DNA of 62,262 nt, filler included, from Choristocarpus tenellus KU-1152 (taxonomy: Eukaryota > Protista > Phaeophyceae), in assembly GCA_964200185.2 (NCBI GenBank). It is 13 parts of 13 records of this genome, joined end to end, with 100 filler letters (N's around TTAATTAATTAA, not from the genome) between each part and the next. Parts side by side here need not be neighbours in the genome. Positions count along the whole stretch, not along the records: positions 23,945 to 28,083 come from CAXNAD020016022.1; 12 more parts are not named here. One strand, given 5' to 3'. The notes below the pieces were generated by a model that made no database searches, was not told the DNA's origin, and was given only the letters and a program-made list of their open reading frames with translations. Positions 1 through 62,262 of this stretch are shown piece after piece. Made by a program: the position numbers and the translations under genes. Each line of letters begins with the position of its first letter. Within the stretch, counting starts at the first letter, position 1.

Positions 1-281
1 CCCCCCCCTCCCAGATACTTTGGGTCTTCTTTGGCCTGTTGCTGTAGAGCTCTACCTGACTAATGCTCCCAACACATTCATATTTGCAATTAACAACAGC
101 CTACATTACATATATGGTGGAAGTTCATTGGAAATAACAATGAATCGCCATGTATATTTTTAACACTTGAGTCAAGAAACTCTAGTTGAGATTAACTAGC
201 TAATAATCCAGCGGCAGTCAGCAGCATCAACAACAACAACAGCATCACTCCGCCCACCCCTGGGACAGGCACTTACCTCAC

Positions 282-1140
282 TTAGTAGATCTGCCCATGC
301 AGACACTCACCCTCGTCTGCGCATGTCATGCCACAAAATGGAGATGTTCCATCAACACTCCCAAGAATAAATCGTAGTGCAATTAACAACAAACACAGTG
401 CACATGGTACATAATCTGGCTGGTGTGCATCATTTCTGCACTCGTTAATTGTTCCTAACTGGTGATTGCTTTTGGCTGGAGGAATAGCCTCACACAAACT
501 GGAAGAAAGACCTAACCCTAACCCTAACCTTGACCCTAAGAAAACTAGATTTTGAACTGGCATTTAAGACCTGATGAGTAGAATCTTTAAAATCTTGATG
601 ATTTCAAAACTCTCTAGTTCTTGGAGGTGTCGTAAATTGGCATTTTCTGTTAATATTTGTTCTTTTTGGTGGTGAGGAGTCTGGCAAAACAAGCCTTTCT
701 GTCATAATATGTTAGAAATAAAGTTTGCAGTAGAGGGGTAATGCAATTACTACAATGCTTAGGATGGGAGAGGAAGGGTGCATCTTCATGAAATTTCAAG
801 GACCAGTCCAACTGAAAGGAGACAAAAGATGTTCAGATACTTCGATTGGGATGTCAGCCTGGGGTATCGAGGCGTGGTTGGTTGGGAGGCCAGACAGGTT
901 TTCCCATCTACTGCAATCTGGGCACAAAAAATAAAATAATATATGAATGCTATGCAACTGGGAAGACCACACCCTCAGTGTAAAGGCGGAACAACTCCTA
1001 ACTTAAAATGAACCTTGGTAAAAATGACAAGAGCTCCTCTCATACCTGTGTACCAACAAGAATATAAGCACAAAAGGAGTTGAAACTACTCCACAACATG
1101 GGACATTTGGTACACTCAAGTATCTCTCTCAATGTTGGTC
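282..1140 (-). mobile_element. Highly decayed Ty3/Gypsy-like pol (RT/RNase H) remnant
   Basis: Frameshifted minus-strand fragments in pol order: FCAYILVG..EELL (RT YxDD region), SGLPTNH..IP..FSWT (RT-RNase H connection), QNLVFL and INECR..PCAL (RNase H end). Weak similarity judged by eye. Confidence 0.3.
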
Positions 1141-1368
1141 AGGTGTAATATATTTATTGTTGGCTGTAAAGCAAGTCTCCTGCGACACGACTTTTTCCTG
1201 CAGTCTTCGAGCACAGGAACCTGCAGTCAATCACAAAAGGGAATCAACACTTAGGGGACCAAGGTACTATACATCCTTTTACTTATACAAACATAATTGT
1301 TACCCTGTTGTAGGGGGAAGGCAGGTGGTCGGGATACACACAAGCAAGGTGTGCCAGAATCGGGGTCT

Positions 1369-1626
1369 GAGTCAAAGTATCTTGGAGGGTAGAGCTGCGT
1401 CCATTTGGGGATCAAAATCCCATGTTGTGATTTTGATGTAATTTTGGCTATCGTGTTTGTTAGGAGATGTCAATATCCTTTTTCTGGACACACCTTTTCA
1501 TAACGTATAAATTTTAACTACTCCGAAACCTTTCAGAGTAGGAAAATGTAAAAAACAAATTGTGGGAAGTCAAGCCCCAAATGAACAAACAGGGCAAAAC
1601 TCGTACCCTCTAAGATACTTTCACTC
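1369..1626 (+). mobile_element. MITE family A, full copy (PIF/Harbinger-like, non-autonomous)
   Basis: Terminal inverted repeats (TIRs) GAGTCAAAGTATCTTGGAGGGTA / TACCCTCTAAGATACTTTCACTC with 3-bp TSD TCT (1366-68, 1627-29). Four other copies in the window. Superfamily inferred from TSD length only. Confidence 0.85.
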
Positions 1627-2843
1627 TCTAGGGAGGGAGGGAGGGAGGAGGCCTGCAACAAATAGGTCTGAGTGGAGTTTCTTTGTAGAATATTAAATGT
1701 AAACCAAATAATGGACAGATTACCATACTTGCCATCCCTTCAACAGAGATATTGAAGCAAAATTTCGGCCTGTGAGAAGTCACGCACAAAGTGGACTGTA
1801 AAGGAGCATAACATAGGGCAGCATCATCTGCAGTTGAAATTACATTCACCTTAGTAGTTGGGAATAAAACGATACAGTAAATAGAAGAATAGGGAGGCAC
1901 TATTATAACTGGTGCAAAGGAGCAACAAGCAACAAATCTCACAACACAAGCATCCTTAAGGTCTCTATCGCAGTAGAGGAGGAAAGAGGTCAAAACATCG
2001 TAAGGCAGAATTTTCAACAATAAAGTAAAGAAACACAAACTGGCTTCAAGAGCTTGCGACCTATCCTGCCTACACTGCCCTCACAGGACTACAGATAGGT
2101 CGAACAACAACAAAAAAAGTCCGCAGCAGCAGGCAAACGTCATCTCCCAACCAACTCCTAACCACGACTGCACCCTATAAATAGAGTTATTTCCTTCAAA
2201 ACGTCACTCACACACACTCACCACACAAGCAGAACCCCCCTCCATTCCCAAGTCACTTACCACGAATCACTACATACTATCCCTCCTCCCTCTTCACCCA
2301 ATATGCCAAAAGCGTATCAGCTACTACAGGTGGAGAGGTCAAACACAGCAGAGACTAACCAGCACGTGTCAAGCCAGTGCCAACAGGCCCCAAGAACAAA
2401 CGCCTATATAACATAACTCCAACTGCATCTTCATGCCGGCACACCTACGTGCACTGTTGCCTCAACACAAGAGAACCACTTCCATAAGCAATGCCCCCAA
2501 CCCAAGCCAACTCTACAGTGGCAAGTCAAAGCGGGTGCCCGTCTTTCTTGGTTTCCGTTTCGAGCCATTTTCGCTGTGCTTGCCCTTGCCCCGCATTTGC
2601 TGCCAACGCCTCCTCCCAGACGTGCTCTTCCCAGCAAACTCCCCAACCTTGTCACCACACGAGTTTTTTTACGAAAAAAAAGAAGAAAATTCGTTGTTGT
2701 ATGTGTTACAGCATGGGGGTGGATTCAGGGGATGGGAATGGCACGGTATTGGTTGTGTGAAAAAAAAAAGTACGTATAGAAAAATTGCATGTACTTTGGA
2801 TGGGAGGTTTATGATGAAGGAGGCGTTCAATTGATTGCGGAAC

Positions 2844-3126
2844 GGGAGTGTCTTGGAAGGTACGAGTTTTTGCCCTGTTTGTCCCCCTTTTTGGGGGGGG
2901 CTTGGCTTCACACCAGTTTTTTTCAAGTCATGGTTCCTACTCCGAAATGTTTCTGGAATTGGTACAATGTCATACGTTTTGGTGTAGGTTTCCTGCATAA
3001 AACCACGAGAAGGTGTGTTAGGAACAAGGATATTGACACTTCCTAACAAAGACAAAGACGATGGCCAAAATTACATCAAAATCGCAACATTGGATTTTGG
3101 CCCCCAAATGGACTCGGTTGTACCCT
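2844..3126 (-). mobile_element. MITE family A, diverged copy in reverse orientation
   Basis: Reverse complement aligns to 1369-1626 (GTACGAGTTTTTGCCCTGTTTGTCC...AAGGATATTGACAC...GGATTTTGGCCCCCAAATGGAC). Confidence 0.75.
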
Positions 3127-3527
3127 TAACCCTAATCTGTGAAGAGTTAAAAAATAAATAAATTTGTGGAGCGTTTAATATATTTTGTTAAGTTGATCTT
3201 CCGTCTCAACTCATGTGCTACCACAGCATCAAGAGTTGTACCCGTGTTACACAAAGAGCCAGTTTTTTTTTTAAAAGGAAAAATTACAGCCGCAACAAAC
3301 CCTAACCCTTCTGGGAGAAACAGGAACAGCAGGAACAAGGCATTGAGTACAAATGACAACCATGTTACACTGTGGATATAAAAAAATGACAAATTGCATA
3401 AAAAAACAAGCAGCACCATTAATTTGTTCAAAACGCCTCCGCAGCAGAGCAGTAATTTGCTTAAAATAAGACAGCTTTTCTAGACCCAATGCATCCATTT
3501 TTCAATCCTTCTCCAGTTTACACTTGA

Positions 3528-3738
3528 CCATAGGATGCCTCACACAAAACAACGCCTACAATAATGTATGAAACCCCCCAAAGCATACAATATATAACCA
3601 TAGAATGCCTCACACAAAACAACGCCTACAATAATGTATGAAACCCCCCAAAGCATACAATATATAACCATAGGATGCCTCACACAAAACGACGCCTACA
3701 ATAACGTATGAAACCCCCCCCAAAAGCATACAATATAT
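3528..3738. repeat. Tandem repeat, about 70-bp unit x3
   Basis: CCATAGGATGCCTCACACAAAACAACGCCTACAATAATGTATGAAACCCCC...AAAGCATACAATATATAA starts at about 3528, 3598 and 3668. Confidence 0.9.
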
Positions 3739-4040
3739 GCAATACTGAACTTTGGTTCTACAATAAGGACAAAAGGTAAAGAACAGGGCGGGGGGCATCA
3801 GGATAAATCAGAAGAGAATCACAAGAACAATACACTACACCGCTTGAATTTTATCAACAATTTCATCAGAGTTAAAACAATAACTACTCTACTAAAATAT
3901 TATTAGCAACAAACCACCATGATAACACCTACAGTAAAAAAAAAACCCCATCAGAACAAAACACAGGCCAAAAGACACCACCACGCAAGCGGACACTACC
4001 AACCCTAACTCAATCAACCTGCCCGTACTGAATATTCCTC

Positions 4041-4072
<32 letters not shown>

Positions 4073-4216
4073 TAACAAAAAAAAACCCACTTCCTAAAAA
4101 AACAAACACCACATCACAATACCCCAAAATATCATTTCACAGACACACCCAGACACATAACGCCTGCCTATCAACAAAGAACCCCCCCCCCCCGCCCCTC
4201 CATCCTTCCCCCCCAG

Positions 4217-4316
4217 NNNNNNNNNNNNNNNNNNNNNNNNNNNNNNNNNNNNNNNNNNNNTTAATTAATTAANNNNNNNNNNNNNNNNNNNNNNNNNNNN
4301 NNNNNNNNNNNNNNNN
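4217..4316. other. Artificial contig-joining spacer (first of 12)
   Basis: Identical 44 N + TTAATTAATTAA + 44 N structure (stop codons in all six frames). Also at 7846-7945, 12484-12583, 15190-15289, 19396-19495, 23845-23944, 28084-28183, 32039-32138, 34721-34820, 48586-48685, 53665-53764 and 58419-58518. Confidence 0.97.
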
Positions 4317-4603
4317 GTCAGTGTTGACTGGTGGAACTGTATCGTATCAAGGAGCAAATAGATGAGTAGCCTATGTTTTAACACTCGTAAGGTCGTCCCT
4401 GAATCCATCTCAAGAGGATCATGCCCATTCTACAAATATGGTTATGCCTCCTATTTTTTATTCTCGTCCTGAAATGTTAGATACAACACCTCCCTATCAT
4501 CAGGATGCTCATGAAGGTGAGAATGACCTCCAGACCTTAGACATACCAACCAATATCCACAGCAAGAGATGGAAGAACTTGGGTGGGCATTCTACAAGGG
4601 AAC

Positions 4604-4788
4604 AGCTCAAAGTATCTGAGGGGGGGGGGCGACGACTCTCCATTCGGGGCCCATTTTTTCATGTTACGATTTTTGGGTGATTTGGTTGCACGCGTCAGAT
4701 GGATAATGTAAGTTCGCTTCTCTTGGGAAGGGCCCGAATGGACACCCTGGTGTAGACCCCCTCTCTCCCCTCCCAGATATTTTGAGCC
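4604..4788 (+). mobile_element. MITE family B, full copy
   Basis: TIRs (A/G)GCTCAAAGTATCTG + G-run / C-run + CAGATATTTTGAGCC; internal sequence homologous to 7006-7189 and 48972-49146. Confidence 0.8.
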
Positions 4789-5749
4789 AGCAATGGGAGA
4801 AACAGGTGAGGAAGAAGGGGACTCTGTTTGGAAGATTGAAGACAACGAGGAACTAGGGGGATGAGGACTGTTGTATGCCCAGAATAAAATGCAGTGAACT
4901 TGAAAATTGAGCTAGCATCAAAGTCGTGGGACTTGATTATTCGTAAGGGGATTTTGTTCCAAAATTGAAGGGATGAAAGGGAGTAGGAGGTACTCAAGGC
5001 AGAGGATGGTGTAATGCAGAGGTCTTTCAGAATACACAGGAGGGAAAAAATAGTTACGACAGGGACACCTGTGAAGGAGGGTAGATTTGTAGTGAGAGGT
5101 GCACCATTTGATAGTCAGGTGTTACGGGAATGCTACTGCAAGGCCAGCATGTCTCTCCTCCCACAGTCCCTTTGACTCGCCTGTGATGTTAGCCCTGATA
5201 CTCCCCTCACATATCACACCTACCCCCCCTGTGCTCAAAAGGCCGGTTCCCGTCTGTGTATGCGCAATGAATGGCCAGGAGAGTCCGGTATTCCCACGTC
5301 CTTGTTTTGTTTTGGACACCTCCCGCTCTCCCCTCTCTTGAATTCCTGCAGCCGATCACTCTCTACTTCAAACTAGCAGTCAGTCCAGCAAGTCCATTGT
5401 TCCTGCCCTACTTAACTCCGTTGAGCTAGATTACTGCTTTTCAGAACACTGCATAGAGTGACTACCTGTTGCAGATCCAAGACAGGTCCTCATGCAACAT
5501 CTGGGCCTCATCCTAATTCCTCCCTCCCTTTACAATCACACTCCTTCTAACCCTTCATCATTACGCCTGCACCAGCCTCGACTGGCCCCCAGGAGGCATC
5601 ATTTGATACTCCAACCTGGTCCAAACGACATGGGAATGAAGCAGGAGAACTTGAAGTGCAATAATAACAGGAGGTTAGTGCACAGGTGAGGGTCCTGATG
5701 CTGACATTCACAAATATGCAAACAAGCAAATTCGAAAATAAGCACTAGA

Positions 5750-6330
5750 GCACTATAGCTCCAACACGCATACTATCCTTTATCTGCAAAGATCACATTT
5801 GCGCACACTCACAGACTGCAACACAGTAATAACTATTACCTATTGTTACTCCTTGAACATTTATCTGCTTAGCCCCAGAAATCTCATACCCTCTGTTGTC
5901 AACCTTGGCTGTATAGTGTTGTGCGGTGGAAAGTATGTTCATTGTGATATTTTGAAGCAAATAGTGCTTCACTTCTAATTTACTCCGGAGCAATCCTTAC
6001 ATGCTGCATGTAAACCGTAAGAAAGCAATGCCATAGAAGTTTTAGCAATTGAAGTGGATATGTATATCGGCTAAGAACAGGAAAACATAATATTAATTGT
6101 ACCTAGTAAATGACCATTGGCACCACCCATAGTGACAGTATTGGTACTATATTTTGGTCTGTCATGTCGAGTGGTGGTAATTGGCAGGGGTACATTTTAT
6201 ATATGAATCTTCTGAGTACGAAGGAATGTATGTCAGTAGTCATGCAGGATATTTTAGTAGTTGGAATACTAATACTTCTTCGAAGGATGGGAGAGTGAGA
6301 CACTTCTCCTGTGTTGCTTCATCCACGATC
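5750..6330 (-). mobile_element. Decayed Ty1/Copia-like RT remnant
   Basis: Minus-strand fragments PSFEEVL, LP..IVPILSLWVV and HYTAKVDNRGYEISG resemble the Copia P.s..EA / KWVF / YKARLVAKGY series, in the expected order. Many stop codons. Confidence 0.33.
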
Positions 6331-7005
6331 ACACTTGAATCACACTACTACCTCTTCCAGGGTTGGTTTGTGGGCCAATGTCTTCCTGGTCAGCCATTTA
6401 AATGGGGCTTTGGTTGGTCAGAAGTACAGTATGACAAAGAATGAAACTGTTGACGCTATGCTTGAAATACGATTCAATCGTTAGTGGTAGAATTCTCTTG
6501 CGCTTTCTCGACTTCAAGTTAAGGCACTCTAACATATGATCTCCCCTTTCTTACTCTAGGGCTGCTCCTCTCAATGGATTTGTGGATGAGACCATTGGAG
6601 GTTAGATTTGTTGTCCCTATCCTCCCTAGATGTACCATCTGCCAATCTATTCTCCTTCCCCAGTCCATGTTCACAGTAAAAAACAGACCACCCCCCCCCG
6701 CTACCTCCAATACCCCCATTCTCCTTATCACACACCCCATCCTCTTATCCTTTGCCCCTCCACACTTTCAAACTAATGGACACGGTCCTCTTCACCCACC
6801 TCTACCATTTCCCGATCCTTCGATGAACCATAAAACTCACACGCTTCCTTCGTGGCACACTGGCCACCTAATTATCCTGCTGGCATGACAAATCATGAAT
6901 AGATCCTTATCTTTGATGGTTCCTGGAAAATTCCACTGGCAATATACACAACTTTGAGATTTTGGTCCTTGCACTCTCGGGAAGCACTAGGGCCCTGCTG
7001 TTACT

Positions 7006-7189
7006 GACCCAATGTATCGGGGGGGGTGGGGAGAGGTCTACACTAGGGTGTCCACTTGGGAGAAAAACTGGAGAAGTGCATTTACATTATATCCATCAGA
7101 CGCTTGCAACCAAATCACCCAACAATCGCGTCATTTAAAAATTGACCTCAAATGGACAGCCGCCACTCCCTCCCCAGACACTCTGTGCC
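7006..7189 (-). mobile_element. MITE family B, full copy in reverse orientation
   Basis: GACCCAATGTATCGGGG...CCCCAGACACTCTGTGCC flanked by 3-bp TSD ACT (7003-05, 7190-92). Confidence 0.8.
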
Positions 7190-8033
7190 ACTGCAGCCTC
7201 TACAACTTCAACAAGTCTTCCCTCTAATTCACACTACGATGATTCCCGCACTCCATCCTACTGTCCAACTACCAGATTCCTGTTCCGTATTCAGGTTCAC
7301 GGTGTTGGACTACACGATCTAACCAATCCATCCGTGTGAAATTGATCCTCCCCGATCAAAGAATTTTAGGCCCCATTTTCGCTCCAGCCGCAACATCAAT
7401 TGCAGCCAACCTGTCGACCAATATTTACCCACCTTTGCTACATCCCCGAGGTTCTGGCTACCCAACTCTGCTACACCCCTCATCTTATCCCATTAAATAA
7501 AGGTGACCCAAGAACGTTATACAGTGGTCGAAAGGCTGGGTGTGCTACAATACGAATATGTAGATATCCCACAACTTGAGTCGCACAGACACAGGCACAC
7601 CACCCTGGCCTCGCTACCTACTTGTATATACAGGATTTAGTCAAGGCCAGGCAAATGCCAATGTCCTTATGTGGGTGTGCTGGTTCAAGAGGATTTCTTT
7701 CTCCAAGGGTGGTGTTTAGAAAACACCAGGTGTTGTGATACCGTGCCATATATGGAGCCACGTGAGAATTGAAACCGCTTCAACCGATTGGAACGCTTCG
7801 AGCTTAGCCCCCGAAACCGTACAGGGTACGACCCTGACGCTTGAGNNNNNNNNNNNNNNNNNNNNNNNNNNNNNNNNNNNNNNNNNNNNTTAATTAATTA
7901 ANNNNNNNNNNNNNNNNNNNNNNNNNNNNNNNNNNNNNNNNNNNNTATCTTTTTTGTTTTTTGGTTTTTTTTTTTTTGTCCATGGTGTTTTTTGATTGGT
8001 CGATTGAACTGCCTGTGTTTTTTTTTTTTTGAG

Positions 8034-11000
8034 GTGGTCGGAGATGCAGCAGGAGATGTTATCGATAATGTTCGGTAGACTGGCACAGCTTATCAGAGAG
8101 GTTGAACCTGACCAGTGGGACAACACTGCCTCGGATGAGGAGGTGACAGAACCCTAACACTAACACTGTGTGTGGTATAGTTGAAGTGTGTGATAGGTAT
8201 TTTGTAGGTTTATTTATTTTAATTGTCTATTTACTGCTTACTAATAGCTTTTTTTTGTACACAACAGTTTTTTTTTTCCTTGAAGGATGATTAGAGCGAG
8301 TTTCTCATGCTGGTGGAGTATTCATTTATTATTGTTATTATTATTATTATTATTATTTTACTGTAGTATTGTTCTACTGATGCACTATGATGGTGAATAA
8401 TTTGTGTTCCTATTTTTGTATATGTTGGGAGGCGTGATTGATATGAAATAAAAACTAAGTGTGATGCTCCAGAAGAATGCACTACAAAACCCTCAGGACT
8501 TGAGTGTTTGGTCCACCAACAGAGGTTGAAGGGTTTTTTTGACAACAACAAAAAACGCTTTAGTTGAGGTGTATTCCTCTGATTTTGAATCACACATTCC
8601 TCTTGCTCTAGAAAAGGAATGATTTTGATTGGTAGAGATAGATCCCTGTGTGTTTGTCAATAATGTTATTTTTATAGAAGAAGATTGCTCTTCTATTAAT
8701 AGGGCTAGGGTTAGAGCGTACCTATCAATTATTGTTCTTCCTGCTGCATTGGAAAACTTCTAATGGAAATGTATTTTTAATAGTTAATATTATTTGCCTT
8801 AAGAAATTTATTAGGGTTAGGGTTGGCATTTTGTTTGAGCTCAGGGGTGATTATTGTCAGTGGTAAGTTGTATTGTGCAAAATGTAGGGTATACCTTCTG
8901 CTGCCAAATATTAAAAAATATTGAGTATCATTCCATGAATCTATCTCCTGTTTGTAAGTAGCAGAAATGGGGTGTTTATTGATGCCTATTGATTTGTTGG
9001 CAGGCTACCAAGAAATTGTTATTTTTATAATCTGAGTGTATTATGGTAGTCCTCCCTTCCACACTCACCTGTAACTGTGTTTTTTATTAGTAATATATTA
9101 ATAATTTTGTTGTTTCATTTGTATGAAAGGAGATTTTCCAAAGTGTTACTAATATTGTTGGATGATTTGTATGAAAGGAGATTTTCCAAAGTGTTATTAA
9201 TATTGTTGTTTCATTTGTATGAAAGGAGATTTTCCAAAGTGTTATTAATATTGTTGTTTCATTTGTATGAAAGGAGATTTTCCAAAGTGTTATTAATATT
9301 GTTTCATTTGTATGAAAGGAGATTTTCCAAAGTGTTATTAATATTTTTGTTTCATTTGTGCGCTACTGTCTTCTTGACTCAATGTGAACAGGAACATAGG
9401 CTTTTGTTCTAATGGTGTGTGCTGCATGCAGGACATACATAATTTCTCTACAGCTTGTATGTTACATTTAGGATTATTCTTCCTCAAACCTCATGACACA
9501 CTACTTGTATTGGTGTTTTTTGTTCATTTATTAACGTACGTCAAAAACGTCTGGTCGAATGTTAGGCATTCATGTTAAAAAAAAATACTATATCTTATTT
9601 TTTGTTGCTTCCTATTTGTGTATACTCTACTGTGGTAGGTTTTGACAGGATTTAATGTGGAGGAGGTTGTGGACCGCTTGGTGCAACACCACCGGAGAGT
9701 TACTGAGGTCTTTAAGGAGATGTATGCAGATGTCAGGTGTGTTATGTGTATGTAGGTAAAAACATGTATATAAAAATTTGTATAGCCACTACAGAGTTAT
9801 CATAAACATGTCCATGTGTGTGGTATTTACACCTAAGCACAAAACTTTCAATATGTGTTAGTATTTTCATCATGGATGTCTTGTGTGTAGAGTTAGGGCA
9901 AAAGACCTGCTGTCACTTGGACTTGAGACAACTTGGTTTGAATATCACCTTCAGTTTTTTCTCTTAGATTGTGGTTCAGTCAGAATTATGCTATGACCAG
10001 CCCTAAACCTAAGTGTGCACAAGACTGTCACGGTAAATTTTGAAATTATACCATTGTTTTGAATATGGTATTCACTGTACTTAAGACACCATGCCACTCC
10101 CCACTCCGTCTGTGACTGTGATACGTTATTTTTATTATGAATTGTAATAGTGGGAGGATGGCATGAAAGAAATAAAAATGCTGTTTGTACCACTGTTTTC
10201 AGATGTCAGATTTAGTCATGGACCTATTTTTGTTTTTTTTTAGTGATACGTAATGATGTAGTGTAGTGTAATGGAACTACTAATTCTCTAGGTTGGAGGT
10301 TGTGTGACATGCATTTTGCTAGGACAAGACGGGAAGTATTTTGTTAGTATTTCCTTTAAACATTAAATACCCTATTTCTCCACAGTTTTTGGTATGAACA
10401 AGAAAACCCTCACCTCTTTTTTTTTACAAATATATTAAAATTTTGGCATTGGGAAGAATGGACAAAAAACTGGATAGGAGATTTATTTGGACTTGGAGAT
10501 ACAGAGTGTTACCAACAAACAGATCTCTGCATGCTAGTTTCTTGTTAGTCAGTGGTTAACTTGCCCGCTGCCTGCATGAACTTTGGGTGTTTGGATCCCT
10601 TCAAGACCTGTTGTTTGGTTGAAAGTCTGATTTTGATAGTCATAATAGTATTCTGTGTGTTAAGCACAATGGATTGTATGCCTGTGCCATAGTGTCAATG
10701 GGTACACCTCAAGAATACCCGACCAAGATGAAGGTGGAAACTTGGGGTGGGTCCAATAGAAGGTTTGAGGGAGGGGATTGATCAAGAAGTGGTGGGAGTG
10801 ATGAACACAATGAGTGCACACAATGTAGGAAACTGATGCACTACAATCAGTCATAATACTAGTGCAACACCCAGTAGCTTGTATGACAAGTATTAGTAGC
10901 GTTGTTTGTCAGGCCTCTGGGCACAGGTTGGGATAGTCCCCACAATGATGTGACAAATAATAATAAAAAGTGATCATGAAACTGTCAAAGTGTTAAGGTA

Positions 11001-12236
11001 TACATGTAACGAGATGTGTGTTGATTACCTTGAGCAATTTTCTTTCGTCTGTCAACTATAATAATTTTTTATTTGTATCATGGTGGAGCTGTTTTTCCTC
11101 CAAACCCCCCCAGATTGTGAAGGGCGCAGATTCTAAGTGGTACATGTTTAGCTACTGTACTTGGTAATTAGTGCTGGATGTACTACTGCAACTGGAATTG
11201 GTGCTGATATTGTACATATTATAATACTTTTACAGTTGGTACTATTGCTGTACACATGGTACTAATAACATGTGTAGGAGTGTTACCATGTATGTGGTGC
11301 TGCTATAGTTTTCAAGAGCTGTGTTGATGCTGAAAGGCAAACCTTGATTCTCTGTCAAAAGGGGTTTTGTTCCTACCTTGTATTGTGCATGCAGTAGTGT
11401 CTCCCTCTCTCCCTCTCTCCATTCTAACCGTAACAAATGTTGATGCTTTTTCTTTTTTATTTCATCAATTTTATTTATATCTTTATCTTCTTTTGATATT
11501 TCTATTGAATTTAATAAATCTTTTGGAATATATCTAATTGAATTTTTTAATGCTATTTCTAAATGTAGAGTTTTGAGATTTACAAGAAAAGTTTGATAAA
11601 TCTTCTTTTATTAAATTCAGATTTGGTATGGAGTTCATATTAATAAAATTTATATATTGTTGATGGGTGGGGTCTGTGCACTATGTGTACTGTAATGCGG
11701 CATTTTCTCCCATCAATAGAACAAGCCTCTTGGAAGATTGAGACAAAATAGTGCCTTGACTTGGCCTACTTCCTTAGTGTACTTTCCTCAATCTAAAATA
11801 TTAGTACAGCAGCCATTAAAGAACATATCATACATTGTACACACCAGAGTAAAAAATATGCCACAATATATTTCATTATACTTCCTCCCCCCCCCTCCTG
11901 AACAAAGGAAGAGTCTCATGCAATGCTCTTTTACCCCCCACCCCCTCATCACAAACTACCAGATATGGGCTGACAGATGTGCAAATGGGCGTTAGCTTCT
12001 TGCGTTCAAAGCCATACCTGACCCTCCTTGAGAAGACAATGGGAGATCTCCTAGAGTGGGTCGGAGTTTCCACTGGTCAAACCATGCTCCCAGGGGGTGG
12101 CAGCACCCGTGGTGGATCAGTCAAGTCTGCCAAGGCAGTGGGAGCAACAAAACCCAAGGTTGTCGGATTTGGCGGGGGGGGAGAGGAGACAGCAGGTTCA
12201 AAGAAGAAAAGCGCAAAGAAAAAGCGAAAGCGTTAG
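8034..12236 (+). CDS. 3' part of an unknown multi-exon protein; exons 8034-8142, 9649-9736, 11977-12236
   Basis: Phase-consistent GT-AG splicing gives WSEMQQEMLSIMFGRLAQLIREVEPDQWDNTASDEE|DLMWRRLWTAWCNTTGELLRSLRRCMQMS|DVQMGVSFLRSKPYLTLLEKTMGDLLEWVG...GFGGGGEETAGSKKKSAKKKRKR*. No family recognised. Confidence 0.6.
9095..9358. repeat. Intronic minisatellite, 48-bp unit x about 5
   Basis: TTATTAATATTGTTGTTTCATTTGTATGAAAGGAGATTTTCCAAAGTG repeated; explains the spurious 16-aa-repeat ORF at 9077-9412. Confidence 0.93.
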
Positions 12237-12414
12237 TTTGTGTCGTGTGACTGGGTGGGGGGGTCCCTTGGGCAGGGGGGTGGATCTCCGAGGGAATGGG
12301 GGTTACTCGGTTTGTGTCTTTGCATCGGCATCTGAACTAGTTGGATTTTTTTATTTATTGCTATTTTATTTGTACCTGCTTGGTGGGAGATTGGGACATG
12401 TGATTGGCTGAGGT

Positions 12415-12483
12415 GGCTCAAAGTATCTGGGAGGGGGTGGCAGCTGTCCATTTGGGGCCAGTTTTTTCATGTCGCGATATTTG
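12415..12483 (+). mobile_element. MITE family B, left end truncated by contig end
   Basis: GGCTCAAAGTATCTGGGAGGGGG...GTCCATTTGGGGCC. Confidence 0.75.
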
Positions 12484-12583
12484 NNNNNNNNNNNNNNNNN
12501 NNNNNNNNNNNNNNNNNNNNNNNNNNNTTAATTAATTAANNNNNNNNNNNNNNNNNNNNNNNNNNNNNNNNNNNNNNNNNNNN

Positions 12584-12762
12584 CTATCGTATTTGTTAGG
12601 AAGTGTCAATATCCTTGTTGTAGACACACCTTTTCATAACGTACACATTTTACCTACACTAAAATATTTTGAGTAGGAAAATATACAAAAAAAACACGAG
12701 GGAAGCCAATCCCCAAATGGACAAACAGGGAAAAACTCATACCCTCTAAGATACTTTCACTC
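12584..12762 (+). mobile_element. MITE family A, right part truncated by contig start
   Basis: Ends with TACCCTCTAAGATACTTTCACTC; aligns with about 1448-1626. Confidence 0.8.
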
Positions 12763-13026
12763 AAATTGCAAAGCAAACTGTTGGTGGCGTCTTTACATGG
12801 CGGCATGTAATGCTTTTTATATTGTCTTGCATATGATAGTAAGGCATGTGCTAAAATGGTATTTGCAACACGTTAAAGTATGTATGTTACAACTGAGAAA
12901 TCATTGCATCTGGACAGGTTTATGCCTCTATCAGTATCATAGATCTTGTACAGATCATCACACACCTTGCTTGTATACCGCAAGTAGATCAGTTAACCTT
13001 CCTCAGTTCTGCCCCCAAATCAAAAG

Positions 13027-13781
13027 GCCTGATGCTCAAGAAGGAGGAGACAGTGCGTGGAATGGAAAAAACCCTTGTTGTCAACCACCTGGGACCATTC
13101 CTCCTCACCAACCTCCTCCTTCCCAACCTTCAGCGATCTTCTGTTGAATCACCAGTCAGTATAGGAACTAGGCCTCCTGCATCACGCATTGTAAATGTAG
13201 CGTCTAGGTTGGAAAAGAATGGTAGCATCATGGCGGCTGAGCGGGGTGTACAGCCTGGGCCTGAATGGTTTGCTCCTCCGTCAGTGACTGGAGATGGCCC
13301 ATACAACCTGTGGCACCAGTACTCCACCTCCAAACTTTGCAATATGCTCTTCACATTTGAATTGGATCGACGTCTAAACAGAGAGTGGACAGAACATAAT
13401 GCAGGGCAAGGGCAGAAGGGAAGCGAAGAGTTGGTTGGGGGGGAGGGTTTTTCAGGGGGGGGAGACTCCGTTGCAGGAAGGGTAATGGTGAACGCAATGA
13501 CACCGGGAGTGGTTAACTCTGATCTTGGCCGTTGGAACAACCCTTTTGTGATATGGGCAACCCGGCCAATCATGAGGCTTGTCATGAGGAGTCCCGCAAA
13601 GGGGGCAGAGACTGTCATTTACACAGCAACCTCACCAGAGTTAGAAGGTGCGAGTGGCAAGTTTTTCTATGACATGTCTGAGGCACCCTGTAGCGAAGGT
13701 GCCCAAGATAAGTCTTTGGCAAGGGAGTTGTGGAAGGCATCAAGTGTTGCATCAAAATTGGACGAGACTGAGGAGGTGTAG
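13027..13781 (+). CDS. Short-chain dehydrogenase/reductase (retinol dehydrogenase 12/13/14-like), terminal exon
   Basis: Acceptor AAG|GC at 13027 completes the (NNA)G motif. Contains VNHLGPFLLTNLLL, RIVNVAS, catalytic YSTSK (YxxxK), VNAMTPGVVNSDL, GAETVIYTA and LARELWKAS. Upstream exons are off-contig. Confidence 0.92.
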
Positions 13782-15289
13782 TGTTCTATGAGTATGATGT
13801 ACAGTGCACTGTTGGATACTTTATTCTTGTTGGAGGAATGGATTGTGTTTAAGTACTTTTGTGAGGATGGATATGGTTGTTCAAGGCAGGCTGGCATAGA
13901 AGAGGTCAGCTTAGATCAGTTGTTAACATACACGGTTTGTGACACATTGAACATGATGCGTTTATTTTACCTGTTCAATCCTCAAGTGTATGACGCTTGT
14001 GTAGGGTATTGTTCCTTGTGACTCAACGTCAGACGGAGCTTCACATGCATAGAGTTGGAGAGGCTTGGTATTTCATCATAATACAATGGCTTTGTATCTA
14101 CAACAGGTCCAACCACTCACAGTTGTACCTTAACATCAGCAGATTTTGCGCTGGCTCTATGCCCATTCCCTCAATCACTTGCAACTTGCTACTCTAACAT
14201 TTCTCTGCAGAAGGTGTTATTGCAACCTGGTTACTGAACTTCCATGCCATGTGCATATGCGTATCTCATTCAATCATATTGAGTACTGACACTCAAGATT
14301 TCGACCTAGAAACTGACCCCATCTCCCATGCGAGGACATCAAGACAATGCATGCTGTACCCATGGGAAAAAAATGACAACTCTTTGTCACATGGGCACGT
14401 AAGGAATTCTATTCATCCCATGAATAGTGTTTTGAAGTACAAGGGCTAGGTATTGCTACCTTCTTGCATTGTACGATACAATTATTATGCGATCCAGTGC
14501 TCTTGTTGGCTTTGGCAGATGTATCCGTTCTGACGTCAATCTTAACACTTGACTACTGCTGGGGATGGGACTTTACTTCATGACCAATGCGGCAAGAAGT
14601 ATATATTTCTCTGGAGAATATATGGTCATGCCCCATGATCACGGCACTGCTGAATTCGGGAACCGTGTTGGGGGTATGCTTGACATACGACAAGGGGTAA
14701 CGGAAGCTGCTTTTCCACACCCGAGAAGGCAATAACATCAAAGAGTGGCGAAGGTGTCCACCAAACCAAACTCAATTTTGCCTCAACCGTTTGAGTGCCC
14801 TGTGGGTGGCGAGTGCTGCATTAGTTGACTGACCTCACCTCAAACCTCAGCCAAGAAAGACCAAGCAAGAAGCTGTAAACGCTTGTGTTGTCTGAGGTAA
14901 GCCATCACACCTTCTGCATTCAGGGATAAGAAACAAATAATACAGATGTGAACATGCTTGTACCTGGTCTAGAAAATATAATACTCCATAAACCAAGATG
15001 TGTATACACAAAGTAAGAGCTGGGTTCATGTTGAGTCCTTAAGGTGCCTTTATCTCCAGACTCTGGTTCATCGCACAATTATGACGATTGATATTCTGTT
15101 GCAGAGAGGAAGACAAGCTCTTGTACAGGAAACAGGAAACAACGTCGTGTGTGCGTACAGGGCCAACGTATCTGGGGGGGGGAGGGTGGNNNNNNNNNNN
15201 NNNNNNNNNNNNNNNNNNNNNNNNNNNNNNNNNTTAATTAATTAANNNNNNNNNNNNNNNNNNNNNNNNNNNNNNNNNNNNNNNNNNNN

Positions 15290-17600
15290 ATGGCTAGTGA
15301 GGGAGGCGTTTGTGACTCCGTGGCTGGCAGTCAGAGCTTGATCAGCGATGATGAAGGGTCTTGGCTGAAGGGGATCAATGCTGGGCTTGGAAGTCCTGGT
15401 GCGTTCTTAGGTGGGGGTCAGGTCAGCATATTGGCCCCAGAGCTTTCTGGTAAAGCTCTGGGGCCAATGGGGGTATTTGGGCACGTATCAGCACCCACCA
15501 CCGACAGGTGTTGGGGGGAAGGGGCAGCAAAACTCGACAACAGAGTGGAAGACCTAGAGATGTTCTCGTCCTTGAATGTCGTTCCCGGGGAGTCTGAGGA
15601 CTCTCTTTTCAGGTCTTTATTCTCCCTGGGGAGTCCTGTACAACACGAGGGAAGGAAGTAGTTGGGTATGTGTCTGCCTAGTCTCCATGCTAAAAGATGC
15701 TGAAAGACACGGGTGCGGTGAGATGAGGTGTATATGTGATGAGTGGTTCATTACATGTGGTAGATAGAGCAAATTATTCCCTGTTGTGTACCCAATAGGG
15801 GTTTGGAAGGGGGAAAGGGGGGGATAACCCTCTCAGGTGCTTGCCCAGGAACTTGATGGTGAATCCATATAGAAGGTTCCTGTGGGAAAAACTATCGGGT
15901 GAAAGGGGGGTGAGACTTTTTCTTATGTTTTACGTAAGTGTGAGTGGTTGCGACCCCAGGATCTGAGAGGGTGGTATGACTTTTAGTCCTTTTTGTTGTG
16001 TATTGAGTTGGTTTTTGATGATGAGGTGCATTTTCACGTTGCTGTTTATTGAACAGTGAATCGGAGCCCCTCTCCTTCCTCTTCCCTGCACCTTCCCTAG
16101 AGAGAGGGTGGGAAAGGGGAAAGGGGTGCCATGTACACATAGGTGGGCAGAAAGTTGTTTTTTTGGACTACATGCTGTTTGTCGCAGGGTTTTATGGTAC
16201 ATCTTGTTTGTTGCAGCAAGGGTAACATCAATGCCTGTTGGGGGTGGGGGATGGCGCCAGCATTACATTTAGCTGCCTATAATAAGGCCATTACCCGCCT
16301 TCCCTGAATTGGACTAGGAGGTTGATATTCCACCAGAATTTTCCTTGTAAATGGTGGTTAAGGATAAGGAAGGAGCTCACAGGGAGACAGCAGTAACTAG
16401 ATTTAGCGTTGGTGCTGTGAAGGTGGAATTCAGGTATCACATTTGGCTGAGGAGATTACATTAACTGATGGAACCAGTAGCGTAGAGAGGATTACGCTCT
16501 TCTTGCCCTCCCTCCTCCCTGTTCTTGGGCTGTTCATGAGGTTCGGCTTGGCAATGCAGGATGGCATTTAACTGGCTAGAACTTGTTTTGTGTGCATGGA
16601 AATTTTGCCTACTGAGGTCAGATGTGCACAAGAATACTGGAAGTGGTTGTTGTGTTCCTTGGCCACTACTGCAAAGACTATTTAATCTAGAAGGTGTCTG
16701 GGGGTGAGGGGGGGGGGATATCTGCATGTATATTCATTTATGTGACAGGGGGATAGTGTCCAAGTTGATGAGCTAGCATGATTACTCTATTGGTTGAGCT
16801 TAAGCCCCCCAACAATCCCTTCAGAATTTTTCTACCAATGATTGTTGCAAGAATGCTGACTGTATCCCTGTGCCTTGAATGTGTGTGTGTGTGTGTCATC
16901 TGCAATGTGCAGTGTCGCCGTTTCTTTTTTGCTCCCTGTTTAAGGACAATGGGTCAATCACATCATATGTGGATGACTTTAGTAGACATTTTATGTAAAG
17001 TGTAAAGTGTGTAATAGGACCCTGCCTGGATTTCTTTGACAGTATTCACGGCGTTTTTGTGTTGATTGATTCTCAACAACCGAAGTTGAATTTGAGAGGG
17101 GGACAGACACTAAAAAGTGGGAACCTTCTGTGTGTCCTCTATGAACGAATATCCTATCTCTGCCATGTCTGCAATTAAGGAAAGCGTTTGGCATACATGG
17201 GGGGGGGGGTCCAGGATCGAGTCTTAAATTTATTGACTTGGTATAGTTGGTGGATTCATGTTTGGAGAACGAATTTGAGGGAGGAGGAGGGATCCGATGT
17301 GAGTGGTGATGTGTAGTGATGCAGTGACATAGGGCGGAGGAGGGAAGGCAGCCGCCGTGGGCCAATGTTCCTGCGTGTGTGGCCTTTCTCATTGTGTACT
17401 GTAAAATGTTGTCTATTATGCCCACTAGTCTGGGTGACATGATGTTGCTTAGCTTGCACTATGATTTGGCCCTCCTCTGTGCTGAAGCAGGCTTGAGTTT
17501 GACATGGGGAACGGGTGGGAGGGAATTGCCAATTTCCGCCGGTCAAGTTTGTTGAACTTGTGTGTCACAGGAAGTTCTGTGCAGCTAGTTGGAAGGGAGG
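15290..17600 (-). mobile_element. Probable decayed non-LTR (LINE) retrotransposon
   Basis: Minus-strand LRPMSL (RPISL-like RT motif, about 17330) followed by frameshifted coding-like fragments; no intact ORF. Confidence 0.3.
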
Positions 17601-18349
17601 TGGCATACCTGCCTGAAGGTCTTATTTGAGTGTGTGTGTGTGCGCGCGCGCGCGTGTGTCACATCGGTTATTCTTGTACAAATATTAAAGGTTAGGACTT
17701 TTTAATCTCAAGGAAGTATTACTGTAGGTGTCACCATCTGGACTACCTCCGATCTTGGGTTCTTTTCTTGTTTGTTTCAAGAGGCGACTCAGTCCAACAG
17801 AGGAAGGTAGGAACAACGCTAGGATTAATCATCTTGGCTCAGACGTTACTAAGAATTGCCCGTACCTAACCTTGAGGATATTTGCACCCCCTCCGTTCAC
17901 CTTCCAAAAGGTAGACAACTTCGAAGAGAGTCTCTACCTCCACACACACCACCCCCGAGCTTGCTGAAGATTATTCGATCAGATTGATACTACTATGGTG
18001 TTAGTACACCATCGTCTGAGAGTAGAAGGGTCATTAGACTAGCTGTTCTGGATAGTTTCCCAAAGAAGAGCAAACAGAAGCAGGGGGTCCATAGAATCAG
18101 GAGGATGTTTACATTGCAGTTGAAGTGTCATGAATTGTACTGGTGTATGTAATGCTATTGTCATCACATATACATTTTTTATTTACCCTTCACTTTTCTG
18201 GTATTTTTCACAATTTAGGGTCGAAGTTCAGGTTATTATGTTAGGGGTAGTTTGTATGGGTTAGACAATAGGGGGGCGGGCGGTCTAGTTACCATGGGAA
18301 GCACATCTCTACCCTAACATGATTGCTGAGACAACTCTGGCTCTGAGTT

Positions 18350-19200
18350 CGCCAAAATTGTTGCAAAGCTGCGAATAACTGTTAAGGTTTGTGGAATTTC
18401 CCAGTAAGGGCGAATGGGGAGATTTTAGCGATTTAAGTACAATTGTTATGATTTGAATATATTGGGGTAAATCGGAATCCACATCTAACTGGCCGATCAT
18501 TCCCTTTTTTTGTATCGACCACACAGCTGTGCTCGCTAAACCTTTACACGAGATCGTGAGTAATAAGTCCGCCCAGGTACTGTGAGGACAGTGGAAGCAA
18601 ATCGTTCATGAGTATGACCACACCCATCTTCCAGATATCAAATAGCAATGCCCTCCTTCCAAACACGTGATGATGACGGCAAGGAAGGTGAAGGGAGGGA
18701 AGTTAAAAACAACCAAGAAGAGAGGCTGTCGTGATCCAGGTTGAGCTTAGACTGAGCAACAGAAGGTGAAGCATTTGAAGGTGGATGTGGGCATCAAGGA
18801 AGCCTGCCCGGTCAATGGTTCACACTTCGGTGTATTGGAATGTATACGACAGGTACAATGTACCTGTTTTATAGCTGATCCGCTGTCTGGAAAACAGGAA
18901 CTTTTCTGAAGCTGTGGTCAATTTTGGTAATTCAAAGTCGACTGATCCAATATGTTGCCTCTGGAACTCCAAGGCCGGGCATAGGGGAGCCTTTTGTGAG
19001 TTTGAGGAGGGCAGGAAGGACCAAGGGTTAGTCAGAGGCAGGCAGCTATTTTCAAGGGTTAAGACATCACAACAAAATAGTGTTTTGCGTATTGAAGTGG
19101 GAAAAGAGGACGCCCATAAATAAGAGTACCTTGAAGAAAAATGCCTCCAGCGCATCCTTCAGCACCAGCCGGAGACTTTATTGCCTCATTCGTTTCATAC
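18350..19200 (+). mobile_element. Decayed Ty3/Gypsy pol fragment (RT end/RNase H)
   Basis: AVLAKPLHEIV (18526-18558, like IAxPLxxL) followed by FIADPLSG (18868-18891, like ADxLSR); stops and frameshifts. Confidence 0.45.
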
Positions 19201-19879
19201 ACATATTCATTTGATCATTTAGGCCAAAAATAGGAATCAATCATAAATCCTGTTAACTCATAACAGCACTACCAAACGTGGCCACACTGCACGCTCTTGT
19301 GGTGGTACACAAAACTCGCAGGCCATAATATACCCGTTTCAACTTGACAAGTGGCCAAAAGTATCTGGGGGGGGGGGGGGGGGGCGGACGCGCGGNNNNN
19401 NNNNNNNNNNNNNNNNNNNNNNNNNNNNNNNNNNNNNNNTTAATTAATTAANNNNNNNNNNNNNNNNNNNNNNNNNNNNNNNNNNNNNNNNNNNNTTTAA
19501 CGAGGAAGCTATTTTTTATCAGGTGGTGATGCAGGGAAGGGGGAGGGGGAAGGAAGAATTATGGCACAAGGCTGCTGGAGGATGGGGGCGGGTGGGAATG
19601 GAGAAGACCTGCACTACACCTCATGACAATTGAAATCTGGCACTTCTGAGGGCATGGGTTGGGTCAGTGTTGTTGAAAGGTGCATCCAAATGGTGTTTCC
19701 TATTGAATTTTTTTTAAGGGGGTTTAAAATAAGTAGAGACGGGAAGGGACAATCCTTCCTCATCACCCACACATACTGATTTTCGCATGCCCAATGACAC
19801 CTACAAGTGTTTCGATAGTACAGGATGGCACGCACTTTTTCGGTTGGACTAGGTATTAATCCTCCCGGGCTCAACTCAC

Positions 19880-20493
19880 CGGCCTAGGAAGAACCTGGTT
19901 AACGCACCAAACGGTGCCATAAGTCCCGATAGCCAATAGACGCGCCTTTGTTCGCTCTGTGGTCCATCCAGAATTACTAGTAGAGTCAAAATCGCGAACA
20001 ATAAGATGGTTGCCCCAGTGGTCACTTCCAGCTTGGGGTAACGCACTCGGATCACTTGAGTTTCCCCAACTTTTCTATCGGCTGCCAACATAGTATCTCC
20101 TCCGGCAATATAGGAGGACGTGAAAAAGACGACTGACACAAGGATGGACCCTATGGCAACGGCCACGTTGCTCATTCCCGTAAAAGGGACCTCTTCCACA
20201 GCTACATGTGACATTTCTAAGTTCCACCCAGAGTAGGTGGTATAGGAACCACAAAATCCTGTCGTAAGCCCTGTATAAATGCCTGGGAGGGTGTCCTCAT
20301 CAAGACCGCTAGTTGTGAGTGCTCCAAGGATGAAGCTGCCCATTGCATTGCTGACGAAAGACTTCACGAACGGAGGTCCATACACCTCAAGTTTAACAAT
20401 AGAATTGAATAGCTCGTCTGTAAATATTCGGGCAAAGCATCCCAGACTGGCTAAACCTGCTATGTACAGGCACTTCCGAGAAACCCCAACCAT
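19880..20493 (-). CDS. FEX: Fluoride export protein (FEX; tandem CrcB/Fluc domains), 5' exon
   Basis: LGCFAR, SNAMGSFILG and GLTTGFCGSYTTYSGW (Fluc GFxGxxTTFS signature), then the start of the second domain MAPFGALTRF. Donor CG|GTGAGT after 19880; in-frame stop upstream of the ATG at 20493. Confidence 0.9.
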
Positions 20494-20619
20494 TCTCAGT
20501 CTTGTTCTTAGCAGATGTACATTCTTATTAAACTTCTTGACAGGATTCCTGTGTTCCCAGCTGATGAGGCAATCTTCGAATAGTGGTCAACCCTTACAGG
20601 TGAAGTAGAGAGAAGCTGA

Positions 20620-23500
20620 TGTCCAACGCGAGACTGTGGAACATTCCCGAGTCACCATCACTTATCCTCACTACTTCTCTGAATCTATATTGTACCAATT
20701 TTAAAAAGCGTAACACATCAACATAGAAGTTATCGCGCGCCTGGACGCGGGAACTACATCAGTTTTCTTTCTTAACCTATTCCATTATGATTCCCCACTT
20801 CCTCATCTTTGTCCTCTCTGCCCGAACTCCTGATGATTCTCTCCAGGAGGTTTAAAACGTTGAGTAGACAACAACCATGGCACAACAGGGTGATGGCAGC
20901 TTATAAGTGGGTTACTGATGAAAGACGCATAGTCACGGCGGCAGCTGTTAATCCGGACAGGTCTGAAGAGGTGTGCAACTACTGTGCATCACGTATCTAC
21001 ATCTGTTAGTTGCTAGCCTTCCCTTGGCGTGTGCTTGTAGTCTTTCCAAGGCTAATCAACGAGTCTGTATTGCACAATCAAGTTTTGTGGAGGACGGCAC
21101 CTCGTGTTGATTGGGATGTGTCCCCACTCGCCTCTTCCCGCAGATTGCTGTGGGGGACTGCCTGGATCGCGTACTGGGTCCAACATCGACTGCGGCATGT
21201 GATGTGGCGTTTTTGTTTTACCAAGGTCATGATCCGTCACTTGTACAGAAGGCCGTCAACAGCTTTGCACAGAGGTAGGTATATGTCGCACCACACCGCT
21301 TGTCATGTTGTGTCGATGATGAGTGACGTTTTCTATCTAGTCACAGCAGTTAGAGACAAGTTTCTTGCTTCGGTTCAAATAAATTATGTCAACGCAGAGA
21401 TCTTGTGAATCACGTAGGTATGATGTTTTCAATGCTGCATGACATAAGGATTTTGTCAAGTACCATTCCCGCAGTTCCAGAAGTGGTTCTAGCAATGTCA
21501 TTAATCACACAAAGAGTGGAGCACTTGAGCACGAATACCCGCAATCTTATGTTCGCCTCCCCCAAACAACATTGTTCTCCCCATGCTGTCCTCTATCCCT
21601 TTCATCTTCTGGCAGGTGCCCACAGGCCCCGCCAGTGATCGGCTGCAGCTTGGGCAAGAGTGTCGATGTGTCCCGAAAGTGGCGACAAGCCCAGTTGCAA
21701 TTGCAAAAGGTGCAGCACGGAGAGGAGAATAAATCTAGTCCTATCAATATCTCGGAGCACAGGTGCATCTATTACTTCATTGGTGCTGGAAAGTACCCTT
21801 CTCATTTGGTCGTTGACGACACCTCCACAGGAAGGTTACTCATCTCTAATAATTCCATCTGTTTCTGTGAAAGTATCGAGTGGTGCAGGTGCTTTCTTCC
21901 AGGGATTGGTACATTATCAAAAGATTATTGTAAACAGCTTGAAGGGAAAAACTACACCGTTTCTGCAAACCTGTTGGTGTTGTGTTGGGGCCTACACCCT
22001 CATTGGCACCATGTTTGCATTTCACTTTATGTCATCGACGAAGGAGTGGACACACACCTCAAACCTAATCAAACGTTAGACACATTAAGAGTGAATAGCT
22101 GCACCACCGGGGCACAGTTGCAAATTTCCGTGACCTCCCCCCCCCTCGTAACCTTCTCCTGTCAATCCAATGCATAACAGATCTTCTGATCAAGCCATTC
22201 CTGAATTGGTTCATTCCGTAATCCCTAATTCGCGCCCGTGTCATTTTCTTACTGATTCTTCCCATCTTCCAACTCCCTGACTGGGGATGGATGCTGACAG
22301 CAGCCCACATAACATCGTCACTGTCTTGGGCATGGGCTTTGAGGGACAGGCTGAAGTTCTCCCTTTCTCCTGCTCCAACACTTCCTTCCCCGACATCGGC
22401 GGTCCTGAGATTTTGCGGAGGGTGCTTCTACTTCCCGAGGAAAAACACCCACATCTTCTACTACTTAGCAGTCAGGTGTTTGGGGAACACCTAGATCCTT
22501 TCCTACAGAGAATTGGATGTATCTTTCCAGCGGGGAGTCGGTGAGGGCAGGGGGAGAGTCGGGCTGGGCGGTGGGGAGAGCTACAGAGGATGAGTTGGAA
22601 AAGAATGTTAAATGGGATCTTTGAAGAGCTTTCTTACCACCACCTTCATGTCAGCAGAAGCAACCCACCCTAACTTCTTGTGGGTTGGATTTTTGCTATG
22701 GTAGAGTTGTGAGCGTAACTTCAACACACTTTGATCTATATGTTGTCACGTTATAATTTATATTGGGAGCAAGGGGTTTCAATGTGGGAGTCCTTGCGTT
22801 ATCGCAACTGCAGAGATATGATTGGGAGGTTTTTGACAAACCAAGTTTCACTGTATCCGATTAATGTCTGCAATTTGGACCCCCCGTTGCTGTTACAGTC
22901 CAAGTTCGCAACCCCTGCTGCGGAGACCGCTGCGGACGAGCTGCCTGTTCTTTGTTTTTGTTTTTAAGCATTTGGAATCTTGCACACTATTGCCAACAAA
23001 TGGCCAAATCCTAGGAAATCTCATACCTGATGTTGACGTACTATTGCCTATCCCCCTCCCCCCCCCCATCCCACTTTGCCGACAGCTTGGTAGGGGTGGC
23101 AGGAAGCGGGCCTTTTCCTGTTGGTTCAGTGGTGTCGAGCTTTGCTCCAGTGGAAGATTCAGCTGTGGGGATAGTCCTCGTGGTCAGTCCGATTGGAAAC
23201 AGTTTGCTGGGGAAGGGGGGGCTAGAAGGGGCAAGGGCAAGAGTGGAGGGAAGGAGGGCGAGACGGGGTTGATTGTATTGCCACTCCTCAGTGGAGATGT
23301 TATAACATCATTGTCGCTTGTCTCCTGTAACGGATCGATGTTGCTCACCTTGCTTGTATCATCTAATGATGGGGTCGATGTCTTAGTGTGCTCTGTGCGT
23401 ATGTATAGATGGACGATCGCTGGAAAGCCGAGATCAGTTTGGTGGCATGGGAGCATTTGTGTTGAACGTGAACTGCATATGCTCGATTAGGATTGGTGCA
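20620..23500 (-). mobile_element. Decayed Ty3/Gypsy LTR retrotransposon internal region
   Basis: RT catalytic-like SFVDDI (FVDDI at 22028-22042), LGL..HFRD connection motif (about 21680), RNase H VTDH (21240); many stops and frameshifts. LTRs not identified, so boundaries are approximate. Confidence 0.6.
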
Positions 23501-24686
23501 CCTCAGGGCTCTGTTAAATCGGGTGGAGCCTATCTATTGTACTTGGTAATGACTCTGAAGGATGTTGGCGATGTGTACGGACAGCCTCTTTTTTTTTTTT
23601 AGTTCCACATTTTTCACTGTGCAAGTGGTACGATAACACACCACTTCAACACACCCACCCACCAGTCCACAAAGATAAGCATTTTACCCCCTCATCTCCT
23701 GAATCCATCGTGGTCCCTTCATTAACCCTGACAACCTCATCAATTTCCTAACCAAAAACCATTTTCCACACCCTAGCCCAACCCACCCCCTCCTTTGCCC
23801 TACTTCTTGTTGCTGCATCTCATTGCCTCCTAACTTGCCCCCCCNNNNNNNNNNNNNNNNNNNNNNNNNNNNNNNNNNNNNNNNNNNNTTAATTAATTAA
23901 NNNNNNNNNNNNNNNNNNNNNNNNNNNNNNNNNNNNNNNNNNNNGGTATTGTGTTTGTTTTGGCGTATAGGGTGGGTTGTGGTTTGTAGTGGCATTGCTG
24001 GGGGGGGGGGGGGGTACTGTTGATGTGTTTGTTTGGTGGGTTGTTTTATCTCTGAAATAATCTGCAGCTGCATGGTAATACCGTTAGTGTCGAACATAGC
24101 ATCATGGTAGACAACAGGGTGGGGGGTAGTGGTGTGGTGAAGAAGTCATCGTTCTTATGGTGATGAGGGGATGTGCTAGTAATGGTTATTTGACATTGAT
24201 CACGGAGTGGGGGATGGGATGTAGGAATCTAGAGAATGGAGGCTGATATCGTATTTACTTTCAGAATATATATAACCTGAGGCTCTTGATACTTTGCCGT
24301 GTATTTCTTTCCATAGTTAGTACGATCTATTGGTACTCCCTGGTGACTCTCCAACTCTGGCCTGGAAGGTATGTAGTACAGTAGAACACTTCGACAAGGT
24401 AAGAAGTGCCTGCGGAGTTGCTATTCGTCTCGTTCGACTCCTTTTTCTGTCAGTTTTGCTCTCTAGGCGACCTCGTAGTCTTGCTTGTTGATACTTTGGT
24501 TGCGGCTGTAGGGCAACAGCCTCTTCTCGAGAGGACGTGCGCAACATGACCTGCTGATGTATAACCCGGTGTGCTACTCTGTCAACGTGTGTTATGCGAT
24601 AGAATGTTTCTCGCTTATGTTCATTCGATGCAGTAAAGGTTTTTTTTTAGTGCTGGTTTGCCAGCGGCAATTGCCTGATAGACGTG

Positions 24687-24771
24687 GCTGGGTTGATGAT
24701 AAGAGAATGTTCGTTGACCATGCCCCAGTGCATGCTGATGCCATACGACAGACTACAATTCCCTGACCAGC
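24687..24771 (+). ncRNA. Box C/D snoRNA, copy 1 (predicted LSU rRNA 2'-O-methylation guide)
   Basis: Terminal stem GCTGG/CCAGC, C box TGATGA, D'-like TTGA, C'-like TGATGC, guide AGACTACAATTC + C, D box CTGA. Confidence 0.85.
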
Positions 24772-25218
24772 AACGGATCATCTCCTCTCAAGTGAGGCAT
24801 AGGCGCCCCCCCGTTCCTGCTGTGGAAGTGAATTCGTGCCTCCTCCATTTCGATACTGGTAGTTGTAACAGCGATGGTGATACTGGCTGGCTTATTGACG
24901 GTATTCTTGTTGTCATTAACCCAGCACGTGCTAGTGGAAACTGAATATTTTTTTGCAATTCTCTCTGACCAGTTGAATGTAGACTGCCCTTCCCGGGTTT
25001 GGTTGTATCTAGAAGTAGGTGCATGTCGTGGATGTTGACTGGACAGTTACATGGATAGATACGAGTATCTCTGTCTGTCGAGTTAACCCAGTAGTGCAAT
25101 TCGATGCGTACAAAGGATGAGCGGTTTTGTGATCACCAGAGGCTGTAGTGTTGCGGGTCTCGCCTGGGGTATTGGCATTCGGTTTGTTGAAGTAATGGCG
25201 GTTAGGGTTAGGGTTAGG

Positions 25219-25300
25219 GCTAGGATTGAGGTAGTGAATATCTCCTTTGTTTTTGATGCGTACGTGTTGATGCTCTCCGAAGACTCCTTGTTGCATTGGT
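25219..25300 (+). pseudogene. Decayed copy of the same snoRNA
   Basis: TGATGCTCTCCGAAGACT (25268-85) matches the consensus TGATGCTCACGAAAAGACT; C box, guide and D box are eroded; sits at the array period. Confidence 0.45.
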
Positions 25301-25576
25301 AAATTTACAAGGCAGTTTGTTAAGACTCCCATGTGTGTGATAACTCTGCTCTGATCTTTTTTGAGAACGTTTGATATGGTGTTGACAGTTACTGGGTTAA
25401 TTACAAGTACTTTGGCAACCGCATTCTAGAACTAGTAGTGCTCATCGGTTCATCCTAGTGAGGGTTTGCGATTCTATGACTAGGAGAAGGGTTCATTTCT
25501 AGTTAGGGCTTTCTGTTCTTTCGGTGTTAGGACCCTGTTCGACTGTTTTGAGTGTGTTTTATGGCACTCTTTGTTG

Positions 25577-25694
25577 ATCTGGTGTTGGTAGTTGGGGGCA
25601 CTAGTATTCTGTCACTATTCATGGTGCTTGTGGTGGGAGCACTGACTTGCTTGCCAGCGATCCCGAAAGATGTTCTTGAGCTTCCTGACCAGAT
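25577..25694 (+). pseudogene. Divergent or decayed C/D snoRNA copy
   Basis: Stem ATCTGG/CCAGAT, eroded C box TGTTGG, and CGAAAGA...TTCCTGACCAG matching the family 3' end; guide changed. Confidence 0.4.
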
Positions 25695-26084
25695 GAATTT
25701 CATCGCCTGTCCCAGGTGGTTGAACTTTGCGATAGATATCATGTGAAGATGTTGCCTGCCCTCGCGCTGGGCAGGCATGGGCATATGCTGGAGGGCTATG
25801 AGCACTACCAGTGTCTTGATAGTGTTTAAGCTCTTGGGACATTCTGGTATACCTCATTCGAAAATGGTTTCACAGTGTTCCGTATAACCGGTTCAATGTA
25901 CCTGTGGACGTTGTGGGCAGGTGAGGCTAAGGGTTGAGAGCAGGCAGTCAAAGCGCATTGCTAGCAGCCACAACACACACGCGCGCCTTTGGTGAATATC
26001 TAGTTGCTACTGGGCATTACCTTTTCGATGTGGGGTGCTGGTTGGCCCGACTTCAGTGTGCTTGCTTGACTTGGACAGGGGCTC

Positions 26085-26173
26085 TGCTGGGGTGATGATA
26101 AAAAAAACATTCGTTGACAAACGCCTCCGTGCATGATGATGCTCACGAAAAGACTACAATTCCCTGACCAGCA
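26085..26173 (+). ncRNA. Box C/D snoRNA, copy 2
   Basis: TGCTGG-G-GTGATGA...TTGA...TGATGC...AGACTACAATTCC-CTGA-CCAGCA. Confidence 0.88.
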
Positions 26174-26588
26174 AATGAACCGGTTGTCTATCTCGGTCAG
26201 TAGCTCTCGTGTTCAGGCAGTTATCTTACCTTACTGCCTGTGTTGGTTTGAAGGTAGCAGGGACGGTGGTATTGACCAAGGAGGATCCTTACTGGCGGTG
26301 CTCTCGTCATCGTCCCCGAAGGGTGGGTGGGTACTGTCGTCTTTGGGGGTGTGGGTGAAATCATGGCCTCTACAATGTGTTTCGTACAGAGATGATTTTT
26401 TTGGGTATAAATAGAGGTTGAGCTTGTGACACGGGATGGTCTGTAGATGACATGGTTTTGTTGAGTGTGTCGGGGGTTGTCTGGATCGGTTCTTGCGCCC
26501 CGCCCGCCTGCCCGCCTGCCTTTGTGTTGCTTGTGGAAATTGTGTTCCGGGGGCTCTATTTTGTAACTTCGATGCGGTGGAAGGAAGG

Positions 26589-26674
26589 CAACCGGGTTTG
26601 ATGATAATTGTCTCTGTTGACTTCGTCTCTGTCCACACTGATGCTCACGAAAGGCTGCAATTTCCTGACCGTTG
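26589..26674 (+). ncRNA. Box C/D snoRNA, copy 3 (divergent)
   Basis: Different terminal stem CAAC(C)GG/CCGTTG; TGATGA, TTGA, TGATGCTCACGAA, guide AGGCTGCAATTT, CTGA. Confidence 0.75.
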
Positions 26675-27116
26675 GAGCACCAGTGCGTCTTGGTTAGGAA
26701 CCCCCTTCTTGTGAAGTGCTGTATGGATGGGCACCAACATTTTGTCTTGAGCGTTGGAATCAGTGGTGGTGATATTTGATCAATGAGGAACCTTTGTTGG
26801 CGCTCACACGAAGCTCCTGGTTTTTTTTTTTATGGAAGGCTTTTTCGACTTGCCGTGGAATTTCTTGGTCCCGTTGGCCGGTGGTGACGTAAAGAGCGAT
26901 TTGTATCGCGCGCCGTGATTGTTGATTGTTTTTTTTGACGAAATGGGTCATAAATTTGGTGATTACAATTTTTATTTTTTATGTTAAGTAGTTGTGCAGA
27001 GCTGAGAGGCGTTGTTGTTCGCTGATGTTTGTTTGTTTCCGTTTTTGATGTGAATGGACTGCTTCGTACTTACTTTTACGGTCTCTATTTTTTTTTTTAC
27101 TTGGTGGCGAGAGCCA

Positions 27117-27204
27117 GCTGGGATGAAGATAAAGGAAACACTCGTTGACAAAACGCCTCCGTGCGTGATGATGCTCACGAAAAGACTACAATTCCCTGAC
27201 CAGC
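27117..27204 (+). ncRNA. Box C/D snoRNA, copy 4
   Basis: GCTGG/CCAGC stem, variant C box ATGAAGA, guide and D box identical to copy 2. Confidence 0.8.
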
Positions 27205-27546
27205 AAATGAACCGGTCGGTTGGTTGTCTATCTCGATCAGTGGGTCTTCTGTTGAAGCATGACGTGTCCGGGCTGCTGCCTGTATTTTTTGAGTGTTGGT
27301 ATTAGCGACGGCGATCATGACCAACGGTTATATTGCCCGAGAGGATTGTTGTTCGCGGGATTGCCTCTCCCTGTTTGTGCTGAATGATAAGACTCTCTTA
27401 CGTTCGTTCTGCCGTGTGTAGTGGCTGGATCGGTGATCGGATGGCATCTTCGTGTTCATCGAGCTCATGTGCCTCGAGTCTGTTTTTCTTTTTCATTGTG
27501 TCTTGCTTGCGTTGAACGATTGTTCGCGGGCGGTGTGACGGAGGTG

Positions 27547-27633
27547 GCTGGGGTGATGATAAAAAAAACATTCATTGACAAACGCCTCCGTGCGTGATGA
27601 TGCTCACGAAAAGACTACAATTCCCTGACCAGC
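27547..27633 (+). ncRNA. Box C/D snoRNA, copy 5
   Basis: GCTGG-G-GTGATGA...AGACTACAATTCC-CTGA-CCAGC; nearly identical to copy 2. Confidence 0.88.
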
Positions 27634-28183
27634 AACGTAACGTAACTGTCGCGACGACGACGCCTCTGAGCGCTTTTTTTTACTCTGATGGACTCTAAAT
27701 GCGATGTTGTTGTGAAATGTCTTTTTATTTTATTTTTTATTTTTTTTTGTTTAACCCCTCGTCAAGATCCCTTCGTAAAAAAAAAAAAGGGGAACCGAAA
27801 GATTGCCTCGGTTGAGAGAGTGTTGCCAACTTCACAATCGCAGGGGATGGTGAATGGTAAACCCCCCAGGTGTATCCAGCACAATAGTGAGGAGTGTGTA
27901 ATTTGCCCTTTGTGACTTCTACGCAAAGGCGACCCGGAGTTGATCCTTGTTTGACAGACCCGTCGCGAGTGTTTTCCCTTTTGTTTTGTAGATGGTGTGT
28001 CTTGTACAGTGGGCGGGGGGATTTTTAAAGATCAAGGTGTTTTGTTACAAACAGGAACTCTATGATAGTTTTTGCGAAGGGGGNNNNNNNNNNNNNNNNN
28101 NNNNNNNNNNNNNNNNNNNNNNNNNNNTTAATTAATTAANNNNNNNNNNNNNNNNNNNNNNNNNNNNNNNNNNNNNNNNNNNN

Positions 28184-31092
28184 GGGGGGAGGTGGACATG
28201 GACATGGGCGTGAGAGGTGCTTCTTGACAGTTGGACTGGTTATTGATGGGGTGTTGTCTGGGAGGGTCGTGGACAAAGGTCCTCCGGCAGAGGACACACA
28301 AGGAGCGACCAAGTTCAGACAGTTCTGGGGGGACAAGAGTGAGCTGAGGAGGTATGTATATGTGTATGCATGTGTACTTTGTATGTGTGTGTATGTTGAT
28401 ATGTATGTATGTTTGTGTATATTTATGTATGTATGTATGTATGTATGTGTATGTGTTTGTATGGTGTATGTGTGTTCGAGATAGGTTGTACTTTTGTTGG
28501 GGTGGGGGTGCAGTCCATGACTCAGACATGGAGTTCAAGGCTTAGGATAAGGTCTTGTTTTTTATTTTTTAAAAAGAGTTAGGGTTAGGGTTAGGGTTAG
28601 GGTCAGTTGGATTACTTGTATGTTTTGTTGGGTTAGGGTCAGTGGAATTACCATGACATGGTGATACAACGGATTTTGATGTAAATGGACCTGTGGTTGG
28701 AAATAAGAAGAATTAAAAATAAAAATAGGCTATGGTCAGGGGTCATCTCAATACAATGCAGGGGTTAGGGTTAGGGTTAGGGTTGTAGGTAACGTTTGTC
28801 TTGAGAAGTTATGTTACTGTTAGCAGGGAATTTTTTGTCAAGATTTGAAGAGATACACAGAGGGTACAACCCTAACCCTAACCATAACCGTGTGTTACGA
28901 GACAGGCATGGTTTGGACATGCTATTGACACCCCCGGAGAGACATTCGATCTGCTGCTTTTTTAAATAATAATAAAAATAATACTAATTTTCCAATAGTA
29001 TTGATAATAATTTTTCCAATGTGGTCCAAGCTTGTCTGGGAAAAAACAATGAATGTTTGTAGGGACATAATATATTCTTATAATACCTACTCCGGAGTAT
29101 AGTTTAAAAGAAACCGTACATCAAGATTTTATTTTTCTAAATGTATAAATAAATAATATTCTGAATATTCGTATGGCACAACACATGTTTCGGGACGCCT
29201 GGCCTGAACCCAACCCTAACCCTAACCCTAATACCGCTTTTGTTTATTTATTTTTTATTGCTTTTGTTTTTGTTCTTGTTGCACAGGTTTAAGGATGGTA
29301 GCATTGTGGAGGCTGTTGTCTGGAAGGGGCAGGGGGCACTCAAGCACCGAGTTGTGGAGGAAGTAAGTGAGAGGGGTTGGTTTTCTCATTGTGGATTTTT
29401 GTATTTTTATTTTTATTTTTATTGATTTTTGGGGTTTGAATATTATTTTAAACCTTGTTAAATTTTTTTTTTTTCTGTGTCGAGGATGTGAGTGTATGTA
29501 TGTATGTATAACAGACAAGTATTATTTATATTATTGTGTGATTGGCTGAATGTATGTATGTATGTATGTATGTATGTATGTATGTGTAACAGACAAGAAT
29601 TATTTATATTATGGTGTGATTGACTGACTATATGTATGTATGTATAACAGACAAGTATTATTTATATTATTGTGTGATTGGCTGAATGTATGTATGTATG
29701 TATAACAGACAAGAATTATTTATATTATTGTGTGATTGACTGACTATATGTATGTATGTGTAACAGACAAGAATATTTATATTATGGTGTGATTGACTGA
29801 CTATATGTATTTATGTATAACAGACAAGAATTATTTATATTATTGTGTGATTGACTGACTATATATATGTATAACAGACAAGTATTATTTATATTATTGT
29901 GTGATTGGCTGAATGTATGTATGTATGCATGTATAACAGACAAGAATTATTTATATTATTGTGTGATTGACTGACTATATATATGTATAACAGACAAGTA
30001 TTATTTATATTATTGTAATACCCTAACCCTAACCCTAACCCTTACAGCAAGTGGCACACGAGTTTGTACAGGCGTATTCATGCAGACAATCCCATATAGT
30101 TTTTTTTTGGGGGGGGGTTGGGTTAGGGTTTGGTTTAGGGTTAAGGGTTGTGATAGTGATCGCTGAGGTGGCTATCCTTAAACAAAAATCCTAAAATAAA
30201 AATTCGGATTTATTTGTAGTTGTGTTGGTATTGAGTTGTGTTTTGCTGTGGGGAAGTGTTGTGAGGGGCGCTAGGGTTAGGGTTTTCGCATCAGTGATCG
30301 TCAGTGCATTTTTTATTTTATTTTGATTTAACATAACATTTAACACAATATTTAACATAATATTTTTTTGAGATTAATAAAAAAAATTCCGCTTGTGAAG
30401 AAATCAGTAGGTGACTTCTTTTTTGACCCAATGAGATTTGTACTGTGTAGTGCGTTATTTTTTAAATATTCCATTTTTGAATTGTGTTCCATAATGTAAT
30501 GCTTTAAGGGTGTGATGATAGGATACAGTACTGTTGTAAATAAAATATAAAATAATTTTAGTCTCTTTGGTCTGAGATAGGTCTTGACACTTGACACTTG
30601 ACAGGTCTTGACACTTTTGTCCTCTTTGTTGTAGATGTACCCATCCTCTTACAGTGGGGGGTTAAATATATCAACCCTTGTTAATAAGAAGTCTAATTTT
30701 TGCTTGTATGATGATTCTATTTTTTTATTTTGTTCCTTTTTTAGTTTTTTTTGGACTGTCTCTATTATTACTTTGATTATCTATATTGTGTATGATTATT
30801 ATTATTTTATCATATACATACGTATGTTGTGCATGATTCCCTTCCCCCTGGCTCTACCAAGTGTACTACTGGCTCTATTTCTAATTCCTCATCGCCTTCC
30901 CATACGCTGGTCTATCGTTGGGTTCGGCCTGCCAAGGTGGTGAGGCATGTTCTTGCCCGCCATGATCCTGGTAGATGTGGTGGTGTTGATGGACGGGTTC
31001 GGGTTCGTTTTTGTTCCAATCAGGTCGTTGGACTTGTGTCTGTTGCTGGGGAGGAGGGGAGGGGGGAAAGGCATTCTACAAAGGGGGTAGAG
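28184..31092 (+). CDS. NOL6: Nucleolar protein 6 / Utp22 (Nrap), internal exons 28184-28351, 29287-29362, 30937-31092
   Basis: Spliced VDKGPPAEDTQGATKFRQFWGDKSELRR|FKDGSIVEAVVW...HRVVEE|VVRHVLARH matches the Nrap/Utp22 signature FRxFWGxKxELRRFxDGxIxExVVW; splice phases are consistent. Confidence 0.9.
29490..30017. repeat. Compound intronic minisatellite (about 55-65-bp unit with a variable TATG tract, about 9 copies)
   Basis: TAACAGACAAG(T/A)ATTATTTATATTATTGTGTGATTG(G/A)CTGA separated by (TATG)n. Confidence 0.92.
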
Positions 31093-33193
31093 GTGAGTGT
31101 CGGGACAAGGTATTATTATTTGGTGAGTATTCATTCACATTTTTTTTTTTTGTCAGAACATGGAACAACCGTAGGGCAGGCGTGTGTATGGTGTGCATAC
31201 TGTACCCTTGTTTGTACCCTTATTGATGTAGAGGATATCAACTGAAGTGGTGTTTGATGTACATACTCTGCTGTACCCTCTTGTATGTACCCTTATTTGT
31301 CGCACGAAAGTGAAGTGTATTAATAATAATAATGATATGATTCTTGTGACAAATTTGATTAATCCAATTTGTGTGTTGCAACTCTCCGTGCCCGGTGGTG
31401 TTACCTTTTTTAATTTTTAATTTTTAATTTTTATCTTTTTTAGAATTTTTTGTGACTCAAAAGATGTTAAGTGCTTGATACGCATACTCTACCTGACACT
31501 CGCGGTATAGTAGGTTTTTGTAATACTTCCGGCGTATGTGCTTCCAGAATGGTGCTTCTAGACAGCCTGAGCAGGAGATTTGACTTTGCTAATACAATAG
31601 ACAGGAAGGAACTGAAATGACTTCACTTCATTGATCCAAATAAAAAAAAAGAAATGTGTACACCTGCTGTTGGGTATCATCTGTTGTACGTTTTGCAATG
31701 CGTTTTGAATTTAACGTCCCGTTCGTGACAAGTCTGTGTGGGTTTGGCCATCGTTGTTTCTGGTCAAGTGGTTACGGAGTTCTGTCCTGTCTTTTCTGTA
31801 AAATAAAAAAAATAGTCAAGGTAGATATGCACATACATGCGTGTGTATGTATGTATGTATGTGTGTATATGTAATGGTCTTCAAATGTTTCTTTTGTGTT
31901 TATTTTACTCTAGCACTCGCTACATAGCTCAGAAAAAAAAATGTAGGTGTGTGTGTTGATGGAATTTGTGATGGATGGATGGATGGATGGCCTGGAACAA
32001 AAGAAAATAGGCTAGCGGGTCAAAGTATCTGGGGGGGGNNNNNNNNNNNNNNNNNNNNNNNNNNNNNNNNNNNNNNNNNNNNTTAATTAATTAANNNNNN
32101 NNNNNNNNNNNNNNNNNNNNNNNNNNNNNNNNNNNNNNCTCCCCCCCCCCAGATACTTTGAGCCAAAAACGTATTCTGGATTAGTAACAATCACCGCCAG
32201 CCCAATAGGTTGCTAAACCATAATTTCAACTAATCCAATCAATCACTTACACTACATACTTACAACCCCGAGCTAACACTTCCAAGCGTAGAAACCACAC
32301 CAGGGTAAGTTCAAGTAATTCCCTGGTACCCAATATCATTTCCTGGCTGCCCCTTCCTACTACTACACAGTACCAAATCATATCTGATTCTCACCATTAC
32401 ACCTTTGAAGTCCATACATGCACCATCTAAGCAGAGCATTCCTTCCATACCTCAGAAAACAAGACACTCATGGAACACACAACTTGACCTTACTTTATTA
32501 CTTTATTGGTGTTTAACACACACACACACACACACACGCACGCACGCACACACACACACACACAAAAAAAAAAAAATGTCGAAAGCAACTCCATCACCTG
32601 CAACACGCGTGTTTGTCAGTGTGTGTGTGGGATGCCGGAATGCATCCACCACCCACATGAGAGTCTCGGACGAGATGTGCATCACATTCCTCTGCCATCG
32701 CCCTTGATAGACAACGATTGCGTGAAGAGGGAAAGAAACATAAGTAGTGCCCAACCATAGCGTGCCCCACGCCAGCGAGATTTGTGGCATTAATAAAGTG
32801 TGCCGCCAAGAACAATGGACGGATGCTACGTATCGAGTTGGATCAACTATTTGTTGAACAACTGAGGTAGAGTGGAGAGAACAGGCACGGGACCGTTTTT
32901 GTCAGGCGAGGGGGGGGGGTGGATGCGTGTCGTCAGCGGGTGTAGTAACGGGTGCAACTTTTTTAATCTTTTAATTTTTGTGTTTTGTTTTTCATTCTTC
33001 TGTTGATATATATATATATATATTTACTTTATATTCCTCTATTAAACAGATATTAAAAGAAAAATATATTATCGGAGGGAGCCGGGTGCGTTGCGGAATA
33101 ATAATAATAATAATAATAATAATATAATTTTGGAGGCGAAATCGTTGCTTTGGTGATGCTTTTTTGGAGAGTGGGCATTTTTTGTTGTTGCAG

Positions 33194-33896
33194 ATGGGCC
33201 TGGCTGAATGTTTGCTGGACAAAGGGACATCGCCCAGAACAACGAATGGTTCTGAGCACTGATTGCCCTGTCTACAGATGTTGTGTGAAAGTGTTGTGCT
33301 AGGCAACGGGTATTGTAGAGAGCAACTAGCCTCCGAACATGACCCTCGTAACAGACATTGGAGATCAAAACAACCCTAACATTGTAATGGACAACAGGTG
33401 TTGCAGGCTGAGTACAGTCCAAAGTTCTAGAGCAACAGAAGCAATACGCGTGACGTTTTTTTGCGGGTTGTGCTGCAATGGCTACACCAATAGGATGGCC
33501 AACACGCCATGTTGAGCCAATGAAACGCGGTCAAAAACTGTAACACAACACACCACGGTACCTCTTTAAGGCCACGGGATATTTCAATACTCAATAGAAA
33601 CTAATCTCCGCCTGCGATAAACCTGTCCGTCCAAGGCTCTCTGCTGGATGTCTTCAAGAAGACAGAGGCTAAGGCTACGGCGATCGTGTCTGTTGGGGAA
33701 GCAGAGGATGATGGCTCAGGGTTCTCTGTTAATGTCTCTTTTCAAAACCGATTGAACGGTGGGTACAGCAATCTTCATGTGGTGTCGTGTTTAGGGGCTT
33801 GATTTATCTGACCGTCCGTCCGTCCGTCCGTCTGCCTGCCTGCCTGCCTGCCTACAGTTTGTGTGCATTTCTGTGTTTGTGTTTATGTAATGCATG

Positions 33897-33936
<40 letters not shown>

Positions 33937-34220
33937 TGTGTAGGTCTCATCGTTGGGTGTGATGATGATTATACTGTAAGAGTACATGCAATGAATAAAT
34001 ACCCCTTGTAGGGATAGAGGTTAGGGTTAGGGTTTCATGTACAGATGATCGAAAATACGATTTCTGTGCTCCCTGTAACGATGATCTCAAGTAACTGTTT
34101 CTTATTGCCCCCCCTCGTACTTACTTGGACAAGCTTCGCCTGAGTCCCCTGTGGAAACCCTGCCGCCAGGAACTGGAATGGTGATCACAGCTGATCTGGA
34201 GGCAAATGGAGGCGCATCAG
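33194..34220 (+). CDS. Unknown multi-exon protein fragment; exons 33194-33248, 33636-33758, 34134-34220
   Basis: Phase-1 junctions give MGLAECLLDKGTSPRTTNG|SLLDVFKKTEAKATAIVSVGEAEDDGSGFSVNVSFQNRLN|ASPESPVETLPPGTGMVITADLEANGGAS. The first exon's donor (GTTCTG) is weak. Confidence 0.45.
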
Positions 34221-36396
34221 GTGGGGATGAAACATCGAGATAAACTATTAACACCAGAGGTCTTGAGCAGTGTTTGCCTGACCAAGAAGCCAATAAAACC
34301 TCTTTAGCTTCCATTTGATGTAGACCTTTACTTACCAGTTCTTGGTTCTTGGTTTACTACATCAGCATGCCTGGCCATGATCTATGTAGCTTATTGCAGA
34401 AAGGCATTGCCTGAGTGTGCCACGGGCAAAAGCCCCTTGTGTCCATGTTGAACCCAAAGTGCATGAGAGGAAGTCAGGTTAAGGCCGTTTTTTGCTTTTT
34501 AATGTGCGGGGGTTTCCTCTTGTTCCTGCGGACGAAGGAGTCCTAAGTTTGACTTGAGAGTGTTGAATCACCTATCTCTCGGAAATTTTGAACAAAGTAA
34601 AAATTCAGAAGAAGTCCCCAGGCACATTTGTACAAAGGCTCAAAGTATCTGGGGGGGGGGGGGGAGGGGGCTGTCCATTTCGGAGATCGGAAGACGGGGG
34701 GGGGGGAAAGGGTGGAGATCNNNNNNNNNNNNNNNNNNNNNNNNNNNNNNNNNNNNNNNNNNNNTTAATTAATTAANNNNNNNNNNNNNNNNNNNNNNNN
34801 NNNNNNNNNNNNNNNNNNNNACAAACTCGAGGTGCTTCAAGCCGTCTAAGTAGGGCTCTTATGGGGTGATTTTGAGACCAGAACTGGGCATGCCAAGGGT
34901 CACAACGTCGACATGGCAACCTCCCCATCGACCCCCCTGCATAGGAAGGGTGCCCATCTGTCCCTGAATACCAGGGTTGCGGCACAACCTCGCGATGGTC
35001 CCTGGTGAGAATAAACTGCCGCAACACGTTGGACTGGCCCTCACAGCGGAGTTTGGAGCGTCCGAGTGTTACATGCGAGGGCTCTGAGAGGATGTCGCTG
35101 ATCAGCTTGCCTGTGGCTACAAGGTTGACCTAGGGGTGGCGGCAGGTAGTGGGCGACCTTCAGAGCTCACAACGAGAGCTCACAACGACCAAGATGGCTG
35201 CAATACATAGTATCAACTCTGATAATTGGTCATCCACAGTGTGTCAGATGACAATGAAGATGGCCGCAGTTCTTCGAAATGCCAGGTGATGGGGGAGCGA
35301 TTGGGGTCCATCAAGGGGATGGTGAAGGTCATTAAGGACGAGTATTAGGAGTATGATGAAACCACACTTGAGAGGGCTTGGTAGCTCATTTTTGTGGTGT
35401 ACAATCAACTACTTAGATACAAAGGGGGGAATGACTTCAGTGCAGAGCACACAAGGGTAAGGAAGAGGCAGTTGTCTGGTGAGCTTGAAAACACACCGAA
35501 GGTAGACATGGAGGCTTTTTCTTTGGCTGATAAAATTGTGAGGGATGGGGAGTAATAATAAAAAAAAGAACTGACCCTAACCAGAAATTCGTCAAGGCTT
35601 CCAAAACTTCTTTCAGAAATGAAGTTCATCATCTTCAAAAATTATGGACAATGCGGCACAGACTTATGGCATAGATGTAGTACAAATAAACTATATCCAG
35701 GCAAAGCACCTTGTACACCAAACTCATTGACAGAAATTGAGAGGAGCACCAAACATAACAGCATACTGAGCCAACGAAAATGAGGGGTGCACAGGTCTTG
35801 ACTGTTTCACATTTCTAGTTGCTCCTTTAGCCTTTTACATTTCACCCTTATTTCTTATGGATCAAGCTAGAATTTTTTTTTTCTTGTTTGTCGGCATCCT
35901 TAACAATGTAACCCTGGGTATCTCTTGTTTACTTAGGGTTAGGGTTTAGGCTCTTTATTGGTCACTGTTGAAACTATCTCACCACTACCAAGCCCAAGTT
36001 TAGATGTGATTTGAAGTAGTAGAACTGGGTGTGACAACAACTTAATATAGGTTAAGTTTCTACCATTGAAAGGTTCCACACAAGTGCAGACCTACAACAC
36101 TCCTCAGATGGCTTGCCCATACCCATTGCATCCCAAGAGGCTTCCTTTCTACTACAAATAAAGATGGAACCGTACAGTTGCATAACATTGCAGAAAAAAG
36201 AGGTTGGGGCATCAAATTCAGGAAATCTTACAAGACACAAACGCACAAACACACAAACAACAAAATGAGTGTGCATCACAATACCCAGACATAAAGATCA
36301 CCCCACAGTCATTGCAGTTGTATTTACATTCTCACTGACAAACCTTCACCAAGAACTCAAAAAGCACCTCTTCCATGCAACATGTTGTCATTTCAC

Positions 36397-39300
36397 CTGT
36401 CCTAGCCCAGAGAGTACTGCTGCTGCAACCAGACACCCCACTAGATTTAACTTGAGCAGACATGTAGGGCTGTAACGCACAGCCAATGGAACCGCCAGCA
36501 GCCTACCTACCGTAATGCCTCCCCAGAACAGACTGCACCATCAACGGATTTACAAAAGGCAAGATTAGATGACCTTGTCCAAAAAATATATATTCAGAAT
36601 GAAATTAATGAGCTAAAGTATCTTAGAGGGTAGGGCCGTGTCCATTTGGGGTCAAAATCCAACGTTGCAATTTTGATGTAATTTTGGTAGGAAATGTCAA
36701 TATCCTTGTTCCGGACAAACCTTATTCATAACATGTACCTACCCCAAAACATTTTGGAGTAGGAAAATGTAATAAAAAAACATGGGAAACCAAGTCCCAA
36801 ATGGACAAACAGGGCAAAACTCGTACCCTCTAAGATACTTTCACTCAATGGCACTTATGTTTTGAAGGAACAACATAGATCCATGGATAAACCAACACCA
36901 GTATATCCAGTTGTATCAGAGTCGTCAACTGATTGTCAACCCTTTTGGTCTAGACTACAAAACATCCACAAAAGAAATTTCATAAGAACACTTCACCATT
37001 CCTTGGAATCAGTCAGGGAGATTTCTCATAGGCCCATCATTGTCGCCTGTTCGTAGCTCTGATTAATGCACTAACCCTACAACTCTGTATCTGCTGGATG
37101 CAACAATTACATTGTTATTAAGTGGCAACTGAAACTACGGAGTTGAAATGGTTCCTTGAGAATTGGGAAGTAGATGGCCCAATAATTCCATGAGCACAGT
37201 AAACCTGAACGCATATTATTTCAAGCACACCATGGGTAACTTTCTAAACTCAAGGTTAGGGTTAGTTATGGTGTGGAAATCCCTGATCTCTTTCCTCATA
37301 CTCTTGCAGTGTCAAACATTGAGATACCACTATTCACGACATCATGTGACTGTGCGCCCCAGTGGAACTGTGGTATCTCATACTTGAAAAAATCAGATAT
37401 TGCCAAATCAATTACCAGCTAGGCCTCTTTCCTGACTACGGCAAGGAGATAAAAATGGAGCGAGAAAAGGGTCTGGAACAGGTTTAAAGTGGAAATGTGG
37501 AGAATGAGATGGCTACTCGGTACCATTGTCTGTCATGGTGAAACATATGTATTCCAAAAGTTGACATGTTGAGCACTCTCTTCCACAAAAATGAAACAGA
37601 ACAGAATCTGGACTCACAAATACTGCCTTGAGCACTACCTCTCACCACCTAGGGGGGCATTTCCATTCACTTTGCATGCATTGCACACTATGACCCAGTC
37701 AAACTATAGCACATAAACGGTCAGCAAAAAAAAAAAATAATACTCAATTTCTCCTGTTACAGTTCATTACATAAAACTGTGAAGATATAAGGTGGATCTA
37801 TGTTTTTAAGCCCTAAAACACACAAAGTCAAGGTTAGGGCTAGCTTTCGTGCCAGAGTTTGATACTTACTGACACGACAGAAAAAAACAAAGCAAAAACC
37901 ATTCATCACCTTGCCATTCGTGCCGACATAGCCTCCCCCGCCAATCCAGCTCTCAAAACAACCACTGCAATCCATGCGCCAAAGCCCACCTCCGCGCCAA
38001 CATAGACAAACATGAAGATCATCAAAAGAATTAGAAGGGTCTGCGGAATTGCTTTCAGTTCATCTCGCTCAGAAGTGTCCCAAGTCTTGTCCATTGTGTC
38101 CTTCCCAGGAGGAACATAAACCTCCGTCCCAGTGGCAGTCCAATCCACATCTGTTTCCTCTTGCCCTTTGTTTTGGACTCTTTCCTCTCTCTCAGAAACA
38201 ATTGGTTGAAAGGAAATCTCCCCTTCTTCATGAACCCCTTCATGAACTCCCTCCCTGTTCCTGTCCAGACCAGTCAAGACCTTGACATGATGTGTTGTAC
38301 AGGAAGAGGTATCCATGGGAGGCAGTTCCCTGGGTTCCTCCTGGTCCCCTTCCCACAGAAGACCTTCCTCCAAAAAGAGAGACAAAGTTAGCAAGGTGGA
38401 CCACAAAATGAAAGATTTTGAGACGGTACATTTCCACAACAGCTACAAGGAAGAACAAATTGGACCACACAGAGTTCACCCTTCAAGCTCCAAAGCGCCA
38501 AATGGACTGGGTACTGGTTGCTACAGAGGGGCCCAGCTCAGAGATGTCATTCAGAGTCAAACCCTTGAACCTCATTTTCTCAAGAACAGGATTTTTTCCG
38601 AAGAATTTGAAAAAAGAGATAGGTATGATTATTTTATCTTTCCAAAATTCCTCTCAAATAGGAAATTTGTGGTCTAATCCAGAGCATTAAAAGCCATCAA
38701 AACGAACTTCCGGTCACTTAAACCTCAACATCCCTTTCTGCTAGGGTCTCGACAATGGTCACAGACCGGGAAGTGAGCCGGCCCTGTTGAAACAGTTGAC
38801 AGACATGGCCAGACCCTGTCAAAATATATTGGTACCAGGTCAGCCTTTAACCCAGTTATCTCAAAATATGTGGTAGTCCTTGAGAAAAAATGATTCCTCA
38901 GACTGGCCTGGCCCGGTCAAGAAAGGCAAGGCTGGCCGACCGACCCCTAAATTTTCCCAAATACATGTAGGAATGAGTGCATATTATGTACATGCCTTCA
39001 GTCACTTTCTTTTTCCATTTATTACAAAAAATTAGGATCAGGCTGGGCTGGCCCCACTATCGATGCCTTTGTGTGGTTGTGGTCCAGCTGAAGGATCAGG
39101 TCAGTACAGTTGCTAGCACTGACAGATCAGGTCAAAATTTGTCAAAAAATGTTTCAACCAGTCCGACATGCAGGCCAGGCAGATTCCAGTAGTTGATAAA
39201 CCTCATCCAGACATGTCAGGAAATATTGGTACAGGTCCAGCGGACTGGTCAGTTCACATTTATCTGGCCTGATGAAAGTTCCGGTCATTTTCCACTGCAT

Positions 39301-42300
39301 CATCAAGATATTAATGTTTTCAAAACATTGAAATCCGCGTCTTGACCAGCCCATCAGATTCTAGATTTGAACTTGCCAAAGAGGTGTTGACCAGGAAAAA
39401 AAATAGCAATTCCAACTGCTTACGCTGGGATAACTGCAGAAAAAAATGGAATAAAAATGTACTTATCTGGTTAAGTTAGAGCTTTCCGATGATATGTTGG
39501 TTGGTGTTTGTGATATCACAGAATGTTCAGAATAGTACAGTGTGTGGGTGCCAAAATATTGCAAATAATGTTTACATAAATGATATCAACTACCCAAGGG
39601 TATTTGCAACACTTGGCACAATTTCGAAGGAAGACATGGGGACCAGTTCCAACAAATCCCCACCCAGGTTAACCTCACTCAACACTAGCATGAATCTAGA
39701 ACATTCAGCCATAGTTGACCTGTAATGTACATTTACAAGACAATATTAGCACCAGTTTGCTCTTGAACATATGTTGTCCACATAATGCTGGGATTGGTTT
39801 GCTTTACAAGATCCACTGTTAACGACAACACTTGGAGGTCATTTGTCTGTACTGTTTGAGTGTGGAGGATATTGCTCAAGACCATAGTCCTGGAATGTCT
39901 GTTATCAGAATCACGCATGGGGATACTTCCTCTATACTGTCCATTGTCCAAGACAATGATCTGCACCATGTACTGTATAGCCTCGGTAATCACTTTGAAT
40001 AAAAGACACATGACTGAGTAAAACACTTGTATGGATCGCCTCCCTCAGGTCTGACTTGTTCATTATCCAAGATAGTGTATAGGGTTGAACACCCCATAAT
40101 GCCTGTTGTACACAAAACAATCGCTCATAATGTCCATCATCTAGGAAAAGGTGGAGCCATATGCTTTGAAAATTCCAATGTCAAGACAATGCTTGAGCCC
40201 ATATTCCATACCTGAAAGTACATTGACTGCTATCACAACAAGGGTTAGAGGAATTTGGCCTGTAATGTATGTTATCTGCCAAATGCCGTGTTGGGTGAAA
40301 TACTAAACTGTCAAGTTAGGTTATTTAAAGTCATGTTGTCCTGGGTGTGAACAGCACAGTTTCACTGGGGCAGACAGTCTCATGCGACTTTGTTCCAGAG
40401 ACTCAAAGAAAGTATTAAATGGTAGAGTGACTTCGTTGATTTTTGTAAAATCAGTATTACATATTGTCCAGGATCCACACTGGAAAGTATCCAAGAATGT
40501 GATCACAGGGATTGTCATAGGTAGGACAGGCTAACCCTATCCACCCAATTGTACTACTGATTTCCAGAGACTTGCTACTGAGACTTACGTGAAGTGGAAT
40601 ATCCCTAGGTAGATTTTCGTTGATGTTTGGAAATTATATATTCATACAATGTCTTATAGCAGCCCTATGTAAACAATCCCAGATGCTTTCTCCTGTGGAT
40701 CCTTGACAATGACTCCAATTACGTCTACTGCAATCAACGAAATCACCATTGTATAATGCGCTGCGTGAGCCTCTGGAAATAAGTAGCACGAAACGACTGC
40801 CCCAAAAACCACTCTCCTACCATAATTTTTATCACTTCCCCCTGCATTCGGTACCTCTGATATCTACAGTCAATCTTTATACATTACATCACAGCTTTCA
40901 CTTGACTACAAGTGTGCAATAAAATCGAAGGAACTGAAAAACAATATCATCACTCATAGAAGATAAAAAAAAGAGGAAGAAACAAAGGAAGAAGAAACAA
41001 GGGATGGTAATTTTTGGAATCACCGAAGCAAGTCTTCTTCAAAAAACTTACAGATTATTTGACCTATCAACTAGGCTGTCTTCTACTTGCGATTGAGGAG
41101 GGGGGGGGGGAGTTTGAGATCTAGAAGGTCTTTAGATTTCTTCCTTATCCAGTGTAACGGCATTCACTTTCATCGTGACCAATGACACCAATTACTAATG
41201 TCTTCAATTTCTCAAGTCTCTGATTGGAGCATGTGCTTCACATGATGAAAATTGGGACAGTCATACTTCGTACAAGCATCTTTTCCATATAAATATCATT
41301 GTTCATGGCTCCTACTACAATTTTTCTCACCAGTCTTACCACAAGCCCACCCGGCAACAAGTCCATTGTCACTTGAACCAATTCCTTGCACTTTTGACCC
41401 AGTGGCCTGGAGGTCCTCATACCTCGCCACCACTCTGTCACATGTTCTACCAATTCAATAATACCTCTAAAGTCAACAAAGTTCTTGATCAAAGAGCAGT
41501 CCTCTCCCAGGTTGTTAAGTATGGTGGTGACTTTAGTTTTGTCATTTTCAACCTCCCCCATGGATTCCGACCGTACAGTCAAATGAGATAGTTCTAGAAG
41601 CCCCAGTGGACGATATCTCCGTCATTGAATGAGAGGAAGTCCAGCACTTGTTGCACTTCTAGCTTCAACAGACCCTTAAACATTCACGACCCCCATGAAA
41701 TACTAATGATATTGATCCCTCATTAACACCAAAAAACCATGAAAAAGCTATCAAAATGTTTTTCACTGGGATCTTGTCGTGACGTTACCCAACCTGCACT
41801 AAACCGGCCCATGAGCCAGAAGATTGTTTTATCAAAAAGTCACACAGGTAGTCCATATCATAGGAGAGGCCATGGTTCAATCCTTTTGTGAAACGGCAAT
41901 CTGGTTCCCAATATATAATGAAAACAAAATGAAGCCAGCGTATTGGCTCGAAAGCAGTCACAAAAGGCATTGCGAGGGTCTGCAGGGTCACACACCATTC
42001 AGGGTACTTTTGTTCTTTTTACCTTGCTTCTTCTGAGAAAATGTGCTAGTGAGTACTACATAGTAAGTACTCTTGATTTTATGTCAGCTTGATACACTTC
42101 GAAGCACCCTACCGTCAACAGCTAGTAAGAAGATGAGCCATGTGAGATGCTTTGATAGGATGTCCCCAGAACAATCGTGAGGTAGTTCTTAGTCAGTTCA
42201 CCAGAGTATGTGCATGCCATGTGTATGGCATACTTAGTTATCCATATCCAGGATGATGTTCAGGGCCATAAAGTGAGCCACCCACTCCTTAGCCACGTCA

Positions 42301-45300
42301 GTAGTAAATAAAGCCTCAATACCAGAATACCAGGGTCAATCCATCAATGGTCCTATATCCCAAGGAGGGGGGAAGTGTGGTTGTCTCCTTTGCCCAACAT
42401 AAAATGGTCTGGTTTTAACCAAGATTGACCTTACCATAAAAGATGGGTTATATCAACGGGAATGGACACAATTTGCAATGAGAGGCGCAAAATGGACCTA
42501 AAAAATGCCATATATTAAGGGGTTTATGAAAGGCGCAGCGAGCGCATCACTGTGACAAAACCACATAGAATTGCAAGCAGCTGGCAATATGGACCTTCCA
42601 AAGCAGTTCTACAATACCGTGAAGGCAAAATTTGACATTCACAACCCCAAGCTGGATCATATCTGGAATATGGATGAGGTAGGCGGAATATTAGGGTGAT
42701 GCAAAGATGATATTGGTGTCTTTCTGAGGAAGCTGGAAGCTGGCGTTTGACTTATTCCAAACCATGGTCTGAACCCAAACTGTCCCACCCCTTTTGCAGA
42801 TAACACTCTCCAGGGAACCAAGTGAAACAGTACTATAGTCCTTAAGGGTGCAAATGCTGTCACTACCATACACAGCAAGTCGAGAGATAACACATCCATG
42901 CTCACTTGCATTTGCACCAATGGCACCTTCATGAGCCACATCATCTTCAGGGTTAAAGGGAAGGTTCAGCCTGGATGGTTCAAGGGTAGCCCTGAGGGGA
43001 CTTTGTTTGCAACTACACTACCCTCAGTCATCACTACCAACCTTCAACCACTTCAAGGAGTCGGTGAGGGAGCTGAGGGCAGAGGGATGTTTTGATGGCA
43101 AGTCACATTTTGTGTCCATTATGAATATGCATCACGTAGTTGGCTGGCTGTCATATGGTCAAGATGGTGCAGGGTATACATATAAATACCATGATTGGGG
43201 AGCCCGCTAAGGAGAGAAAAGTCGAACATGCCCGTTGAAAGATTCACCTGGGGAAGATTGGGGGGGGAATATCAAGTCTGAGTTGCCGTCAATGAGAGCA
43301 TGAGATGCCTCAAAATTGTTAAAAGATGAAGAGAGGGAAACTGTGGAGAAGAAGCACAAGGCAGAATGGGAAGGAAGCCATATGGGAGTAGGAAAAAGTC
43401 TCCAGTGCTGCAGCCAAATTAGCTAGCTGTCAAAGCTGCAAGCATCACATGACTCTGCGCAGGTAGTAGAGGACATGGCCAGGGAATATGAGGAAGCCAT
43501 GCTGGGGTTGGAGGCTGGGTGGACGCAGTATAGGCCGGCACCATCAAATCACCACCTTAAAAGTGCTCTCTTCATTTGGCCCTCCAAGAATCCAGCACTC
43601 ACCACACCCATAAGCAACAAGGACAGGGCACCTTTGGGTCCCTGTCACCCTCTTATGGCTTATCCTAATGCCCCAGGGCCTTTCCAGTAACTTTTCCCAC
43701 CTAATCATGTCTCTGGGCTACCAGGATTCTTCAGGGGTACCTCTGTGGGCATGATGCTGTAGATGATCCCAGGGTCCCATTTCAAGGATCAATCCTTAAG
43801 ATACCATGGAGACTATGTTCCCAACTTAATTTTGTTTTGATAGTTTTTGGGTGTGCCTTACAAGTGTGGACATGGTTACTACAACGGACCCATGTAAGTA
43901 TATGCAGTCAACAATTCATCCAACACAGCTCTAAATCCACTTATGATTCAAAATTCAACTCTGCAACATCGATCCTGCAACTTCCATGATCAACCCTCTA
44001 CCTTACTTCATTGACAGGTTTCGTATTGTTATAGGGTTTTATGAACACCTTTAAGACAACTTCTTCACTATAATGTGGGCCAACCATCTCTGTATTTTTT
44101 CCTTTTTATACAATTCACCAATCAGTTCTTCAATGGGATGTCTTAGTCAAGAGAAATACGTTTTCTACATGATTTTCCTTCATTGGTCCTTAATGCCCTG
44201 GTTCTTCTCAGTAGAAAAAATAACTTTGACAAAAATAATTTTTGTTGTCTTGAGGACATCTGCCACTTTCCAACAAGGTCAGATCCAAACTAAACTCTTA
44301 AACACTCAACCAATTTGTATTGACACATATTCTTCAGGGGGCTTTATTGCCCTTGTGGCAATACACGATGCTGGTACATGAATCTTTCTCACACTGTTGC
44401 CAATCTATATCCATCTGGAGGTCAAGTTCAGGCATGAAGTAACAGGTAGTCAATCCTACTGCCCCAGAATTTCCTACCTTGGCTGTGACCTCACATAGCA
44501 TACTTCTGTTGTACAAATTTTGGAACAAAAGTAAGTGCAGCAACTACAACACTTTCAAGTAACTGATCCAGAAGCTTAGTGTTCTTACATACAAGTACTG
44601 TACAATATTAATGGTGATCTATTCATAAAATATGTTGGAACAATTTCGCCACTTTGCCCATTTTCTATAGGCGATCCAGAAATGCTGTTAGAAATCCCAC
44701 ATGTGTACATACTGTGCCATTGGTGCCAGGATAAACATGGCCGAGTTATGTTCTGAATAGTGATTTGACATGAGAGAGGAAGTAACTTGCGCGCAAACTT
44801 GTGGTTGTGATTGTCTCAATTTCGGAAAATTCAAACAAAACCACCGGTATATGTATGTAGTTGTGATTTCTACACAGGACTTCTGGGCCACCTATAGAAA
44901 CTGACCCTAAGCGGAAATTTTACACATATCCCATATCATGTTCACTATTTATGATTGCCAAAACAATGATACAAATGTTTGACAGACACAACTTCCATAT
45001 TACATATATACATGTTTGGGACAATCGGGGAGCAGGAAGACATTCTCCAAGTTCAGGGAAAAATAGGAATCAAGTGGAACACTGCACTAAAGGGGCAGGG
45101 TTGAAGTTAGAGTAGAACCAGAGCGCAAACCACGCTACAGCTAAGCTGCAAAGTCTGGTGGCTAGAGTCGACTTATCCAGAAAAAAAATGTATCTCAGAG
45201 GGTTGAGGTGTCAGGTCTGAAGAAATATGCCCAATGCTCCCCTGAGCTCAAGAGTCACCAGTAACACCTAACCCATGACCCTCACCCCAACAAGGAGGAA

Positions 45301-48300
45301 CAGGTTGAATTTGCATTTGGTAGTCCAGACACGGACTTAGTTTATTACTTTCTCACACACTGTAGCACAACTCAAAGATATTTTGGAGATCACATAAAGA
45401 GGTGTCAAAAAAGGATGTTCAAATAACCATACATATGGCATTCAAATCATGAGACCCCACCTCAACCATTGTATCAAAACCCACGGAGCACTGAAAAAAT
45501 ACTGTAGGATTGAGGCAATAGCGCACTGTTTACTTAGAAGGATTGCAGCAAAATGAAATGTAGCACTGCATTTCAATCACCTTTGATTCGCTACTCCAAC
45601 CCTAACCCTAACCCTTCAAGTGACTTCGCTATTCACCTGTCACTTCCATCTGCCCTCCTCCAAGTGTTCCTCCACCAACCATCTCCACCCCCTGCAATTC
45701 TTCTTGCCACCCACCTGCCCCTTTGTTGCAAGTAAGAACGACCTTGTCCTCTATTCCCCCTTCAAGTTTGAGATGGCTTCCTCCCCTCTCTCCCATGCCA
45801 AAACTGCTGCACTCAGCAAAAAGGCAGGAGATAACTCCCAAAGCGATTGCGAGCACACTAAAAGCAACAAAAACAGAGCAATATTTGAACTGTCCAATTG
45901 CTGCAGGTGACAACAGTGCTCCCACGCTAAATGAAAGATGAAGACCCTGAGAAGAGAGAGGTTGTGATGAATCACAGTGTTGCTACCCTGACATTCAAAT
46001 CAATGCAAGAAAGGGAAAAATACTACACTACCCTTGGTAGGGCAGTAATGCAGTCAGCAAGGGCATTATCATGGGTGGAGCAATGGTTGTATGGTTCATG
46101 GAATAACAGGTGGGAACCGGCTACAAAATATTGAGCTGTGAACCAAGAGGAATTGTGACAAATGAAAAAAAAATGTTCAGCTCTTGCCTGATAATTGCAA
46201 TTAATCGTCAGGGCCATAACATACAATCACGGAACAAACAAGTGGCCAGCAAGAGGCAGAGTAATCAGAAAATAGGCCCCCCAGTTAGTGAAGGTTGGAG
46301 GGAAAAAATGAAACTAACATCATACACATGTACACATGTTTATCGCAAGCAATGCAAACAGGAACATTCACAAGCATGTGGCACAAAAAGTAAAAACCGA
46401 ATAATCATTCAAAATATTCAGTTACCATCTAATTGCTGTTAATTGGATTTGGCCAAAAACAATCGGTACCAGTTCACAACTCTAGCAATCATAAAACACA
46501 ATTGTCTCAAGGTTGAGATGCTCGAGTTTGTTGAAACATGTTGTTAGTCCACGGATCATCAATTGTTGGCCGACAACCATGCAGCAACCTCAGATTATAT
46601 CAACAACACTTTGGGAGCGGTAGTTCCAAAATGTGTATGTATTGTGCCATTCAATTCCTGTTCATTCCCTTCATACACAATCGTAACCCTGAATCTACTC
46701 TTAGCCCTCACCCTCCAAGGCAAGTAGGAAACTATATTTGTTTCAACAACAGCCAGGACTCAATCTACTCAACCACCCAGCCAAGGCACATCCTTCGGCA
46801 TGGACGCCATGCATCTGCTACACTCAAGCACTTTGATACAACACACACCACCCAAGTCCCCCTCCTGTGGTGTGTTGCCTGCATACCTGCATCCATGGAC
46901 TCACACCCTCTCCATGGATCACAGAAATAAGATTATTACACGCTGCATCCACTAAGCCAAAACATGATCCCTGAGCACGAGCAACAATAGATTAGAACAA
47001 CAGAAGATACAACATAGGCATTGGTAGGCATTCCCAATATAGTATATGATGCTGGGAAATGATACAAAGGAAGATGTGCTGTGTGCTGGATCCCTGCACC
47101 TGAGCAAGACTTGGGTTCACCTATTTTTGGGGGAGGCACAGAGCTTGACTAGTGACCAAAGCACACTCCAGAAGTTGTGGAATTAGACGATGTGGAATCT
47201 GTTATTATTTTCAGTTCAACTAATCATCCCACTGCCGATGTTTCCTGGAAAAAATTAGTTCAGCAAAACCTGCGAATAACTCTGTGATACATACTTTACA
47301 GTATATTGTAACTTCACGCAGGTCAAGTTCAACTGAACATACTTTGACTCTGACTTTCCCGAATGCTTTGAATGGGGATTTAGAGCCCGGCTCAAGGATT
47401 CCAAGGGAACATTGACGAAGGCAACTGCACAAGCAAATCCGATCGATTTAACTAAAGGGATGTGATGCAACAAGCAATTTAGGGGCGAGGGGCTCATCCC
47501 ATTCTGCTGACATACCCAACGAACCCGTCCAAAAGAGCCCCAGCCCTCCCTTGAACGTTTCCACAACAACAGTGATCTGGAATGGCATCCCCTCTGCGTG
47601 GTCCACCCCCCAGTACCATATTTCGACATTTGAAGGAGATCTTAGTCTCGAGGTGCTCTCTTGACTCGACATCACTGGTGGATTTCACTGTGTAACACCA
47701 CTCTGTATTAAAAACCCCATTGCGGCCCACAATTAATCTGATTGGGATTTCAGCTTTAATGCATAGACATGCCACCAACATGCCTTATTACCTGAACGAA
47801 GCACAAGATACAGACCGCTTGGAGAGATCTACACACCACCAATGCCAGCCCCGTCAAACCCATGGAAGCCGTCGACATCCCGAGTACTAGCAATCGAATC
47901 TCTCCCCTTGAAAGTACGCAAGTACCCAGAGTGCTTGCTGGTGACCTGGGTGTTCATAAGTGTTGAAGGTGAAGGCAGCAAGAAGTGGAGAAGTTCGAGA
48001 CGTCAGGAATTACAGGATTGCAACACAGGTTCTCGTCTTTTGTAGTCGACTGAGGTACCACGGATCAGGGCCGACCTGCGCGAGTGCACTCAGCACGATA
48101 TTTCTCAGATTTTCGCTTCTTACTCAGTGACTCACTTACTTGTGGCCCTGGAAGGGCGTAAGGGAGATTATCCATGATCCGAAGAGGTAACCAATACCAC
48201 GCAAGCTGAACGCAGCCCCGAATTCCTTATCCGCGGAGCCGACCGCCCGGGCAAGGCCAGGCAACGCGGAACCCAGCCCACTAACCAAGGCGCCCAATAG

Positions 48301-48348
48301 AAAAAAGCACCACAAGAGGATCATTGTTGGTCCAATCTTCCCTGTCAT
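36397..48348 (-). CDS. MFS transporter (FucP/MFSD4-like); exons 48140-48348, 47792-47906, [one unresolved], 45637-45926, 37910-38363, 36397-36532; 3' end not found
   Basis: LGSALPGLA, RGIGYLFGS, VGALLSP, FMFVYVGAEVGFGAW and SLFWGGITVGRLLAVP are typical FucP/MFSD4 motifs. GT-AG sites and phases are consistent except between the 47792 and 45926 exons. Confidence 0.85.
36610..36846 (+). mobile_element. MITE family A, full copy in an MFS intron
   Basis: GAGCTAAAGTATCTTAGAGGGTA / TACCCTCTAAGATACTTTCACTC; TSD AAT (36607-09, 36847-49). Confidence 0.88.
41240..41600 (+). mobile_element. Decayed Gypsy-like RNase H end in an MFS intron
   Basis: SWLLLQFF..HKP and WPG..YLATTLSH resemble RWxLxLQxF..PG..ADxLSR. 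Confidence 0.3.
42440..43210 (+). mobile_element. Decayed pogo/Tigger (DDE_1) transposase
   Basis: HIWNMDEVG (42658-84; first catalytic D), SRDNTSMLTCICTNGTFMSHIIFRVKG and DGKSH (second D; DGHxSH-like); in-frame stops. Confidence 0.75.
44662..44900. mobile_element. Putative MITE with about 50-bp imperfect terminal inverted repeats
   Basis: TTTCTATAGGCGATCCAGAAATGCTGTTAGAAATC at the left end versus the reverse complement of the right end, TTTCTATAGGTGGCCCAGAAGTCCTGTGTAGAAATC. Confidence 0.6.
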
Positions 48349-48971
48349 CTTGCCTTCTGTCACAGATTGATTGGACCCACTCCACTATTCACATAAAGTG
48401 AGAAAGGTAGGTCACTGATATCTTTCAGGATGGGGTAATACAACACAAATATTTTTTAGGTAATATTTTTTGAAGTAGAAATTGTGCAATGTGAAAGTTT
48501 ATGAAGTAATCTGAGTATTGTGGGCGGAAGAATTCTGGTTGGTTGGGGGCACAGGACAAGAGTGGGGGGGGAAAGAAAAAGAAGGNNNNNNNNNNNNNNN
48601 NNNNNNNNNNNNNNNNNNNNNNNNNNNNNTTAATTAATTAANNNNNNNNNNNNNNNNNNNNNNNNNNNNNNNNNNNNNNNNNNNNTATGTAATAAGCAAT
48701 AAGATAATAAGAGAGAGCACCCCCCACCACCGAGGGCTGTGCTCACTCCGCCAATAAAACATATCCATACCACACAAAGCAAAATACTCTACTTGAGTAG
48801 TGTTCTCTTTTGGATAGTTACCTCTACGAAAAAAAATGACCACCTGTGATATGCTAGAGTACCCAGTACAGATACTAAATACGACAGAAACGAGCACAAA
48901 AATGAAAAACACTAATTCATGATCCTCTTCTGCAGGCAGTGCATAAAGACAATTCAATCATGATTACAATC

Positions 48972-49146
48972 GACTCAAACTGTCTGAGGGGGGATGGCGG
49001 CTGTTCATTTGGGGCCCATTTCGCAATTTTTGTGTGATTTGGTTGTGTGTGTTGGATGGATAATGTATAAGTGCACTTTTCCTGGTCAGGGCCCAAATGG
49101 ACACCCTGGGGTAGACCCCCCCTCCCCCCCCCAGATACATTGAGCC
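48972..49146 (+). mobile_element. MITE family B, full copy
   Basis: GACTCAAACTGTCTGAGGGG...CCCCAGATACATTGAGCC, flanked by AATC on both sides. Confidence 0.8.
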
Positions 49147-49184
49147 AATCAAACTAATTTCAGAATTTCAATCCACACGCTGAC

Positions 49185-49390
49185 GCACCTCGACATGTTT
49201 GGCACCCCTTGTAGACTTGACGTCAGGCTTTAGTGTCTGCGCTTTCTCCATGATGGTTGTTGCCTCCTTCAACTATTAGAGGGTGCTGTGACCGATTCCA
49301 AACTTTTGAGCAACCACAGTTCCCGTCATGGTCTTCAGGAGTTTCAATGCTTCCACCTTCTCTGCAAAGCTCAACCGTTTAGGATTGTCG
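49185..49390 (-). mobile_element. Decayed pogo/Tigger transposase N-terminus (CENP-B N-terminal/psq-type HTH)
   Basis: NPKRLSFAEKVEALKLLKTMTGTVVAQKFGIGHSTL** followed by in-frame stops. Confidence 0.6.
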
Positions 49391-50088
49391 GCACCGCGAG
49401 GCTTGTATGACACATCTTTCTCCGTACATATATTTGGCAGCACCTTCCCCTTGCCCTTATTCTTCTTATCATGGCGCTTCGACGCCGTATGTTGTCACTG
49501 GCTGGAGAACTCGAAGCCTTGCGCTTGGTGGGGCTCAGAAAAAATTTGCACACGTGTTTCGTTTCGCTGCCAACAAAAGGATCCGTGACGCCGCAAATGC
49601 TATGAAGATAGCTTCTATATAGTGTGGTGGACCAGGATGTTGCAGCTGGATCCCGCTGAGCAGGGCAACGTTGTATCTGTACAATGCACTAATCTAACCC
49701 TTGGTGTGATATACTACATGTACTCTACTCTGCAGTACTGAGAGATAAATGACTGCTATGTTGTGTACTGCTCGTGTGGAGCAGGTTTGTGTGTTACTTT
49801 GTTTAGTTGGCTGTACTTTAGACATGACCTTTTAGGAAACAAGTAGTGAAAAAAATGGGAGTTTGCTTGATATAAGAGATAATTGGGAAGGAAGAAACCT
49901 CTCTTATAGCCTGAAAAGTTGTAACAAGGAAATTTACCCTCTATTATATCCTGTTTTCTCTTATATCGACCTCTCTTATATAGGTATACAGTGACCGACT
50001 ATATTGCAATATTTCGGTGTTTCGTACAGGACAACAAAACATTTCTCCGAAATGAGACCGTAAACCTAATACTCCAAGATCAAGGCAG

Positions 50089-53000
50089 ATGGAGGAGCAT
50101 TCGCATTTTCCTGCTTATAATTTGCCCCGTCGGTTTGGCCGAACTGCAGTGTACGGGACTAGGGCGAAGAGTAATGTGCCGTGTATGTCTGTCCTTCGAA
50201 AGTATTGGTGTGTGGTGTTGGGTGTCCTCTTTTTAGGTTTTCAAGGGTTTATGATATGGCGTAGGGTCTGTGATAGTCGCATGCCAAAGGCGGACTTGAA
50301 AGAGGGGAATAACAAAGGGGTTAGGTTGGTGGATGGGAGCACAGCTGGGGGCGTCTCACCCGATGAGCTTGTGGAAGAACGAAGGCAAGGGGCAGGGTTG
50401 TCAAGTATCGCCCACGTTTACAAACATCCGAACCTGTTGTTGGATGGACGGAAGGCTGTGGCTTTTGCTGTCACCATTACGAAGGATGGATATCATATGG
50501 ATGGAGCAGCGGTCCTCGCGGCGTCGATTGGTGAGATGCGCTTGGGGTGTTAGAGGATCTGGTGTTAGGACAAGGTAAATGTATTTATCTCCTATAATGT
50601 GGTTGGATACTGCAGTTTGTCAGAACCCCTCAATACATACAAAACGGTGTCTAGTGTACTTGTACGCGATCTTTGGCCTTGTTGACTGGTGCTTGCAGGA
50701 TGACATCTTTTGGGACCTCTAATTCTTCAGTACCTGTGACTATTTTCCCCTCAATGGTTGCTCCCATCACTAGAGAGTGTATCAGTACCTGGTGGAGCTG
50801 CAGCATAGTACCGTTGCGGTGTTGGGTGGTTGGTATCTTGGGGAATTTTGTTCATGATTCGGCGAACATGTTGGACACACTTCGCCCAAATCATCTTTCC
50901 CTTGCACTGTCCCGTCCCTTTTCAATCGTAAACCTTAACCTGTTTACGTACGAGTGCCGCTTTCTTCCTTCTGCTTCCTGGATGAACTGCCATAGATAAA
51001 GCGTGTGGTTCATCCGAATATTTTTGCGACCTTGTAGCCTTTGTTCACGAGGACGTGAAGGAAGCTTTGGCAGTCCTTCACCTCCTGGGTTTCAGGTATG
51101 CCTCTCTAACCCACCCCCACAACACCGCCTGTTCCTCTTCCCGGTGGCGAAATGTGATAATCAAGAAAGAACCCGTTGTCTGATGCGAGTGATTCAATGA
51201 TAGATGTTAAGTGATACATGCGATACAGGACACATTCTTCAATTTGTGTGAATAAGGGTCTTGAATTCTTCATTTCATCCCTTGCTTCCCTTTACCTCAG
51301 GCATCCTTTTCTTTGTTCATGTGGACATTTTGGGTATTTTTTCTTGTATTCACTCTATTTGTTCTTTACTGTCAATTGCATATTCCTTAGCCCCTGCACC
51401 AGTTTTTACCTAAGTCCCATGTGAGGGCGTTCATCCTCTACTAAATATTTTTATTTTTTTCCTGTGCTGTGTGTGATATTTGTAGAATAAAAGACCTTTT
51501 GATGGTTGGGGGGGGAGAGGCGCTACTACCTTTTTTGTTCTTCCCAAAGGATTTTTTTGATCAAGGAAGTAAGAAGCACAACCTGCAATTGCCCTCTCCA
51601 AGTGTGCTGAAGATGAATGCAATTATCTAACTGTGGCATTTTCATTCATCTGTATACACTGGTCTTGCCCTAGAGCAAGAAAGGATGCCTCTCAATCTCT
51701 CAAACATGAAGTTACTATTTTTATCAACACCTTTCTTAGCAATACTGACACATTGGTGGTTTGTTTTTGTCTGTGTATGGGCGTAGTCCATTGGACGAGT
51801 TCATTTCTGTTCTCGGCACTGCATTGTAGGGGTTTGAAAACATTGCTGCCCCTGGATAGTTCTCTGATATTTCACTGAGTGGAAGCAGTCAATGATTCTA
51901 TCAATTTTCCTGATTTGGTGACTCTGTGTATGCAAGCAAGACTGCATCCAATATGTATGTATGATAAGAGAAGAATTGTAGGCGTTTCTCTCCATTCCCC
52001 ATTCACCTCTCTCCGTTCCCCATTCACCCCCTCTGGATGTATTGTTAGGACAGTTGTGATGAAAGTCTTTTTGAAGTTGTGTACATCATTTTACTTTTGT
52101 ATCATACATCATTTTCGTTTTGTATCATACATCATTTTACTTTTGTATCATACATCATTTTACTTTTGTATCATACATCATTTTCCATGGAATGTAGGAA
52201 GTCACCTTGATGTGCATGCATCCTTCCTTTCATTGGAAGGTGGTAGCACAATTATCCATAACCCTAAAAGGTTGACACTGCTCTTCTCCATGTTATGATT
52301 GGTTCTGTGTGTGTGTAGTGTGTATGTGTGTATGTGTGTATGTGTGTATGTGTGTTTGTCGTGAGTACATGCATGACCCTTGTGTTGACTGTTTTGTTTT
52401 GACTGCCCTCTTCCTGTGAGACTCCTTGGGGGAAGCACTACCGTTGACTTTGTAGATAGTGTTCTGTTTGTAGATAGTGATAGTGTTCTGTTTGTAGATA
52501 GTGATAGTGTTCTGTTGATTGTTCTCGGGATCAGAAAAAATATTATTATGTAGGGTTAGGGTTAGTAATTCTTAGGTTTGCCTTGACGTGGTTGTGCCTT
52601 GTCTGTATGCTAATTAGGTTTGATTTAATTCTGTTCTATTTTGAGAATTGCTTAATTCCGTTTCAATACCTCCTCTTCTCCCCTGGTAATTCCCCAATGG
52701 TGGCTGTGGATATTCAATGCACAGTCTGTACTTTATTGGGCAGAGGTTAGTTTCAATCTACGTTTTTTGACTCCTCCATTACTCCTTTTGGTCTTTTCCC
52801 CTCCTGCTATCCTGTGTGTACACTGATTCACCTGATATTGATTGTCATAAATCGTGATGTAAGATATTGCACTATGTAATGTATTGTGAAGGCATGCTAA
52901 TGATTGTCATAAATCAAGCCTAACATTTTCTTGACACAGGAGGACTAGTTTGCCTTCTTGTGATGCTTGATTTCCAGAACCTTAGAGGTCCTTTTCATAT

Positions 53001-53145
53001 AGCTGAACTGTGATGCTAGGTGTGGTAGTAGTATCTCATGTTGTGAGCCCTTGTTTGTCCTGTTCTGAATGGTGATATGTCGTCTGGTGGGCCTAGGGTG
53101 ATCAAGAAGCCGCTCCCTGTGATGCTGGAGGAGATAAAAGATGAG
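50089..53145 (+). CDS. Type II membrane glycosyltransferase, GT8-like, 5' exons 50089-50530, 50996-51095, 53097-53145
   Basis: N-terminal transmembrane segment (YWCVVLGVLFLGFQGFMIW), then VAFAVTITKDGYHMDGAAVLAASI|DKAC..DLVAFVHEDVKEALAVLHLLGFR|VIKKPLPVMLEEIKDE, resembling the GT8/glycogenin-like N-terminus. Phases are consistent; the DxD region is off-contig. Confidence 0.72.
52083..52184. repeat. Tandem repeat, about 23-bp unit x4
   Basis: ACATCATTTTACTTTTGTATCAT repeated. Confidence 0.85.
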
Positions 53146-53764
53146 GTCATTAGCAAATCATTAGTGTAATTGCCTCAACTCATATCAAACACCAAGTACA
53201 ACACATTAGTGCAATTGCCTCAACTCATATCAAACACAATACAAGTACAACACACTGACAATAAACATATCTAAGAACACACTATTGAAACATTTGAGTC
53301 TGGTGGAACCATGCACTCATGGTCTCGCTAACCCTAACCCTAACCCTATAGTATTTTTAGAACCAAAGAACATAGGGTTAGAATTGATTTTGATAGAAAT
53401 ATTTTAATTATTTTGATTGAACTGTCAGCGCACGAGCTTTCCTGCGTGTGAAACGCACAAAGATTACCAAGTGGTGCTTGGTGCTGTGAGGCAAGAACTT
53501 CAAAGTATTTGCCAGTCATGAATTAGTAGTGAGTTGTGGGTAGTGACACCATCTAACTCTAACCCTAACCCTAACCCTGACCGGGTTGTGTGGTTCTGTG
53601 AGCTCTGAGATGTTGATTCATATGTGTGTGGGTTAAAGTATCTGGGGGGGGGTGGTTTGTGAGGNNNNNNNNNNNNNNNNNNNNNNNNNNNNNNNNNNNN
53701 NNNNNNNNTTAATTAATTAANNNNNNNNNNNNNNNNNNNNNNNNNNNNNNNNNNNNNNNNNNNN

Positions 53765-55019
53765 GTATTCGGAAACCCTCTACCATTTCTGCCACCCTCA
53801 TCATCATGGGTCTGTGAGGCATTTCCACCCCCGGTTCTGGGGGAGGGCACCCTGGGGTCAGTCCATGGGCTGCCAGGGTTTGAAATAGCTCTAGGCTTAA
53901 TCAACACAGTCTCACAGGTCCCAGGTTCTGTCCCATGGCCCTTTGGCTTCAATATTCTCTGCGGTAATGCGCCTCCTTCCCCTTCTGCATTCATTGGAGT
54001 AGCGAAGGGTGGATTCTGATGAAAAACTCCGGTTGCAGAGGAAGGGGTGGAAGCTACAGAGGCAGAGGGAGCAGGGGCAAGGTGATATCCATGGACCAGA
54101 GGGGGAGATGTGGGTCGGGAGTTTTGAGAGGAGGCAGTCGGGGGGTATTCTGTTGTGCGGATGGGGGCTGGGGTGGTTGCTGAATGCGTGAGGGAAAATT
54201 GCGGATGGGGGCTGGGGTGGGGGGCACGGACAATCTGCGCATGACTAGTGACAGCAGCCGTAGGAGCTGTAACATTAGCTACTATTGGAACCATCTCAGC
54301 GGTAATGGCCTCCTGTGGGCCTGCACTCCTGTTACCAGAGGGGAGCATTGAGGGCACTGGAATCAAGCCGCCCCGTTCTCTCCCAGGACGTTGTTGATGC
54401 ATTCGAGAATCAGCAGGAATCCCCCATGAAGGTGCTGCAATCATCACTCGGGGACGTTTTACTGGCTGAGCACCACCTCCTTGGGATGGACCTCCTTGGG
54501 TCAGAGGCCCCAGAGCCGGCCAAGGCGACCCCCAGGCCGTCCCCGCCACCATGCCACCTGTCGTTCCTGGTACCATACCATGGATGTTGTGCTCTGTTCG
54601 ATACACCTCATCCGCTTCTGGTGCTGCAGCCCAGGCAGATGCCGCATTCGCAGCTGCAGGTGAGGATTTCTTGTTCATAGTTGCAGTAGTTGCAGTCACA
54701 GACTGAGAAGGACCAATACTCGCGGGCACAGCCGCTGATGCGCCCGAAGCCATCGCTGCATGAGCAAGGGCCCTTCCAGGCATTGCCTCTGCCGCTGGTA
54801 AAGTAAATGTTGCTGCGGGTGTTGCCAGTAATGCACTAGACGGTATAATTCGAGGCAGTGTTGCCCCTGATGATGTCAGCAACCTGGATGTCGCTAACGT
54901 TGCGCGTGAGATCAGTGGCGGCAACGTCACTTCAGCTTTTGAGGTGTAACTCGTGCCTGGCTGTATATCGTCAGGTTTGCGCTTGCGAGTTTCAGAGGTA
55001 AGTGGAGGTCCACCACAAC
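53765..55019 (-). CDS. Large low-complexity Ala/Pro/Ser-rich exon of an unknown protein
   Basis: More than 400 open codons running to the contig end; candidate acceptor AAG before 55019; NLS-like TRKRKP and VKRPRV. Confidence 0.6.
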
Positions 55020-57306
55020 CTTCGATCGATCCAGGCAGGGGTCAGGAATATGAGGGTAAGTGACTGTGAGCACGGGAGAGGTACAAGGAATGTACAGATT
55101 GAACATCGGTGCACGTCTCTTGCTATAAATTTGTATAGACCAAACGATGCAACCGCCGCACTATTGACCAATCCGTGCGAAAGGACAACTAAAAGCTCAA
55201 GATTTTCTAAACAGATAGGTCAGGGTCATTGTGGAAAGCCAAGCAGAGGAAAATATGGGGAAAGGGGTCTAGGCCACCAGTGGTGAGTCATGGATAGCAC
55301 AACAAGTGAGCTCGTTGACTACCACTCCATATTGGCTGCATTTCCCGGATATCCCTGCATCAGATAGGAGCCTAAGAGCTTCCATATAATAATGGGGAGC
55401 AACTTGTTAGATGGGAATAAATCATGTCGCAATCGCTGATGCAAAGTCCAGGACAGAATTCGAGCTCAGGCATCCAGTGGTACTTGAGCAGTAGAGGGTC
55501 GTTGCATTTACCCCAATCGCTAGTTGGTTGCAAATTCAGCAACAGAGATTGAGCGATCTTCGCTCTATACAGGATGTACGGACGCAAACCTCGATAAAAC
55601 CCCATCAGGGGAGTCGCAAAGAGAGCGCAGTCTTCTGCGGGATTACCAAATGCCCCTCAACACACCAAAGGTAGCCAGCAGTGGTCTGCTTTTCGCCAGC
55701 ACTTTTGAATCGACTAATCTGATCGACTGCCGTAAGAGAACCTAGCCTTAGCCTCAAACATTCAGGGGAAACGCCTCACCTCTATCATTTTGCATGGAGC
55801 TTGACGTGTCCTCTCAGGATGATGTGTGAGGACTGCAAAGACAATCCTCAATCCCCAAGCAATGACACAGGGGATTTCTCAAGGGGAGAGTAGGATCACC
55901 AATGGACCTTCCACAGGACCACTTCGGTTCAATACACAGTAGTGCAGGCACAGCTTCTGGACCTGAATTCTCTCGGTCACTGGTCATAGAGGAGGTATAC
56001 ACTAAAGTACAAGTACTCAGTAAGTACAACAATAAAAGCTTTATACTAATCCTCTATCTATACAAACAAACATAAGCACCACAGTTTCACAACGAAAACT
56101 AGCATGGATGTATACTTTTTCGACTTTTCGGTAGGAATTCGAAAAAAAGAAAATATAAATAAAATATAACAATAGATCCTACTTCTCACTTGCGTAGAGT
56201 ATGGAGTTGGAGGTCTATAGAGTTCTACTATTCAAAATATTTTCATCTGCTATTTCTTTGTCAGATTATTATTCTTCACATCTATAACGATAGCAATAAT
56301 AGTCAATAGTTCTAGAGGTCTGAGGTCCGCCCAAAGGTGGAGAAAAAGCAACAAGACAACACTGTCAGATGTATTATATATGATAATACTTGAGAAATTC
56401 CATAATGGTACAGATATTGGAAGAAAGAAACAGTTTTTTTTCACACTGACATTGTGAGATCTATGTCATTAACAAGATTCCAACATTCAACATCATATCT
56501 ACCGACCGAACTTTGTATACTACCGACCGATAGGTTTGAGTTTTGTTATTGTGGCATGAGATACCGACCTATTTTAGGGGCAGATCAATTTAAGTTACAG
56601 GGGGCAGATGATGTGGTTGGGAGGGCAAGGGTACAGGATGAATGGGGACCCTACTCGCACCGTTCGGCTTGAGGGCAGTGAGGCATCTAAATTAGAGGAA
56701 GTGAGGGTTGCTCGTAAAAAATATATACTTACCTCAACATGCAAGGAATAGAGTACGGTTGTTAATTATGTCCACTCCCCCTACTATGTTGAACGAATGT
56801 TTCTCTTCTGCCATGTACTGCAGGGTGGTAATAAATGCAGCGAGGCCCTTCGTGCTTCAACCTCGCTTCGAATGGGTGTAGTAGATTGGGATGACTATCT
56901 GCGTCCTTATTATCCCTTCTGTCGTAGCGAGAGAATGTCTTGATCGTTGCATCAATGTACCATATCGTACCGGGTGTTTCCTCATCAGATATTGTGAGGA
57001 AGCTATCAAAAGCTCATGATTGCACCCTACAAGAGAGCTATCTCTTCGATTGATAATCACAAATGAGAGGACTCCATTACTTGTGGGCCTGAACTATCCA
57101 CCCTTGAACTAATTTCTTTTGTATTTTAGCGATCCTACGACTCGTCGCTTTGGGCTATCCATCATCGACCTGCCTCTTGCAGCCTCGACTGAGTCCAATC
57201 ACGCAACCCAAGACGTGATGAACAGTTGTTCTAATGTCTTGGACTAAAGAAATTCTGTGGATTTTAGTTGTATCCCACCACGTGCCCTTACGTCGTGTGT
57301 TGGCAG

Positions 57307-58418
57307 ACATCTGAGGACCCAAGTTCCAGTGCCGAACCATCAACCAACAAGGTCATCATCAAGCGTGGAATGGTTTTCGATACCTGGGAGAAAGCATATG
57401 CTCTGGCAAATGATTACAGTGAACAAGAGGGCTACGAGAAGCCGTTACTTAGGTGCCTTACCCCAGTGCTTCCGGTTTATCAGCAAGTAGCCTTGATTTG
57501 TTTTGTAGACTCTAGATCCAAGTGCCGCAGGTGTCCACCATGGATAAGTGAAGGGAAAACTTAGTGTACTGGCACAAACAATCTACTTACGTCTTGACTT
57601 CTACCCCTTTTTCGCGGGCAGGGTACACGAGTGGGTCAAGGAGCCAAATGAGGCTGGCGAGATGGTAAGAGTGAAACCGAAAAAGGTTCACATCAAGTGT
57701 AAGTACGGTGGCCGACCGGAAAAGCCGAAGGGCAAAGGTTTAGTACCAAGAGTCAGCAGGAAGATTGGGTGTCCATTTCGTATCAACGCTTCCTCTACTG
57801 GAGAGGCTCAGAAGGCTCGCTTCAACAGCGTCAACTTGAAGCACACGTGCAACCAACGTTTCGAATTGGAGTTCAAAGTGAGCAAATCTTCCCTGTCCTC
57901 TTCATAGGTCGGACCTTGCATGTCATGGGTATTTGATCCCAGTGCCCGGCTTTCAACACAGCTGTTTTCCTTCTTGTATGGTCCCTCCTTGTGCTACGAC
58001 CCCAGCAAGTTGAAGGACGTAGGCCCTACTTTTCAACTGCCCAGTATCTTTCTTCACACTCGTGATCATATTTCAGCAGACGAACAGAGACAAGAGGATG
58101 TTTCAGGGCAATTGTGCCCCCCCCCTTTGGCTCAGAAGAACGTAATAGATGACCCAATTCATTTTAAATTCTTTTTTCATAGTTCCACTCAACCTCTTTG
58201 TTTTCCGTTCTCGATTATTTGGCTGACTCATTTACTCCCTGCCTGTCTGTCTGTCTGTCTGTCTGCCTGCCTGCCTGCCTGCCTGCCTGCACTGCACTGC
58301 CCTCTCTCAACTCGTTAACTCGTTCGACCAAACAGGCGCCGTTTCAGATCGCGACGAGCCGTACCATGCCACCCCCAACAACTTCTGTCACATCCACTGC
58401 TGAAATCCACAACCCCAA
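57307..58418 (+). CDS. FAR1-type (MULE-related, WRKY/GCM1-fold) DNA-binding domain protein; exons 57307-57452, 57622-57877, 58336-58418
   Basis: GMVFDTWEKAYALANDYSEQEGY..R|..IKCKYGG..SRKIGCPFRINA..VNLKHTC matches the FAR1 pattern GMxFxxxxxAxxxxxxYxxxxGF..C..G..GC..HxH; phases are consistent. Confidence 0.72.
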
Positions 58419-58518
58419 NNNNNNNNNNNNNNNNNNNNNNNNNNNNNNNNNNNNNNNNNNNNTTAATTAATTAANNNNNNNNNNNNNNNNNNNNNNNNNN
58501 NNNNNNNNNNNNNNNNNN

Positions 58519-58906
58519 GCCACGTCCGTTTGGGGGCCAAAATCCAGTGTTGCAAATTTGATGAAATTTCGACTATCGTGTTTGTTAAGAAGTGTCAATA
58601 TCCTTGTTCCGGACAAAACTTTTCATAACGTATACATTTTCCCTAAAAAATAAATACCTTAGAGGGTAGAGCCACGTCCGTTTGGGGGCCAAAATCCAGT
58701 GTTGCAAATTTGATGAAATTTCGACTATCGTGTTTGTTAAGAAGTGTCAATATCCTTGTTCCGGACAAAACTTTTCATAACGTATACATTTTCCCTACTC
58801 CAAAATGTTTTGGAGTAGAGAAAATGTCATAAAAAAAACCCTTGGGAAGCCAAGACCCAACAGACAAACAGGGGCAAAACTCGCACGCTCTAAGATACTT
58901 TCACTC
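58519..58906 (+). mobile_element. MITE family A with an internal direct duplication of about 126 bp
   Basis: 58519-58644 is identical to 58671-58796; the right TIR ends CTAAGATACTTTCACTC at 58906. Confidence 0.82.
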
Positions 58907-58930
58907 ACTTATCGACGCAAAACTTGTCAG

Positions 58931-59650
58931 GAGCGAGCTGGCCCAGCTAACCTGCCAGACTCCAATCGGTATTGGAAGATTGACAAGCAAGAGGTAAATC
59001 TCAAGGGACAGCTGGTGGAGTTGGAGGAGGACACTCGAAGACGCAACAGTGAATTCGAAGCTAAATTGCGGGCAATCGAGGAGCGCACGAGAAGGTACCA
59101 GTATTTTTCAGTTGCTTACAGGTGCATGTGCATGCTGATTGCTGCTTGCATAGCAGCCTAAATGCACCACATTTTGTAGCTGTGCTTCTCCTTTATTAGG
59201 ATACAGCATCAACCTCTTCAATATTAGACAAACTACTTACACATGTGTGTGTGTATTGTCTTCTCTCCACTCAATATTGTCACTTCATCTTTCGCCCTGG
59301 CGGATATTATACAAAGAAACGCTTCAACCAAGCTACAGAGTGGGTAATTTTTTTTCGACGGTAAAGGTATTCTTTTTCCTGGTGCTTGATGATAGCCCAC
59401 TTCAGCAAAAAAATGTCTTCGTTACCTCCTTTGAAATAACTGTATTGCAGTACTGATACATTCTTGATGGAGCTCTTTGAAGACATGAATATGTACTTTC
59501 TGTCCTTCCTTGTTCCCACCTGTGTCTCAAGGAAGCAAGCGGAAGCCAACACATTGAATCCTGCTTGGCCTTCACACAGTAGCAGGAAATTCCTCCAACA
59601 ACATAACATGCAAAAGAAAAATAATTATGCTGTAAATATATACTTTGAAG

Positions 59651-59681
<31 letters not shown>

Positions 59682-61784
59682 CACGGCATTTAGTTGGGGA
59701 TATCGCAAATGAAGGCATAGATATCTACCTACCTGCAGAGTCTTACAATTGACAACTGCTAGAAGTACTTGCTTTGCAATACGTTCGATGACCTCTGTGA
59801 TTTGTTTCAGCAAAGTTTAGCAGCTACTAATATATTGTATTCCACTATGCCATATTCAAGTGTGGTTATTTGTTCTACTTATCTCAAACCGCCAATCATT
59901 AATGGCAGGGTAGGACTGGAATTCGTCCAAACACATGTGTAAATTGTATTAACTAGTGTATTTGTTGCTGTACATAGTACCGAGGTAGTTTGCAACGAGT
60001 GGTCGTTCCAGCACAATTTCTAATGAGTTATTGCTCCCCTTCAGCAGAGCTCAGTACAAGGGGCTTGTAAATTATCCCATGGCCTGGGGTCCAGCATCAC
60101 AGAGGAGTTGATCCATGCCACAGTCTCTGAGGCTACCAACAAGCTATAGCACTGTGTGCATCGATTTATCTCTGAGCTCATTGTCCGTATACACTTTTCT
60201 AGTGCTTGCGTGAACAATGCTAGTGGAAAAGCTCAGCTATAAATGTGTGTGTGTGTGTGTGTGTGTGTACACCATAATGTACCGCATAGATACAGATAGA
60301 TGGATGATCTCCAAATTTACCAGGGTGTGATGTGACCAACACCTTTTCATGGTCCTGATAGGCCTTCAATATGCACGGCCCTCCAAATCAGGCTTGGAAA
60401 CAAAATCCCTCGACAAAGTGTTGTTCGTGTATCTAATACAAGGAAAGCGGTGTCGATGATGAAATCTCTTTCAGGGTCAGTGACCGTCACAGTGACCATC
60501 ATGCAGCACTCTTTTTACGCTCCTCAAGAAGTCACAGTCCTGTTGAAACGCAGCCAACTTCACACTATTAGTGTAACAGTCCTATCCATGAAGTATACAC
60601 GCTACTGCAGTGCAACAGTCCTATCCATGAAGTATGCACACTACTGTAGTGTAACAGTCCTATCCATGAAGTATACACACTACTGTAGTGTAACAGTCCT
60701 ATCCATCAAGTATGCACGCTACTCAGGCCTGCAGGGAATAAGTGTCCTCGGTGTGCAACGCAAGAGAGCAAATCGCGTTTTTCTGCTCGAGGTCTCTGGA
60801 CGCACAACTCCGGTGAAGCCCCCCCCACAAAAAAAAAAATCAAATAGATGTTACTGTGTCTGGGTAGCTCGGAAACTAGCCACCAGTTAGGACACTAATA
60901 GAACCAATACACCGGAGGAGTAAATAATTTATTCCTTCACAACTCCCTTTGGCCTGAGAACCGTCCTGACCCGTGGTCAGAGGCACTACACACCGCAAGC
61001 AATGCTTACCGTACTAACAACAATACCGGCTAACTGTTGCACCACAACAGCTAATGACTTATCTGCCTCCGACTGTGCCTTGCCTCTCGAGCCTTGGGTT
61101 CAGGCCATCGCCCCACCTTTTGTCTCTCCACCTCCCTTGAGTCTTGTGCTGAACTGGTTCCATCCTTTGGCGTGTTTCAGTGGTGAAGGCCTTGACACCT
61201 AGTTCTTGGTCTCGTGCACTTTGTTGTTACGCAGGTGTACAGTCCACACTGTTCTTATCGTGTAGAACTCAGATGGATAGTTGAAAGCACACCTCAATGA
61301 AGAGAAGTCTGGCATGCGATCCAGTTCAATTCAGAATAGGCCCATTACTTGGAATGGCCAGCCTCTTTAAGCCAACAAGATATAAGGATGCTCTGGATAT
61401 ATTTAAAAAAAAAGTGTTGTATGGATTTTTTTAATGGAAAGAGAATGTAAAAATGTGGTTGCGACATTGCGCTCATCACGAAATTTCTCATAAGCTTTTT
61501 ATTTTTTTCTGCACACGTTTCATTCTGAAAGCAGTTGCGTCAGTTTTGATTCTAGCCAACGTGTCGCCTACCTGTACTGTATACGCTTCACCCCTTACCT
61601 ATCCCTGCACTGGCTATCTCCTAGTCTGGGGCTAAGCATGGAAGAGGAAATGAAAGAATGTGAGAGTGGCCACAGAGCCGTCCTTGACACCTTAAAGGAG
61701 AGGCTTGATGGAGTGGTGCACGCAGTGGAGGAGAAGACTGAACAGTCAATATCTCAACAATTTGATATCGGGATGCTGGAACAG
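58931..61784 (+). CDS. Coiled-coil protein fragment; exons 58931-59094 and 61637-61784
   Basis: ..QLVELEEDTRRRNSEFEAKLRAIEERTR|SMEEEMKECESGHRAVLDTLKERLDGVVHAVEEK..; consistent phase-2 junction. Confidence 0.65.
60566..60724. repeat. Intronic minisatellite, 39-bp unit x4
   Basis: GTGTAACAGTCCTATCCATGAAGTATACACACTACTGTA repeated. Confidence 0.9.
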
Positions 61785-62188
61785 GTGAAGTGTTCTCCTC
61801 TTTTGAATGTGTGTATCTACACATATGCAAAAAAGTGTGTGCATACATATTCCAGGGTGTATGTTGCACAAAACATTCAAATGGGACTGTTGTGGGTTAC
61901 ATATATATGCTAATATATCAGGGATAGGGTTGTGATGGTAGCAGCTCAAGAATTGCTATGATTTATGTAATAGAAGACTGTTCATACTCCTGTTTTCGAT
62001 CATATTTTTATGGGTACCCTCTGTGTAGTTAGAATCAGCCGTTCATACTCTAGAACTCTTGACTAGATGTGCAGCATATATTTTCCTTGCAAATATATTT
62101 TCGACTCCCCCTCCTATCATGCCCTTGGGAGTTTGCCTCGTAGCACTCGGAGTCGATTACATTTAGTTCCCTGATTAGAATATTCTAA

Positions 62189-62262
62189 GACCCAAAGTAT
62201 CTGGGAGGGGGGGGGGTCTACACCAGGGTGTCCATTTGGACCAAAATCAGGAAAAGAGCATT
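62189..62262 (-). mobile_element. MITE family B end, truncated by the window edge
   Basis: GACCCAAAGTATCTGGGAGGGG..GTCTACACCAGGGTGTCCATTTGG; same orientation as 7006-7189. Confidence 0.78.

Follow-up and report, generated by a model that had tools for sequence, protein, structure and literature searches.

Plant snoR36/snoZ155 and its genomic setting

U144 of Arabidopsis 25S rRNA has been found methylated in two RiboMeth-seq studies (score about 0.9), and this modification is assigned to SnoR36/AtsnoR36, an abundant RNA (PMC8053127; PMC8583080). This residue is the first U of the LSU sequence GAAUUGUAGUCU, and PMC8583080 lists no human or yeast equivalent for its methylation. The corresponding Rfam family, snoZ155 (RF00326; SnoR36 is also designated At4gCDbox108.1), describes a box C/D RNA with a model length of 81 nt, in which the guide AGACUACAAUU lies upstream of box D behind a 2-nt spacer and the D' side is poorly conserved. 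On loci of plants and mosses that have this guide the model scores 49-86 bits, above the Rfam threshold. In plants snoZ155 belongs to mixed clusters whose spacers are short, with snoR41 as its neighbour, and snoR41 was found 100-220 nt upstream of snoZ155 in six loci (L096, L106, L114, L121, L122 and L166). In the moss loci this same snoRNA occurs in two or three tandem copies, with spacers of about 140 nt between them. A search of the literature on snoZ155, the guide and stramenopile snoRNAs returned nothing on this family outside plants.

A tandem array of box C/D snoRNA genes

The window, by which we mean the whole stretch of 62,262 nucleotides, contains five islands of 85-89 nt within 3 kb (24687-27633), all on the + strand. 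An earlier note on this DNA had called these five islands, and each was recovered where it had been placed. The features are as follows.

24687..24771, + strand: copy 1, 85 nt, stem GCUGG/CCAGC, profile E 2.8e-26
Copy 1 boxes, + strand: C UUGAUGA 24693-24699; D' UUGA; C' UGAUGC; guide 24750-24762; D CUGA 24763-24766
25259..25286, + strand: perhaps what is left of another, decayed copy; C' box to guide start only, weak (E 0.005, 8.6 bits)
26085..26173, + strand: copy 2, 89 nt, 6-bp stem, profile E 2.2e-31
Copy 2 boxes, + strand: C GUGAUGA 26092-26098; D' UUGA 26114-26117; C' 26137-26142; guide 26151-26163; D 26164-26167
26174..26279, + strand: copy 2 downstream flank, homologous to 27205-27324 after copy 4
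26590..26675, + strand: copy 3, diverged, stem of 3 bp + bulge + 3 bp, profile E 7.5e-20
Copy 3 boxes, + strand: C UUGAUGA 26598-26604; guide GGCUGCAAUUUC 26653-26664; D 26665-26668
27117..27204, + strand: copy 4, 88 nt, stem GCUGG/CCAGC, profile E 3.4e-29
Copy 4 boxes, + strand: variant C AUGAAGA 27123-27129; guide 27183-27195; D 27196-27199
27547..27633, + strand: copy 5, 87 nt, stem GCUGG/CCAGC, profile E 5.7e-31
Copy 5 boxes, + strand: C GUGAUGA 27553-27559; guide 27612-27624; D 27625-27628

A terminal stem, a C box, a D' box (UUGA), a C' box (UGAUGC), a guide and a D box (CUGA) are common to all five islands, and since each element occurs in the right order and spacing in every copy, the canonical box C/D architecture read from the locus previously is borne out. 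Compared with the consensus RUGAUGA, the C box near the 5' end is GUGAUGA in copies 2 and 5, UUGAUGA in copies 1 and 3 and the variant AUGAAGA in copy 4, while CUGA is found near the 3' end in 5/5 copies. The terminal stem, GCUGG/CCAGC, comprises 5-6 bp in copies 1, 2, 4 and 5, against the minimum of 4 bp used as the benchmark. An invariant UUGA follows box C after 14-15 nt (in copy 3, the diverged one, after 11 nt) and an invariant UGAUGC follows about 20 nt beyond it; both are degenerate, each being one mismatch away from the D' or C' consensus.

A profile built from the five copies recovers all five of them with E values from 2e-31 to 7.5e-20, and its sole additional match is the weak relic at 25259-25286. 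The 12-mer AGACTACAATTC occurs exactly four times (at 24750, 26151, 27183 and 27612), compared with 0.03 occurrences expected from shuffles; copy 3 has GGCTGCAATTTC in its place at 26653-26664. Two segments ending in CTGACCAG, at 24965 and 25685, resemble decayed copies by eye, a likeness that the profile search did not support.

From the arrangement of these elements together with the rRNA pairing described below, we assign a probability of about 0.8 to the reading that genes for a single box C/D snoRNA follow one another head to tail at this locus and that this RNA would guide methylation of the snoR36/Z155 type in LSU rRNA. The array adds an annotatable family of non-coding genes to a genome in which ORF-based annotation sees nothing at this locus.

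Conservation and decay among the copies

The stem, the boxes and the 13-nt guide AGACUACAAUUCC are nearly uniform in copies 1, 2, 4 and 5, with box C as the exception. Among these four copies identity is 100% for the 5' stem, D', C', the guide, the D box and the 3' stem, versus 83% for the C box, 72% for the D' spacer, 56% for the linker preceding the guide and 30-65% for the flanks. The proposal that only the D guide is constrained holds, with the guide at 100% and the D' spacer at 72% in this set. Self-BLAST confines homology to the islands of about 90 nt, plus about 105 nt of downstream flank common to copies 2 and 4, and most of the spacers between copies can no longer be aligned. Islands of fully conserved stem and guide sequence amid drifted spacers, linkers and flanks point to purifying selection. 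Part of the identity between copies could also stem from recent duplication or from gene conversion instead of selection, copies 2 and 5 being 98% identical. Copies 2 and 4 share 77% identity over 209 columns (26086-26279 versus 27117-27324), and homology extending into the flank is, judging from this alignment, the trace of a more recent duplication whose unit was larger than the snoRNA.

The set of shared elements described in the earlier note holds for all five islands, except that the C box of copy 4 is non-consensus, with A replacing the usual U at position 5, and that copy 3 has three changes in its guide and a broken stem. Copy 3 has diverged by 20-25%. The third pair of its interrupted terminal stem has changed on both sides, from U-A to C-G, and the three changes in its guide, every one a transition, retain pairing with LSU rRNA as G.U. 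Given the C-box variant of copy 4 and the weakened stem and guide of copy 3, some copies may be dead; judged by sequence, four appear to be whole or almost so, besides the diverged copy 3. With its intact, variant and decayed members, the array illustrates on a small scale how snoRNA genes turn over in nature.

Decay of this kind could be taken further, to the view that the array is mostly a graveyard amplified by unequal crossing-over, in which most or all copies would be silent pseudogenes, with the functional gene at some other place in the genome. The interrupted stem and divergence of copy 3, the mutated C box of copy 4, the relic at 25259-25286 and the CTGACCAG-ending fragments that do not score as copies all fit such a history, as does the finding that no RNA run contains the locus. 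Neutral decay, however, would not spare exactly the functional elements while leaving most spacers unalignable, and it is stem and guide that are kept at 100% in four copies amid variable D' spacers, linkers and flanks. We therefore regard a graveyard of this kind as unlikely.

Predicted target in the LSU rRNA

The target was computed against the rRNA of other eukaryotes (a plant rRNA unit and fetched rDNA loci). The guide forms 12-13 Watson-Crick base pairs with plant LSU rRNA starting at position 2 from box D, the guide of copy 1 forming 13 bp with LSU rRNA of the plant type. On the full plant 18S-5.8S-25S unit the LSU site is the only guide match of at least 9 bp, and it places the D+5 position on the first U. 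The complement, GAAUUGUAGUCU, corresponds to nt 141-152 of Arabidopsis 25S rRNA (sequence from Data S1, PMC8053127) and is located some 100 nt into the LSU rRNA, counted from its 5' end, in 90 fetched eukaryotic rDNA loci of both plant and non-plant types; one LSU rDNA locus, L063, was left out of later sequence comparisons. The same 12-mer is present in the LSU rRNA of the oomycete Pythium flevoense (PMC10623814). The target in the LSU 5' domain proposed in the first reading was located in these rRNAs, and the methylated base predicted there by the fifth-nucleotide rule falls on the residue equivalent to Arabidopsis Um144.

The proposed mechanism is based on the well-established model of the C/D snoRNP. 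Each RNA of about 87 nt would fold so that the terminal stem of 5-6 bp clamps box C and box D together into a kink-turn, which would recruit Snu13/L7Ae, Nop56, Nop58 and fibrillarin. The 12-13 nt immediately upstream of box D would then base-pair with the GAAUUGUAGUCU stretch of the pre-LSU rRNA 5' domain, and fibrillarin would 2'-O-methylate the nucleotide opposite the fifth guide position, namely the first U, equivalent to Um144 of Arabidopsis 25S rRNA. The array thereby predicts one specific rRNA methylation which can be checked by RiboMeth-seq.

It is conceivable that these are real C/D RNAs whose relevant target is elsewhere (an snRNA, another rRNA site, or none in the case of an orphan), or that copy 3 has moved toward GAAUUGCAG, a universal motif of 5.8S rRNA. 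The pairing was after all computed on other eukaryotes' rRNA, and copy 3 forms 9 contiguous bp (1 G.U) with plant 5.8S GAAUUGCAG, where its A-to-G change turns a mismatch into a G-C pair. Copy 3 nonetheless pairs better with the LSU target (12 bp including 3 G.U), and the U that it would select in 5.8S rRNA is absent from the listed Arabidopsis sites, those listed for 5.8S being A47 and G79. For the other four copies the LSU site is a unique match, coincides with a U whose methylation was measured in Arabidopsis, and is addressed by the same guide in unrelated C/D scaffolds of other lineages. A different target is accordingly very unlikely. For the D' spacer the searches gave only A/U- and G.U-rich matches of 9-10 bp, near nt 959 of plant 18S rRNA, that are not common to all copies and are not among the listed Arabidopsis methylation sites. 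The D' spacer is without a conserved guide and probably has no target.

Relation to snoZ155 and to same-guide RNAs of other lineages

The best Rfam match of the array is plant snoZ155, with 25.9 bits for copy 2 over exactly 26085-26173 and 23.0 bits for copy 5. These matches span the full length of the model and lie below its gathering score of 43 bits, so that the copies fall outside the family as Rfam delimits it. The guide AGACUACAAUU before box D is nevertheless identical to the Rfam consensus and selects the first U of GAAUUGUAGUCU. Other Rfam matches with E values up to 10 (snoZ157, snoZ169, rpsB, mir-2528, StyR-143 and sR43) are sub-threshold noise. Because the predicted methylated U is equivalent to Um144 of Arabidopsis 25S rRNA, the array RNA is the predicted functional counterpart of plant snoR36/snoZ155. 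The two also agree in class, in the guide with its 2-nt spacer, in the poorly conserved D' side and approximately in size (85-89 nt here). Outside the boxes and guide, however, the body of the array copies is unrelated to that of plant snoZ155, and the two nucleotides that separate the guide from the D box are CC in the array and AU in plants. The genomic context differs as well, since five copies of one family stand alone here with spacers of 340-1300 nt, and no snoR41-like match was found in the 4.1-kb piece that contains them with Rfam E values up to 10. The suggestion that the locus may represent an uncatalogued family survives in so far as the Rfam model stays below threshold on the array copies, but it fails for the guide, which already defines plant snoZ155/snoR36; what makes the copies uncatalogued is no more than their lying beyond the reach of the Rfam model. 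These are real snoRNA genes of an ordinary kind whose guide is not new, and their product is otherwise an ordinary housekeeping RNA.

Independent C/D RNAs with this guide and stems of 9-12 bp occur on plant, moss and probably chlorophyte metagenome contigs. The non-embryophyte representatives form three groups (L117/L134/L181; L103/L138/L140/L184, which is probably chlorophyte; and L131/L160/L173). They have a TGATGA C box and the guide AGACUACAAUU followed by CC, CU or CG and then CUGA, their terminal stems reach 12 bp, and like the array copies all score below the snoZ155 threshold. Unlike the array they are single-copy on their contigs, and their bodies are unrelated to those of the array copies. 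The sole taxonomic lead for these groups is a chlorophyte-like gene neighbouring the snoRNA in L103; the gene beside L117 pointed to no usable taxon. The profile of the array copies gave no convincing match to the snoRNA body among 96 metagenome loci. Two further groups (L098/L137/L159/L189 and L132/L178) were rejected as snoRNAs: they are situated within or beside long ORFs of compact contigs and probably represent chance matches of bacterial origin. A scan of viral contigs for target and guide gave five chance matches that belong to no Rfam family. The snoZ155 model of Rfam thus recognises land-plant versions only, though C/D RNAs with the same guide occur more widely, and combining the array copies with the non-plant loci reported above would allow a model of wider reach.

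Should the organism belong to neither the green plants nor the algae, the guide-target pair would represent an ancient eukaryotic modification that several supergroups have retained, and the homogeneous array would be an instance of birth-and-death evolution in progress in which copy 3 is drifting toward the near-identical 5.8S motif GAAUUGCAG and a new specificity. We hold this extended scenario to be unlikely and put it forward tentatively.

Surroundings and transcription of the array

Plant and protist snoRNA genes are likewise found in tandem or clustered arrangements, polycistronic and intronic clusters among them, with several same-strand genes close together and no conserved promoter-like element upstream of the individual genes. 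No conserved element was found upstream of individual copies here. The + strand is uniformly G+T-rich over the whole 4 kb, with GC skew positive in 25/26 windows and AT skew negative in all. The two observations together suggest that the RNAs may be released by processing from one long + strand precursor, and the copies might be carried either in a polycistronic transcript or in introns of a non-coding host. The array differs from plant and protist clusters in being homogeneous and in having spacers longer than the roughly 140 nt of the moss loci. At 340-1300 nt the spacers are long for a plant-type polycistron, which counts against the main reading. Three DNA runs contain the locus.

A generic C/D scan of the spacers for a further snoRNA gave a single weak candidate, 24134-24246, with no convincing stem beside its best internal C box.

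It could also be asked whether the repeats derive from a satellite or a dispersed mobile element with no more than a resemblance to a snoRNA, given that only 4.1 kb of the genome is in view for judging copy number and that low-complexity sequence lies nearby. All copies, however, share one strand and form a local tandem, poly(A) tails and flanking target-site duplications are absent from every one of them, and homology ends at the snoRNA ends. The conserved positions are exactly the functional elements of a C/D RNA, and of eight ORFs tested (75-135 aa, the longest, of 135 aa, included) none matches a transposon or any other protein family in Pfam. A mobile or satellite origin is hardly credible on these grounds, and an array of box C/D snoRNA genes remains the preferred reading. 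The low-complexity runs at the locus are accompanied by a short telomere-like repeat.

Organization of the array

The array consists of five islands within the piece 23945-28083, spaced ~1400, 505, 527 and 430 nt apart from start to start.

Copies of the box C/D snoRNA gene in the piece 23945-28083
c1: 24687-24771, + strand, island
c2: 26085-26173, + strand, island
c3: 26590-26675, + strand, island
c4: 27117-27204, + strand, island
c5: 27547-27633, + strand, island

A profile HMM built from the five copies located all of the islands described in the earlier note (E 2e-31 to 7.5e-20), and its sole additional match, a short one at 25259-25286 (E 0.005), is a possible relic of a further copy. The exact 12-mer AGACTACAATTC occurs four times in the array piece, compared with 0.03 occurrences expected from shuffles. 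The element that the note ascribed to all five copies is thus exact in four, but the guide of c3 differs from it at three positions. Self-BLAST indicated that similarity between copies ends at the borders of the ~90-nt islands, with the exception of ~105 nt of downstream flank common to c2 and c4. It is extremely unlikely that the array represents a mobile element or satellite, as it is devoid of poly(A) tails and target-site duplications, and none of the eight ORFs tested is transposon-like. Judged from sequence, the copies appear to be real snoRNA genes, and the interpretation in the earlier note is essentially right. The long spacer between c1 and c2 contains an interstitial telomere-like repeat, GGTTAGGGTTAGGGTTAGGGCTAGG, at 25203-25228 (~3.5 units of TTAGGG), which may hint at the telomere repeat type of the organism.

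Anatomy and conservation of the snoRNA

Each copy displays the canonical C/D order of stem, C, D', C', guide, D and stem, as had been proposed. The 5' strand of the terminal stem, GCUGG, forms 5-6 bp with the complementary CCAGC that closes the 3' end. Box C is GUGAUGA in c2 and c5, UUGAUGA in c1 and c3, and AUGAAGA in c4, where position 5 is A rather than the usual U. A spacer of 14-15 nt (11 nt in the diverged c3) leads to an invariant D' (UUGA), which is followed ~20 nt later by an invariant C' (UGAUGC), an 8-nt linker, the guide AGACUACAAUUCC, box D (CUGA) and the stem strand CCAGC.

Pairwise identity among c1, c2, c4 and c5
Both stem strands, D', C', guide and box D: 100%
Box C: 83%
D' spacer: 72%
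Pre-guide linker: 56%
Flanks: 30-65%

The pattern of conservation thus coincides exactly with the parts required for a C/D snoRNP, and forms the chief evidence from the array itself for a putative snoRNA function. An array that is mostly dead is unlikely, being hard to reconcile with such element-specific conservation. The proposal that constraint falls on the D guide alone proved correct (guide, 100%; D' spacer, 72%). The D' spacers have no rRNA complement common to the copies in a plant rDNA unit (L017); their only matches are weak, A/U-rich stretches of 9-10 bp around nt 959 of plant 18S, a site with no known methylation. The D' spacers also differ between copies. The snoRNA probably uses one guide only.

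Predicted target of the guide in LSU rRNA

The guide complement GAAUUGUAGUCU corresponds to nt 141-152 of Arabidopsis 25S rRNA, as counted on the Data S1 sequence (PMC8053127), and the guide nucleotide five positions ahead of box D pairs with the first U, which is Arabidopsis U144. The five D guides were compared with L017, a complete plant rDNA unit in which the bounds of 18S, 5.8S and 25S were set by Rfam. For c1, c2, c4 and c5 the LSU site was the only match of at least 9 bp, with 12-13 Watson-Crick pairs. Arabidopsis U144 carries a measured 2'-O-methylation (RiboMeth score ~0.9) assigned to SnoR36 (PMC8053127 Table 1, Data S1). AtsnoR36 (At4gCDbox108.1) is the RNA listed for Um144_25S in a second study, in which it directly follows At41Y in the list and proved abundant on sequencing of FIB2 co-IPs; the study names no human or yeast equivalent of the site (PMC8583080). 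The predicted target in the LSU 5' domain is matched in plant rRNA, and the methylation predicted at the first U agrees with the site measured in Arabidopsis.

The best Rfam match is the plant family snoZ155 (RF00326), for which c2 (25.9 bits) and c5 (23.0 bits) cover the full model but score below the gathering score of 43. The snoZ155 consensus carries the same AGACUACAAUU, then two nucleotides and CUGA. The suggestion that the family might be uncatalogued holds only insofar as the copies fall below this threshold; the guide-target pair (snoR36/Z155, Um144) is already known from plants, so the array is not a new family in the deeper sense. It differs from known versions in its unrelated RNA body and in its homogeneous make-up of five copies separated by long spacers, and in the piece 23945-28083 it has no snoR41 partner, in contrast to plant snoR36/Z155.

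The diverged copy c3

The guide of the outlier c3, GGCUGCAAUUUC, has three differences, all transitions (A-to-G or C-to-U). On L017 its best site remains the LSU target (12 bp including 3 G.U), as the wobbles preserve pairing. By our own rough estimate, the neutral chance of such pairing-preserving changes is ~0.01-0.04. They are weak evidence for a maintained target because the guide is conserved no better than the remainder of c3. The terminal stem of c3 is interrupted, and its third pair has changed on both sides from U-A to C-G. The guide, at 26653-26664, also contains CUGCAAUU, which is perfectly complementary to the universal 5.8S motif AAUUGCAG, and forms a weaker match of 9 contiguous bp with plant 5.8S in which D+5 is the first U of UU. 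A G that is methylated in human 5.8S lies two nucleotides from the U that c3 would select. A different target for the array, or a shift of c3 to 5.8S, is nevertheless very unlikely, given the stronger LSU match.

C/D RNAs with the same guide

A metagenome scan with the pattern TGATGA, 35-65 nt, AGACTACAATTNNCTGA gave 102 matches in 96 loci, none of which contained a close relative of the RNA body in the window. Many were land-plant and moss versions with AU ahead of CUGA and stems of up to 12 bp; those tested reached the snoZ155 threshold (49-86 bits). In seed-plant loci, snoR41 lies 100-220 nt upstream of the snoZ155-type snoRNA, which matches the At41Y/AtsnoR36 neighbourhood of Arabidopsis and supports the equation of Z155 with snoR36. 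Moss loci have two or three tandem copies. Among loci with duplicated snoZ155 (L100, L130, L146, L147 and L171; L144, L149, L150, L168 and L177), moss-type ones have tandem pairs 143 nt apart, and there are others in which the second copy is 400-550 nt off and its guide has a one-base change (AAUC or AAAU for AAUU), indicating that duplication and drift of this snoRNA occur in plants too.

Several non-plant versions (groups L117/L134/L181, L103/L138/L140/L184 and L131/L160/L173) have CC, CU or CG ahead of CUGA, good stems and unrelated bodies, and fall below the snoZ155 threshold. A neighbouring gene in L103 resembles chlorophyte proteins, which offers a lead to the taxon of that locus. On the minus strand of a 70% GC metagenome contig, L135 (441-518 and 796-895) has a same-guide C/D RNA with CA ahead of CUGA, ~280 nt from a SNORD24/U24 match above the Rfam threshold, whereas the partner in plants is snoR41.

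Some matches, inside compact coding contigs, are probably bacterial chance matches. L098, L137, L159 and L189 (e.g., L098:2583-2649) share a conserved 67-nt segment ending in a guide-like string and CTGA. In these compact, ORF-dense contigs it either immediately precedes a long ORF or overlaps its start; the segment probably represents a bacterial leader or gene start that has been conserved, rather than a snoRNA.

The target site in other eukaryotes

Scanning prokaryotic genome assemblies for the conserved LSU 5' motif followed after 55-85 nt by the 12-mer returned 90 contaminating eukaryotic rDNA loci, and in all three loci tested the Rfam model LSU_rRNA_eukarya begins ~47 nt ahead of the motif. 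Most were of land-plant type, 17 being identical to Arabidopsis over the region compared, and ~20 were clearly from other eukaryotes (75-86% mutual identity over the first 430 nt). One of these loci, L078, is close in sequence to the beginning of the LSU in Pythium flevoense, an oomycete (PMC10623814), and the 12-mer is present in both, which indicates that at least one stramenopile lineage has the target site. The oomycete-like LSU rRNA at L078:440-2587 spans Rfam model positions 1-3401 in just 2148 nt, indicating a large internal deletion or misassembly of the contig. The 90 contigs (L006-L095) are labelled bacterial or archaeal, and the contamination spans isolates and MAGs.

Proposed biogenesis and strand composition

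Based on the standard C/D model, the terminal stem would close the kink-turn and permit recruitment of Snu13, Nop58, Nop56 and fibrillarin. Pairing of the D guide with the 5' domain of nascent LSU rRNA would then direct fibrillarin to methylate the U equivalent to Arabidopsis U144. Because the copies have no upstream motif in common, the piece 23945-28083 has no convincing coding potential and its skew is uniform, we favour release of the copies from one long precursor, which would be a polycistron or else a non-coding host carrying the copies in introns. The plus strand of this piece is G+T-rich throughout, with positive GC skew in 25 of 26 windows and negative AT skew in all 26. This asymmetry may be linked to transcription, and would be consistent with the entire region being transcribed in the direction of the snoRNAs. 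The piece also contains a run of ~17 G at 23999-24015 and T runs of 8-13 at 24640, 26820, 27088 and 27672.
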